A DNA stretch of 61,022 nt, filler included, from Catajapyx aquilonaris (lineage: Eukaryota): the NCBI GenBank assembly GCA_000934665.2. It is 3 parts of 3 records of this genome, joined end to end, with 100 filler letters (N's around TTAATTAATTAA, not from the genome) between each part and the next. Parts side by side here need not be neighbours in the genome. Positions count along the whole stretch, not along the records: positions 20,371 to 40,649 come from JYFJ02006303.1; 2 more parts are not named here. The stretch is one strand, 5' to 3'. Shown one piece after another: positions 1-61,022 of this stretch (within the stretch, counting starts at the first letter, position 1; every line of letters begins with the position of its first letter). The notes beneath the pieces are model-generated. The model saw only the letters and a list, made by a program, of their open reading frames with translations. It was not told where the DNA came from and made no database searches. A program made the translations under genes and the position numbers.

Positions 1-403
1 ATAACATAACTTACATAATAAATTACTAAAATAATAATTCGAATAAACTGAAGCACTATTTATGAACCGGGGCCAATCGTGTTGTGTTGAGTGGCACTCC
101 AAATAATAATTTGATATAGTAGCATACTGCAATACTGTATTAATTTTGCATTTCTGTCACCATTGATTTGGATTCTTGTACGGCATAATTTTCGGAGTAT
201 TGTGGGATTAATAACCCGCCTAAATTACCGGAGAAACTATACACTGACGATTCTCGAAATTGAAACTGTCCATCCTATCTGTTGCATAGCTTTCTCTTCG
301 AATTAAAAAGAAAAAAAAAGAAAACTAGCACGATATTAATTCAGATCTGTCACCTCATATATAGAGAGCGACGGAGCGATCTAATTGGTGAATAATGACC
401 TGG

Positions 404-419
404 TGACAGTGATTTATGG
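404..419 (+). promoter_or_regulatory. Candidate composite Hth/Meis + Exd/Pbx-Hox binding site
   Basis: TGACAG (404-409) directly followed by TGATTTATGG (410-419), with CTAATTG and TAATGA just upstream. Motif match only. Confidence 0.35.
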
Positions 420-3400
420 GGCTGAACTGCGGTATTACTATAGGGTGGGACATGAAGGAAGCCTTTGTGATTGCCCGTAGAACAGAAGAGGCACTCGTTT
501 AATAATTTTCCGCTTAAATTATGCCACAGTGTGTGTGTGTGTGTGGGTGGACACTGCCTTCTCTACACGATGGAAATTACTGGGGCCAGTTTTACTTCTA
601 ATTTGCACAACAATGTCGGGCCGATTGAAAGTTTTGTGAACAACATTGGATTGGTTGAGTGAACAAGCACAAAAGCACTCTATTGATTTTGTTTCCCGAA
701 CACATGTTGCCCCCCTCCACAAATGTGAGTTTTTTTGGTGTCCCATACCTGACCCAGGTAACTCCGATTTGCGGAGAATATTTGCGCACTTAATTATAAA
801 ATTCGGCAGAGTCCAGCTATTGGAAGACTTGGCCTTCACAAGGACGGCCTGAGAATGAAGAATGCGAGCTTTCATTTCCAGCAAAATAGCTGCGATGAAT
901 GGGATCCATATGGCTCCCACAGGGTGACTCACTGCTCACGTTTCGCATTACAATGCGAAGAATCTACGAATTGTTCATCCCAGCAACCGATAAGAAGAAG
1001 CTTTTACGACATATTCTCTCGTAATTATTGCTGACAAAAATGACTGCTGGAGTGAACTGGTGGTAGGTTTTTTGGAAGTAGACTTGGGCAATGCAGCACC
1101 CTGTGAGTCTCATCATCTGACGGAAAACCCTGCTCTCAGCTTCAGGATCCGCTTTTCTTGTCTTCGATAGGAGATGCCTCCTTTTCATTCTTATTTGATA
1201 TCCCTTGCTATAAATTCCTGCCCCAAGCATCTTTTCAATTCCCTCCGTCTGAAGATGGAAAGTGTCAACTACTCTGTGCATTAGTGTAAATAACTCCTGA
1301 TGGGGATGGAGTGTATTGGACAGAAAGGCGTCGTTCAGGTTCCAGATTTATCGCCGCAGATTTTAAAGGCTTCTTGGGCTTATCCGTCTAGATCCAGCTA
1401 CTGGAGGAGTCAATAGTATAATTTTGCTATAGCCCCTTCAAAAAATTTAAAAATTAATTCCGATCAGTATAACTCTACATCACGTCCGACGCAAACTTGA
1501 ATTTAAGGACTTTCTTCCACTGAAGGATATATTACGTAAGTCAAACTGGACCTTGAAGAGTTATGGCCCAGGGCCATAAAAAGAGATTTTTGTTTTCTCT
1601 TTCTCAAAGGCAAACTCTTTTCTGAGACTTCATTCTCCAGCAATCACCTAATGGGAACAGTTCTTGTGCTTCAAAAAAAAAGAGGAAAGAAAAGAGAGGA
1701 ACATGAGACGGTTTGCTTGTGAAGATTGTTTGGTAGGGCTAGTTTGATTCAGACTAGGCGACATTTGGAAGGCTCCTAAATCCTGGAACGTCAAAGTAAA
1801 TCTTGCTACGGATAGATTAATGGTCTTGCTTCATTTGAGGTCGCAGGTATCAGTATAGCAAGGTGAGAAAATCCTAGCCTTAAAATTTACCACGGGCGAA
1901 TCACAAAGACATTTTGGAAATCAGGAAGTGAGATAGGACCAAGGGCGGTTTAAAAGATTCAATTTTCATTTGCACCCCAATGGGCTTGTCAGGAACATTT
2001 TTCCGGAACGAGAAGAGTGACATGTTGACAACAATGAAATATTCACACCGAAGCTGTCACTTTTCGAAAATGGATTTTTTTCTAACCAACTGTAAATCAA
2101 TATAACAGGAAATGAGGTCGTCATCTTTGGAGCAACACGAAGCAAATGCGCATGCGCATGACTGACCCTGGCCGCCATGACAGTTCAGGGCATACTCTGA
2201 TATTTAACAGCGCCGAATGACGCCATGTTTTGTTGGTAAATTTCTATGTGAACTCTCTCTAGATTGTAACTGAAAATAACCTGCAGGATTCGCTCTCCGG
2301 AAAATTTCGCCCTAACCACTGAGCAGATTACCTTTTCGGCGAAGCTGCATGCGGGGTCCTTACTGTATCTATATAAGTTCGCCCAATAGGTAGCCTGGGA
2401 CTGAAAGACAAAAAAAAAAAGTAGGGATGGTACAGTAGGGCTCCCAATGTAGTTTGGGAGAGTTTAGGCGAGAGTGCAATTTCAGGGCTCAGCACCTTGG
2501 TAATAGCTGTGTGTGTCGGTGGAAAATGAGATCTTGGCTTGCCTCCGACGGACCTTGGGGACAAAGATTTCGGAGTCTCCCAGGCCCTCTCTGCTTTCTA
2601 TATCCCTTAGTTTTCCTCTTCGGTGCAACTCATCACAGAACTTTGTCCCCATCGGATATTGAAAGACCCGCAAAATAGGTATGAACAGCAAAAAAACTAT
2701 TATTTTGTACTGACAGGTTGAAGGGTGAAGAGCGATTTTTTTTTGCTTGCGGTTCTTTTTGGCAAAAAGATTCATTTCCGGAGTGTGTGCGGCTTCCGTG
2801 GTGAGCAGGGAATGGCATTTGAAATTAACGGAAGAGTTGGCAGAGTCTGAGCGGAAATTACGGTTGGTTCATTGCCACCAAGCTGTAGAACTGCTCTCTC
2901 TTTTTGATTTTTCAACTGAGTTAATTATACGTGCATGCTATTACTCGGAGAAAGATAACAAATCAACAGCGTGAGATTCGTAATCATAATCAATCAATTT
3001 GTTGTTCAAGCACTCACTGAATGTTTGGTTAACATTTTAGCTTCAAGGTGTGGCTATATTCGAAAATGTTTTGACTGAAACTATACAAATTGTGCAAATG
3101 AACAGCGAATTATCATTAATCTGCTACATGCAACATGATCATATTTTACCTTCAATAACATTATGGGCTTAGATTATCATAATATATCCGAACAGGTCAA
3201 GGCGACTGGTTTTATTTGCACAGACTTTTTTTTGTTTTACAAATATTCCACTTTGTTTTAGCACATCGCCATTTTTTGACTGAAGTTTTATTGTGCCTGC
3301 TGGCCGAGTTTGGACGTTACATAAACCACAAGCGTCAATTGCGTTACACGTGTAGTTGCTAAACTGCGAGGCGTGAACAGCAGCACAGGCCTCCCGGACA

Positions 3401-6400
3401 CGTCCGAAACTTCCATATTATTTTGAGGGAAAGCTACAAAACCCATACTCTGCATTCTCCTCATGTAATATGGGTGCATTGTATTTTTGAATTTTATTTT
3501 AAACACTGAGCAATAATAAGATTTGTTCATGTCACTGGAGGCCGGTGTATTTGGAGAAAGGCATTGCTCTACTTCTCGTGGCAACGTTATGGAAAAACCA
3601 GGCAACATATTATATTGCTCTGGGCACGAGTACTGCCATTGCGGATAATGCATCTGCGACGAAACTTCTAGCGATGGATCCTATCACGGTCGATACTTTC
3701 TCCCTTTCCCAGTATTCATGAAAGGTCATTAAATTAACGCTGATTCTGATGCATTACCTGTAATCGTATGAGCAGCTTTCAAATGTCAGACAAAACAGGT
3801 TTCCAAGAGTTAATCCTACAAAACATTGTTGGCATCGTTATGGAACACCCTGTTCTTGACAACTCAACCAGACTTCACCTGTAAGTTATTTTTCCAACAT
3901 CTCGTGACCCATCCGAGTCAAGACTTAGGAAGATGAGTTACGACCAGTTGAAACGTCACGTTCTCGGAATGACTTACAGACTCCCGCCCGAGGAGTGGTC
4001 TATAAATTAAACCTTCTGGTGTCTGGAGGGCAAAGTTCAGGCAAGGCGAGAGGTATAAGAAAAAAAAAGTGGAAGAAATACACGTGACAGCTATTTTTAT
4101 ATCCTCTTCTTCTGGCCCTGCACAGACTGTCCGAAAATCTAGCCACACCCTTTCCCGCTCAATATAGAAGCACAGTTCGATTCATGCTTCACCGCAATCC
4201 GATCTCGAATGGAAGGTAGAGACACCCAAAAATGAAGTGCAAGCCGCATGTGTCTAAAGGGGGTCATCAACAGTCAAATTTTCAGTAATTCCTGCCTCTA
4301 CATTTTAGACTTGTTTTTAGGTTATTGAGCACCCTATCCATATATTAACGTATAATATTCTGACTCACTTTTTTTTTTTGAAATTTGTGAGAGCTTGCCT
4401 TACGATTGTGAACCTTTTCAATTCGGCTGTGGGTGTCCCACTCTGAAAAGGATTCGGGTGTCCGTGAATAAAAAGTGGTGTCGAGCTCCAACACGTGGTT
4501 GTCGCATTTGACGGCAGAGAGAGCCGTTGACATAAAGGCAGGCAGCATCCCCTCTTCCCACGAGAAAGAGAGAGAAAAGAGAGAAGAGAATGATGCCAAG
4601 AGGGAAATGTTTCTTGAGGAGCCTTGGATGACCGCCAATCTGACGAGGCGGACAAAAACGTGTTACTGCAGCAGCCCTTTCCTTTCTATAGGCCTACATA
4701 GTTTTTAAGAAAAAAGAAAAAAGAAAAAAGATGACAGGCCTTCCAGAAGTTGTCCTTTGGCCGAGACGGAGCCTGGGCTTGCTGCCTTGCTTTGGCGTGA
4801 CGCGGACATTCTTTTCAGATTGACGTCATTTCTTTATAGTCTACGACGCAAAGATATTGCTTCTTGTCTTATACAACCACTGCTGGGATCATTCGAGCGG
4901 CCCGGACACCATACAGCACACAGCCAAAAAAAGAGACGCAATTACTGGTGTAATTGGTTCAAGTGCACCGATCCGTGAGTGGAATGAGAGCCACATGGCT
5001 GATGCTGTAAACTTGAACTTGTAACCTCCATAAAAATTGCCCTTCAACTGCATGGCTCCCCCCAAAATGTACAAAAAGTTGCGCTTTTTGTGAGATTGTC
5101 ATTCGGATGAGCTGCAATGCACATTTTATAGTAGAAGGATGTGATGCACGATATCGCTAAAAATACATTTCAATGCAGAATTGTCAAGATATTTTTGAGA
5201 AACAGTGATATTACGTGTATTTCACTCCTAGGTTTGTTATTGATTGCATATCCGTACAACTATTCAGAGTTTATTGCTATCTGAATGTCATTGAATTTAC
5301 ATCCAGATTGCACTGAAACAAATATGGATATTTGTTTCAGTGCAATATGGCTGTAAAAGTAATAACATAATATGTTATTACTTTTCATATCTTCAATATA
5401 AAATGTATGGTTATATCAGGAAATGTAGCCGAACAGGACCTAAATTATTACAAAGTGACAGTATGTTGACATCTCGAAAATGCAACAATATCAGCTTTCT
5501 ATAGGCGACACTGCAGCTGCATGCTTCTTTCTACCCTTGCACAAGGAATGTTGCCCTTGTACAGTATTTGCACGAGGCAAACACCACGAGTCACATTCTA
5601 TCACAGCTATAGAAATAGACCTGAGGCTAAATGCTATAGGACCCGTATAATGCAAGAGTGTTACCACCTCGAGCAAGTACAATATTCTCAGATTCTGCCT
5701 GATATTACATTCCGTCTGTAAGAAATCCTTCTTTTCCGCTGCTTTACGTCTCTGGATCCCTCCAAGCAGCGTCCTAGGATCATCCTGGATAAGAGTCTAC
5801 ACAGTAACTCGGAAAAAGAGATGGAGAACCAAGTATCGAAATTGCTTTAGGGCCTTTTTTCATGCAAGCTGTCACCTTCTTGCTATAACACCTTCAGGGA
5901 TCCTAACTATTGGCAAACGAAGAAAAGCGGCCAAGTGGACACGTGAATGACTTGGGCAAATTTCCTTTTTCCACGGTTCATCCACACTCCCTGTGATTCC
6001 GCCTCGTTAGAAAGAGAAGCCACGACGAAAATGGCGAATGGGGGATAAGCCAGAGAGCAAACTAGTACGAGCCAATAACTTGGTTTTTTGCTACGACTCG
6101 AATTCCTAATGCTCTTCAAAGCGTGCCGGGAGACTAATGAAACACCGTCTAGCACCGTCTTGGGCAAACAGACTTGCTGGCCTGCAGGGTACCATTCAGC
6201 CCTGCAGATATTCAATTCCAGTTTTTCCTGAGAAAAGGGCGCTGATAGGTTAGACTTGCCGGGAGAAAAACATATTAACTGCCACTGGCGGTTAAAATGT
6301 TTTTCTCCCAGCCTTGGAATATAATATGGCACATAGCACTGTCTTTATTTCCAAGCCATGTCTCCATTTTCTCCCCCCTCCAGACTGGAATTTTCCTGTC

Positions 6401-9400
6401 GAGATTTCCCATAAATTAAAGGTGGTCGTCAGACACCCAATAACTTTGCGGGAATGACTTCTTCGGTGGTAATCCCCGCCTTTATGGATTCACACGATAT
6501 TGATTAAAGAGGTCAGCGGGCGAATATTCCTCTGGTAGTAAAAAAGAGGTGTGCAATCTGGCCCGGTCCAATGGTTTGGCTGGGATTCGTCCGCAGTATA
6601 AGATGGGGGGCGTCCCCAATATTGGTGGAGGTCAAAGGTGCGTCTGATGGGCCTTAGAGACCATTCGGTTCTTTATAGACACATGCCGTCACATGTGAAG
6701 GTTTTTCCGGGTTTGAAATTATTGCACCAGATGTTTCTCTAAGATGAAAAAGTGGACCTTTGTTGCAGGACAATAGACTGTCGAAATATAGGCTCTAGTA
6801 GTTATCCTCGGTGTTCTGTGAATGGCCTGTGTTTGCATGGGAATTCCGCATAATTGCAGGACAATAGCTCACTTTATTAATCAAAATAGTTGCTTCCTAA
6901 TTGCTAATTGTCTTGGTCCAGAATGGGGCAAACTTTGGGCAGGTATTTAGATAGGACGGGATTGCAACTGTGGTGCACTTAATTAAATGCAATAAAGGCC
7001 AGTTCATGCGCATACCTGTCCAGCTGCGTAATTATTCAAGTCATTAGAGAGGTGGCAAAAAATTCGAGGCGCAGTAATTCACCGTATATACATTTCATTT
7101 TCAGGGCCAAGATCAAATTGCGTGGATACAGTGCGGTTGGAACTCTGCACAGTTGTACAGTGCTATGTGGGAAGGGCCTGTAAAAAACAGGATAAGTGGT
7201 CCTGTACGTAGTTATATGCATTTTGTGCATTTGGAGGGGGGGGGGGATCATTCTTTATGCCCGCCATGAACTTGAGGCAGCACAAGACAGGCATGTCTGG
7301 AAAATCCCCAAGCACTATTCTGGAAAGGGGCTTGAACTTGTTGATGGACGTGTCCTCATCTGAAGGAGACGACCATGAACACTGGGGAGGAGAGATAATG
7401 GCCTGGACCGAGGATATTTATATATAACTTGTTCTGACAGCGGTTTCGGTCAAGGGCTCCCGGGAGGACACGTCCAAAAGACCATGTAATGAGGTTGGAA
7501 GTCCGGAAAGTCCGCCCACATTGCAAATTTTTTTTGGAAGGAAAAAAAATGAATCGGATTTGCAGTCACTTTTCGTCGCATGGAAAGAGTTGGGTAATTG
7601 GTGTCCTGAGGGAACCAAGAATCGGATCTAGATTCCAGGATTTAAGCCGGCAGGAGAGTGTATGCGGCTTTTCTCTGAAATTCCTGAAACCTGATCAATG
7701 TGACGTCCGCTTGGCTGCACCGTGTCCAAACTTAATTGCTTGCGGACTTGTACGGAATCTATAGGGCTGTAAATTTCGAGCCCTGCCCCCCTTTTTTTCT
7801 TTCTTCCTCGAACGGATTGCCATTGAGCGTTCCGGTGGACTGGCTGAGGTGATCAGTCGAGCTCCGGAAATGCTTGGTGAGTGAGAGGACTTAGAATTGG
7901 ACACATAGCATCGATTTCGCCATCGAAATATATAGATTTCGCTTGTGACTCTGTCCGTGGTGATTCATCACCAACGTGCATGAGGTACCAGTTTCCCCCG
8001 CAGTTGCACTAGTGTGAAGAGGGAGTGCGCGCGCCATCTGTGAGCAGAATTATATGATACTACTTTTAGCCCGGGCAGTGTTCACAAGTTTTGACAACCG
8101 GTTCACTCTCTCCGCACAATAAGCGATCACTAATATCACCAGTATTGAGAGTTAATATCAAAATGGCAGTATCAATGAAATCACCGTGTTGCCATTTGCT
8201 TCATGCGAGGTTGCATTTCTGCTTAGGATACTTTATAACCAGGAAAACATGTAGAAATTGCGACGTACGCTGGGATCCAGCAGGGGGAAAATATTCCCCG
8301 TGCATCTACCGGTTAATTAAATGCAGTTAATTTGTCCCTCGTTTTTGCGTATGTAGCTGGCTCATAAAATAAGCATTGGTGTTGACAAAAATTGCATGCC
8401 GTGAGAGCAATGCAATCCACGTCGAGTGAGCACATTGTAAGGCAATGTTTACGTTCTGGTTGAACAGTGGAATTCAAGAGGAACACGGTCGCGTGGCAAT
8501 CAAAAATTAAACGAAAAATTGTGCACAGTTTTGGCAAACTTTAAATGCTGGAGAAAATGAACATTTAATCCAACTACTCGTACATACATATCGAAAAGTT
8601 GTATAAACTTTAGGCTGAATACATATCCGTGTCTGAAAGTCACCTGCAAGTACTGTTAAAAAGAATCATTAGCAAGCTGAGCAGGCTGTGAATTTCTAAT
8701 CCTTCGTTTCCACCTCCCCTTTTTTACCATTTTTCACATCCCCCCCCCCCTCCTCCCAAACTCCTTTTCCTCCATATTCCTCAGAATGTATAGGGAGAAA
8801 CTCTGCAGGAATACGGATATTTTGGAGCGGTGCCAGTTGTGGTTGCAGATCTCTGCAACCTTTGCGCAGTATCATTTTTGGGGTCCTCGTCTTTTTACCC
8901 AGAAAACAACCCAAAAATTTAACCCACCCTCCCTCCCTCCCTTTAAATACACAGTAGCCAAGAGTCTATTGTTCCAAAGCCCATTTGGCACCCTTCCTAT
9001 GCTGTACACTGCACGATGACATTCTTGCCATCAAGTATGTTCGGCACTTCCAAGTTGAAGTTGGGAACAGAGCCAGAAACATTTGTCAAAAAAAAAAAAG
9101 AAAACCGACATTGTTTTGACAGAGGAATTGTTACGCCATCGCACTTTAACGTCGCAATTAGACTAGTTATAGATACCGGTCTCATCAGGCGTGATGCAGA
9201 AAATAACCTATTTTAAGTTAGCACCTTTGCGGCCTTGACTTTTCTGTGCTTCCGTGCCCATCGATTGGCCATCATGCAGCTTTCTGCCATTGTATACCAT
9301 AGTGGTTAAACTCTGCCGACACAATAAATAGGCCTTCATAGGCGGTTATCTATACGATGGGCCCCCGATACCATCTCTGGGTGCTATCTTGTTTAGTGCC

Positions 9401-9520
9401 TGGAAAGGTTGCCGTTGCGCACGATATGGTCACGATTTGTGTGGAATATAGCTGTGTGGCCCCGTAGGCACAGAACATTATACAAATTTTTGAAAAAAGA
9501 TAGCATCTTAACTTCAACAA

Positions 9521-9905
9521 ATTTTTAGTCTTCTTCTCATCGAACAATAGAACGGCTCTGTCCGTCCGTGTACAGGTATCAGGGCCTAAACCGCAAGAGT
9601 TATCGACAAACTGTTTTCGGATTCGGATTCAGCGGAGTCTAAATAGTTTCATGGCCAACTTCCGGTGATCGGCCACTTCCGGTCTTCAGGACACACGATT
9701 TACAGTCCAACGAACGATCTGACGTCACGTTCAGCCCCGCCTCCACCCGGCTCTTTCCTCCAATCATGTCCCCTAATAGTTCTTCAAGCATACTGTACTG
9801 CGCATGCTCAGAAAACACGGCTGGTGTGACGTCAGATCGTTCTTTGGTTTACAGGCAGGGAGCAATGCCCAATGAGAAAAAGTCTGCTCGAATCATGCTC
9901 GCGTT
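9521..9905 (+). mobile_element. Possible non-autonomous Helentron-associated (HINE/DINE-1-like) element
   Basis: T-run start, then AGTCTTCTTCTCAT whose imperfect inverse ATGAGAAAAAGTCT lies near 9872; short CTGTCCGTCCGT microsatellite at ~9558; internal inverted repeat AACGATCTGACGTCAC (~9714) / GTGACGTCAGATCGTT (~9826). Confidence 0.4.
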
Positions 9906-12004
9906 AACATGTTTTTCTCCCGAGCCCTTCTATTAACCTGTAGCTTGAGTCCAAAAAGGGATGGCAGGTTGACGTACTTTTAGAGGAGGACACCAGGTAC
10001 AGTTTCAAAAGGGAGGGGGTAGAACAGCAGTTCCGGGAGTGGACATAAATGCGCGAATGGCTGAACAAAAAGGAGGAAGTGCCGCGCTTATCATGCAAAG
10101 TGGAGCATTCATAATGATGGCCTCTCGGTTGCAAGGCCCGGGCACATTTCACTTTATGCTCCTCCATTACTTTTGTGCCTGGCTCTTCTTTTTTCAATTA
10201 TTAATGGAAGGAATTATCATGAAGGCTGCGAATAAAAGCTTCAGAAACTCCCCCGCAGCTTCAGTAAGTGTGTTCCTCAATCCTCATTATGACTACAGGA
10301 GATTCTCCCCCACTGGCAGCACTTCACCACCTCATCAGGAGATCATCTTTGTCTCATCACATGTTCCGTGACTCCTCTGGGTTCCACATAATTCGCCACT
10401 TTTTTCCACAGTTTGCACAAACAATTAGGTCTAATCCGCAGGGCAATTAGGCAGAGTGTTGCGTTCACTCATCGTAGACACGTTTAACATGGTTTCAGGG
10501 GCGGAACTGGTGGCAACACCATCGATTTGAAGCGAGGATGTCATCTTGACATGGTCTGGTTCTGCTATGGCCAAACACTCGACACGCCACGTTTCGTGCT
10601 CGGGGACATCAAAATAATCAGAAAGGCCAAGGCTTGACCTGGGGCAAAAATCGCAGAAATAAGTAAAATAAGCTGGGGATTAACGAGTCTGTGTGCATTT
10701 TGCAGATTTATGGCTTCACCAGACTTCATAACTTCTGCAGACCTCAGGGTTTTGAGCTCTCTGATTCGGTTTTGCCATATAATTAGGAGGAAGTGCGTGA
10801 TGAGTAATTAATCCAAAGGCGGTTCAGAGTAGGGAGGGGATTTACAACTTTCGTAACGTATATTCTGGCAGCCGAAATGACGGAACAGATGATTTGCGAA
10901 TTCAGTTCGCGAATAATTAATTATGTAATTCGCAAGGGCACCAGAGAGACTCTGCTGCAAAGGTACATGTCTCTTGAGATTTATTGCAGCTTGTTCCCAT
11001 AGGTTCTTATCAATGACACTGTTTCGAAGAAAAATTAATTTCTTCTATAATAGTAAAATCCTTTGTTGTATGACCGAGGCTTCCGATTGGCTCTCGTTCT
11101 ACGCCTGCGCAATGGGGGGATGCAGCGCCTCTGGTGGCTGGGAGGAGGAACTAGTTAAATTTTTAAAATTGCACAGCATTGACTTTCTTGCCCCCTCTTT
11201 TTTACGAAAAAAAAAAGTAAGAACGAGAACTTGAAACCACTTTGGAAAATGAAGTACCCCCTCCGTTTTAGTGGAAATTACTTGAAGTTCCATTTCCGCG
11301 CGGTCCATTCTTGCTTCGGAGCCCTATGGGAACACAATAGTTCTTATCAGGCCTATTATCGCGACAGGCTTTCACATCTGTCTCCAGAACTTCAACTTTT
11401 ACACACCCCACCGCCACTAACTATAGAGATGGTGGAGCAAAAAAAACTACTTTTTTTTTGAAAGATATAGTTTGAAAACTCATTTCGCTTGGTACGTAAA
11501 AGACTTGCATCTTTTTCCACAGGAAGCCGAGTTATCTGAACTTCCTGCGGGGGTAGAACCCACTTCATTTGTTTCTCTCCCACAACTTCCTCCTTTTTGC
11601 CTCGTTGATATTTTCATTCGCGGCTGATCAGGCAGCACACAGCCTTGGAGGAAATGTTAAGGAAAAAAAAAATTGGCGAGAGCGAAATTCCCTTGGGGGC
11701 GTAGGAAGGGGTGCGCATCTCTGCGGCGAAATTTTTTTGCATTTCAAATGTGATGGAAAATCGCACCAGGGAAAAGGTGGCGTTGCCAGCATTTCTGACA
11801 CTTTGGCGGAACCTGAGCAAAGAAAAAGGGGCATGCTGGATCATGCCAGTTGCGCATAATTAGGTTGTACACATGTTCCAGGAGAATGTTGCAAAAAAAT
11901 TCATGAAAGTTGGATGACTTAATCCAGATACGCTCAGGGTCCTATATAGGACCCTTGTACAAATGTTAAAAGTTTAGTTATTGTGTTTATACATACCGTA
12001 TATA

Positions 12005-12282
12005 TGATTTTTTTTTACGAGCGAAACCGAGTGCGCACCCAAACTCGCGCAGTTCCATTTTTCTGGCAGTCAGATGTACTTCCGTAGCCTCAGAGCCTTG
12101 GCAACGTCACAAATGTCAGCCATTTTGTTCCCTCAAGCGTAGTGTTGGAAATAAGTCCAGCGATTATTTACGAATTCACCCACTATACTGTACAGAGAGA
12201 TTACCAGCTATTGATAATTTCAACCCTGCAATCTGCGCGAACTGTGGCGCGTACTCGGTTGCGCTCGTTAAAAAATTCATTG
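12005..12282 (+). mobile_element. MITE-like element, copy 1
   Basis: Imperfect TIRs TTTTACGAGCGAAACCGAGTGCGCAC...CGCGCAG / CTGCGCG...GTACTCGGTTGCGCTCGTTAAAAA; a second copy lies at 14750-14970. Confidence 0.65.
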
Positions 12283-14749
12283 TCATATATTCATAAACAT
12301 ATATTTCTAAATAATTCAGGTATATGTTTGGGCTAATGTATTTAATAAATTTAAGCAGCTGTTTAGTGCGCACATACTTGCAACTCAACTATTTAATAAT
12401 GCTTGTTTCGGTGCATGTCTTGTAGGTATTGCGGGAGCCTCTGGTTACACTCAGGGTAATTAGAGTCAGTTGGTTCCGGCTTGTTGGGTTGATAGCAACC
12501 AATTTGTTTACCTCGCTTTCGGTTACAAATGCACAGGTCGGTCTGGTCCCTACCCCCGCAGGGAAGAGGAGCAAATAACAAGCTAGTCTTGGGGATTCTG
12601 AGGTTGATCTCGCGGGTCTGCAGGCTAATACCTGGGCTTGCCAAATGAGATCCCGCAGGCGTTATTTTCATATTATTTCGTTGCGTGCAACGGCCCTGCT
12701 GGTTAGCTCATACACAGAGAGAGGCTTTGCTCTGTACATGTTGTGTTGCCGCGCATGATTCCCACCTGAGTGATTAGGGTAATGAAATCAAGTGGCGACC
12801 TGTTACCAACCGGACATTGATCTTTGTTGCTATAGCTGGACAGCCAGCTGGAGGAGAAATGCGAATTTTGGCAAAAATCATTACCTGTAGAATCGCAGGA
12901 TGGCACGCCATGAATGTTTATTACAATTTTTTACAGTACGTAGGTTTAAAATGTGAAATAATCTGAAACTGGCACTCACAAAATGCGGGATTTTGCGGTT
13001 TAGAACAAAAAATATGGTTTGCATTTGACGGCCTTTCATTCGGTTGACACTGACAAGGATCGATGCGGCCCATTCGGCACCAATGTTATTGACTACATAT
13101 TGGAAGGAAAAAGCCACCAATTTTGTTCATGGTAACCACCAAATTCGTTCGCTTCCAGAAATATGCAAGAGGTGAACTTGATTAAGTACGCCTATAACCC
13201 ACAAATCTCTTTCATCCTCCTGAATATTCACGCAAAATTCAGTCCGCAATATTAAACTCTGCTTTGAACCGTTAGTTGCGAGCACTGGTTACACGAACGG
13301 TTTAACTGCCCGTTAAGCGCTAACTGCAGCTTAAGGTTCAACCCTCTCTCAGGTTTAGCCATCCAGGAATAAACAAGTACCCAAAGTTATGTGGTATTTG
13401 AGGGGAAGTGGCGATGAACAGAGGAGAAAACCATTCCCGGATTTATAACCGCCCCGCCACGTCGGTTGTAGATACAATCTGAGCGGAGACTTCAGAGTTC
13501 GGTTATTGTCCTGACCGACTTCTCCTTTCATGTGCTCGTTAGGCGGAACGAGTCCTCCCCAAGTTAGTTGGCTTCGAACAAAACATCTCTCTCTGCTGTT
13601 ACCGCAACCAAGCAGTGAAACAGCAGGAGGGAAGTCCCTAACCACTAATGTCGCCTCAGTTTGAAGTACAGTATACTGCACACTGTATTGCAAAATCTGG
13701 ATGATATAATGAGTTGTATGTTTGTCCCAGCTGATAGTACCACTCGCACCATCCTAGTGGCAGCAGTGTGCAGAGAGGGATTATGCGCCATATATGTGCA
13801 GGAAATGGTACTTCTTGCTAAAATTTGGCTCGTGTATAAGCAATAGGATCCGGAACTGTTGGTCTAGTGGTATTCTCTCCCTCCAAATCGGCAATATATT
13901 GTGGTATCCGTCAGTTCCGAAAAGGAATCCGAGCCTGAGGCAAATGGAGTTCGGATGTTCCGTATATAAAAGGGAAACATCCCTCTCGACCAATCACTCC
14001 AGACTCGAAACTCTCTGAACACACAAGTTTCTCTCTCCCTTATCTGGAAGACTTTAATCAGCCATTTCCTTCCTCTAAGTGCATCATTTGTTAACCTTAT
14101 GTGCCCTGGCTCCAGACACTTGAGGAGGGCAAAAAGAGGGGTTTTTGTTATGTACAAGGAAATGGCTGGGAGTGATTTAAGTCTTAGCTCGACCAAGAGA
14201 TGAGGATATGCACTGAGCCGCCTCTGGGCTGTGGACACATTTGGCTTGAAGCCACGCAATGTGTCCTCATACAAAGCGTTGGGATACATTATACGCGCCC
14301 GGACGGTCCTCAATGCGGGGATGCGCCCAAGGAAAAAATAGCTGTGACATCAATTGCACCATTCACTATATTACTGAAGATTAGAACAGCTGGCCTCGAG
14401 TATAAAAAAGGACAGAAAAACAGCGACTGTGTTTCGAGACTTTTGGTGTCTGCCAAGTGGGTCTAGTTCTGAGAGAACTGTTGCGTAACGGTCACGATAT
14501 TACGCACTTCAAGGGCTGGAAATGTGATCAAAACCATATGCCCTTATGTAAGCCACGCTGGAAATTGTTGTGACAATAATAACACATTACTCTGTATACA
14601 AAATTTTGAGTTATTTATTCACTACGTCTTCTCTACACGAGACCCGAATAATTTAAAGGAATTTCTCAATTCGATTCCTGGTGTTATGAAACGACGAGTG
14701 GACAATGCCAAATTTTGCTACGCATCCCGATATTTCAATTTGCTATTGG

Positions 14750-14970
14750 GGAATTTTTTAGGAGCGCAACCGAGTGCGCAACACAGTTCGCGCAAATTGT
14801 TTTCAACACTAATCTTGAGGGGGTAACAATATGGCCGACTTTTGCGACGTTGCCAAGACAGGAACGAACCTTAGAGGCTACCTGAGGAGTAACTGTGGCA
14901 ACGTTGTTGTCGGAATAATTGAGTGCGCCAGTGTGGATGCGCACTCGGTTGGCTAGTTAAAATCATTCAT
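14750..14970 (-). mobile_element. MITE-like element, copy 2 (inverted relative to copy 1)
   Basis: Ends TTTTAGGAGCGCAACCGAGTGCGCA ... TGCGCACTCGGTTGGCTAG. Its internal TGGCCGACTTTTGCGACGTTGCCAAG is the approximate reverse complement of CTTGGCAACGTCACAAATGTCAGCCA in copy 1. Confidence 0.6.
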
Positions 14971-17900
14971 CTTCTAGGGTGAGTCCAATATATTTTCGAG
15001 ACCGTCTCTAAAGTAAAATAGCGGTTGGATACAAAATGGTGCTTTTCTCCCCAGTATCGCGCAATATTTCGGGAGCGAATGGGCACAATTCGTTCTTATC
15101 CGAGAAAAACAAGGCTATTTGATTGGCTCGAGTGGGATAGACTGGGCTCTGAGATGGGTCCTGGTTAGATACAAAAAGGATGCTGCGGAGTACAGGTGCA
15201 TCCAACGGATCGATCCAAAAGATGTCGGGGAGAGGACAGCCAGGTATAACTGCGTACTTGCAGGGTGTGTCAAAAGTACTAGTCTAAAATGTTTCTTGGG
15301 ATTTGCTCCATAATAGCTGCTAATCCGCCCTGGCAATCTGGACCAATCGAAAGTCCTGGAAGAGCAAACAGGGATTGTGTAACAGTGTTTTTTAAGGGTC
15401 ATGGTTTCTTTCTCCTTTTTTCTATTGTACCAGAGCTCGTTTCTGTGTTCGTGTCCGCAGGCTCTAAAATGCGCGTGATCTGGCTGCCTGATTTCAATGT
15501 CCAGTGAAACAAAGGGCCTCTCTGCAGGCATATCATTACGTTTCCCTGCAGTAAAAGGCATGGGAAGAGATATCAAGCAAATTGCTCGAGTTGTATTTGC
15601 CTAACGTGTTTGTACTATCGGGATCATAAAAAATATCAAACATTTTTCAACTGCAGATTGCGATCTACGCGTAGTTATTTTAAACAATTTTATCGTAAGG
15701 TCAATATCAGGCTATTTTAGCATCGGGGCCTTTATCTCTAGTGAAAACAGAGTTACTTTCTCTGCCATTTGAAATGCTACAAGGCAGTTCAGCACGGAAA
15801 TTCTAATATCTGCATATTTCGCCAAGTTATTGTTACGGAAGAGATGTCCCCGTCATGTGCACCATGTTATCCTTGTCGTCTTTTCTTGTTATCTTTTTTT
15901 TTAAAGGGCGGTAGTAGTTTTCGGAGAAGATCCCGGAAAATTTCCCAGAGAAACCCTCTCACGCGGAAATGGAGGGGGCGACAGATGTTTAAACTGCATC
16001 ACGGACCCGAGGAGAAATTTTCCAATAAAGTTGCAGCGGGTGCAGCAGAACCTTAATACGAGAGTGCGTGGAGTAACTTTTAAGTTGCTGTTGTGGTCCA
16101 GTTTCTTGCCTCTTATTGGAACCTAATGCACTGCCGTTGAAACTTTTATTGCATGTCCCGCAATCTTCGTCTTTCTTGGGGGCAGCTTGTATCTAAAGGA
16201 TGTTTTCACAAGTTTTTGAGCCTGCAGGTTGTACTTCGTGTGATACAAGGGTGCGGTTGCATGGAAGTTAGGATGAAAATGGAAACGAAATATGCCAACA
16301 ATTTTCTCCGTAGTGTAAAGTCCCATTTCAATTGTACGCGAGTGATTGTAAATTGACTGGTCCATTGTATTGTTAACTGTGTGCTTAATAATAAATGCAA
16401 TTTTCATTTAACCTAGTGCTCGTAAACATTCCGGCTCTTTTGTTCCTGAAAATGCTCGGCATGTTGTAATCACGTCACGGGTCAAATACACTGCACTGTT
16501 CGCCCCTTAATCCAGCAAATTGAGGGTGCACTGTAGGCGAAAATTGCACAAGTTAACGATTTTATTTGGCCCGGGAAACCAAACCAGCTGCCGTGCTAAA
16601 GCTTGAAGGGAAAAAGACACGAAAGCCTTTCATTCGCAGCCGGCTTAGCATCTGGAACAAAGAGACACCTTATTCCCCCTAGGCGATCTCCTCTCAATTG
16701 AAATTCAAACTACTTCAAAACATTAGCGACATGCATTTGGTATTCCAAGCCCGGCTCCAGGAGAACAAGACGAGCCCTTTATCACTCACTTCCTCCTAAA
16801 TTAACCCAGTTGTTGTATTGTGTGTCTCTGACATACCCTGCAATGCACACATGCCTGTGCGTCTGTTTGTCCGCGGTGAGTCATCAGTATGATGCGCCAT
16901 CTATGTAAGATATATAGTAATACTTTCACATTGAAAGTTGTGGGCGGGGGGCAATGGTTCCAATTTTGTTTATATTTTCAAAAGGCAAAGTGCACTTTCT
17001 GGTTGTTTACTTTATATGGAGAAGTAAATAAATGTTTTCCCACATGAGCACCCAGAGGTCTCTCCTTTTATTTACGGCCGATAAACCCTCGGCTAAGGAG
17101 CGATAAATTAGCGGCCTCGGCATTTACATGTTTGCGTGGCTAGAGTAATAAGGCGAAGAAGAAGAAAAAAAAAGAGTAACACCACTTTGCCAATGACCTT
17201 GTTTGCATGACCACAAATTCTTTTCGACATGTCGTGTCCCAACCCCATGGCAAAGTTTAGACCCCCACCATCATTCAAAGCGGGGGCGGACTATATTTAG
17301 GGAGCCTGACCTGCGATGAGAGCGTGTTTGGCTAAAATGCATGGTTGGATATTATACAGCACCCAGCCGAAAATTACCAGTTAACCAGTTCTTATCCTCT
17401 CACGCGTCTGTTGGGAACCGCTTTTTGGTGTAATTGCCAATAAGGGCGATTGCTTACTCAGGCCTGGGCCGGGCTGTACTGTAGCATGGCTGGTTATTTG
17501 GGAAATATGACTGTCAGGTAGTCAACACGATGAGGAATATCTTAACTGGAAGGTATATATTGCAAAAAAAAAAAAAACTTGTCAAAACCTGTATAAAATA
17601 ATCGAAATAATTCAGTTCATATCATTCGGAGAGAAACTGGGGGAAATATTATGAAGGATTACTCACTCCAGTCGCGCATGCGCACAAATATGCGCGGGCT
17701 GAATCTACAGTAGAAAAGCGCTTGCGCGACTGGAGTGTGTAATCCATCACGGACAATATACTGCATGGCAAATATTTGGAATAATTTTTAGATTTTTTTT
17801 CCCAGGACACGCGATGGCCATTAGTGACTTTCAAGCTGCGTAATGGTGATTATAGAATTTGGTGGCTCGGCACAACCTGAATAATTAAGCTCCAAAACTA

Positions 17901-18156
17901 TTTTCGCGCTTGAGTAACCCCCGCTCTCTCCTGAGGGCTTCATTATTCAGTCCGAAAATTAAAACTTTCTCCCGTACAGTAGGAAGGTATTTTCCAGGCA
18001 TGGCATTTCTGCATGCCCTACCTACCTGCCTCGCTTTAGTACATGCTAATTGCATTGTGCCCGCATACTTCAGTCTCCGGCACACACATTGGCACACTCA
18101 CTTGTGTTTCCACTACGCTGAACCTACTGATGGCATATATCCCATGATTCGCCTTT

Positions 18157-18160
<4 letters not shown>

Positions 18161-18193
<33 letters not shown>
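18161..18193. repeat. (GA)n microsatellite
   Basis: Uninterrupted GA run of about 16 units. Confidence 0.95.
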
Positions 18194-18195
<2 letters not shown>

Positions 18196-20270
18196 CCCGA
18201 GTGCCACTGAGCTATTCAATGAGCTTAGCCCTGTAGTAAGAGCTCTAATTCATAATACATAGGCTTGCACACCCAGCTAGAACCCATGCCCTGACGAGAG
18301 TAATGGCGTTTTGTTGAATACTATTTAACTAGTAATTTCAGTGAGAAGCTGTATAAAATACAATATTAGTGAACAATGTGAGGGGCAGTTGTAGGCTACC
18401 AACTCAATTTAACGATAAGAGTTCGCATTTTTTTGAGGTCGTTTTTGGAGCAGAGCGAAAGAATCTTCCCCTTTTTACAAAAGTTATTGGTGCCATTTGT
18501 CACGTCCTTTCAAATGTGTAAGATCCGCCCTAAAGGCTGAGAAACACGTTAACAACAAAAGGCCTAGCCCCGGTAGCGGTCACGGTTCAAATCAATCACT
18601 ACTACACGACTTTGCGTGGCTGTTCACATTCAATATATTTACCATGTGGTAGCCACAGGTCATTGCCACACTCTTATAAAGTGTGGTGGCTATAAAACTC
18701 AATGCAAGTCACTTTGTAACTTCAGCGCGCCTTTTCTAATAATAATCATTTCTAATAATACGACACTGACCATGACATCTGTTCCAACCCACGTCCATTT
18801 AAAAGGTTTTTGGAAGTCATGCCATGCGTGCTGGTTTATCTCACGTGCCGATCTTTTACTCTCAACCTTTTAAATGTATGAATTTTACACACTGCTATAG
18901 TGGACCTGCTCATTTTTGATTCGTACTAGAGTAGGCTGGTTGTACAAAATAAATTTTAAAGAGTCTTCGAGGTGCAGGCTGGTGGAATGAACTGTGGAGA
19001 GAATAGAAGAGCAAATTGCGTGCATGCAACTTGGGTTTCCTCTTTGGGATTCCTATTAGGTTGGCCCCCCTCTGGTTAATCAACGGGTGCCTGGCGTCAA
19101 GGCTACCTGACCTCTTTCCCAGTGGCGTCAGGTCACGCATGCGGTCCAAAATGCCACGTCAAAATGGTCGATATAAGGGCACCTCCCGCAAGGCATCACC
19201 CACAACTTCAGTTTTAAAATAAAAACATTCACAGGTTGATTCAAAACAATTGCGAATAAGCTGCTCTTGCTATTAATCAGTTACTTTTAGTGGCTATGAA
19301 GAGTATTAGCTGTGTGCAAAAATTGAATTGTTATAGTTCACATTAGATGTCGGCAACTCCTCGATTGCTGCTGGTTTGCCAAGAAAATTGCTGCAAATGT
19401 GTGCACTGTAATTATTTCCTGGAGTTCGTGTCATGTGCTTGGTCGACTATAGTCGTCCGTAACAGTCGGTTCCAGCTTTATTCAACTTTGAGGTCGGGGC
19501 ATTTTTTTTCCTGTGAAATCGTGGAATAGGAACAGGTGGTGGCCCGAGAGGCTTCCTGTTATTCAAACGTTTAATGCTCAAAGTTGTAAGCCTATTTCCA
19601 CAGCGAAGGGATCAAATTGTGTAAATATAAGCGGCCGTATTTAATGTGGGCTCGCTTTTAAGGTGCAGACGTAACAAATGTTTTAGAGGCTCTTGATCGA
19701 TTGCTTTGGTCGATTAATCGGCCACACATCGACTGTTCAAACATGCTCAAAATAAGTCCTCAACATGGGGAATAAAGGTCAACTTTTATCCGTGAAATAT
19801 GAATTGAGGTAAATAGCACATTCGACACGCACTTGTCACATGTTACGTTGGGTATCTAAAGTTAATACGGACATACGACTATACTCGAGGGGCACTAGAA
19901 ATAAATTGGGTGATAGTAAATCTATGGGACGATTTTTTTTACAAATTTCATAATAGTGCATATGCCGAACAAATTATTTTAAAAAACAACTGCATTATTA
20001 TTGAATCGGTGGATACAAAGACAGTTCAACTATTTTCTAAATTAGAGGATATAGAATTCATTGTGATCATGTGCAGTAAAAGCCTAGTGTAGGCCTACTT
20101 ACAATCAGAGGTCGTGAAGAGTATCTCAAACCAAAGAGTAGTTTACCTGAAAAAAGGGAATGGTCATATTATAACACTGAAAACCTGGAGTGCATTAAAA
20201 TATGCACGAAGTGAATATGTGTAGCAGAATATGCACCCATCACATGAAATTATGCACGAAATGTCAATGG

Positions 20271-20370
20271 NNNNNNNNNNNNNNNNNNNNNNNNNNNNNN
20301 NNNNNNNNNNNNNNTTAATTAATTAANNNNNNNNNNNNNNNNNNNNNNNNNNNNNNNNNNNNNNNNNNNN
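20271..20370. other. Artificial contig linker (N44-TTAATTAATTAA-N44)
   Basis: 44 N + TTAATTAATTAA (stops in all six frames) + 44 N; identical to the linker at 40650-40749. Confidence 0.97.
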
Positions 20371-20553
20371 AGGGCTTGCCAACGAACATCTCCCAACTGT
20401 CCTGAACCATCCGGAAAAATTGGAATATGCATCTTCAACCCAGAAGTCAACTGTCTGGGTGATTCCAACTGCAAAAAGAATTGGATTTGCTGCCCTGAAG
20501 GCTGCGGTAAGGTGTGCAAAAAACCTGTGTCTCATTGCAAGTCACATGAATAG
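20371..20553 (+). CDS. 3' terminal coding segment of a WAP (whey acidic protein, four-disulfide core) domain protein; 5' part is off the contig
   Basis: Frame from 20371 reads RACQRTSPNCPEPSGKIGICIFNPEVNCLGDSNCKKNWICCPEGCGKVCKKPVSHCKSHE*. It has the eight-Cys WAP pattern CP...C...C..D..C.....CC...CG..C..P. Not in the ORF track. Confidence 0.85.
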   Translation, partial: RACQRTSPNCPEPSGKIGICIFNPEVNCLGDSNCKKNWICCPEGCGKVCKKPVSHCKSHE

Positions 20554-20920
20554 CAATAGCCGCCTGTTAATTCAATGCACACGCTGCGTAACACTGCAGA
20601 AAAATAATGGCTCTATTGTATGTATGGTGGGCGTACAAGAAAAAAACCAGGCTTGGCCATTTTGAGTTATTCATACCGTTTTGTAGGATTTTTTTCTGCT
20701 GTATTATATCTGGTGACGTCCATTTAGTCCTAAAGACTCACAGGGAGCCAGGAAGAGAGGATTTTCTTCCTTCATTGGCATGTGAGCAATCGATTAACTC
20801 AAAACTAGTGTTTTTGGGACTTTATATTTTTCTCTTGTATGCCCACGATATGTATTATACAGATAAGCACATGACAGCCAGTTGTAGATCAGTGCAAAAC
20901 TGCGAAGCAAACATTACACA

Positions 20921-21105
20921 CATATTATTCTCATGTAATCCACATGTAATGGACATACTGCTCCCATGTTATTATGCACATATTGCTCTCATGTAATGCA
21001 TATATTATTCTCATGTAATCCACATGTAATGGACATACTGCTCCCATGTTATTATGCACATATTGCTCTCATGTAATGCATATATTATTCTCGTGTAATA
21101 CACAT
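20921..21105. repeat. 80-bp tandem duplication (~2.3 copies)
   Basis: ATATTATTCTC(A/G)TGTAAT.CACAT recurs at 20922, 21002 and 21082; the first two units are near-identical. Confidence 0.9.
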
Positions 21106-21239
21106 TATATTAATGCAATCCCGACCCACACAAAAAAAGACCAAGTCAATAAATCTCTGAAAAATTAAACCGAATAATTATTACAATCATGTGACACCAC
21201 CAACACCTCACAAACCACCCCCTGCAACGGTCTACCCAC

Positions 21240-21334
21240 CTCTTAGATCCCCAGATGAGAACCGGCACATTGTCCCTGGACCCTTGAGCCACCGCAAGGC
21301 AGCCCAAAAGCAGAGGCAGAACCCTCGAGAGCAT
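21240..21334 (-). other. ATP6AP1-like first exon (signal peptide); paralog start or pseudo-exon
   Basis: Reads MLSRVLPLLLGCLAVAQGSRDNVPVLIWGSK with a phase-2 GT donor at the same position as ATP6AP1 exon 1 (...ESDYVPVLVWGSK). No matching exon 2 was found before the contig end. Confidence 0.6.
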
Positions 21335-21699
21335 GGCCCAGGAGATGAGATTCGTCCGATGAAAATTCCACCCAAAATGTTCGGCCATTTTTGGAACACC
21401 GTCATGTGCTGGCAGGGTGACCAGACCAATATGACTCATCCGGGTTGGGGGGGTGAGCAGTAAAAATGATTAATCATTGATAAGGTAGTCATTCCGGCTT
21501 ACTCACTCATAGTCATTAAAATTATGGGTTAATTAGTTTAGCGCACTTAGTTCATACCGGTTCATACTGATCACTGTGATTAGCATGTTTACACATTCCA
21601 AGTATAGCTCATTGGCTCGTCAGTCTATATCCCGCTTGTTGATTGGTCCATCACATTTGGAACTGGCACGTAGCAGCACAAGTACGTCACATCCGCTTT

Positions 21700-21722
21700 A
21701 CCTCTCCCTCCTCACTTCCGGT
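21700..21722 (+). promoter_or_regulatory. Pyrimidine-rich (TCT/5'TOP-like) start region of RPS23
   Basis: CCTCTCCCTCCTCACTTCC about 50-65 bp upstream of the RPS23 ATG, as is typical of ribosomal protein genes. Confidence 0.45.
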
Positions 21723-21766
21723 TGTAGCGTGGTCGACTCAGGAAGGAGACAAACTTCGCTCCAAAA

Positions 21767-22778
<1,012 letters not shown>

Positions 22779-22828
22779 GCATTGGGTTGAAATAAAAAAT
22801 CGCAAATCCTTTGAAACCGATTTTTAAT

Positions 22829-24608
22829 TTAATCCACCCCTGGAATAACTAGCACCTTTCCCTTCGGGTCATCGAACAAGTCATTTGTTTTCACGCTTGC
22901 AATCATGTATATGGCCCACAGCAGGATTATTCCCATGATGGCCGTCACGAAGAGGGTAGTCAAGATTCCAATAGTGAAGAATGTGACGCAGTCCCATCCG
23001 TCGCTGAACTTCCCGTGGGTCACGTTGAACGGCTGGACTTGCACTGCCACCAGTAAGACGCTGGAGTTGTGCAACAGACCTTCGGTTTTGTTGTTTGGTT
23101 TGAGGATCACGTTCTGGTAGCAGTGGTAGGAGAAAGTCAATGGTGCCGTCACCATGCTACCACCAACATAGGTGACATTCTCGTTAAGATCCACGTCGTC
23201 ACTCGTGAAGGCAATTTCGGTATCGCTCATTGACCAGTATTTGGTGTGGTTGTTCATAATGAAATTAAATCTGTAATGGGTGCACACAATTAGATTAGGC
23301 ACATTTTGAAGTTGTCAGTCTCAAGCTCAATTTCTGGTTCTGGAATCACTCGACTGCAACAGATTCTGTTAGAAATGTGCCTGTTTTGCAAGTTCATATG
23401 CTAGAGACTTACTTGAGTGTGATGCTGTGGAAATCTTCAATATCTTTATCGAATGTCACATGCAAATGGGCCTTGCCATCTGCAATGCCACCAGTTACAT
23501 GAGAATAATTGCCCAGAGTTACATTCGTCCTGTATGGTATAAAAGTATCGGTCAAAGTGGAGATCCAGCATATTACTTCAAACAGTACAGTGAAGAGAGC
23601 TCGGACTTACGTGCCAATAAAAATAACTGGTTTGCCTTTTGCGTAGAATAACACGGTGTTGTTCTCATCTGCATAAAAGGAGTCTGTTATGTTGCTTGCT
23701 ACGTGATCTTCAATCTCGTAGTCCTCTTCAATCTCGTAATGGACTTCACGAACTGTCCTCTTTAACTGCGGCAAATCATCATTGATCTGTTGGATTTTAG
23801 TGTTAATTAGGCTTCCAAATAATTGCAAATGACTACTTACATAGTGTGACGTCCTTCCGGAAAAAATTGCTGTTACATCCCCAAACTTCTCTTTTAGCTC
23901 AACATAGATCCGCTCAATGTCTCGGTCTGTAACAAAATTACTTTACAATGTGAAATTTCAGACTCCACATAGGCGTACCATTGTTTCTTAAAACTCCAGC
24001 TCTGTCTTGATTCACCGTAGATGCGAGTGGGACCATTACTAGACTTGTGTTCAAGTCAGCTGACTTCATAGCTTGATTGTATTCGAGTATGTTGCGATCC
24101 GGTGACAGATCGATTGCGTCATAAGGAAAGGCCACTTGAGGTAAGAACAGAGCTTGCTTGGCCATGAGTCGAAGCGATGGAAATAACGGTCCATGTTTGT
24201 CCGGGAGATTCAGATCTTCAAGACTCAACTGTAATTGAAATCATCATTAGGAAATTAATATATTTTTTGGACAATTATTATTACCACCATGTAATCTGCA
24301 AGCAATGATGATTCAGTGCGTAATAATGTCATAATTCACATACCGAATCTTGCACGAAGAAGACACCTGGTCCATTAATTTTCATGAGAACTTGCGAATA
24401 AAAGTCGTCCATGCTCAGCCGCTTCAGCGAAGGTTGATCAATTTGCAAGCTGCAGACAAAAGTTGATGAGGACTGGTGTGTCGTTTAAATGCATTTAAAT
24501 ACAGTACCTTTTGGAGCCCCACACAAGTACCGGCACGTAATCACTCTCATTTCCCAAAACTACTGCGCACAAACAGATCAAACCCAGTGCATGCAAGACG
24601 CCCATCAT
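22829..24608 (-). CDS. ATP6AP1: V-type proton ATPase subunit S1 (Ac45), ~425 aa, 7 exons: 24608-24508, 24449-24344, 24228-23979, 23926-23841, 23786-23611, 23529-23413, 23270-22829
   Basis: Signal peptide followed by VPVLVW; furin-like RTVR; C-terminal VQVQPFNV...FSDGWDCVTFFT, a TM helix, then KTNDLFDDPKGK, characteristic of Ac45. Exon phases are consistent (1278 nt). Confidence 0.92.
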
Positions 24609-24954
24609 GCTAAAAATCAGTGAAACCAGGTTGCGAGAAGGAAGCACAATCATTAAACGTGTGACTGATATTGTATCTGTTGGTGATGTCACTGATACGG
24701 AATTTTTGGGGCGGACAGTGATTCTGACCAATTAATAATTATTCATGAAGGTACGAGCGGACAGGAGGCAAACAAATGATACCCAAATGCAACCTTCTCA
24801 AGGACGCATAGGGTATGAGGGGAGGGTTGGCTTTACAAACACAAGATTTGGTCGTGCAACTGGATCGCAGCATATTCCAGCTTCATGAGGAGATAAGGTT
24901 GGAGTGGAGACGAGAAAGGTACATAAGACTGCTGATTACACAAACGGCTCAGTG

Positions 24955-27900
24955 ATGTTGTGCTGGTGGGGGGTTATCCTGGTTGTGGTCCTAGTTAAAG
25001 CAGAAGTCGAACCAACTTGCACGTTTGTATTAGAGGTAACGACTTGTCCATTTTTATCTCTTTCATTACAATTTGGTGACGTTTAATTTAAGCCGCATGC
25101 AGATTATTTCAGATGGAGAAAGGAGATAACTGCATAATTATAGTTGTTTCCCTCTCATAGTCCCATTTTTCTGACATCTACCAACTTGTGGCTTATTGCG
25201 ATTGTAATAACTGAAATATTTTGTAGGGTCAACATCGCAAGGTGTTCACATGTGCCACGTTTTCCATTAATTATGGTAAGTGGCTGAAGTGTAGTGTAAC
25301 GAACTGCTCAGCAAATTAACACTTTTAATGCACCTGCAGAATGCAAGAAACCAGATAAATTGGAAATTTCCGCTGAAGAATCCGGAGTCACAAAACCGTC
25401 AACTTCATGGAAATGGTTAGAAAATGCGACTCATCCCTCGGTGAACATTGAATTTTCAGTGCTGAATACACAACCTGGTAAAAGTTTTGTGAGAAGTTCT
25501 GCAAAACACGTTCTAATGATAATTTATTTTCAGTGCATGTGATTATTTTGAGACATAATGAGACCATATGCATGTATCTGAATGTGGGCGACCATGTGCC
25601 GAGAAATGGGAAGGTTCGAGTCAGCATTGCTTCAGTACAGCTGACCGCAGGTGAAACATACCGGTTGCAGTTTCTAGGCAGCAATGGAAGGAAACAGCAG
25701 GAACTGCGGCTTGAACTGCCTCGCAGAGTCAAAGGTTATTATGATTACATTTTGAAAAATTGGAAGCAGCTTTGTTCTGCGTTCAGCAGTTTTCTGTTAT
25801 GTTGGACAAAAATATATTCAACGTTACCCTGCTTAATGAAGCCTAAGGATATCATTTCGTTTCTTGAATTTAGACATGGTTGTAACAGAGAAGCACAGAC
25901 CTCGGAAAAAACAGAAGTGCCGGCATCATGGTGATCAGATGCTGAGAATGAAGAGGAACCTTGGCACCCTCGTCGTATATCCACCTTCAGAAGTCAGGCA
26001 TTGTCACGTAAAGCTGTACCGAATTGAATACACTCAGCAGCACTGCAAAGGCTCGTGCCCTGTTATGCGTTATGACAACTGGTATCGCAATCAGTATGTC
26101 AGCTCATCACATGCGCAGTTTGATGACCTGACTGCAGGGTGTTACTGCGTTGGAATCAATTCTAAGAGGTCATGTCCGCCCGAAATAACAACTGTTTTCT
26201 GGATTGAAGGCACTGGGAGTGAATCGCAATGGGTTTTATGGGTCCAGCCTTATCCTGCGTTGTAAGTGCAATGAAATAATCTACTTTCCAACATTCCCTT
26301 TAACCGCACTTTACCTCCACAAATTAACCAATACCAGCCTAGCTAAGTCACGTAAACATCCTGTACTAACATACACTGTACTAACAGAAAGGAGATAAGC
26401 ATGATGCTCACCTGGCCAACCAGATGCAATAACCCAGTGCATGTGACCCTCAATTCTGGTGCTTTTCCTTGCGACATAAAGTGTGACAACTCTGTCAACA
26501 ACTGCACAGGATTGTTTCACCAAAAAATACAACTGAGGCCTGACGTGAGTTAGTGCCAATCACTTGTTTTTTTTTTGCCTTTCTTTGTTGCATAGACGCA
26601 GTGTGTACGTCCGCTTCAGTGTCCCAGTTTGGCCCTGTGGTGGCCATTTCAAAGAAATTGTCATGTCTGTCATGCACGGGATACACAGCTGCAGCGAGAG
26701 GTGGAGAGGTCGAGTGATCCGCCGTCTCAAAACAGGATTGGTATTGTGTTTATTTGCACCTGGCCGATTATTACTCATTTTCTGTTATATTTGCAGACCA
26801 ATGGGACATACACTTTTAATGAGCTTCAACCTGGAAACTATTGTATTCGAGTAAGTTTTTAGACGCTCGATTAACATCACCTGCTTTTATCGGATAAAAT
26901 CAGAAATCATTGCAGCATGAATGATTTAGAAGTTTTTGGCCATTTTCACTACAATGACTTTGTTCAGTATGTACTTAAAGTGAATGTAACATTTCTGGCA
27001 TTACAGGTGAGACCGAGAGAATGCAACAATCCGTACGAACCATGCTGTGAACATGTCTATAGCAAAACTGTCGAGCTGCTGTGTAGGTATTATTTTACTT
27101 ATCTGAAATCAAATGCTTTCAACCACAGGAAATGTTACCAAACCATTTTAAATGCAGTTGAATCAGGATACAACAGACTTCTAGTGACTGCAAAAAACAG
27201 TATGTTATGACCGAGGTCTGTTATAGCCAAATTGTCACTTTTGCAATGAATGCACATGTTTTCTGCTTTCAACACTGGACGTTTGCTGGGACTGGCCTGT
27301 TGAGTCTGTTATAACCGAAAGTCCTTTATAGCCAAGGCTGTTATATCCGGAGTCAACTGTAATTAACATTGAAGTGTTTTTTGCTGATTTCCCTGAAGGC
27401 TTTCCTTTACTTTTTCAGCTCTGTCACACGTAGATGATCATGACGATGAAGATGGAATGTCGAGTTTAGTCTATGTCTTTGTGGTGATATTTTTGGTGGT
27501 TGTCATACTGTGTGGTGTAGGGTATGGATGTTCAATGTTCCGGGAGTGGTATATCAACCGGGAAGGTACGTATTGGCATGCCATTGCTTAGTAGAATTTG
27601 GTGGCTAATTGACCTATTTTTTCAGGTGGTGAACTTCCGCATTCACATTCATTTGATCCGCTGTGTCAACCCAAAATTGTGCTATTATACACACGAGACT
27701 CGCCGCAATTGTGCGAGACTGCCAAATTGTTTAGAGAGATGTTGAAGGCCGCCAATTGCAAAGTAAGCTGCCAAGTACACTAGCAATGATTTCCACATAT
27801 TATGCAAATATTAAATCACATCGTGACATTATAAACATTACATAGTGTGAAAACTTACAATCCGGTTTTCACTTATTTCTGACTTTTTTCCCAAAAAATT

Positions 27901-28823
27901 TCGTTGTAGGTATTGGACCATTTTGAGGACACACATTCTGACACAGTTTCTTGTGATCCACATTCATGGTTTCACCGTCACATAACTAATGACTACCAGA
28001 CTAAAGTGGTGCTGATTACGTCAGCAGGGATGGTCAGCGTAGAGGATATTGTTATGCGTGACCGAGACCAAAAGGAGGTGCAACTCACACAACAAAGTGG
28101 ATTGGATAACATGGTTATCCTAGCTGTGAAAATGGTGGCTCAACTGCATAAGCAAGCAGAAAGAGTCATTGTTGTAAGGTAAATGGTTTGATGCAGGATT
28201 AACATTTATGTGGGGAAATGATCACTGTGCACATAACATGCAATGCACAGAAATGGAATTCTTCAAACATACGGTATAATTATAATCTTAAAGTTTGTGA
28301 ATGCGCTGCACAACACTGCATTTCATATGTTATCAATTTTGTTGCTACTAGTGAATTTATTTTTGGCATCAAGAATATTTTGTAGTGTAAACTGATGCGT
28401 TCATTTTCATTCATACAGTACATGAAATTTACTTTCAGCTTTGATGGGATTACACCAACGGCTGAGTCTCTGACATATTTCAGTCACAATAGATGCCTTG
28501 TACTTCCAAAGCGTATTGCTGACCTTATAAAACACATTTACAGGTAATTCCATGAGTAAATAGACAATTTACTCTCAGTCAGTGATAAGATAAGAGTTTG
28601 TGGCGCCTATTGACCTGAAATCATGAGTTGCATTCATATCATTTTATCTACCCTCTCTTTTATCAGGGCACCTGATGAATTTGTACGAGGTTTAATGTCA
28701 TCTGGAGATTTTAAGGAGGCATACAAACTGTTTCTTCACAACATTATGGTGGAGAAAAATGAGCAACTGAGTCAAGAGGCCCAAGAAGGAAGGATTTATC
28801 TGTCGAGGATATCAACTGTCTGA
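24955..28823 (+). CDS. IL-17 receptor-like single-pass receptor with SEFIR domain, ~648 aa, 13 exons: 24955-25035, 25227-25275, 25340-25477, 25534-25734, 25874-26261, 26596-26740, 26797-26850, 27007-27082, 27419-27565, 27626-27762, 27910-28178, 28439-28543, 28667-28823
   Basis: Signal peptide MLCWWGVILVVVLVKA; Cys-rich ectodomain with two FN3-like motifs (FDDLTAGCYCVGI, FNELQPGNYCIRVRP); TM LVYVFVVIFLVVVILCGVGY; SEFIR-like KIVLLYTRDS...LKAANCKVLDHF...DPHSW...KVVLITSAG...RVIVVSFD...LVLPKRIADLIKHI. All introns GT-AG and in phase (1947 nt). The last exon end is the least certain part. Confidence 0.8.
27155..27359. mobile_element. Tc1/mariner-superfamily (pogo/Tigger-like) MITE in intron 8 of the SEFIR gene
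   Basis: TIRs CAGTTGAATCAGGATACAACAG / CTGTTATATCCGGAGTCAACTG, followed by TA on the right; internal subterminal TGTTATA.CC repeats. Confidence 0.65.
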
Positions 28824-30025
28824 TTACAAATAATAGTTTGCATGATCCTTACTTTTCTTTTCATTCATTTAGATTTGAGCAGTGCACAACTCCACATATT
28901 CTATGTAAAATCTGTTCATTTTATGTAAGTGTCATTTAATGGCACCGTTTTGATATGATAACGACCAGTTGTATTGAGTCAAATATTGGGGAGAAAATCA
29001 CTGATTATAATGTCAATGCCTACACAAAATTGTTGATTTTCTTTAATTTGCATTCATAAAGCTGGTCCATTGTCGTGTTTTTATGCAGAAAGTTTAGGAC
29101 TGCTTTGTAGCATAAAGATAGCATCATGTCTTCACTGTATAAAGGTGCACTGGTTGAAAATTCCTGCAGGAAAATTAAGATCTGAGAAACTGCACAGAAT
29201 GGATGAAGCAACCAATGAGAACATGTCTCACTTGCAGAAACAGCAAATGTGTTCATTTTTCCACATGATTTTGCCATGAAAAAAACCAAGGATTAGTGTG
29301 CTAACTTTTTCTTGTCTGAATTTAACTGCAGTAATTTTTAGCTGGTGTAATATGAGCTCATCTTATGAAAAGACCTATTGATACTGCACTTTGGCCATTA
29401 AGGAATTACAAGTAGATTATGCCATTGACTAATAGCTTGCGAATAGGTTATACCAGGAACTCATAAAGATTGGCCTTGGTGATACTGAAATATGTGGAAA
29501 AAAGCATTAAACCATTTTAACTTATAAGTAATCAACTGATGATGTAAAGCATTTTCTTTTGCAAAGCTGTATCTCTAAGATTAAAATATTTGTAGATACA
29601 GTATTTAAAATTTTAAAATTATAACTGCATTATTCCACTCACAAATTGTGGGTCGACCTTTTAACCCGCAGTGAGAGTGGGAACACCCAGCAGCCACTAT
29701 CTTCCTCATCATGGCATGAAGGTCAATGGGCCAATGCCAATCCTGCTGAAACTCCATATTACACCCACAATTGAATTTTTGTCCCACTGGTAGTTGCACT
29801 TGTAAAACAGCTGCCAATGTAAAAATTATGCTACAGGCTGGCAACTAATTTATTGCAATACAGCCTATTAAGTTGTGTTTTAAGTACAAAAATAGATTGA
29901 TAACGTGAACTTTAACATGAACTTTTGTTGTGCTGAGCGCAAAATAGGGCAGAACCCCTCATACTGGTACACACAACATGTCTTGTAACATGAATGTGAA
30001 ACCCACTGTTGATGCAAGCTGTCAC

Positions 30026-30867
30026 TCAGCCGGCCTGAGGCATCTCATGCAGCTTGACATCCTGATCATTACCATCATTGCATATATTGACATCACGGTC
30101 TTCGATAAGCGTCTGGACGTCATCCTCGGTGTCAGGCCAGTCCTCCAGAAGCCAGTCCAGATTGGCCTTCTTAACCTGCCTGGATGCATCCAGCGGCTCA
30201 CCCGACCTCTTCTTCAGGACCCTGCTGCTCTCTCCACATTCTCCTGGCTGGGTCGAATGGATGTCACCACCGTCACCTTTCTGACCTATCCTCCTGGCCT
30301 GTTCCAACCTCTCCTTCTCCAGGGAATCTGACATGCCCTTCAAAAGGTCCCTGGACTTGGGCTGAGTCTCTGGGGTATGGAACCTTCTCTGCAGGACGCC
30401 CAGACAGGACATGTACTCACCACAGAGCCAAAGAATATCCTGTGAATTTCAATATTTTACAATATTGACAATACTGGATGACTTCCACGACTGATTTTGC
30501 AGTGTTACACAATAATTTCTATTAACTGTCCCTAATAATATGACAGAGTGAAGAAATATTTGTTCCCTGAGTAGTAAAAACTTGCACTTGAGAGTTGCGA
30601 GAATTTTCAGTCTCGTATTGCTCACAAAATTTATTATTTAACTTAAAAACAATAATATATGGTTGCGCAACAATATGTGGCCACACACACTGCAACGTAG
30701 AATCATGTTTACGCGTGTTTTAAACTGTATTAAAAATGTAATTCTCGAACAATATGACTCAAAAAATAATATTCGCCACCATTGTCAGCAAAATGCCAAT
30801 AAAAATAATTCTGATAAGTTACCTCATAGTCTGGAGCCTCTGGAAGATCAAAGCGGCAGGGAGCCAT
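30026..30867 (-). CDS. Uncharacterised ~152-aa protein (coding exons 30867-30823 and 30439-30026; probable 5' UTR exon ending ~30991)
   Basis: MAPCRFDLPEAPDYE|DILWLCGEYMSCLGVLQRR...LDWLLEDWPDTEDD...AG*; canonical in-phase splice sites; GC-richer than its flanks; no recognisable domain. Confidence 0.5.
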
Positions 30868-33800
30868 CGCTTTGTCGTTTGTTAATATTCTGCAAGCCCA
30901 ATATATTAGGTAGGATAGTGAGACGATGATTCCACTTGTCTAATAATTATTATGTGCAGTAATTGGCAGGATAATTGCAGAAAGGCTTACCTTCGTCTGG
31001 AACACCGCAGTAGTTCTGGAATGGAGCGAAAACGTTCGGATGGGGACGGTTTGCCAGGTGCAGCGGTATCTACCTCTCAAGCAGGTGTTGCCAGGTGAAT
31101 GCCGTCCAATTTGGAACAGAAGATAACAATTTATATAATTATCGCTTTCTTCTTAAAACTTGTATCACCATGCAGGGTCCATCATTACATCCGAATTCGG
31201 TTGGATCTCAAATATTTGATTCATATAATATCCAATGAACCCATTATTTATTCGCCATTCTCAGTTTTGGCCGTTCAATCGAACACGACAAAGGTCATTG
31301 ACCCTGGGCTTCCAGACAAATGGCCAGACAAATGTCGCGCTATATATGTTACGTAACATATAGCCTACATTTCGACTTTAATGTCATAGTAAGTGCCGTA
31401 CTGTATTTGCTCTTGATCTGGCATCAGAGGAATCACTGAAAATCTTTTAGTTAGGTTACAGCAACTATAAAAACTTCACTTGCTATAAAGACAACTACAT
31501 ATTTAGTAACATATATTATGCAGACCCTCGGTACTATAGATTCTTTTAATTGCAATGCTTTGGTTGTGATAACTAAATTTATTGTGTGAAATTGCTCTGA
31601 ATTAATATTCAATCACAAATTGAGTGGATGCAGAACAAAATCTTTATAGTTGCCTCTGTATAGGCCTACACTGTATGCTACAGCACTGAAACCTTTCTCA
31701 TCGTCCTACTCAGTAGGCTACTCAGGTAAGGCCTATTAAATACCGGTACAAGTACTGTGCTCTACATGCCTAAAAGTTTTTACAAACCATCATAAAGTCT
31801 GTATGGGGAATTTATATGATTAAGCGTGTTGTAATAATTATTGCACTATGTAACACCTGTTGTGGGAAGTATGCCAGAACCTGAAGAAAAAGTGGCCACA
31901 ATGTTTCAGATTAACATTACATGAAAACTGGATACATAAAGAATCCCTATATATATTACAGCTTGAAAATGTCGAAGGACCTAGCAGATTGCACTGATAA
32001 CAAAATAATTATCAATGCTATTTCCACAGTAAATATTATTACTCGTGTTTATTTTGTTTTTTCTCTTACGCATGAAAATGTAAGATTTGATGAGTTACAC
32101 AATGATAAAAACCAAGGTCCTGAAGAGGATATTACGTATAGTCAAGAAATTTAATGGCCCAGCTATGTGTATAGCCTCAGTATAGAACTTCGGTACCGTA
32201 TAATATGAACTGTGTTTATGACTTTCGACGAGGTCATTGGAGACTTCTTGATCAGATCTAGGAAATGAGCACAACGCACATTGCGGAAGGTCATCACTCA
32301 CCACAGTCTAATAAAAACGTGGATTACCTTGGTGAGTGACCCATGCTACGAAGAAGCATTATACTGTAGGCCTACTACTGTAGCCTACAAGTATGCAGTG
32401 CATTATAAGCAAATCCTGACTGTATTTTCAATGAGTTTTGGCATGAATCATCCCGTTAGGTAGGCCTACACTAATAACTTAGTTCCGTTGAAAATTATAT
32501 AGCATGAGTTCTCAAAACACAATTATTTTTTTCTTCTCGCCCCTCAAGCTGTTTTATTTCCGTCAGGCATAAAAAAAATCCAAGGTGAGTAGGTTTACTG
32601 CAATGCACATAGACCCTATTCCGCGTTCTTTTGGCTTATGAATCAGTCACTCTCTTATAAGTCAACAATATTATTCTGTACTTCAGTATACTGCTTTTCT
32701 TCATTCATCACAGTTTCTAGGCGCTGTGCACAGGACGGTGCAGTCTCCAAGTCCCCAGTTAAAGCATGTAAGTTAATTGTTCATGGACTGACTACGGAAG
32801 CAACGATGTTAAATATATACATCAATTACCGAAAGTGATTGTGGGCATGACTCGTGCTAACAGATTGATTTCCTTTAAACTGGTCGCTGGAAAATACTGA
32901 ATAGGTCTGCTTGTCGTATAGATACCGGTACTTTTTAATCTTCAGATTAATGTAAAGTTAGTAGTAGCTGGAGCTATATACACAGCAGTTATGGAGTGTA
33001 ATGGAGTTATTCTAACCACGACCTTCAAGGAAATTAATGCTGATGATAATTAATAAGACTGAAATGGGAGGTGGAGAGATAGAGATGCATTTTCGCACCT
33101 AATGGTTCATGAAAATAATGTGAAATATATTGTATTCCACTATTCCACTGCTCTTTTTGGCGTTCTAACAAATAATAAGGTGTAATCATGCAGACAGGTA
33201 CTCAAAAGTGTGTTTATGAAGGCAAAAACCTATTTACGACACAGAACTATACTATCAGTAGTGCAATCTCCGTATCATGAAAGGAAGCACGTTACAGTAT
33301 ACTGGTAACTCCGAAACATGTGTCAGTCTTGAAGTCGCCACTGGACTTGTCATATCGCCGGTAAGGTCAATATTATTTTAGCATATTTCTTTTCTGTAAA
33401 GGAAGACGCAAATGATCGGGGGGATGCATATATGCCAAGATATTATTGACGATATACGATATCGTATATCATGCGATTGAAGCCTGAGTCAACACGTTCA
33501 GCAAAAAATTAATCGCGTAGAGAACATATTTCCATTTTAGGCATATTGTGCGAAAGAAATATGCGAAAAAGATTGCACAGAAAATTCGTAATGTCAAGAA
33601 CATTCGCCAGAAATCTGTGAGAGCAATTTATAGTAAGTTACATTTTTTGTGCAGAAGATGTAAGACGTATACCGGTATCGTACTTATTAATCTTGAGAAA
33701 AATATACGTAGTAGAACGTGGGTTTTGCGTCCAAGTTGAATAATGAGAAGAACATCGATGTTTTATTGCATATTAGTCAAACAAGTCCTTGAAAATGAAT

Positions 33801-34138
33801 TAATACCATTTTTTAATTTTTTAATTCACACCTCCTCTTTGATTGGAATACTGTAGCCTACGACATAAACATGCATGTAATTTAATTATATATTATTATT
33901 TTTACAACATGCCTTCTTCGCGTGCACTTCTCTCGTATGTGTTATCTTTGAAGGCTTCACCGGATGTAACCTGCAATATATTATTTTCACAGTCAAGTAA
34001 CGACATACAGTGTTTGTAATATTTATATATTTTATCAGTCTCTCTGTGTATTTGCACAAAACTTTACATGAAATAAGAAAGAAAGAAATATTTTGTTAAG
34101 AAAACCACGAGAAATAGTTACAAATATGATATAATAAT

Positions 34139-34392
34139 GGATAACCCGTGATAGGCCTCCTTGGGCCTCTTAGGGAATCATCTTTTAAATACCCGACTTT
34201 AATCATTGCATTTTCTGTGATGGATTTTGATAACGGGAGGAAACGGGAGAACCCCGAGAAAACCTACGCGAACACAGAGAGAACCCATCGAAACTCTATC
34301 CACCTAAGTATCCTCCGTCCGACCCGGGGATCGAACTCGGGACCATAGAGGTGGAAGGCTGCGGCGCTAACCACTCGGCCACCGTGTTGCCC
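34139..34392 (-). mobile_element. tRNA-derived SINE with a V-domain-like core
   Basis: Minus strand: A box TGGCCGAGTGG, B box GAGTTCGATCC, core GAGTTTCGATGGGTTCTCTCTGTGTTCGCGTAGGTTTTCTCGGGGTTCTCCCGTTTCCTCCC. Flanked by a ~21-bp TSD TTACAAATAT(G/T)ATATAATAAT at 34118 and 34393. Confidence 0.85.
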
Positions 34393-34951
34393 TTACAAAT
34401 ATTATATAATAATAATAATCATAAATATGACAGGCTACAAAAATGAACTGCCATAATATCACTGACCTATAGAATCTAGAATTTTGATTAGCAGAATGAA
34501 ATTCACTATATTTTCATTACAATGCATGACCGACGCTCATGCAACCTACTCCAGCGCATACGAGCATTTTAATGTAATTCCCAATTCCCACACCAGTACT
34601 TTATATGCACTACTTTTTTGGTCTCCTTCGTCTAATATTGTTTATGACTACAATATAGAAAGTTACTTTAAAAATGAATGATTTAAAAACTTTCCCGACC
34701 TTAATATTATGTATATAGGCCTATCATACTATTCAGTGAAAATGTTGACGAAGTGATGATATGCGAGAAAAGCAAGTATGGAAAGTTATTAGGTTATTGC
34801 TGAGTCACTTGTTAATAACAATACCGGTATATTACATTGCAGGAAATAATATTTTTGAATGTCAGAGGGGAAAATGAGTTTCATAATTCAGTGATGCAAT
34901 GAAAACGGAAATTTAAAAGCTTTTTTATATGCACCTGATGATTACACATAT

Positions 34952-35819
34952 CCTCCTGAGACCCGAGAAGAATTTCGTAACACAATGTCAGTTCTTGTTG
35001 CATTTTCTGAACATTTTCCCATTAAAAAACGAGAAAAAATTATAGTTCTATATTAAAGACAAATAAAACAATGAGCCCAGTCCATTAGGACTCAATTGCT
35101 GCTGCAAAGGCAGAACAGATGAAAGTTGAAAATTTAAATGCCACTTAATGGATGACTAACATAGTGCTCTGCCCTCCGAACAATGTTTTTTACATTCATT
35201 TGTGGAATTCGTGGTAGCAATTATTCGTCTCGGAAGACAATTAAATATAAACTGCAATTATTTTTCAAGGCCAAAACTTTAGGTATTTGGGGATTTCTCC
35301 TTCTCTTATACGCCCTAGCTTGGTATCTCGCTATACTAGATTTTAAAACTGAACTGTAGTGCAAAGTACACTCCCTTGTGGGTGTATAGGCGGTATAGTA
35401 CATGCACGTAAAGAAAAATTACACCCCATTCAGCGAAAAATATTTTCCCCGGATGTCCATTTAAATCGTGTGCATCTCAGCAGGTCAAGAAAATTACCAG
35501 TTCTCTCCAGCAACAAAGATTGTCACATACACTTCTCTTTGCATTTCCTAATACCGTACACATTCCTTTCAAATCCCAGGACATTCACTGCATTTCGAAA
35601 ATCGCACTCTAAATATGAGTTTAAAAAAAAATAAAACTTCGCAGATGAGCTCCTAGCATCCGCGCCATTTTCATGGGTGATTTAATTTTTGGCCACACAT
35701 ATTGAGGCCAGGTTGTAATAAAATGGGCCAACAGATAACAGTTCTGTTGGCATCACTAGTTGGCGCCATTTTTTTTTGTTCCTGTCGTCATAATTATGTC
35801 GACATCAGGTCTCAGGAGG
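34952..35819. mobile_element. Non-autonomous DNA transposon with 12-bp TIRs and ATAT flanks (piggyBac-like CC...GG ends)
   Basis: ATAT|CCTCCTGAGACC ... GGTCTCAGGAGG|ATAT; no internal ORF. Confidence 0.7.
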
Positions 35820-37995
35820 ATATGATGATCCTGTGCCTGTGGCTGTTCGACTGAGAGGTAGCAATAAGAGTGGAATTTCCATCCCTAACTTGGCTCAACA
35901 CCGTCGCCTTGCTGGTCTTCGTCGAGCTCTTTACAAGATGTTTACAAAAAATATTTGTTCAAATACACTGTATTATTGCGGGTGTATATGTGATCATGTC
36001 ATTGCTATCATATTCAGCGCATATTCATCACCTTCATTGATACTCTGCGTGGCCTGACCAGTCACCAGAGGGGTCATTATGATGGTCTTAACGTGGTCAG
36101 GTAATACCTGAACACTACTGGCTCCCCTCTACATGGGAACTAATGCCGTGAAGAAATGTATGTACAGTATGTGTGAAATTATGATTATAGGCTACATGAT
36201 TATTTTCTCATGGCCACAAGAATCTGTTGCGGCATACGCTATACCATTAACTGTTTTTATTAGAAGTTACATCATAAATGGCTCCTTCTTATATCTTATG
36301 GATTTCTCCACACTTAATCTTTCTCAAGCACAGCATCCGCTTCAGCTTGGCTCTTAATCAGAATTTTCAGTCTCTGCAACCCGCGCTCTACACTCCAGGA
36401 TATGTGTAGGCCTACATCATTCCTTTAATTTTGAAATCAAATAAGCCCACATCATATCAAAAACATATTATGTATTTTATTGTACAGGCAACTTGTGATT
36501 TACTGTGATTGGATAACGTCTAATTGGCAAGAGCACTCGGCAGTTGGGCTAAAATCTCCCATCATGTCTTGTTTTTGATGGCCTGGATGTTACTGTCCAA
36601 CTGCAAATTTTTATAATACACCCTTATTATATCGTGCTAATTTTATATGCCTAAGTTATATAATTTTTAATGCTATACTTGCGTATAATAATCGTGACGA
36701 GGGCTTATCAAACGGAGTGAAACATGTATAGGGTGTAGTACCTCGGTGTACCTCCAATGAGATAGTAAACAGCACTCCACTTGTGAGATATGTATCATGA
36801 TTATTTTATGCAAATGCAATATGGCGTCAACAATTTCCCAAATCACTCGTCCTCTTAATAATGATTATTAAATAACCACTTATTTTATTTACTTGTTCGG
36901 CCCATATCCCTACTGCCACCTCCGGCCACCATATACTCTAAGATATTTTGACTATTTTCCATTTGCACAAACTACTACCATAAACCTACCCTTGAGGAAC
37001 ACGTGCCAGGCAATGAAATAATAACCTTAATATTGGCCAAGTCAAATATCTTCAAGTTTTTAAAACATTTTGTCCCTTTTTCTTACCTCAACTACGCGTA
37101 ACAAGCATAATGAGTAGATAATAATTGAAATTTTACCGAAGGAAATGTCTGCTTCTCACTTATTACTCTGTAGAAAATAGGACTATAACATCGACACTCT
37201 CACAAGTAGAATACGCGTAGGTATTACAATTGGCCATAATTGATTTGCCTGATTTTCATGCATGGAATTGTTTGTGATGTCTCCATAATTACACATTGGA
37301 GATCCTTGCATTCTACGGCTACATTTAAAAAAATATCCTCTGCTAAAGCCAGTGTTGTTCGTACAGTATGTGGGTTCGTATAAGAGTGACGAATATAATA
37401 AGTTTTCGCAGGATTAACATGCAAAGTAGTCCTACACTTACGCATGATATGAATGAGACTATATGGGAACAGCGGCATACAACAACTCATGTCGACTCAT
37501 CAGCCTCCAGGATCGTTAAAAAATTATTTTGCTAGTCTAGGAAAAATAAGTAAGTTTTACAGTATTATCGCAAAAAAGTAAGTGAATAGAATCAAGATGT
37601 GGGGGTAAGGGTGGGAGGGAGGGAAGAAAGGAAGTGAAAAATATATAACTGAACAGAAGAAGCCAGTTGGAAGCTGGTTGGAAGCAAAACTTAATCGCAT
37701 ATATCCTTCTCTGAAAAGACTGGTTACATAGAAACTCTACTGTCTACTGCTGAGGTAAAGAAATTAAATCATTTCTGTCACTTATTTGTTTCAGGACACC
37801 TTTAATGTTTATTATAACTTATAAGACATGTTATTATGAATGCACATCTGTAAATCATTCAGAGGAATTAAATGTATAAGAATTTTATATCATTAATATA
37901 TTATTATATTATCATTTCAGTTCACTGCTCAGCTGAACAACCGGGACCTAACTACTATATATGCTATAATAACGTAGGCAAGTTTCAAGTTCAAA

Positions 37996-38138
37996 ATGGT
38001 AATTTCCCCTGAGAGGTCTGTGATTGTGCGTAATGCCTGCAAGAAGTACGGCAATGGGCAAGGCAATGGGAAAAATGCCCACAATGTATTTCAAAATATG
38101 GAGATTGACGTTCATTCAGGAACCATGTAAGCATTCCC

Positions 38139-38216
<78 letters not shown>

Positions 38217-40481
38217 CAATAAATCAATAAATAAGTAAATAAATAAAATAACACAAGCAGAACAAGAGAAAGATATGATTGTCATGATGGCTGAGAGGAT
38301 GTTTGTTATACTTGCTCGAGAACTGTGACTGTAAATCTCATTTTGTAGTTGTATAACATACTGGTGGTGCGTAAAAAAGGTCTCAGGTTTTTTTAAATTT
38401 TCAGCTACGCCCTTCTGGGTGCGAGCGGATCTGGCAAGACGACTCTTCTCACCTGTTTGATGGGCATGAGGAATCTGGATTCTGGACAGATCACAGTCTT
38501 CGGATGCCAGCCAGGGACAAAAGGGTGCGGCGTACCTGGACACAGGGTCGGATACATGCCCCAGGAGACATCTCTCATCATGACCTTTTGCACACGGGAG
38601 ATGATGGTCTACTTCGGCCGTCTGTACGGAATGAGCGACCAAAGCATACTGGACAGGATGGGATTCATGGCCACGTTTCTGAAGCTGCCCAGTCTGAACC
38701 GGACCATCCACACTCTGAGTGGAGGTCAGCAGAGAAGAGTGTCGTTGGCAATTGCTCTCTTGCATGACCCCCAATTGCTCATTTTGGACGAACCGACAGT
38801 TGGGGTCGACACCTTGCTCAGACAAACGTACGTTTTTTTGTGGTCTTCGTGGGACATCATGATTTAATTAATGAGCTGATTGTTTCAGGATATGGGACAA
38901 TCTCAGAGAGCTTACCGTGAAGAAAAGCATTACAGTCATTCTCACAACGCACTATACAGAGGAAGCTGCACGTGCAGATGTTGTTGGGTTCATGCGAAAC
39001 GGTCGATTGTTGGCACAGGACACTCCTGAAAGTATTTTGCGACTTCATGGCGAAACTAGTTTGGAGAAAGTTTTTCTGGCTCTCTGCAAGAAGGAATGTG
39101 GGATTTCCAGTGGTAGAATCATCACGTCTCTCGGTAATGATAACGGTTTGGTAATATGCTGCGTAAAGATTCAACCTTCTATGGACCAGTAAATCACTTT
39201 TATGTACGAGACTTATCATTTGGTACCATAAGCCTCATTACCGATATAGGAGTATTTAAAAAATGATGTCTCGCCTTATTAATATCATGAACCAAATTAT
39301 AGCAGAGACACGTGCTGCGGATGGTGTAATTATGGAGACATCATTGCCGAATATTCCATGCCCAACCACTACATCCATTAGGAACCACGTTGAAGCGATG
39401 CTGTTGAGAAACTTGAGACGTGTTCGCCACAATATCATGTAAGCATTCGAGTGTAATGTACATTGTGTCACATTCGCCATCAGCAACGTCATTTTTTCAT
39501 GACATTTGCATCAGATTGTCATTGTGCTTCGTGATGTTTCCTTTCCTGATGGTTGCCATGGGGTTGGTGGTAATTGGTGGCAACTTCAAATCTCTTCGCT
39601 TCGGTGTTGTCAATCACGAATGGTCCCATGAACCCATCTGCAAGCCACTGGATGAGTGTCTTTTCGTCAATCTCAGCTGTAGCTATTTGGCTCATTTTGA
39701 CCACACGCTGGTCAGATTGGTAGGTAATGCTCTGTTATAGGAGGAAAATAATATCGCCCTCATTAAAATATAATGCATATTATTTACAATTACAGGAAGC
39801 ATATGCGGATGAGAGTTCTGCATTACAAGCTGCTGAAAATGGCCAGTCCTGGGGATACATCACATTTCCTAGAAATTACTCGGATTCAATCACCAAACGC
39901 TTGCTGGATGTACAAGTAAATGCAGCTGATGAAGGGGTATTGATCAATTCGGTTGCCGTTGTCAAATTGGACAATACTGGTACGAAACATAACAACGAGA
40001 TATTTCTAATGGTTCCCAGCGTACTTATATGATATATTTTGAACCTTTTTTTGTGGGGGACAGTTGGACTACTGTCTCTCAGATTGCAACAGGATTTGCT
40101 GCAAAGTTTTGAAAAGTTTAACAGAGAAGTGCTGTCTATGTGTGGTATGAATACCCAACTCTCAAAACCATTTATTCAGGTACAGTATACGTTTTTCAGT
40201 TTTGCGTGTTGTTATTACAATGTTCTATGTGTCACTTATTAGGCGTACCTATATTGTCACTACAAAACAACGTTGTTTTTGGCAAATTTCTTATTACTCA
40301 TCATCCTTGAACATTAAAAGTAACCTGATTTGTATAGAAAAAAAGTAGTTATGCAAATGAAATTTCCCGTCACTTGACTTTTTCCTATCATAATTAATGT
40401 GTTCTAATTACAGCTTAGCAAGGCCTTGGGACCAGAAAAGCCGACTTATCAACATTTTCTATTTCCAGGATTGTTAGCGAA
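37996..40481 (+). CDS. ABC half-transporter, subfamily H (often annotated ABCG23-like); 3' truncated by the contig end. Exons 37996-38126, 38405-38827, 38889-39112, ~39306-39438, 39515-39719, 39796-39979, 40064-40179, 40414-40481
   Basis: Walker A YALLGASGSGKTT; ABCH-typical PGTKGCGVPGHRVGYMPQE; signature LSGGQQRRVS; Walker B LLILDEPTVGVD; H-loop TTHYTEEA; then a TM helix and FGVVNHE luminal loop, giving NBD-TMD order. Confidence 0.92.
38140..38213. repeat. (AAT)n microsatellite in ABCH intron 1
   Basis: About 24 perfect TAA/AAT units. Confidence 0.97.
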
Positions 40482-40649
40482 GTAAGTAACAGCTCGAATT
40501 AAATTCCACATATAATAATGTAGCCTATACATCACTACAACTACTATAAGCCCTTGCAAGTTACATTTAATCAGTCTCACTGTCAGTTTAATGGTTTATG
40601 CTGTATAAACTGCCATAAATTTGCCAAGATGAAATAATAGCATACTGTA

Positions 40650-40749
40650 NNNNNNNNNNNNNNNNNNNNNNNNNNNNNNNNNNNNNNNNNNNNTTAATTA
40701 ATTAANNNNNNNNNNNNNNNNNNNNNNNNNNNNNNNNNNNNNNNNNNNN
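40650..40749. other. Artificial contig linker (N44-TTAATTAATTAA-N44)
   Basis: Same 100-bp structure as 20271-20370. The three segments are 20270, 20279 and 20273 bp, consistent with concatenated contigs of similar length. Confidence 0.97.
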
Positions 40750-40849
40750 GGCGTGATTTTTCCGATTAACCGTCCGTTTCGCCACAAAAAATAAAATTCC
40801 CTCAAAAATGCGCCTACCGTATTTTTACTCATGCGCCCCCTTAATAGGA

Positions 40850-41376
40850 TTTATACGGATCGGCCATGCCCGTTAAGGCCCAACAGCCCACTCACTCTCA
40901 ACACCAACAAACATAATACAAAATAAAACAACTACGCTGCCACCAATCATCCATAATCCAGTCACCCAATAAGTCATCCAGACAACAGTCCACCAGTCAT
41001 CATTCATAATCCAGTCATCCATCATTAAGTCATCAAGTCATAAGCCACCAGTCAACCATCAAGTCATCCAGTCATAAGCCATCAGTCATCCATCATCGAT
41101 TCATACGCCACCAATCATCCAACATCAGTCCACCAGACATCCTCCATCATCAGGCCACCAGTCATCCATCATCAGGCATCAGGCGCTTTTGTTGCAAGGC
41201 CAACCCAGTCCCTTGGACACCGCCGCACATAGCAGTTGGCCCCGTGCTCTCAAAACCTCTGGTAACCTGCAATCCCACAGCACATGTTCGGGGTCCTGCC
41301 TTCCTAAGCTGCACGAACATCTGGCACTCTCCTCGGCTCCTTTGTCAAAAAATCTGGAGAGATAGGCCCGGAATGG
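40850..41376 (-). mobile_element. 5'-truncated non-LTR retrotransposon: ORF2 C-terminal zinc knuckle plus 3' UTR, R1/I-group-like
   Basis: 41376-41179 (-) reads PFRAYLSRFFDKGAEESARCSCSLGRQDPEHVLWDCRLPEVLRARGQLLCAAVSKGLGWPCNKSA*, a C-x-C...EH-x4-C motif preceded by F-x-AYL-x-RF. The presumed 3' UTR contains a degenerate CAGTCATCCATCA minisatellite. Confidence 0.75.
40940..41175. repeat. Degenerate minisatellite (CCAGTCATCCATCA-like units)
   Basis: Many imperfect copies of CAGTCA, CATCCA and CCACCA units. Confidence 0.8.
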
Positions 41377-42058
41377 TAATTCGGCGTAATTCGGCGTAAA
41401 AACCTCGTGATGGTCTCGAATCTCACAGGTACCGACATGGAAAGAAGTGATTGCGGGTCAAAATAAAAAACTGTAGTTGGCCGCGGCGTCCCAGGAGAAA
41501 AATAAGCGCACCATCTCAAAGTGCAACTCTTTCGCGTCCATATACTCCAGTTTCATGCCGATACCTCCATATTTGCGGCCGTGACAGCGAGAGGAAGAAG
41601 TGTCAAACTCACGGGCCGGCCCGCGACGGGCTTCCCCGCAACAATGGATAGCGTAGCCTAGAGCGCGCTCTTAACGAGGAATAATACGCGCGAATTTTGA
41701 TATCAGAAACATTATTTTCTATGCATAAATGAGCAGAGTCTGTTGTGTAAAAAAAATTTGTTTAATAAATATTTCATGTATAAGACGTGTGTAATTTTCT
41801 TCAAAATCATCCAACTCTTGAAACAATAAAACCAAGTATAATTATTGGTACGTGCCATAAAAAATAAAGTGCAGATTGATTACAAGTTAGCCGCATTTCA
41901 TTTTTCAGTTCGTATGTCCAACTGTCCCGGACCCAATGACCTCATGAAATCATTTATTGGCTCAAGTGTCACTGATTAGAAGGGACCGTTTATCTCGAGG
42001 ATACCAGTATATCGCCCATACAACGAACGATAATAATTGTCACACGGTTCCTTTCAAC

Positions 42059-43644
42059 ATGTGGATCGAGACGTTACTCTTTGTGGTCATCCTCATATTA
42101 TGGAATTACCTGAAGGAACCCAAGGGATTTCCGCCAGGGCCCAGGGGCCTGCCCCTGGTCGGATACATGCCCTTCCTGACCTCCCACCCGGCTCGGAAGT
42201 GCCTCCAGCTGTCCAGGAAGTACGGCGACGTCTTGGGGATCACCATCGGGTCGTACAAATGCGTGGTCCTCAACAGTGAGAGCGCCATAAGAGAGGCCCT
42301 GAAGGAGATGTCCTTCTCCGGCCGACCTCAGATGCCCTTCCTGAACGTCAGGTCAGGCGGTAAGAAGAAAGGCGTCCTGTTCGGCGAGGGCAAAGAGTGG
42401 CATGAGCAGCGACGGTTCGTGCTGAAGAACCTGCGTGACTTTGGCTTCGGGAAGAAGTCCATGGAGCAGATGATTCAGGAGGAGGCCAGCGACTTGGTGT
42501 CCAGGTTCAGGTCGCTTCTGGACCGACCTGTGGAGCTGGGGAAAAGCTTCAACGTGGCTGTGGTCAACTCTCTCTGGGCCATGGTCGCAGGGGAGAGGAT
42601 GGCACACGATGATCCGCGGATACTGTTGCTGGTGGATAAACTTGTTACGTGAGTTCTCTATAACAAGCAGTAAGACATGTAACACTAAAAGACTTTTTCC
42701 CACAGGAGCATACGTAGTAATTTCATATTCGCACCAAGAAACTTCATACCGTGGTTGTCGCAATACTTCCCATGGATGGCCAATCAATTGGGCAAGTCAA
42801 GTTCCAAGGTGCTCTCTCCGTTCATGCAAGACGTCATTAAGAGTCATCGTGCAACGTACGATGCCAACCATCCGCGTGACCTAGTTGACATGTACATCAA
42901 GGAAATTGATGAATGCAAGGACGCCAATTCCAGTTTCTACGCAGGGCCTGAAGCCGGTAGGTATTGCGTTCCTGTACGTACCGTGCAAGTTTCATGCAAT
43001 TTGTGTTCGCAGAACTGATGCTGAAGACAGTGCTTCTGGACTTGTTCGTGGCTGGTACTGAAACGACAAGCACCACACTTCGCTGGGCCATCCTGCACAT
43101 TCTGCGCAACCCTTCAGTTCAAACCAAAGTCCAGGCTGAGCTGGACAGCATCGTGGGACGGTCGCGCCTTCCGTCGCTGCAGGACAGACCCAACTTGCCA
43201 TACACGGACGCCACGTTGATGGAGGTGCAACGCATGGCATCGCTTCTCACCTTTTCAGTCTTCCACTCCACGACCGAAGACGTCACATTCCGAGGCCACC
43301 TCATCCCAAAGGACACTATTGTCCTCCCTAATCTGTATGCGATGCTGCACAATCCCGACCACTGGTCAGCACCCGAGATGTTCAGACCAGAGCGGTTCCT
43401 GTCTGAAGATGGGAAGGTGAAGAAAGACCCGCACCTCGTCCCCTTCTCAATGGGAAGGCGGGTCTGCCTCGGAGAAACCCTGGCCCGAGAATCACTCTTC
43501 CTGTTCTTCACTTCAATGCTTCAAAACTTCACCTTCACGACAGTTCCCGGAGAAGACGTGCCCAATCCCGAAGATTCATACATGGGCCTCGTTACCATTC
43601 CCAAGCCATTCAGTGTCATCATGCACGAAAGAGGAGATAAATAA
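42059..43644 (+). CDS. Cytochrome P450, CYP2 clan (CYP15/CYP2L/CYP2J-like), ~490 aa, 3 exons: 42059-42648, 42706-42956, 43013-43644
   Basis: N-terminal anchor + PPGPRGLPLVG; WHEQRRF (WxxxR); AGTETT I-helix; EVQR (ExxR); PERF; heme loop PFSMGRRVCLG; in-phase GT-AG introns (1473 nt). Confidence 0.96.
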
Positions 43645-43702
43645 ATGCCTCATTCAACATCATCAATATTGATCATTAATTGTTATGCACTGGGTTCCTG
43701 AA

Positions 43703-43930
43703 AGAGGATTATTATTAATGTTCTTTATCGTTGCTGTACATAAACCTGTTCAGCTCAAAATAAACCGCATGCACAAGTTAAAGACAAGTCATTATTTCAA
43801 TACGTCTGGATCGATAAAACAAGGATCGCAAGGTTGATATGCTGCTCTCAAGTTCGATGCCGGCATTCTTATCCGTGTCGATCTGATATGACGTATCAAT
43901 CTTATGGGAACCTTCAAACTCCTTGGCCCC
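43703..43930 (+). repeat. P450 upstream segment, copy 1 of a ~230-bp direct repeat
   Basis: Closely matches 60791-61022, e.g. GTCATTATTTCAATACGTCTGGATCGATAAA and AAGGATCGCAAGGTTGATATGCTGCTCTCAAGTTCGATGCCGGCATTCTTATCCGTGTCGATCTGATATGAC. Confidence 0.93.
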
Positions 43931-43951
43931 ACCTTTTGGCTGTCTGCCGTC

Positions 43952-44110
43952 ATGTGGCTCGCAACGATCCTCGTCTTCTTGTTCGTGCTGCTGCTGTGGA
44001 AAGTGGTGAAGGACGCGCCGCACAAGTTCCCTCCCGGCCCATGGGGTCTGCCCGTGGTTGGGTTCATGCCCTTCCTGACATCCAACCCTGCCAAGAAGCT
44101 GGCCCAACTC
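43952..44110 (+). pseudogene. Truncated clan-2 P450 (N-terminal ~53 codons only)
   Basis: MWLATILVFLFVLLLWKVVKDAPHKFPPGPWGLPVVGFMPFLTSNPAKKLAQL aligns to the upstream P450 N-terminus, then switches abruptly to unrelated sequence with no splice donor. Confidence 0.8.
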
Positions 44111-44769
44111 CCTTCCAAGTTCACATCTTGCGATGAACAGTTGACGGGGGCACTGCCACACACGCTTCGAGGTGCTCGTGGATGTTTGGATTTTCCTTTG
44201 TCACCATTACTCGTCTTTTCTTCGTCACCTCCGGTGTTCGGTGCAGTGCGGGTTGTCACTTCTGGCCGTGACCTGAGGTACCAGCAACAGTTCATGTGGC
44301 GAATTTGTTACGATTCAACACTGTGTTGATCCCTTTGTCTGTCACAGTGAAATATTTTAGCTCATACTGATTCCCGATCTGACTGTACGTATATTCCACG
44401 TTGGCAAGAGCAACAATGAACCCTTCCCAAAAGGGAATTATTTTTGAAGGCATGCCCCAAAAAGGCATCCCCAAGAAGTAGTTTCTTGGTGGTACAAAAC
44501 TCGTCACACTCTGTAGAGTCAGATTCAGCGTTTATTCACCAAAAAGGTCAACCTGTAGTGATATATATGATATATACCACTTTTTCCCAAAATCACAATT
44601 TGAATGACCCGTGCCCCCGTAGTCTTCTGTACCATATGAAGAAGAATGATGTTGTAAATAAACTGGGTTAGTATCATTTCCAGGCTTTTTAATTTATACA
44701 TGTACTGTACGGACAGGACACTGGACCGGGGTGGGCAACTATTTAATAGTAATTTACTCAAAGTAACTG

Positions 44770-44870
44770 TTCCGTCACACTTCGCCCGAAACAAACTCGC
44801 CCGATGCAAATTCGCCCGACAAAAACACGCCCGACGTATATATTCGCCCGAAGCAAACTACCGTACATTC
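44770..44870 (+). repeat. Array of CGCCCGA motifs at 15-17 bp spacing; probable DNA-transposon subterminal repeat
   Basis: Five CGCCCGA copies: TTCGCCCGAA, CTCGCCCGAT, TTCGCCCGAC, CACGCCCGAC, TTCGCCCGAA. Confidence 0.6.
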
Positions 44871-45504
44871 TCGACACTTAAATCCGATTAACTAGGACAG
44901 GAGGCTGCCCACCGTCTATTATAAAGCCTACTAGACGTGAAAGATGCATTATTTATTGTACAACAAGTAAGTTCAATGATACCGGTACTACTCAATATTA
45001 TAAGACATATTACATTAACACCATGTGCTCAGTTCAGATAAGGGAATAAAGGAAAAATCAACTTATTCCCAGTTATAATCTCATGCAGCGTTTAGGTCCA
45101 GTTGTGCGATTGGCATTATTTACGGTCGAGTTTCAATTCACACTACATGGGCAAGGCGGTAACGGAGGTAAATGCGTAGTGACATCAGGTGACATGTCAG
45201 TAAAGTGGCAAAAATATAAAAGATAGGACAGTCCTGATGCTTCAGCCACTCTCATTTCACCTCAGGAGGGAGCTGCAGATAAAATCAACATTAACAATAC
45301 ATTAATGCAGTAGGCCCACAGGGTGTTTCACTATAGGCAGTCCCTCCAGAGAAAAAATTAAATTTTTCCTCCCACCCTGTACTGTATACCTAGAAACATG
45401 ATGAAGTTTGATTTAAAACTTACCTACGAGTAATAAATCATAAAGAAATGTAGCACCACCAATCCACCATTCACAGTAAATGTTTTAATATTGTCCTTCA
45501 CCAA

Positions 45505-45826
45505 GGGAGACGGAGTGGCGCCGCGGTAACGCGCGCGCCCACGGAAGTTAAGGTCCCGGGGTTCCCACCTTCTTTCGTGCAGAGTTGGGCCATCTCTGGC
45601 TTCGTTTCGGGTGGCAGTTTCCGACAGACTAAGCCACCCGGGGGAGTTCACAAAATGACACATTAACGACAATGCACATGCACTTCGCACATCCCCTCCT
45701 ATTCATTCCCCCTTCGCTCGCGGTACCAGGGCGTTACGGAAAAGGACCACGCATAAAAGCTTGTACACCTTAAGCAAATAAAGGTACCGTGCCAGATGCC
45801 CAATTAGGGCGGTGCACTAACCCGAT
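45505..45826 (+). mobile_element. SINE-like insertion with a degenerate tRNA-like head
   Basis: Perfect 16-bp TSD TATTGTCCTTCACCAA at 45489-45504 and 45827-45842; starts GGGAGACGGAGTGGCGCCGCGGTAAC (A-box-like), followed by GGTCCCGGGGTTCCCACC (weak B box). Confidence 0.75.
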
Positions 45827-48449
45827 TATTGTCCTTCACCAACATACAGACACACTAGAACGCAGCATATCCTCAATTCCTCATCAACAGTCGGGTTGGT
45901 TGGTTTGGTTAGGTAAGGTCCTTCTTTCCAAGTCTTATTGTAACATGCGACGTTTATTATGTCGTATGCACAAGTCTTCAAAAATATTCCCGTTCGCGGC
46001 TATTAGGCAGATGGAAACAGAATACACAATCTATACGTAGGCCTATACTGTATTAGTGATGAACGTCGCAGTGACTTATTTTTCGGTGATCCCGCCAACC
46101 TGTCCTTCACTTGTTAGATTTTTAATGCGCCTCTAAATGAGGTCATGCGCTAATGATCCAAAAACACCCACAATGCGGTAATCCGGATGTTAAGGATGAG
46201 CAAGTGAATAACGTCAATTCCAGTGTGAGGATAGGCACATAGATCGACCAGACCACACTCTACTTGGTGAAATCATCCATCCTGGTGATAACCAAACCCA
46301 CGCAGCAGAATGTGGTGAGATAAAGGGGGCTATAGGGAAGTAGGAAACTCTCAAAATACTCCTTCGCATGTCACCGCGGCATCCTTTGGGGGCGGACAAG
46401 CAGCTTTTTAACAGAAATTCGCTGCCTAAAGTATAATGGTATTATTTATTTCAGTTGTTAACTGTCAAATTAACTTCAACTTTGGTATCCTCCTACCTCT
46501 CTTGTTACTAGGCTATTCATAATATTATCCATTATATAGTCCAGATAATCTTAATCGAAACTTTTTACCACATCTTGTTAAAGAGCCCACCATTTTCCAT
46601 TTCTTGGTGGGTGACCGAATAATAGTACGATTTTCTGCAAGTAATTGTGGCCATTTTGCCTTTACGTTTATCACAACCAGTTCAGACTGAGTCATTGACC
46701 TCCAAGACTCTACAGACTCTTTACCTCTGAGAGGGTAATGAATTTTTGCATGCAATATTTATTAAAGGGTATTCGGCCATTTTCAATTTGCGTTTGGCAT
46801 ATGCTGGCAATGACCCAAGAAATGAAAGTTCAACCGCACTTCCAAGGTCACGCTTAGCCTACTCTATATAAAAGTATGGAATATAGTAACATGTGCTAAT
46901 AACATTGTGTTTTCCAAAATCCAGCTCAAAAAAATTTCCATGTGAAAGTAAATATTTTCACAGCTAGGTTCCGGATCAACAAAATATGCACTTTCTTGTC
47001 AGTGTTGCGATCACAAATAAACCTTTCTTTCAGATTAGAAATGAAGAGTGTACCTACTTTATTGGGCAACGCACTATTTATCATCTGGAATTGTTTTGCA
47101 AGGGTGGCCTGCTTGGTTAAGTCAAAATATTTTTATTGCAAATATTTTATCGCGAAATCAACAGCAATAAATTATATCAAAACAGTAGGTACTGAATTTC
47201 TGCATCGTAACTGCTGTGTCGAGCAAGATACCTATTCAAGCAGCCGTATAGTTGAGTCGCACAATTATTTTGTTTAGCTCCAATTATTGACTGAACCGCC
47301 CGTACCATTATTTTTTAATATTGAAAGCAGGCGTCAGCAATAATTACTGTGCATGCCGAAAAAAGTGCGACATGGCCCAATTTACTGATTGCTGCAAAGA
47401 GAGTGAAATCTTCCCACATATCCTCTATGCCAGTAGTGTATAGCCAGTACAGTTGTACCGGCTAAAGCGGTACAGTACACTTCAAAGGGTTTTTTTTTTG
47501 TCCAGGGTCACACCCCCATTTCTGTCAACTGGCACTACTGGGCCACACGCATCACACGTCCTGAGGGGGCGGGTGGGTGCGAATCGGCCAATGGCGACCA
47601 TTGGCAGCTTGGACCTCGAAGGAAAGGGAAGGAGGGGAGTGATGTGCAGGTCGCGGTGCAGCTGGTACAACAATAACTGTGGTGGCGTGGCAAGGACGAC
47701 CATTCGACGTACCGGTATGTCATAATAGAACTATCATGACATTTTTATGAGATTCGTTAAGTAGACCCATGAGAAGTACACGTTAATTGCCCTAGAATGT
47801 GTGCCAATGGGGGACAGTCAAATTGGGGTGAATTAAAATGCGGAATGGTAATGTCAATATTAAATGTATTTTATGATGCAGGATAGGTTTGTGGTGTTGC
47901 TGGAATGCAACCATCGTTCACACTGTCAAGAACGTATAAGGCCGCTGCTGCAGTCACGTTGGTCGCAATAATGATTAACCCTGGACAAGGATGACGCTCA
48001 ATGACCTTGGATGTAACTGCAATTGACGGCGATTTGCGGCATATACATGCAATGAAAAGTCCTTAAAAATCCGGGCTGGGCATAACCGACTTTAATTTTG
48101 AAAAATGTCCTTCATTTTGGAAATATTGCAAAAAAAATTGAGTTTACGTACATGATGAGAACTGTAGGCCATAAAATGATGCGGCTTGCGCTATTTTGGT
48201 TTAAATGCTTTCTCAAACTTAAAGTGCATTATAATGACACCTTCTTGGGTATTAAGGTTGCATAAGCTTAATTAGTGACTCAAAATTGAAATTTTGCTTT
48301 TGAATGTCATTGGACTAATAATTACTATAGGCTGCACAAATTTCCCTGAATATTTTACATTCAGTTATCTCCATGGAATATCCTTGAATGTTTTGAAGTA
48401 AGGTCACACATTTACTGTTCCAAGTTCACCTGATTAATAGTTGACAATG

Positions 48450-51200
48450 TCAGTATACAGTGTTGGGCGCTGCCACGATCAGTTAAGAGCATTTGCATGG
48501 TTACAAGTAAAATGTGATGTCATTACTACTGTATTCTAAGGCTGATTGGGGAGATTTCAAGGTTGCATGCCATGCTAAAGTGATGAGTAACTATCAATGT
48601 AGTGTCATTTTAGCTTCAGAATATGTCAGTGTGAAAGATTTCTTCCGCAAACAATCACTGTAATAATCTGCCATGTAATGTTGTACGTCATTTGTAGCAT
48701 GTAATTTAGCATTCCATGCTTCCAATTAATATATTTCAAGCCACACTACAGCAGAAATTTGAATTATTATTCACAGATGTGAATAGTGGCAACTTAATAA
48801 TTATGCAGTGTTGAAGGCAATAAAACTAACTATTTAAGTGACGATATTTGGCTGACACATTCAAAGACATATTATTCAAAAACTTGAGTCTCAATTTTTC
48901 ACAGAAAGATTTGCCCAATTGCTGTTGCAGCTCTATTGCAAGCGTATTAGGCAATTACTCTTGCAAAGTTACTCGTAATGGTTATCAAAAGCACTAGCTG
49001 CTAATATATTAGGCCGAATGGAATCACATATCCAAGCTCTGAATTTCAAAGCATCGAATTTTCCATTGCAAAATGACTGAATGCAAAAATTGGCATCGAC
49101 CTTGAATGATTGAATTCATTTTTGCAGCATTTATTAAGGATGGGTACATGCAACCTAGTATTAGTAGCTTAGTCATCTTGATAGCCACTAAATGTAACTC
49201 TGCAAAAGTCACTGCATGGCAATAAATAAAGCGCATACGCGTACCACAAAGAGGCAATCATCACCCTCAACGATAGCGAGTTGAAGTATTACTCTCATGT
49301 GACCTATGCTCATTCATTACATTTTGCAGATGGTGCATCTGATTGATGGGTCTCTGGACATCACCTGTCTGATTTCTACCAAACCAACAATGACTTTGGC
49401 CTCATCCAAATCAACTTCTGGAATGAAGCGATGTGAGGGGCTGTCATCAGATGCCTATAGTGAAACCCTCATTTGCCATCTACCATCCTGGGCAGACCAG
49501 ACATGGACATGGTAAGCATTACACTTGTTTGTTAGAAAATATATTGGCCAATACAATCGTGGAAAAATGTTTCTCGATGCTAATTTTTTCGGTTGAGATT
49601 ATGGCTGGGAAGACAATTACATTCATTCTAGATATTGCGACAGTCTGTGCCAAGCAGATGTTACTTTCCAGAAATGAGGGGTGTGGACGTGTGGTGGGAA
49701 AATGTGATAACCCACAAAAGTGTAATTTTTCAGGAGAGCGAATTGAAGTCTGCACTCTCTTCACAAAGGAATGAGGGTATAGGGGTGGTCCGTGTTGCAG
49801 TGCATACATGATACGTGAACTTGGAGAATACCAAACTATTTGTCATGTCTTTTACATTTTGGTAGACCTGTGTTTAGGTTGAAAATGACAAAAATTCGTA
49901 TGTTAACACCTCTTTCCACCACACCCCTCAAATCATTATGCAACAAAAATTGTCAAGTTTATTTCCCAAGTTTGTTCTTTGAGTAATGGGACTTTAATAT
50001 TGTTAGTTACGCTTCTGATGAAGTTGCCAGTCGTACTTGTCTAGTGTGATATCAGTACCATTCTAAGACTGAATACAGGAGGGAGATTTCATGAAAAAAT
50101 TGATGATAAGAGATGAGCAACTCTCAGTTTATTGGGCGCATATGTAATGGCATGCTGGCATCAAAATATTATGACAACTTGTAAGATTGTTTGCAAGCTA
50201 TCACATTTCTATACTGCAATGCGCCACTACATAAGTGCTCATGAAACTGATCTTGAATGATCCCACTTAATGTGTGCCAAATCATACCAAAGCAGAAATT
50301 TGAATTATTATTATTCACAGATGTGAATAGTGGCAACAGTGTTGAAGGCAATAAAAGTAACTATTTTGAAGATATTTGACTGACACACATTCAATATGTC
50401 TTTTCAGTTCTTGAGCACTTTAAGCCCATTGGACCTAATTGGCAAATTATTAATGCAATACAAGTCGTAACTGGATCCATTGGCTTTCATTGGCCATTAA
50501 CTTCCTATTTGTCTTGCGTCCATTGTTTTCAGTTCTCCAGAGTGAATTCGCCAATTAAGTCAAATGAAAGAGGTTCCTTGACACATATATCTGCTGAACT
50601 GATTGGTTTGAAATTGTGTGTTTGGCAATAGCTGTGACCTTGATTGTATCAAGTGATAACTTAATTGCAGGATTTCTAGTACAGTAGTTCATCAAGACTG
50701 CCCACAGTTATTACGAGTATTATTGATGACAAAGATGTTGATCTAGCAGTTCTAAGTTCATCCAGTCTCATTTATGTGAAGATTCTGGGTTATTTGTAGG
50801 CATCAAACATATATCTTGGTGGATTTTGTAGTCTGCTACTAAAAAGTTCTAAGACAAAGCACTTGATTGTGTGGCAATGCAACCTATAATTAGTAGCCTA
50901 GCTAATTCTTTTGATAACAACTATTACTGTGCAAAAGTCACTGCATGGCGAAGCATGTATAAGTGCCACAAAGAGAGGCAATGAGCATTTGACTTGTACT
51001 CATTACACCTTGCAGAATGATGATGCATCTGATTGGTTCATGACATAACCTGTCTGATTCTGGGAAACCAACAACCACTTTGGCCGCATCCAAATCAACT
51101 TATGGTATCAAGCAGGTGCTGTCATCATCTGAGGCCTCAACCCTTCATTCGCCATCTACTATCCTGGCACACCAGACATGGACATGGTAAGCATTATTAC
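48450..51200 (+). repeat. Old tandem duplication (~1.6-1.7 kb period)
   Basis: Shared blocks: AGCAGAAATTTGAATTATTATT...GTGAATAGTGGCAAC (48751/50291), TGCAAAAGTCACTGCATGGC (49201/50930), CATCCAAATCAACTT (49402/51087), ACCAGACATGGACATGGTAAGCATTA (49496/51171). Confidence 0.85.
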
Positions 51201-52625
51201 AATTGTACACCTCATGTCCATACATTAGGCAATGAATATGGAAGCCAGTGAATATTGGAAGCTATAGTACTGTACTTGGTCAGTGAGAACAGTAGCTATT
51301 AGAAGAAAATGTTAATCGCCCATTCATTTTGAAGGCTGCGGCTAACGCATTATTATGAGGAGTTTAAAGAAAGATTAAGTATTAACACCATACAACATCA
51401 GGTGCTTGTTGCGGCCATCTTTGGTAGGTGTGCGCGCAGTAGGTGGTCATAATTATACTGTATTTGTCCAAAATGCATAATCTCTTCTTGTGATGTCACA
51501 TTTATCTGAGTCGTCGTCTTGTCTGTTCAGCATCGAGAGCCGGCCTTGGGGAGTGCAGATGCGAGTGATGCAGCATCCACTACTTCGCGGAGGATGCTTT
51601 GGAGACACAATGTGAAAATCCCACTTGGTTCGACGGACAGCTGATTTTCATCCCAATCCACGTCTCCAATCAGATGCGTCAAACTCATCTTGGTTGTTCC
51701 TCGACTAAGTTTTCGCAACTCAACACCCATGGTGAGCATCACATACTTGTATACCTTTGTGCTGCTGCTATCCCAAGTTGTTTGGCAGTAATTTTCAGGA
51801 CTAAAATGGGGTTTCTCATTATTGAGGCTTATACTTGATGGTAGGATGCTGAGGAAATTTGTTGTAGCATGCCTCACATCAATGGTTTAATGTTAGTTTA
51901 ATAAAATATGGGAAGGCATTAATTTAATTTTTGTGAGCGCAAAACCTACTCTCACGTCAGATTTCCAGATGGTAAAATGGGTTGAATATTGCATTTTGAG
52001 ACATGAAAAAGGCAGAGAACTGTTGCAAAGATGAGGAAGATTATTGTTTGAAACTGATCAGATTAATTAGATATCAAAATGGTAATTTTCATTAATTAAT
52101 GTGTCATATCAGGCTGCAATTAAATTTCAAAACTCGATGACTGAAATAGTCATTTTGCCATGTGACTAATTGGCCAATACTTCTCAACGCCTTTGACTCA
52201 GCAGATTTATACGATTCCTCTTTTTATAATAACAAAGGTGATGTTATTGTTGTGCCAATATTTTAATTCGAAGTATGTTCATTAAATAAATTAGCAGTAT
52301 GAAGGCACTTCATAAATATTTAATATTCATGATCATCTGCAAGTCATTTGAGTTCAGCTGGCTGGTAGAATAAATTCAAGGTCAAATTCAGGAGAAAGTT
52401 CCATGCTTTAAAATTTCCCACTTGCATCATGACCATTTCACTTACCTGCCCCCTGTCAAAGTTTCTGTAGTTTCCTTCTTTCTAGATTGTCATCCTAGAA
52501 AGTATGCAAGGAGGAACAGTTACTTCGAAGATCCTGGAAAAGAGCAGCAGTCGGAAGAACAGTTATATTTGTGTGGACCTCTTTATTGCTATTTTTGTAC
52601 AGTGTATATTGGCTGTAATAAATAG

Positions 52626-52918
52626 TGTCCTTGCCTCTCCTCCCTCCGCCTACTGATGGCCAGGGGGAGAGGCTTTGATGGTTGGGGGCCCATGGGCAAT
52701 GTAAGATACGTTGCCTCCCCTTCCCCTATCCTCCCAGGGCTTGCCCTGGGGGGATAGAGGACAGGAGGGCAATGTAACTTACATTGTCCACACATGCACC
52801 CCCCCCATCCATCAAAGCCTCACCTTCAATGGACGGGGGCACATGTGGACAACGTAACCTACGTCATCCACATGCACCCCCACCCATCAGCAGGCAGAGG
52901 GAGGAGCAGCAAGGGACA
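52626..52918. mobile_element. GC-rich nested foldback element
   Basis: Outer inverted repeat TGTCCTTGCCTCTCCTCCCTCCGCCTACTGATGG / CCATCAGCAGGCAGAGGGAGGAGCAGCAAGGGACA; inner palindrome 52668-52821 centred on CCCAGGGC-TT-GCCCTGGG. Confidence 0.7.
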
Positions 52919-53768
52919 GTGAACCAATGACTCTCACTGGACTTTCAAAAAAGTTTACAGCAAAAGGGGGAGGAGCCAACAAGATAGGCTCCGCGCCAGC
53001 GGACTTTGCGAATGCCGGGGCCGCCCGAAATTACGCCCGGTTGGCCCCGGCCTTAGGGAAGAGGATGTGGGGAAAGGATTCTGCTGCTTATTATGACTGG
53101 AACCATCTGGAAAGAGAAAATGGCTGAAAGAAGAAAACAAAGGGGGCAAAAATAGGGCTACAAGAAAAATGATGGTGATCATCATTTCAGGCAGGACTGC
53201 TGGCTTCCCGAGTGGCACCATCTCAGCAGCAGGCTGGAAAGAGAACAAAAATTAATTTGAAAACATGCAACACAATAGAAAAGGGTCCATATATGCAATT
53301 ACATTGCTTCCTGTGCACAGAAATTAAGCAAATTTTAGCACCTTGACATTTCCCAGCCACAAACACCTTAAAAAAGCTTAATTGGCATGATATCAAGATC
53401 AATGCCAAAGCTGATTAAGTGGAAAATAATGCTCTAAATAAAGGCAATGAGCAATTCCACCTGCAAAGACTTTGAGTGCAGCACAAAAGGTTTCCTCTCA
53501 TTTCCCAATAGAAAGCAGATACATTCAGAAGAGTCATTCTATTTCAGTCAGGTAATTCTCACAGGAGCCAACACTCAAATCCACGCAACTGTATTGAGAC
53601 CCTCATCTCAATGATACTGACCTACAGCAACATCTCGTCATGGGCATCATCCTCTGGTAATCACTGCTGCTCTTCCTCTGGGCGAAAGAAATCTGAAAGC
53701 AACAGAGATGCAAGAATGTAAATCAGGTGAAACAGTTCACACGATTGTGCAATCATTGTTATGCAAGA

Positions 53769-54171
53769 CTCAAGTGCCAAAAGTCATGGGATCGAAACAT
53801 GAAACTTTTGAACTCACACCACCCTGGCATGTATGGCCAGGTTTTGTCGTGATGACGCAGGGTGCTGAACACAGCTCATGGCACTACTTTATGACGATGT
53901 GAAATTCCAGCAGGCTAATGTAGTTTCATTAGCAGGTCCAGAATTAGTTCAAGCAGCGTTATGAAGAATGATGTGGCCAGACTGAATCCTATCCAGCATT
54001 TATGAGACGTGGTGAAGAGGTCCAAAACCATGCACCTTCAATAATCCAAGAAGCTGCAGGTGGCTATCCATCCAGATGGCATGGCTCAAACTTATGGAAT
54101 CAATGCCACATAAGAATTTCTGCACTTCACAAGGCTAGAGGATACCTATCCCATGACTTTTGGCACTTGAG
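53769..54171 (+). mobile_element. Internally deleted, degenerate Tc1-like transposon
   Basis: Perfect 24-bp TIRs CTCAAGTGCCAAAAGTCATGGGAT / ATCCCATGACTTTTGGCACTTGAG. Decayed transposase motifs FQQAN (cf. FQQDN), LNPIQHL*DVVKR (cf. LNPIEHLW) and LMESMP...KARG. Confidence 0.88.
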
Positions 54172-54629
54172 GATAATGCAGCATGCATAAACAGATGCAC
54201 ATTATCAAAAACCGTGGTGGTCAGTAGTGCAGGAGTAGTCACTTGATCAACATATGACAGTACAAAAGCAATTTGAAAAGTTCCAAACGACCAATGTGCG
54301 CCCACACTATGCATAACCCTATTGTGAGACACTGATGTCACAAACAGCTGTGGGTGATCAACAATAAATTATCATGACTGGCACAACTAGGCATGCGAGT
54401 CGCCTTAATTCTATTCAATTCTCTGAAGAGAGTGACTATGAGCTTCACTGTTGTAGGCCTACTGCAGATTTGGACAGTGCATTGTAAATAATGACATGGC
54501 TAATCCTCTTCCACATTTAACAAAGCCTATTATCCAGCATTACATTTTAGTACATGTCAGGCAAGAATTTACACATTTTCTTCTAGGCCAGCCACATCCC
54601 ACTATATCTGCCCAATGGCAGTCGAGTTT

Positions 54630-56070
54630 CCTGCTGTACCACCCCTGGAAAATGGCCTGGCAGTGCTCATTTGTTTTTGTTTTTTTTAACTGCTTTGAAA
54701 CCATTAAATCTGACAGATGGAAACCATGCGTTTGAGTAGCATTTTACCTATTAAGTGGTGGCCTTCTCACAAAATATGATGTTACTTGTGTATTCACTGC
54801 GAAGCATACGGCACTTGATTGAACAAGCAAACTTTGCAAGTTAACGAGCAATGACAAGGTCATTGTGACATTATGGTTATGTTTTACTCCAATGAGGGTC
54901 AATTTGGCGATGAAAATGCACTTATTGTGCATTAGTCTGTTAGTCGAGTCTTACCTTCAATGTCATTTTTCTCACAACTAATTGGCTAATTATTTAGCAG
55001 TATCTTGAGTGGCTATTCTGTCTCTTCCCAATATAATCAGGACACCACTGTACTTGCCCAATGACAGTCAAGTTCACTTAGTCCGAAAATCACCTGCATG
55101 TCATGTCACAAATGTGAATCATGTTTTAATAACACACTTGCATGCCCCAACATCTCTTCCATATGCCTCATTATAATGTAAATTACATTATAACAAATGT
55201 TGCAATATATTACACCACTTATAATCTAATGTTATCTATATAGTCTACGAACTATACTTAGTTCTAATGCTATAATCATAAACCTATATTCTAATGTTAT
55301 CTAGTCTACTATCTATACTTTAATTCTAACAACAAATGTTATAATCATACAACTTAATATTCTAATGAGGCATATGGAAGAGATGTTGGGGCCACAAGGT
55401 GTTATTAAAACATGATTCATTTTCTACTAATTCATATTTGTCAGATGAGCATGCTGGTGATTTACATGCTATGTGAACTTCATTTGCATTGGGAAAGTAC
55501 AGTGGTGCCCTGATTATATTGGGAAGCGATTTAAATAGCCACTAAACTGCACTAAAAAGACACTGCCAAATAATAATCAGATTAGTGTAGTTACGAGAAA
55601 AATGCCATTGAAGGGAAGACTTAACTGACAAATGAACCGTACATGCATATTCATCGCGAAATTAAGCCATGGAGTAAATCAAAACCATAAATGTCGCAAT
55701 AATGCTCGTTATCATGCCAAGTAACCATTTCCTCACAGGTTCAATCAAGAGTCTAAGGGCCAGTTTCACCGAGCTTGGTATATGACAAAACCAGGTTTCT
55801 TTCTGAAAATCCATACAAAATTGTATGGATTTGTAGAAAGTACCCTGATTTTATCATATACCAAGCTCGGTGAAACTGGCCCTAAGTATGCTTTGCAATG
55901 AACACACAAGTAACAAGCACCACCACATTTTGTGAGAAGGCTATACCACTTTATAGGTAAAATGCTACTCAACTCATAGTTTCCATCTGACAGATTTAAC
56001 GTGTCCAGTGCAACTTTTTTGCCAATTAGCATTGCCACGACATTTTTCAGGGGTAGTGTACAGATTACAG
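54630..56070. mobile_element. Large degenerate foldback (~550-bp arms) with AT-rich tandem core
   Basis: Examples: GCCCCAACATCTCTTCCATATGCCTCATTA (55144) vs TAATGAGGCATATGGAAGAGATGTTGGGGC (55363); CTTCCCAATATAATCAGG vs CCTGATTATATTGGGAAG; TTGAGTAGCATTTTACCTAT vs ATAGGTAAAATGCTACTCAA. The centre has TCTAATGTTAT repeats. Confidence 0.8.
55757..55882. mobile_element. PIF/Harbinger (Tourist-like) MITE inserted in the right arm of the foldback
   Basis: Perfect 29-bp TIR GGGCCAGTTTCACCGAGCTTGGTATATGA with TAA on both sides; absent from the left arm. Confidence 0.9.
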
Positions 56071-58105
56071 GTGACTTCCCAAAGCGTAAGAATAATTAAC
56101 TTTTGATTGTCAAAATAATGTTAAAATAGATTACAGTATTCAAGGCACATGCTATTGACGAGAGCAACCCTCAAACTGAATATCCCATTTCAACTGACCT
56201 TATTTGATTAATTTTAATTTTAAGCACCTAGTATTCAGTTCATTTTAATGCACACGTTATTATTCGGAACCACCACAGCAATTCACATTGAATGTCTAGA
56301 AACCTACTTCACATGTGCCCTTGGACTGGGTCTCAAATATTAATGCACTATTTTGCACTGAAATGAGTCAAATGTCTCTGCAGCCACTAGACAAGCTTCA
56401 TACCAGTGCTTTGATTGTATAGGGCGAGTTTTCAGCAGTGATTTCTAATATTGATGCAGCCACCTAACACTAATCAGATTGCAGGCCTATGTTTGAATGA
56501 ACCTGACATACATGTCACTTCTACACTTTCTCCTAAGTTGCCTTCACATTTCATTCTTCAGCTCAAACTGTACGAGGATTATTCCAAAAGACACGACGAG
56601 TCACCAATAAATGAAAGCAAGAGAATAGGACTCACCAATAAGTGCGGCAGTTGGCAGCTCAAGTCACTCGAAGAACCATAATTGCGTTGGGGGCAGGCGA
56701 TGAAATGAGATGACCACGTTGGTTGTTGGGAGTGTCTCAGCCAAATGAGTTGTCCATCGCAGCATGCAGTCACGTCTCCAGAGCAGCACAGATGTTTGAG
56801 GATGCTTCTGTAAAGGGCGGATTGTATGAGATCAAAATGTCAGGCAACAAGTTACTAATAAACTATGGAATGGGTTCAGGGTCTCTTTTAGCAGTAAAGA
56901 GTACAATTTCGTACCAACTAAAGTGGATACTCCACACCTCCAAATTTTCAGGAAAAATGCAAATTATTTGCTATTTACACTAATTACACAGCACTCGAGC
57001 AAAGCTAGATTGCACCTTCACGTAATATTGCATATCAAGTTGGTCTTCAAAGACAACAATTTTTTATTTGATGGTTTCATTGCAAAAATATTCGCCATCT
57101 TTTTAAACTATATATTACGTAATAAGCTCATTACATGTATAAAAATGACCATAATGCAACAGCACCTTAAGAGCTAGTGATCAGGACAGAACAGGCGGTC
57201 ATTTGGGAAGTACAAGAACTACTTTATCTACTATACACCTACCACCTACAAAAACCTGCCAACTGATGGGAGGATTTTACTGATTTGCATGTCCTTCTGC
57301 TCATACAGCACATCCCAATAACCAGTGATGGGATAATTGCCCAACAGACGCAGGCCACTATTACTGCTGACGTTCATGCACAGCATGACTCCAACAATGT
57401 CAACAGCACAACTACCCCCAAGGCTTGTGACTTCAGTGCTTCATTTTATCAAGAGGCGAGAATTTTTGAAACCCATCCCATGTTGCCCTCATTCAAGTTC
57501 AGATTCAGCTGCCACGTTTAATGTCACCAGCATGGCTTATCAGTGCAAAATAATCAAGAGAAATGCTCACCAAATAATAATGGTTGTGTCCGAAGACCAT
57601 CGAGATGCTGGATGCTGCGATTAAAGACCAATGATCATGTAGTCATTGTAGAGGATGCTGGTGATGCTTGCTTAGGGCTGTGAAGGCGGCAGCAGCATGG
57701 TAATGCAAGACCTGTCAGACCGTAATATCAAGGCTGCACCTGCATGAAAAAAAGCATTTTGTAAAATAACGCATATCAAACCACAATATATTACTCGAGT
57801 GCAAATTTTGATATAACAATTATATCAAAATTATTTCGTAATTATTATGAATGTCTTCAGAAGACGGGACAACTGCCCTATGTTCAACTCAGCCCATCAG
57901 CCAACAATCCATTCAACAGTAATGTCCCCAAGCGGACAATTAGTCCCGCCTCTAAAAAGGTACTCATTACAATTCCTGGTGTTCATTTGTATGGATCCAA
58001 GAAACGGGCACTATTGCATTAAATATGAAATATTGCTGTTTACAAACAGGCATTTTGAATGAAATTAAATTTTTGTAAAATATGGCAATGTAATAGGACT
58101 GATTT

Positions 58106-58406
58106 ACCGAAGCAGTGGTAGCGGAGGGGATTTGGTATCCGACTGCTAATCGGGAGGTCCTGGGTTCGAATCCCGGTGGCCGCCGACCCTGACCGTGGTT
58201 TTCTGTGGTTTTCCACGGTCTCACCAGGAAAATTCCGGGGTCGTGTCAGTAATTATAGGCCACAGCCGTCCCTATCCCGTCCCCATATAAGAGAAGTAAA
58301 AACTAAAGTAAGAGTTCCAGATAAAAAAAAATATGGTGGTATCCCACCCCCCTAAGAGAGCCCATGGCTCTAGCACAAGGTACAAATAATAATTATTATT
58401 ATTATT
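58106..58406 (+). mobile_element. tRNA-derived SINE
   Basis: A-box-like TGGTAGCGGAGGGG; B box GGTTCGAATCCC; core GGTTTTCTGTGGTTTTCC...CCAGGAAAATTCCGGG...AGGCCACAGCCG; (ATT)n tail; 13-bp TSD ATAGGACTGATTT at 58093 and 58407. Confidence 0.9.
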
Positions 58407-58554
58407 ATAGGACTGATTTTCAAAATGGCCAACAATTATTCAGCTAACGCCAGGTAACAATGCAAATTTACCAACCGCCGCCATTATACGTCGGGTGATC
58501 TGGCGTAAAATTGCGTACTTAGTGCCTCTGGGGTAGCACAATGTCAAAGCAAAT

Positions 58555-59180
58555 TGGGCAATTTAATCTCAATTTTCTAGTTGATTTTCTTTTAATTCCC
58601 ATTACATTGTGGAGACTAGACATGATTGATGCAATTTGACTGATGGGTGCTAGAAATTCATCTTATTCGGTATAGTCACGATTGCACTCTCTCAAAACAT
58701 CTTTACTCGAACCATTTTAATTCCATTTTGTGGCATGGTGCAGATGGCGTCCCTGCATTTCAGTGAGCCAAGGTCAAGTGTCATTCGTCCAGCCCCATTT
58801 TGTTACACAAATCCAGTAAAACCAATTGCTTGGCGACTAGCTCAATTAGAAATAGCCTACTGGATTAATTTGTGTAATAAAAAGGGGCTGGACGAATGAC
58901 ACTTGACGTTTGCTCATTGAAATGCAGGGACGCCTTTGAATAGCATAAATGCATCTTGGTCTGTTAAATGTCACAAAATGGAATTAAAGTGGTTCATGTA
59001 AAGATGTTTTTAAAAATGCAATCGTGACTATATTATATTACTATATTATCGTGACTATATTATATCGAATTAGATGACTTCCTAGCACCCATCAGTCAAA
59101 TTGCCTCAATCATGCCTAGTCTCCACAATGTAATGGGAATTTTTTTAAACCACTAGATAATTGCGATGAAATGGCATTGC
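58555..59180. mobile_element. Foldback element (~260-300-bp arms, ~40-bp loop)
   Basis: TTCCCATTACATTGTGGAGACTAG vs CTAGTCTCCACAATGTAATGGGAA; CAATTTGACTGATGGGTGCTAG vs CTAGCACCCATCAGTCAAATTG; GTCAAGTGTCATTCGTCCAGCCCC vs GGGGCTGGACGAATGACACTTGAC. Confidence 0.88.
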
Positions 59181-59915
59181 AATTGCGTTTTTTTCCCTCA
59201 TACTGTTCTTGCTGCACCATGTCTGTTAACTCATATTCTTGCCTGACTAAATTATTTGACAGTTCGGGGCAACGTTTTTCGTGCCAAATCCAGATTTGAG
59301 CAGGCAAGAATCCGATATTATCTGACCTGGTACAACCGACCCTTAATTGCTGCGTGATATGAACCTGTAAATGACTGGTTTTAAATCGTTGCTGTGCTCA
59401 CCATTCATGCATTCCAGGCCTGTCTATGTGCGTGGCTTAACCCGATGTCCAACTTGACCCCACTTGACGGAAGATGAGATTGGTCCACGAAGTACTGCAT
59501 CGCTGGTGCCTCATTATCCCCTGCAAACGGAGTTAATTAAAATATTGCTTTGCACTAATAAAATGAATAAGTGTATGCCTGTATAACTTGCCGACTTTTT
59601 CGTGGCTAAATGAATGGTGCTTTTGTATAGTACACGGCCTTCGCAAGTAACCCCCTTCTAAATGGTGATGTGCACGTACCTGTACTCGTATATTATTGCA
59701 GTATGTTGTCTGTAGACCTGGCACGTCCGCCTTCGTTGGAGATCAAGGTGAAAAGAGGGAGAGCTGCACACACGCAGGGCTGGATCGGTTTGGTGGGATC
59801 AACCCCCTACCCACCCGACTCCGGATATGCTTATCTCTCTGGTCAAATGGACTACCCTGCTATGTACAGACTGCGTCCAAAATACTTGGACAGCTCAAGG
59901 CTGCTCAAGGCTGTT

Positions 59916-60099
59916 AGCGCAGAGAGGCACAAGTGGGCACAAGGGTGGCTGGTGGTACAATTCATGCCTCCATGCCAATCTGAACGGAGTTTATATCAAG
60001 GGAGAGACAGGCCAACCCGGTCGAGGTGTCTTCTGGCGCCACTGGAAGGGATGGAGTTACTCTCTGAGAAGAGCAGCCATGAAGATCAGACCCAGATAG
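59916..60099 (+). pseudogene. Isolated C-terminal fragment of a fibrinogen-related domain (FReD; ficolin/techylectin-like)
   Basis: HKGGWWYNSCLHANLNGVYIKGETGQPGRGVFWRHWKGWSYSLRRAAMKIRPR* is the canonical FReD C-terminus. The upstream SAERHK is frameshifted by a duplicated GGCACAAG, and no earlier FReD exons were seen. Confidence 0.85.
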
Positions 60100-60320
60100 A
60101 AAAAAAGACCAAGGAATGACTCTGCTTTGCACATGATGTGCCACCCTTGCACACCCACCAAGCACCCTTGTTGCCTGATGCACCATTCATTGTTATAATT
60201 ATCGGGTTTATGCATATTATAGAGGCAGTTTCTTTTGAAGTAATAATTGCAAACTAATGCATTCAATGCCAATGCGAGTGATCAAGCACAACAACACTGT
60301 GATTGTGTTTCTCTATTGTA

Positions 60321-60790
60321 CGAGGGCCATACTAAAAATGATTTACAATTCATAGCCACAAATGCAGGGGCCCAATAAGGTCAGCTAATAATAGGCACAC
60401 ATTATCCACAGAATCATCCTGGAGCCAAATACACATTCTGAGTCGTGGGACCACTTTTTGGAGGTTCGGCGCACCCCTTCCCAGACAACTGCTTATACAG
60501 TCAACAATGTCCTCGAAATTGCATCAGAGAAGTAGTTTCCTTCCATGGATCTTAACAGGTGCTGAGAGCCGCTGGTGTAGAAGCACACAAACACATATCC
60601 ATGGAAAAATAACCCTTCACCGACGCCATTTCAAGGGCACTGCTGACAGTTGTTTACAGTTGTCCGGTTGTGGGTGAGTCGCACGCTTATTCCAATGGCT
60701 GCGGCTGATGAAGACAAGAAGGCGCAATGCCAATAAATTCGCTCTGTTCATGGTAGAAGCTCTGTTCATGGTAGCACAGAATGACCTACG
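60321..60790. mobile_element. Possible decayed mariner-like remnant
   Basis: Starts TA|CGAGGGCCATACTAAAAA (mariner-like terminus) with a weak inverse ATGACCTACG at 60781-60790; no clean transposase motif. Confidence 0.25.
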
Positions 60791-61022
60791 AGAGGATTAT
60801 TATTAATATTTTTTATCGTCGCTGTAACATAAACCTGTTTAGCTCAAAATAAACCGAATGGACACTATAAAGACGAGTCATTATTTCAATACGTCTGGAT
60901 CGATAAATGAAGGATCGCAAGGTTGATATGCTGCTCTCAAGTTCGATGCCGGCATTCTTATCCGTGTCGATCTGATATGACTTATCAATCTTATCAGAAC
61001 CTTCAAACTCCTTGACCCCCCC
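60791..61022 (+). repeat. P450 upstream segment, copy 2 (runs to the contig end)
   Basis: Direct repeat of 43703-43930, ending about 20 bp before the position equivalent to the P450 ATG at 43952. Confidence 0.93.

Follow-up and report, generated by a model that had tools for sequence, protein, structure and literature searches.

Background

The locus at positions 24955..28823 on the plus strand of the window analysed here, a stretch of 61,022 nucleotides (filler included) from the Catajapyx aquilonaris assembly GCA_000934665.2, raises the question of whether it encodes a membrane receptor of the IL-17 receptor (IL-17R) kind, with a SEFIR domain in its cytoplasmic tail. A preliminary description proposed a poorly described arthropod IL-17-type receptor; this overstates the novelty, since arthropod IL-17Rs have been published (PMC11087794, PMC10604874). 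PMC11087794 tabulates IL-17Rs for decapods, Daphnia, ticks, Limulus, Hemiptera, a termite and an ant, some of which have been assayed for ligand binding. Examples include Lygus hesperus IL-17R1/2 and Penaeus vannamei IL-17R1/2, with further entries for Daphnia, Ixodes, Limulus, Zootermopsis, Cimex and Harpegnathos. In many IL-17Rs, the SEFIR and the double-FN3 regions are described as hard to detect, domain models included (PMC11087794). No springtail entries were found in the searched parts of the supplementary tables of PMC11087794, and a literature search found no paper pairing SEFIR with Collembola.

Methods

The coding sequence was rebuilt exon by exon and compared with contigs from X5, a sequencing run of unrecorded kind whose contigs were treated as RNA-type, and with the DNA run X1. 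Pfam was searched with eight single-exon translations at E-values up to 10. The main SEFIR profile was built from six cyanobacterial SEFIR domains, and the spliced tail served as the query. A search with a bacterial SEFIR alignment gave no animal receptor name among the 120 matches listed; because all 120 were bacterial by name, no animal SEFIR profile was built.

Results

Gene structure and transcript support

The locus holds a genuine, expressed gene, and its product is a membrane receptor with a single pass. The rebuilt coding sequence, 24955..28823 (+), comprises 14 in-phase GT-AG exons (Table 1) and specifies 702 amino acids with zero internal stops. The preliminary description had the start and the stop right (ATG at 24955, TGA at 28821-28823), and its in-phase GT-AG exon chain is open throughout, while its figures of 13 exons and 648 amino acids were not reproduced. 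Variants with 13 exons are possible; one in which 26596-26850 is read through would give 719 amino acids, and by arithmetic on the model the skipping of exon 7 keeps the frame.

Table 1. Exons of the rebuilt coding sequence. Paired positions are splice joints present in X5 contigs.
Exon	Coordinates	Strand	Amino acids	Features
1	24955..25035	+	1-27	Start codon, hydrophobic signal-like N-terminus; donor GAG/gtaacg
2	25227..25275	+	28-43	In phase, GT-AG borders; without joint support
3	25340..25477	+	44-89	In phase, GT-AG borders; without joint support
4	25534..25734	+	90-156	Relaxed motif L-T-A-G-E-T-Y at 25641-25661; +0.18 bits per codon in frame
5	25874..26261	+	157-285	Probable beta-sandwich module; L-T-A-G-C-Y at 26128-26145
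6	26388..26544	+	286-338	Cys-rich; codon score +0.22 bits per codon
7	26596..26745	+	339-388	Uncertain
8	26797..26850	+	389-406	L-Q-P-G-N-Y at 26824-26841; 26850/27007 (X5 contig 9)
9	27007..27082	+	407-431	Final ectodomain exon; 26850/27007, 27082/27419
10	27419..27565	+	432-480	Acidic stretch, then transmembrane helix at about 27463-27534; 27082/27419, 27565/27626
11	27626..27762	+	481-526	Juxtamembrane; SEFIR-like region from about 27667 (aa 495); 27565/27626, 27762/27910
12	27910..28178	+	527-615	Centre of SEFIR-like region; 27762/27910, 28178/28439
13	28439..28543	+	616-650	Putative domain end; 28178/28439, 28543/28667
14	28667..28823	+	651-702	C-terminal tail and TGA stop

Exact GT..AG joints occur in the X5 contigs at the six places listed in Table 1 and confirm 6 of the 13 introns exactly; in the DNA run X1, none of the six is present. 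A single 347-nt X5 contig links exons 8-9 of the ectodomain, exon 10 with the transmembrane (TM) helix and the cytoplasmic exon 11. Ectodomain, TM and cytoplasmic exons thus share one X5 transcript and do not lie in separate ones, the outcome that the preliminary description had named as speaking against such a receptor. The cytoplasmic segment placed there at 27626-28543 agrees in its borders with exons 11, 12 and 13. The 5' UTR extends to at least 24829, because an X5 contig covers 24829-25089 unspliced, and the 3' UTR runs to at least 29100, X5 contigs spanning 28664-29100. In-frame codon scores range from -0.41 to +0.22 bits per codon over all 14 exons and from -0.24 to -1.28 over the introns. 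An inverted repeat was looked for in intron 9 and none was found, and the sole match of an Rfam search was a tRNA.

Joints are known from exon 8 onward only; X5 cover is absent over 25141-26757 (exons 2-7), and the contig over exon 1 carries no joint. This pattern would agree with an error in the 5' half of the model, in which exons 1-7 lie outside this transcript or are partly mis-called and the locus makes a shorter protein from near exon 8, or is a decaying duplicate. Exon 7 points the same way, its codon usage being better in both alternative frames than in the assigned one. All three of its frames are mostly open, its donor (ATT/gtgttt) is weak, and the next intron, of 51 nt, preserves the frame and lacks stops. 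Run X1 also shows a second copy in the genome, which has diverged, and an X5 contig has 15 differing letters in its exon-11 part and a frame-breaking joint 27762->28025. We nevertheless consider such an error improbable, as seven successive exons stay in phase and open across 1164 nt with consensus splice sites, and in their codon scores exons 1-7 are like the exons with RNA support and unlike the introns. Exons 1-7, moreover, contribute the very parts that a TM receptor requires, namely a start resembling a signal peptide and an ectodomain rich in Cys that shares the motif of the RNA-supported exon 8.

Topology and ectodomain

A signal-like N-terminus, a TM helix and a Cys-rich ectodomain, in line with the earlier proposal, were all recovered in the 702-residue product. 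A hydropathy scan revealed a hydrophobic, signal-like N-terminus (19-residue Kyte-Doolittle mean peaking at 1.83 within aa 1-26) and a single strong helix, with values up to 3.16 near aa 447-470. The N-terminal hydrophobic segment and the one internal TM segment, whose exon is joined on both sides in X5, correspond to type I topology. The ectodomain carries 23 Cys in 428 residues (5.4%), and the cytoplasmic tail is a non-kinase segment of 232 residues.

As described previously, there are just two exact copies of the motif L-x-x-G-x-Y, at aa 242 and aa 398 (coordinates in Table 1), and a relaxed third copy begins at aa 126. These counts are above chance: two or more exact copies were seen in 21 of 20000 composition-preserving shuffles, and three or more relaxed copies in 2 of 20000. 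The ectodomain is probably composed of some three FN3-like modules of the beta-sandwich type, each closing with an F-strand-type motif L-x-x-G-x(x)-Y. AlphaFold2 folded exon 5 alone, at low confidence, into an all-beta model of eight strands (pLDDT 52.5, pTM 0.50), and fold searches with this model returned, among the rows listed, only generic sandwiches of the Ig, transthyretin and CnaB types, with zero FN3 or IL-17R chains. Weak Pfam matches to beta-sandwich families were obtained for the exon 8 stretch (E 0.03-0.13, below the cut-off), while the FN3 and IL-17R families matched none of the eight single-exon translations.

Cytoplasmic tail

From its sequence, the tail appears to carry, starting 25 residues past the membrane, a SEFIR domain (STIR superfamily) that has diverged strongly. 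The SEFIR pattern claimed in the preliminary description is weakly supported by the statistics, and its proposed check of 27626-28543 against domain models and folds had a mixed outcome. In favour, and in the expected place, hhalign aligned the spliced tail with the six-domain bacterial SEFIR profile at a score of 26.1 (P 0.0027), over 62 columns with 26% identity, tail residues 25-93 (aa 495-563) corresponding to profile positions 5-67 in register from the first through the third beta strand. None of 300 shuffles reached this score (best 22.8), and the reversed sequence gave 10.8. Against it, Pfam SEFIR (PF08357), TIR (PF01582/PF13676), FN3 and IL-17R families matched none of the eight single-exon translations, the same six-domain profile gave only 2.2 bits in HMMER, and from exon 12 by itself AlphaFold2 produced no informative model (pLDDT 41.2). 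With a broader profile, built from 125 bacterial SEFIRs, the match was weaker still (0.2 bits, hhalign P 0.018).

Such a pattern could also arise in a lineage-specific orphan type I receptor outside the IL-17R family, in which the alpha/beta tail is either a different branch of the STIR/TIR-like domains or a fold with no relation to them, and the SEFIR likeness reflects a generic beta-strand/helix/beta-strand start. The HMMER score lies inside the shuffle range, being equalled by 28 of 1000 shuffles, and the likeness is confined to the N-terminal 62-78 columns. A bacterial TIR_2 profile also fits the same first strand and helix, over 28 columns (hhalign 19.1, P 0.026; HMMER -1.0 bits). Against this, SEFIR is the top-scoring of the three profiles aligned with the tail by hhalign, both TIR_2 and CheY (13.3, P 0.22) scoring lower, and no shuffle equals it. 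The match also begins at the profile start, as far from the membrane as the SEFIR domain of a receptor should lie.

A TRAF-binding motif in the tail was considered and rejected by eye. PADLOC, run on the four cytoplasmic exons, gave PtuA as its sole match (E 0.0061), which was judged irrelevant.

Homologue searches

Three large protein searches with exon 12 or exon 5 as single-exon queries found no relative. Those for longer homologous proteins gave 0 scoring matches with either exon. In the one among protein representatives, the two matches to exon 12, a bacterial SprB/CHU_C protein and a 209-aa repeat protein, were dismissed as internal-repeat artefacts. PDB sequences searched with exons 11 and 12 yielded no SEFIR, TIR, IL-17R or Act1 chain, and the Atlas gave no usable match to exon 12. 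The one match of exon 12 in a metagenome scan spanned 14 residues of an antisense ORF on an unrelated contig and was rejected as chance. The blank protein, PDB and Atlas searches would suit an orphan receptor; because the queries were single exons, the failure to detect homology to known IL-17Rs is a weak negative.

Comparison with known receptors

In overall architecture, the product resembles published arthropod IL-17Rs, which is a further point against an orphan receptor. With those described in PMC11087794 it shares, by description, type I topology, a tail of about 230-290 residues that is not a kinase, a strongly diverged ectodomain and, as a putative feature here, a SEFIR domain that is likewise far diverged; its motifs suggest three sandwich modules in the ectodomain as against two. 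Lvit-IL-17R of the shrimp Lysmata vittata, a candidate CFSH receptor, likewise has a signal peptide, a single TM helix and a cytoplasmic SEFIR domain, the last only putative here, and is 625 residues long compared with 702 (PMC10604874). Its ectodomain is shorter (295 versus about 428 residues), and its SEFIR domain was predicted from sequence by the authors, whereas no library model detects one here on single exons (PMC10604874).

Vertebrate SEFIRs score higher than the present tail. A comparable bacterial SEFIR profile (A1, five domains) gives 13.9 bits for human IL-17RA and 47.6 bits for Act1/TRAF3IP2 (PDB 9ot1), and at 2.2 bits the tail thus departs much more from the SEFIR consensus than does a bona fide receptor. 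In IL-17RA (PDB 4nux), bacterial SEFIR profile positions 1-78 fit the N-terminal half of the domain, and it is the corresponding part of the tail that fits here. With bacterial SEFIR proteins (PDB 5y8f; cyanobacterial loci L114-L118) the tail shares the order and register of strand 1, helix 1, strand 2, a Trp-containing helix and strand 3, although these proteins are cytoplasmic and multidomain and are not receptors. The Toll/IL-1R TIR receptors belong to the same STIR superfamily, but the weak TIR_2 fit to the tail is shorter and lower-scoring than the SEFIR fit, and Pfam gives no TIR match.

Discussion

On balance, we lean towards reading the locus as encoding an IL-17R-like membrane receptor of type I; an orphan receptor outside this family is less likely. 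By analogy with published IL-17R biology, two receptor chains would be bridged by a cystine-knot dimer from the IL-17/Trunk/PTTH/CFSH group of ligands, and the clustered SEFIR domains would then recruit cytoplasmic partners through homotypic STIR contacts. According to PMC11087794, no arthropod CIKS/Act1 adaptor has been discovered, which would leave signalling to be direct or to proceed via TIR-pathway adaptors.

The receptor is at best a new, very divergent member of the arthropod IL-17 receptors and not a new class of system. It seems unlikely, in our estimate, that it is the first receptor of IL-17R type to be recognised in a basal hexapod, one with three modules resembling FN3 and a SEFIR domain too degenerate for library models to detect. 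The locus also illustrates how genes of this sort slip past annotation by homology, as the searched protein collections yielded nothing that matches its exons.

Arthropod IL-17-type receptors have lately been tied to hormone-like cystine-knot ligands; in crustaceans this is CFSH and in some insects PTTH, which is described as insect-specific (PMC11087794). A confirmed basal-hexapod member would extend this arthropod IL-17R/ligand map and, if the reading is true, could reveal the ligand used by hexapod IL-17Rs before PTTH arose. If confirmed, it would also offer a test case for the limits of SEFIR divergence in a phylum without a discovered CIKS/Act1 adaptor.

Gene model and transcript structure

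The region 24955-28823 (+) shows a eukaryotic pattern of brief open segments split by stop-rich stretches. An exon chain built from a coordinate listing of GT and AG sites, with the phase kept throughout, gave 14 in-phase exons (2109 nt, 702 aa) with no internal stops. The preliminary description had placed the same start, stop and signalling-domain exon borders (three exons, 27626-28543) in an in-phase GT-AG chain, all of which are reproduced here; the totals differ from its 13 exons and 648 aa. The weakest part of the model is exon 7: each of the three frames stays mostly open, the chosen frame scores below the best frame in codon usage, the donor is poor and the following 51-nt intron is stop-free and in frame; read-through would yield 719 aa, and skipping of the exon would also preserve the frame.

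Five public sequencing runs contain DNA of the locus, four of them DNA runs from one sample and the fifth, X5, a small run from 2022 whose kind is not on record and which contains one fifth of the sampled words. Contigs of X5 and of the DNA run X1 were compared with 24700-29100. Exact GT..AG joints in X5 contigs (26850/27007, 27082/27419, 27565/27626, 27762/27910, 28178/28439 and 28543/28667) match 6 of the 13 introns base for base, and none of the six is present in X1. A single 347-nt X5 contig extends from exon 8 to exon 11 by way of exons 9 and 10; one molecule therefore carries ectodomain, membrane-helix and cytoplasmic sequence, which contradicts the possibility, raised earlier, that ectodomain and cytoplasmic exons belong to different transcripts. 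With a codon-usage score trained on 632 codons from other genes in the window, the in-frame values of all 14 exons lie between -0.41 and +0.22 bits per codon, against -0.24 to -1.28 for the 13 introns in any frame; exons 1-7, which lack junction evidence, resemble exons 8-14 by this score.

Exons of the receptor-like gene and other features in the window
Feature	Position	Strand	Basis
Exon 1	24955-25035	+	GT/AG chaining
Exon 2	25227-25275	+	GT/AG chaining
Exon 3	25340-25477	+	GT/AG chaining
Exon 4	25534-25734	+	GT/AG chaining
Exon 5	25874-26261	+	GT/AG chaining
Exon 6	26388-26544	+	GT/AG chaining
Exon 7	26596-26745	+	GT/AG chaining; weak point of model
Exon 8	26797-26850	+	GT/AG chaining; 3' joint in X5
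Exon 9	27007-27082	+	GT/AG chaining; both joints in X5
Exon 10	27419-27565	+	GT/AG chaining; both joints in X5
Exon 11	27626-27762	+	GT/AG chaining; both joints in X5
Exon 12	27910-28178	+	GT/AG chaining; both joints in X5
Exon 13	28439-28543	+	GT/AG chaining; both joints in X5
Exon 14	28667-28823	+	GT/AG chaining; 5' joint in X5
V-ATPase accessory subunit Ac45/S1 homologue	22829-23942	-	Pfam Ac45-VOA1_TM E 1.5e-11, VAS1_LD 2.8e-09
Cytochrome P450 gene, two exons	41948-43644, 43892-44329	+	Pfam p450 E 5e-75, 2e-29
ABC-transporter ATPase exon	38397-38867	+	Pfam ABC_tran E 2e-25
tRNA	58112-58184	+	Rfam 30.7 bits, just over gathering score 29

Extracellular region and membrane helix

The N-terminal 26 residues are hydrophobic, aa 447-470 have very high hydropathy (maximum 3.16), and the 428-aa ectodomain carries 23 Cys and four N-x-S/T sites. 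L-x-x-G-x-Y occurs at aa 242 and aa 398, and a variant longer by one residue begins at aa 126; at least two exact copies arose in 21 of 20000 shuffles and at least three relaxed copies in 2 of 20000. The Cys-rich ectodomain, two motifs and TM helix proposed earlier were all seen, and the N-terminus is signal-like, in line with the signal peptide of that proposal. The motif spacing suggests an ectodomain of three putative modules of ~120-150 aa each.

Exon 5 alone (128 aa) was predicted, with low confidence (pLDDT 52.5, pTM 0.50), to form eight strands in an all-beta fold. A Foldseek search with this model gave nothing at E <= 0.001; the top rows were Ig-V and transthyretin-type sandwiches (TM 0.4-0.5), which makes a beta-sandwich the probable fold of the ectodomain. 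Pfam searches with eight single-exon translations, with an E limit of 10, returned no SEFIR, TIR, FN3 or IL-17R family; the sole matches were to beta-sandwich families, below threshold, at the exon 8 motif and to irrelevant families in the TM exon. The two FN3-like motifs described earlier are present, but neither the single-exon Pfam searches nor the generic sandwiches in Foldseek show an FN3 or IL-17R identity.

Cytoplasmic region

As single-exon queries, exons 12 and 5 found no relatives among longer proteins, PDB sequence searches gave nothing relevant and an Atlas search with exon 12 gave no usable match. Against 1.84 billion protein representatives, exon 12 had two matches only, both dismissed as repeat artefacts; folded by itself, it reached pLDDT 41.

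A SEFIR profile was built from PF08357 domains, matched in 6 of 401 cyanobacterial genomes. It aligned aa 496-562 with profile positions 5-65, covering the first strand, first helix, second strand, Trp-bearing helix and third strand. The HMMER score against the spliced model was 2.2 bits, equalled by 28 of 1000 shuffles and far below those of human IL-17RA (13.9) and Act1 (47.6), a bacterial SEFIR structure scoring 110 bits in the same calibration, which used a comparable bacterial profile. With hhalign, the 232-aa cytoplasmic tail scored 26.1 (P 0.0027, 62 columns), a value reached by none of 300 shuffles (best 22.8), the reversed tail scoring 10.8. Of two control profiles from the same genomes, that of 11 bacterial TIR_2 domains scored 19.1 (P 0.026), aligning 28 columns over the same first strand and helix, and that of 12 CheY domains scored 13.3 (P 0.22). 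The TIR and SEFIR profiles detect one another at P 3e-12. A broader profile of 125 bacterial SEFIRs performed worse (0.2 bits, P 0.018); this result and the calibration both weigh against SEFIR. The tail thus appears to carry a signal that is modest yet specific, with the expected position and order (SEFIR above TIR, TIR above unrelated alpha/beta domains); hhalign favours the SEFIR pattern reported earlier over TIR and CheY, but a SEFIR domain is not demonstrated.

Second copy, repeats and neighbouring features

In X1, a second version of 28005-28518 (3' half of exon 12, intron 12 and exon 13) occurs at full single-copy depth (33.8 vs 31), differing at 26 letters, with 6 nt of exon 13 deleted in frame and 97 letters of the intron replaced; its changed codons are 6 synonymous and 11 non-synonymous, with no stops. 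This version probably represents a diverged paralogue that lies outside the window, in another part of the genome. In X5 contig 10 (776 nt; 27625-28176), 15 letters of the exon-11 part differ from the window and the 3' part is identical to it. A GT..AG joint takes this contig directly from 27762 to 28025, which in the present gene would disrupt the frame; the contig is likely either a chimera of this gene with a transcript of the paralogue or the product of an alternative acceptor. Intron 9 holds a very high-copy repeat at ~27195-27365, where the summed contig depth in X1 is 16,712 (flanks ~30) and loose ends and rearranged joints are numerous; no inverted repeat was found in this intron.

The Ac45/S1 homologue lies head-to-head with the receptor gene, at most ~900 bp away. 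An open frame after the P450 gene begins, by eye, like the N-terminal exon of the first P450, which suggests a tandem pair. A long Tyr-coding simple repeat lies near the ABC-transporter exon on the opposite strand. Near 20327 there is a gap of N (177 N in the window), and the open frame from 20327 opens with an X run.

Probable function and relation to known arthropod receptors

On a slight balance, the gene product is best regarded as a diverged IL-17R-type receptor, in which a dimeric cystine-knot ligand would cluster receptor chains and a STIR-type tail would recruit partners. PMC11087794 states that no CIKS has been discovered in arthropods, that shrimp CFSH and Lygus PTTH bind their own IL-17Rs, and that SEFIR and double-FN3 are frequently too degenerate for domain models, which fits the findings here. 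Its supplementary table includes IL-17Rs of Limulus, Ixodes, Daphnia, Penaeus, Apolygus, Lygus, Cimex, Zootermopsis and Harpegnathos and no springtail entry; no paper in the literature collection searched names both SEFIR and Collembola. A shrimp IL-17R of 625 aa, described in PMC10604874, has the same layout as the present product. Since arthropod IL-17Rs are already published, this kind of receptor is known; if confirmed, the gene would add a new, unusually divergent member, possibly the first of a springtail-like lineage.
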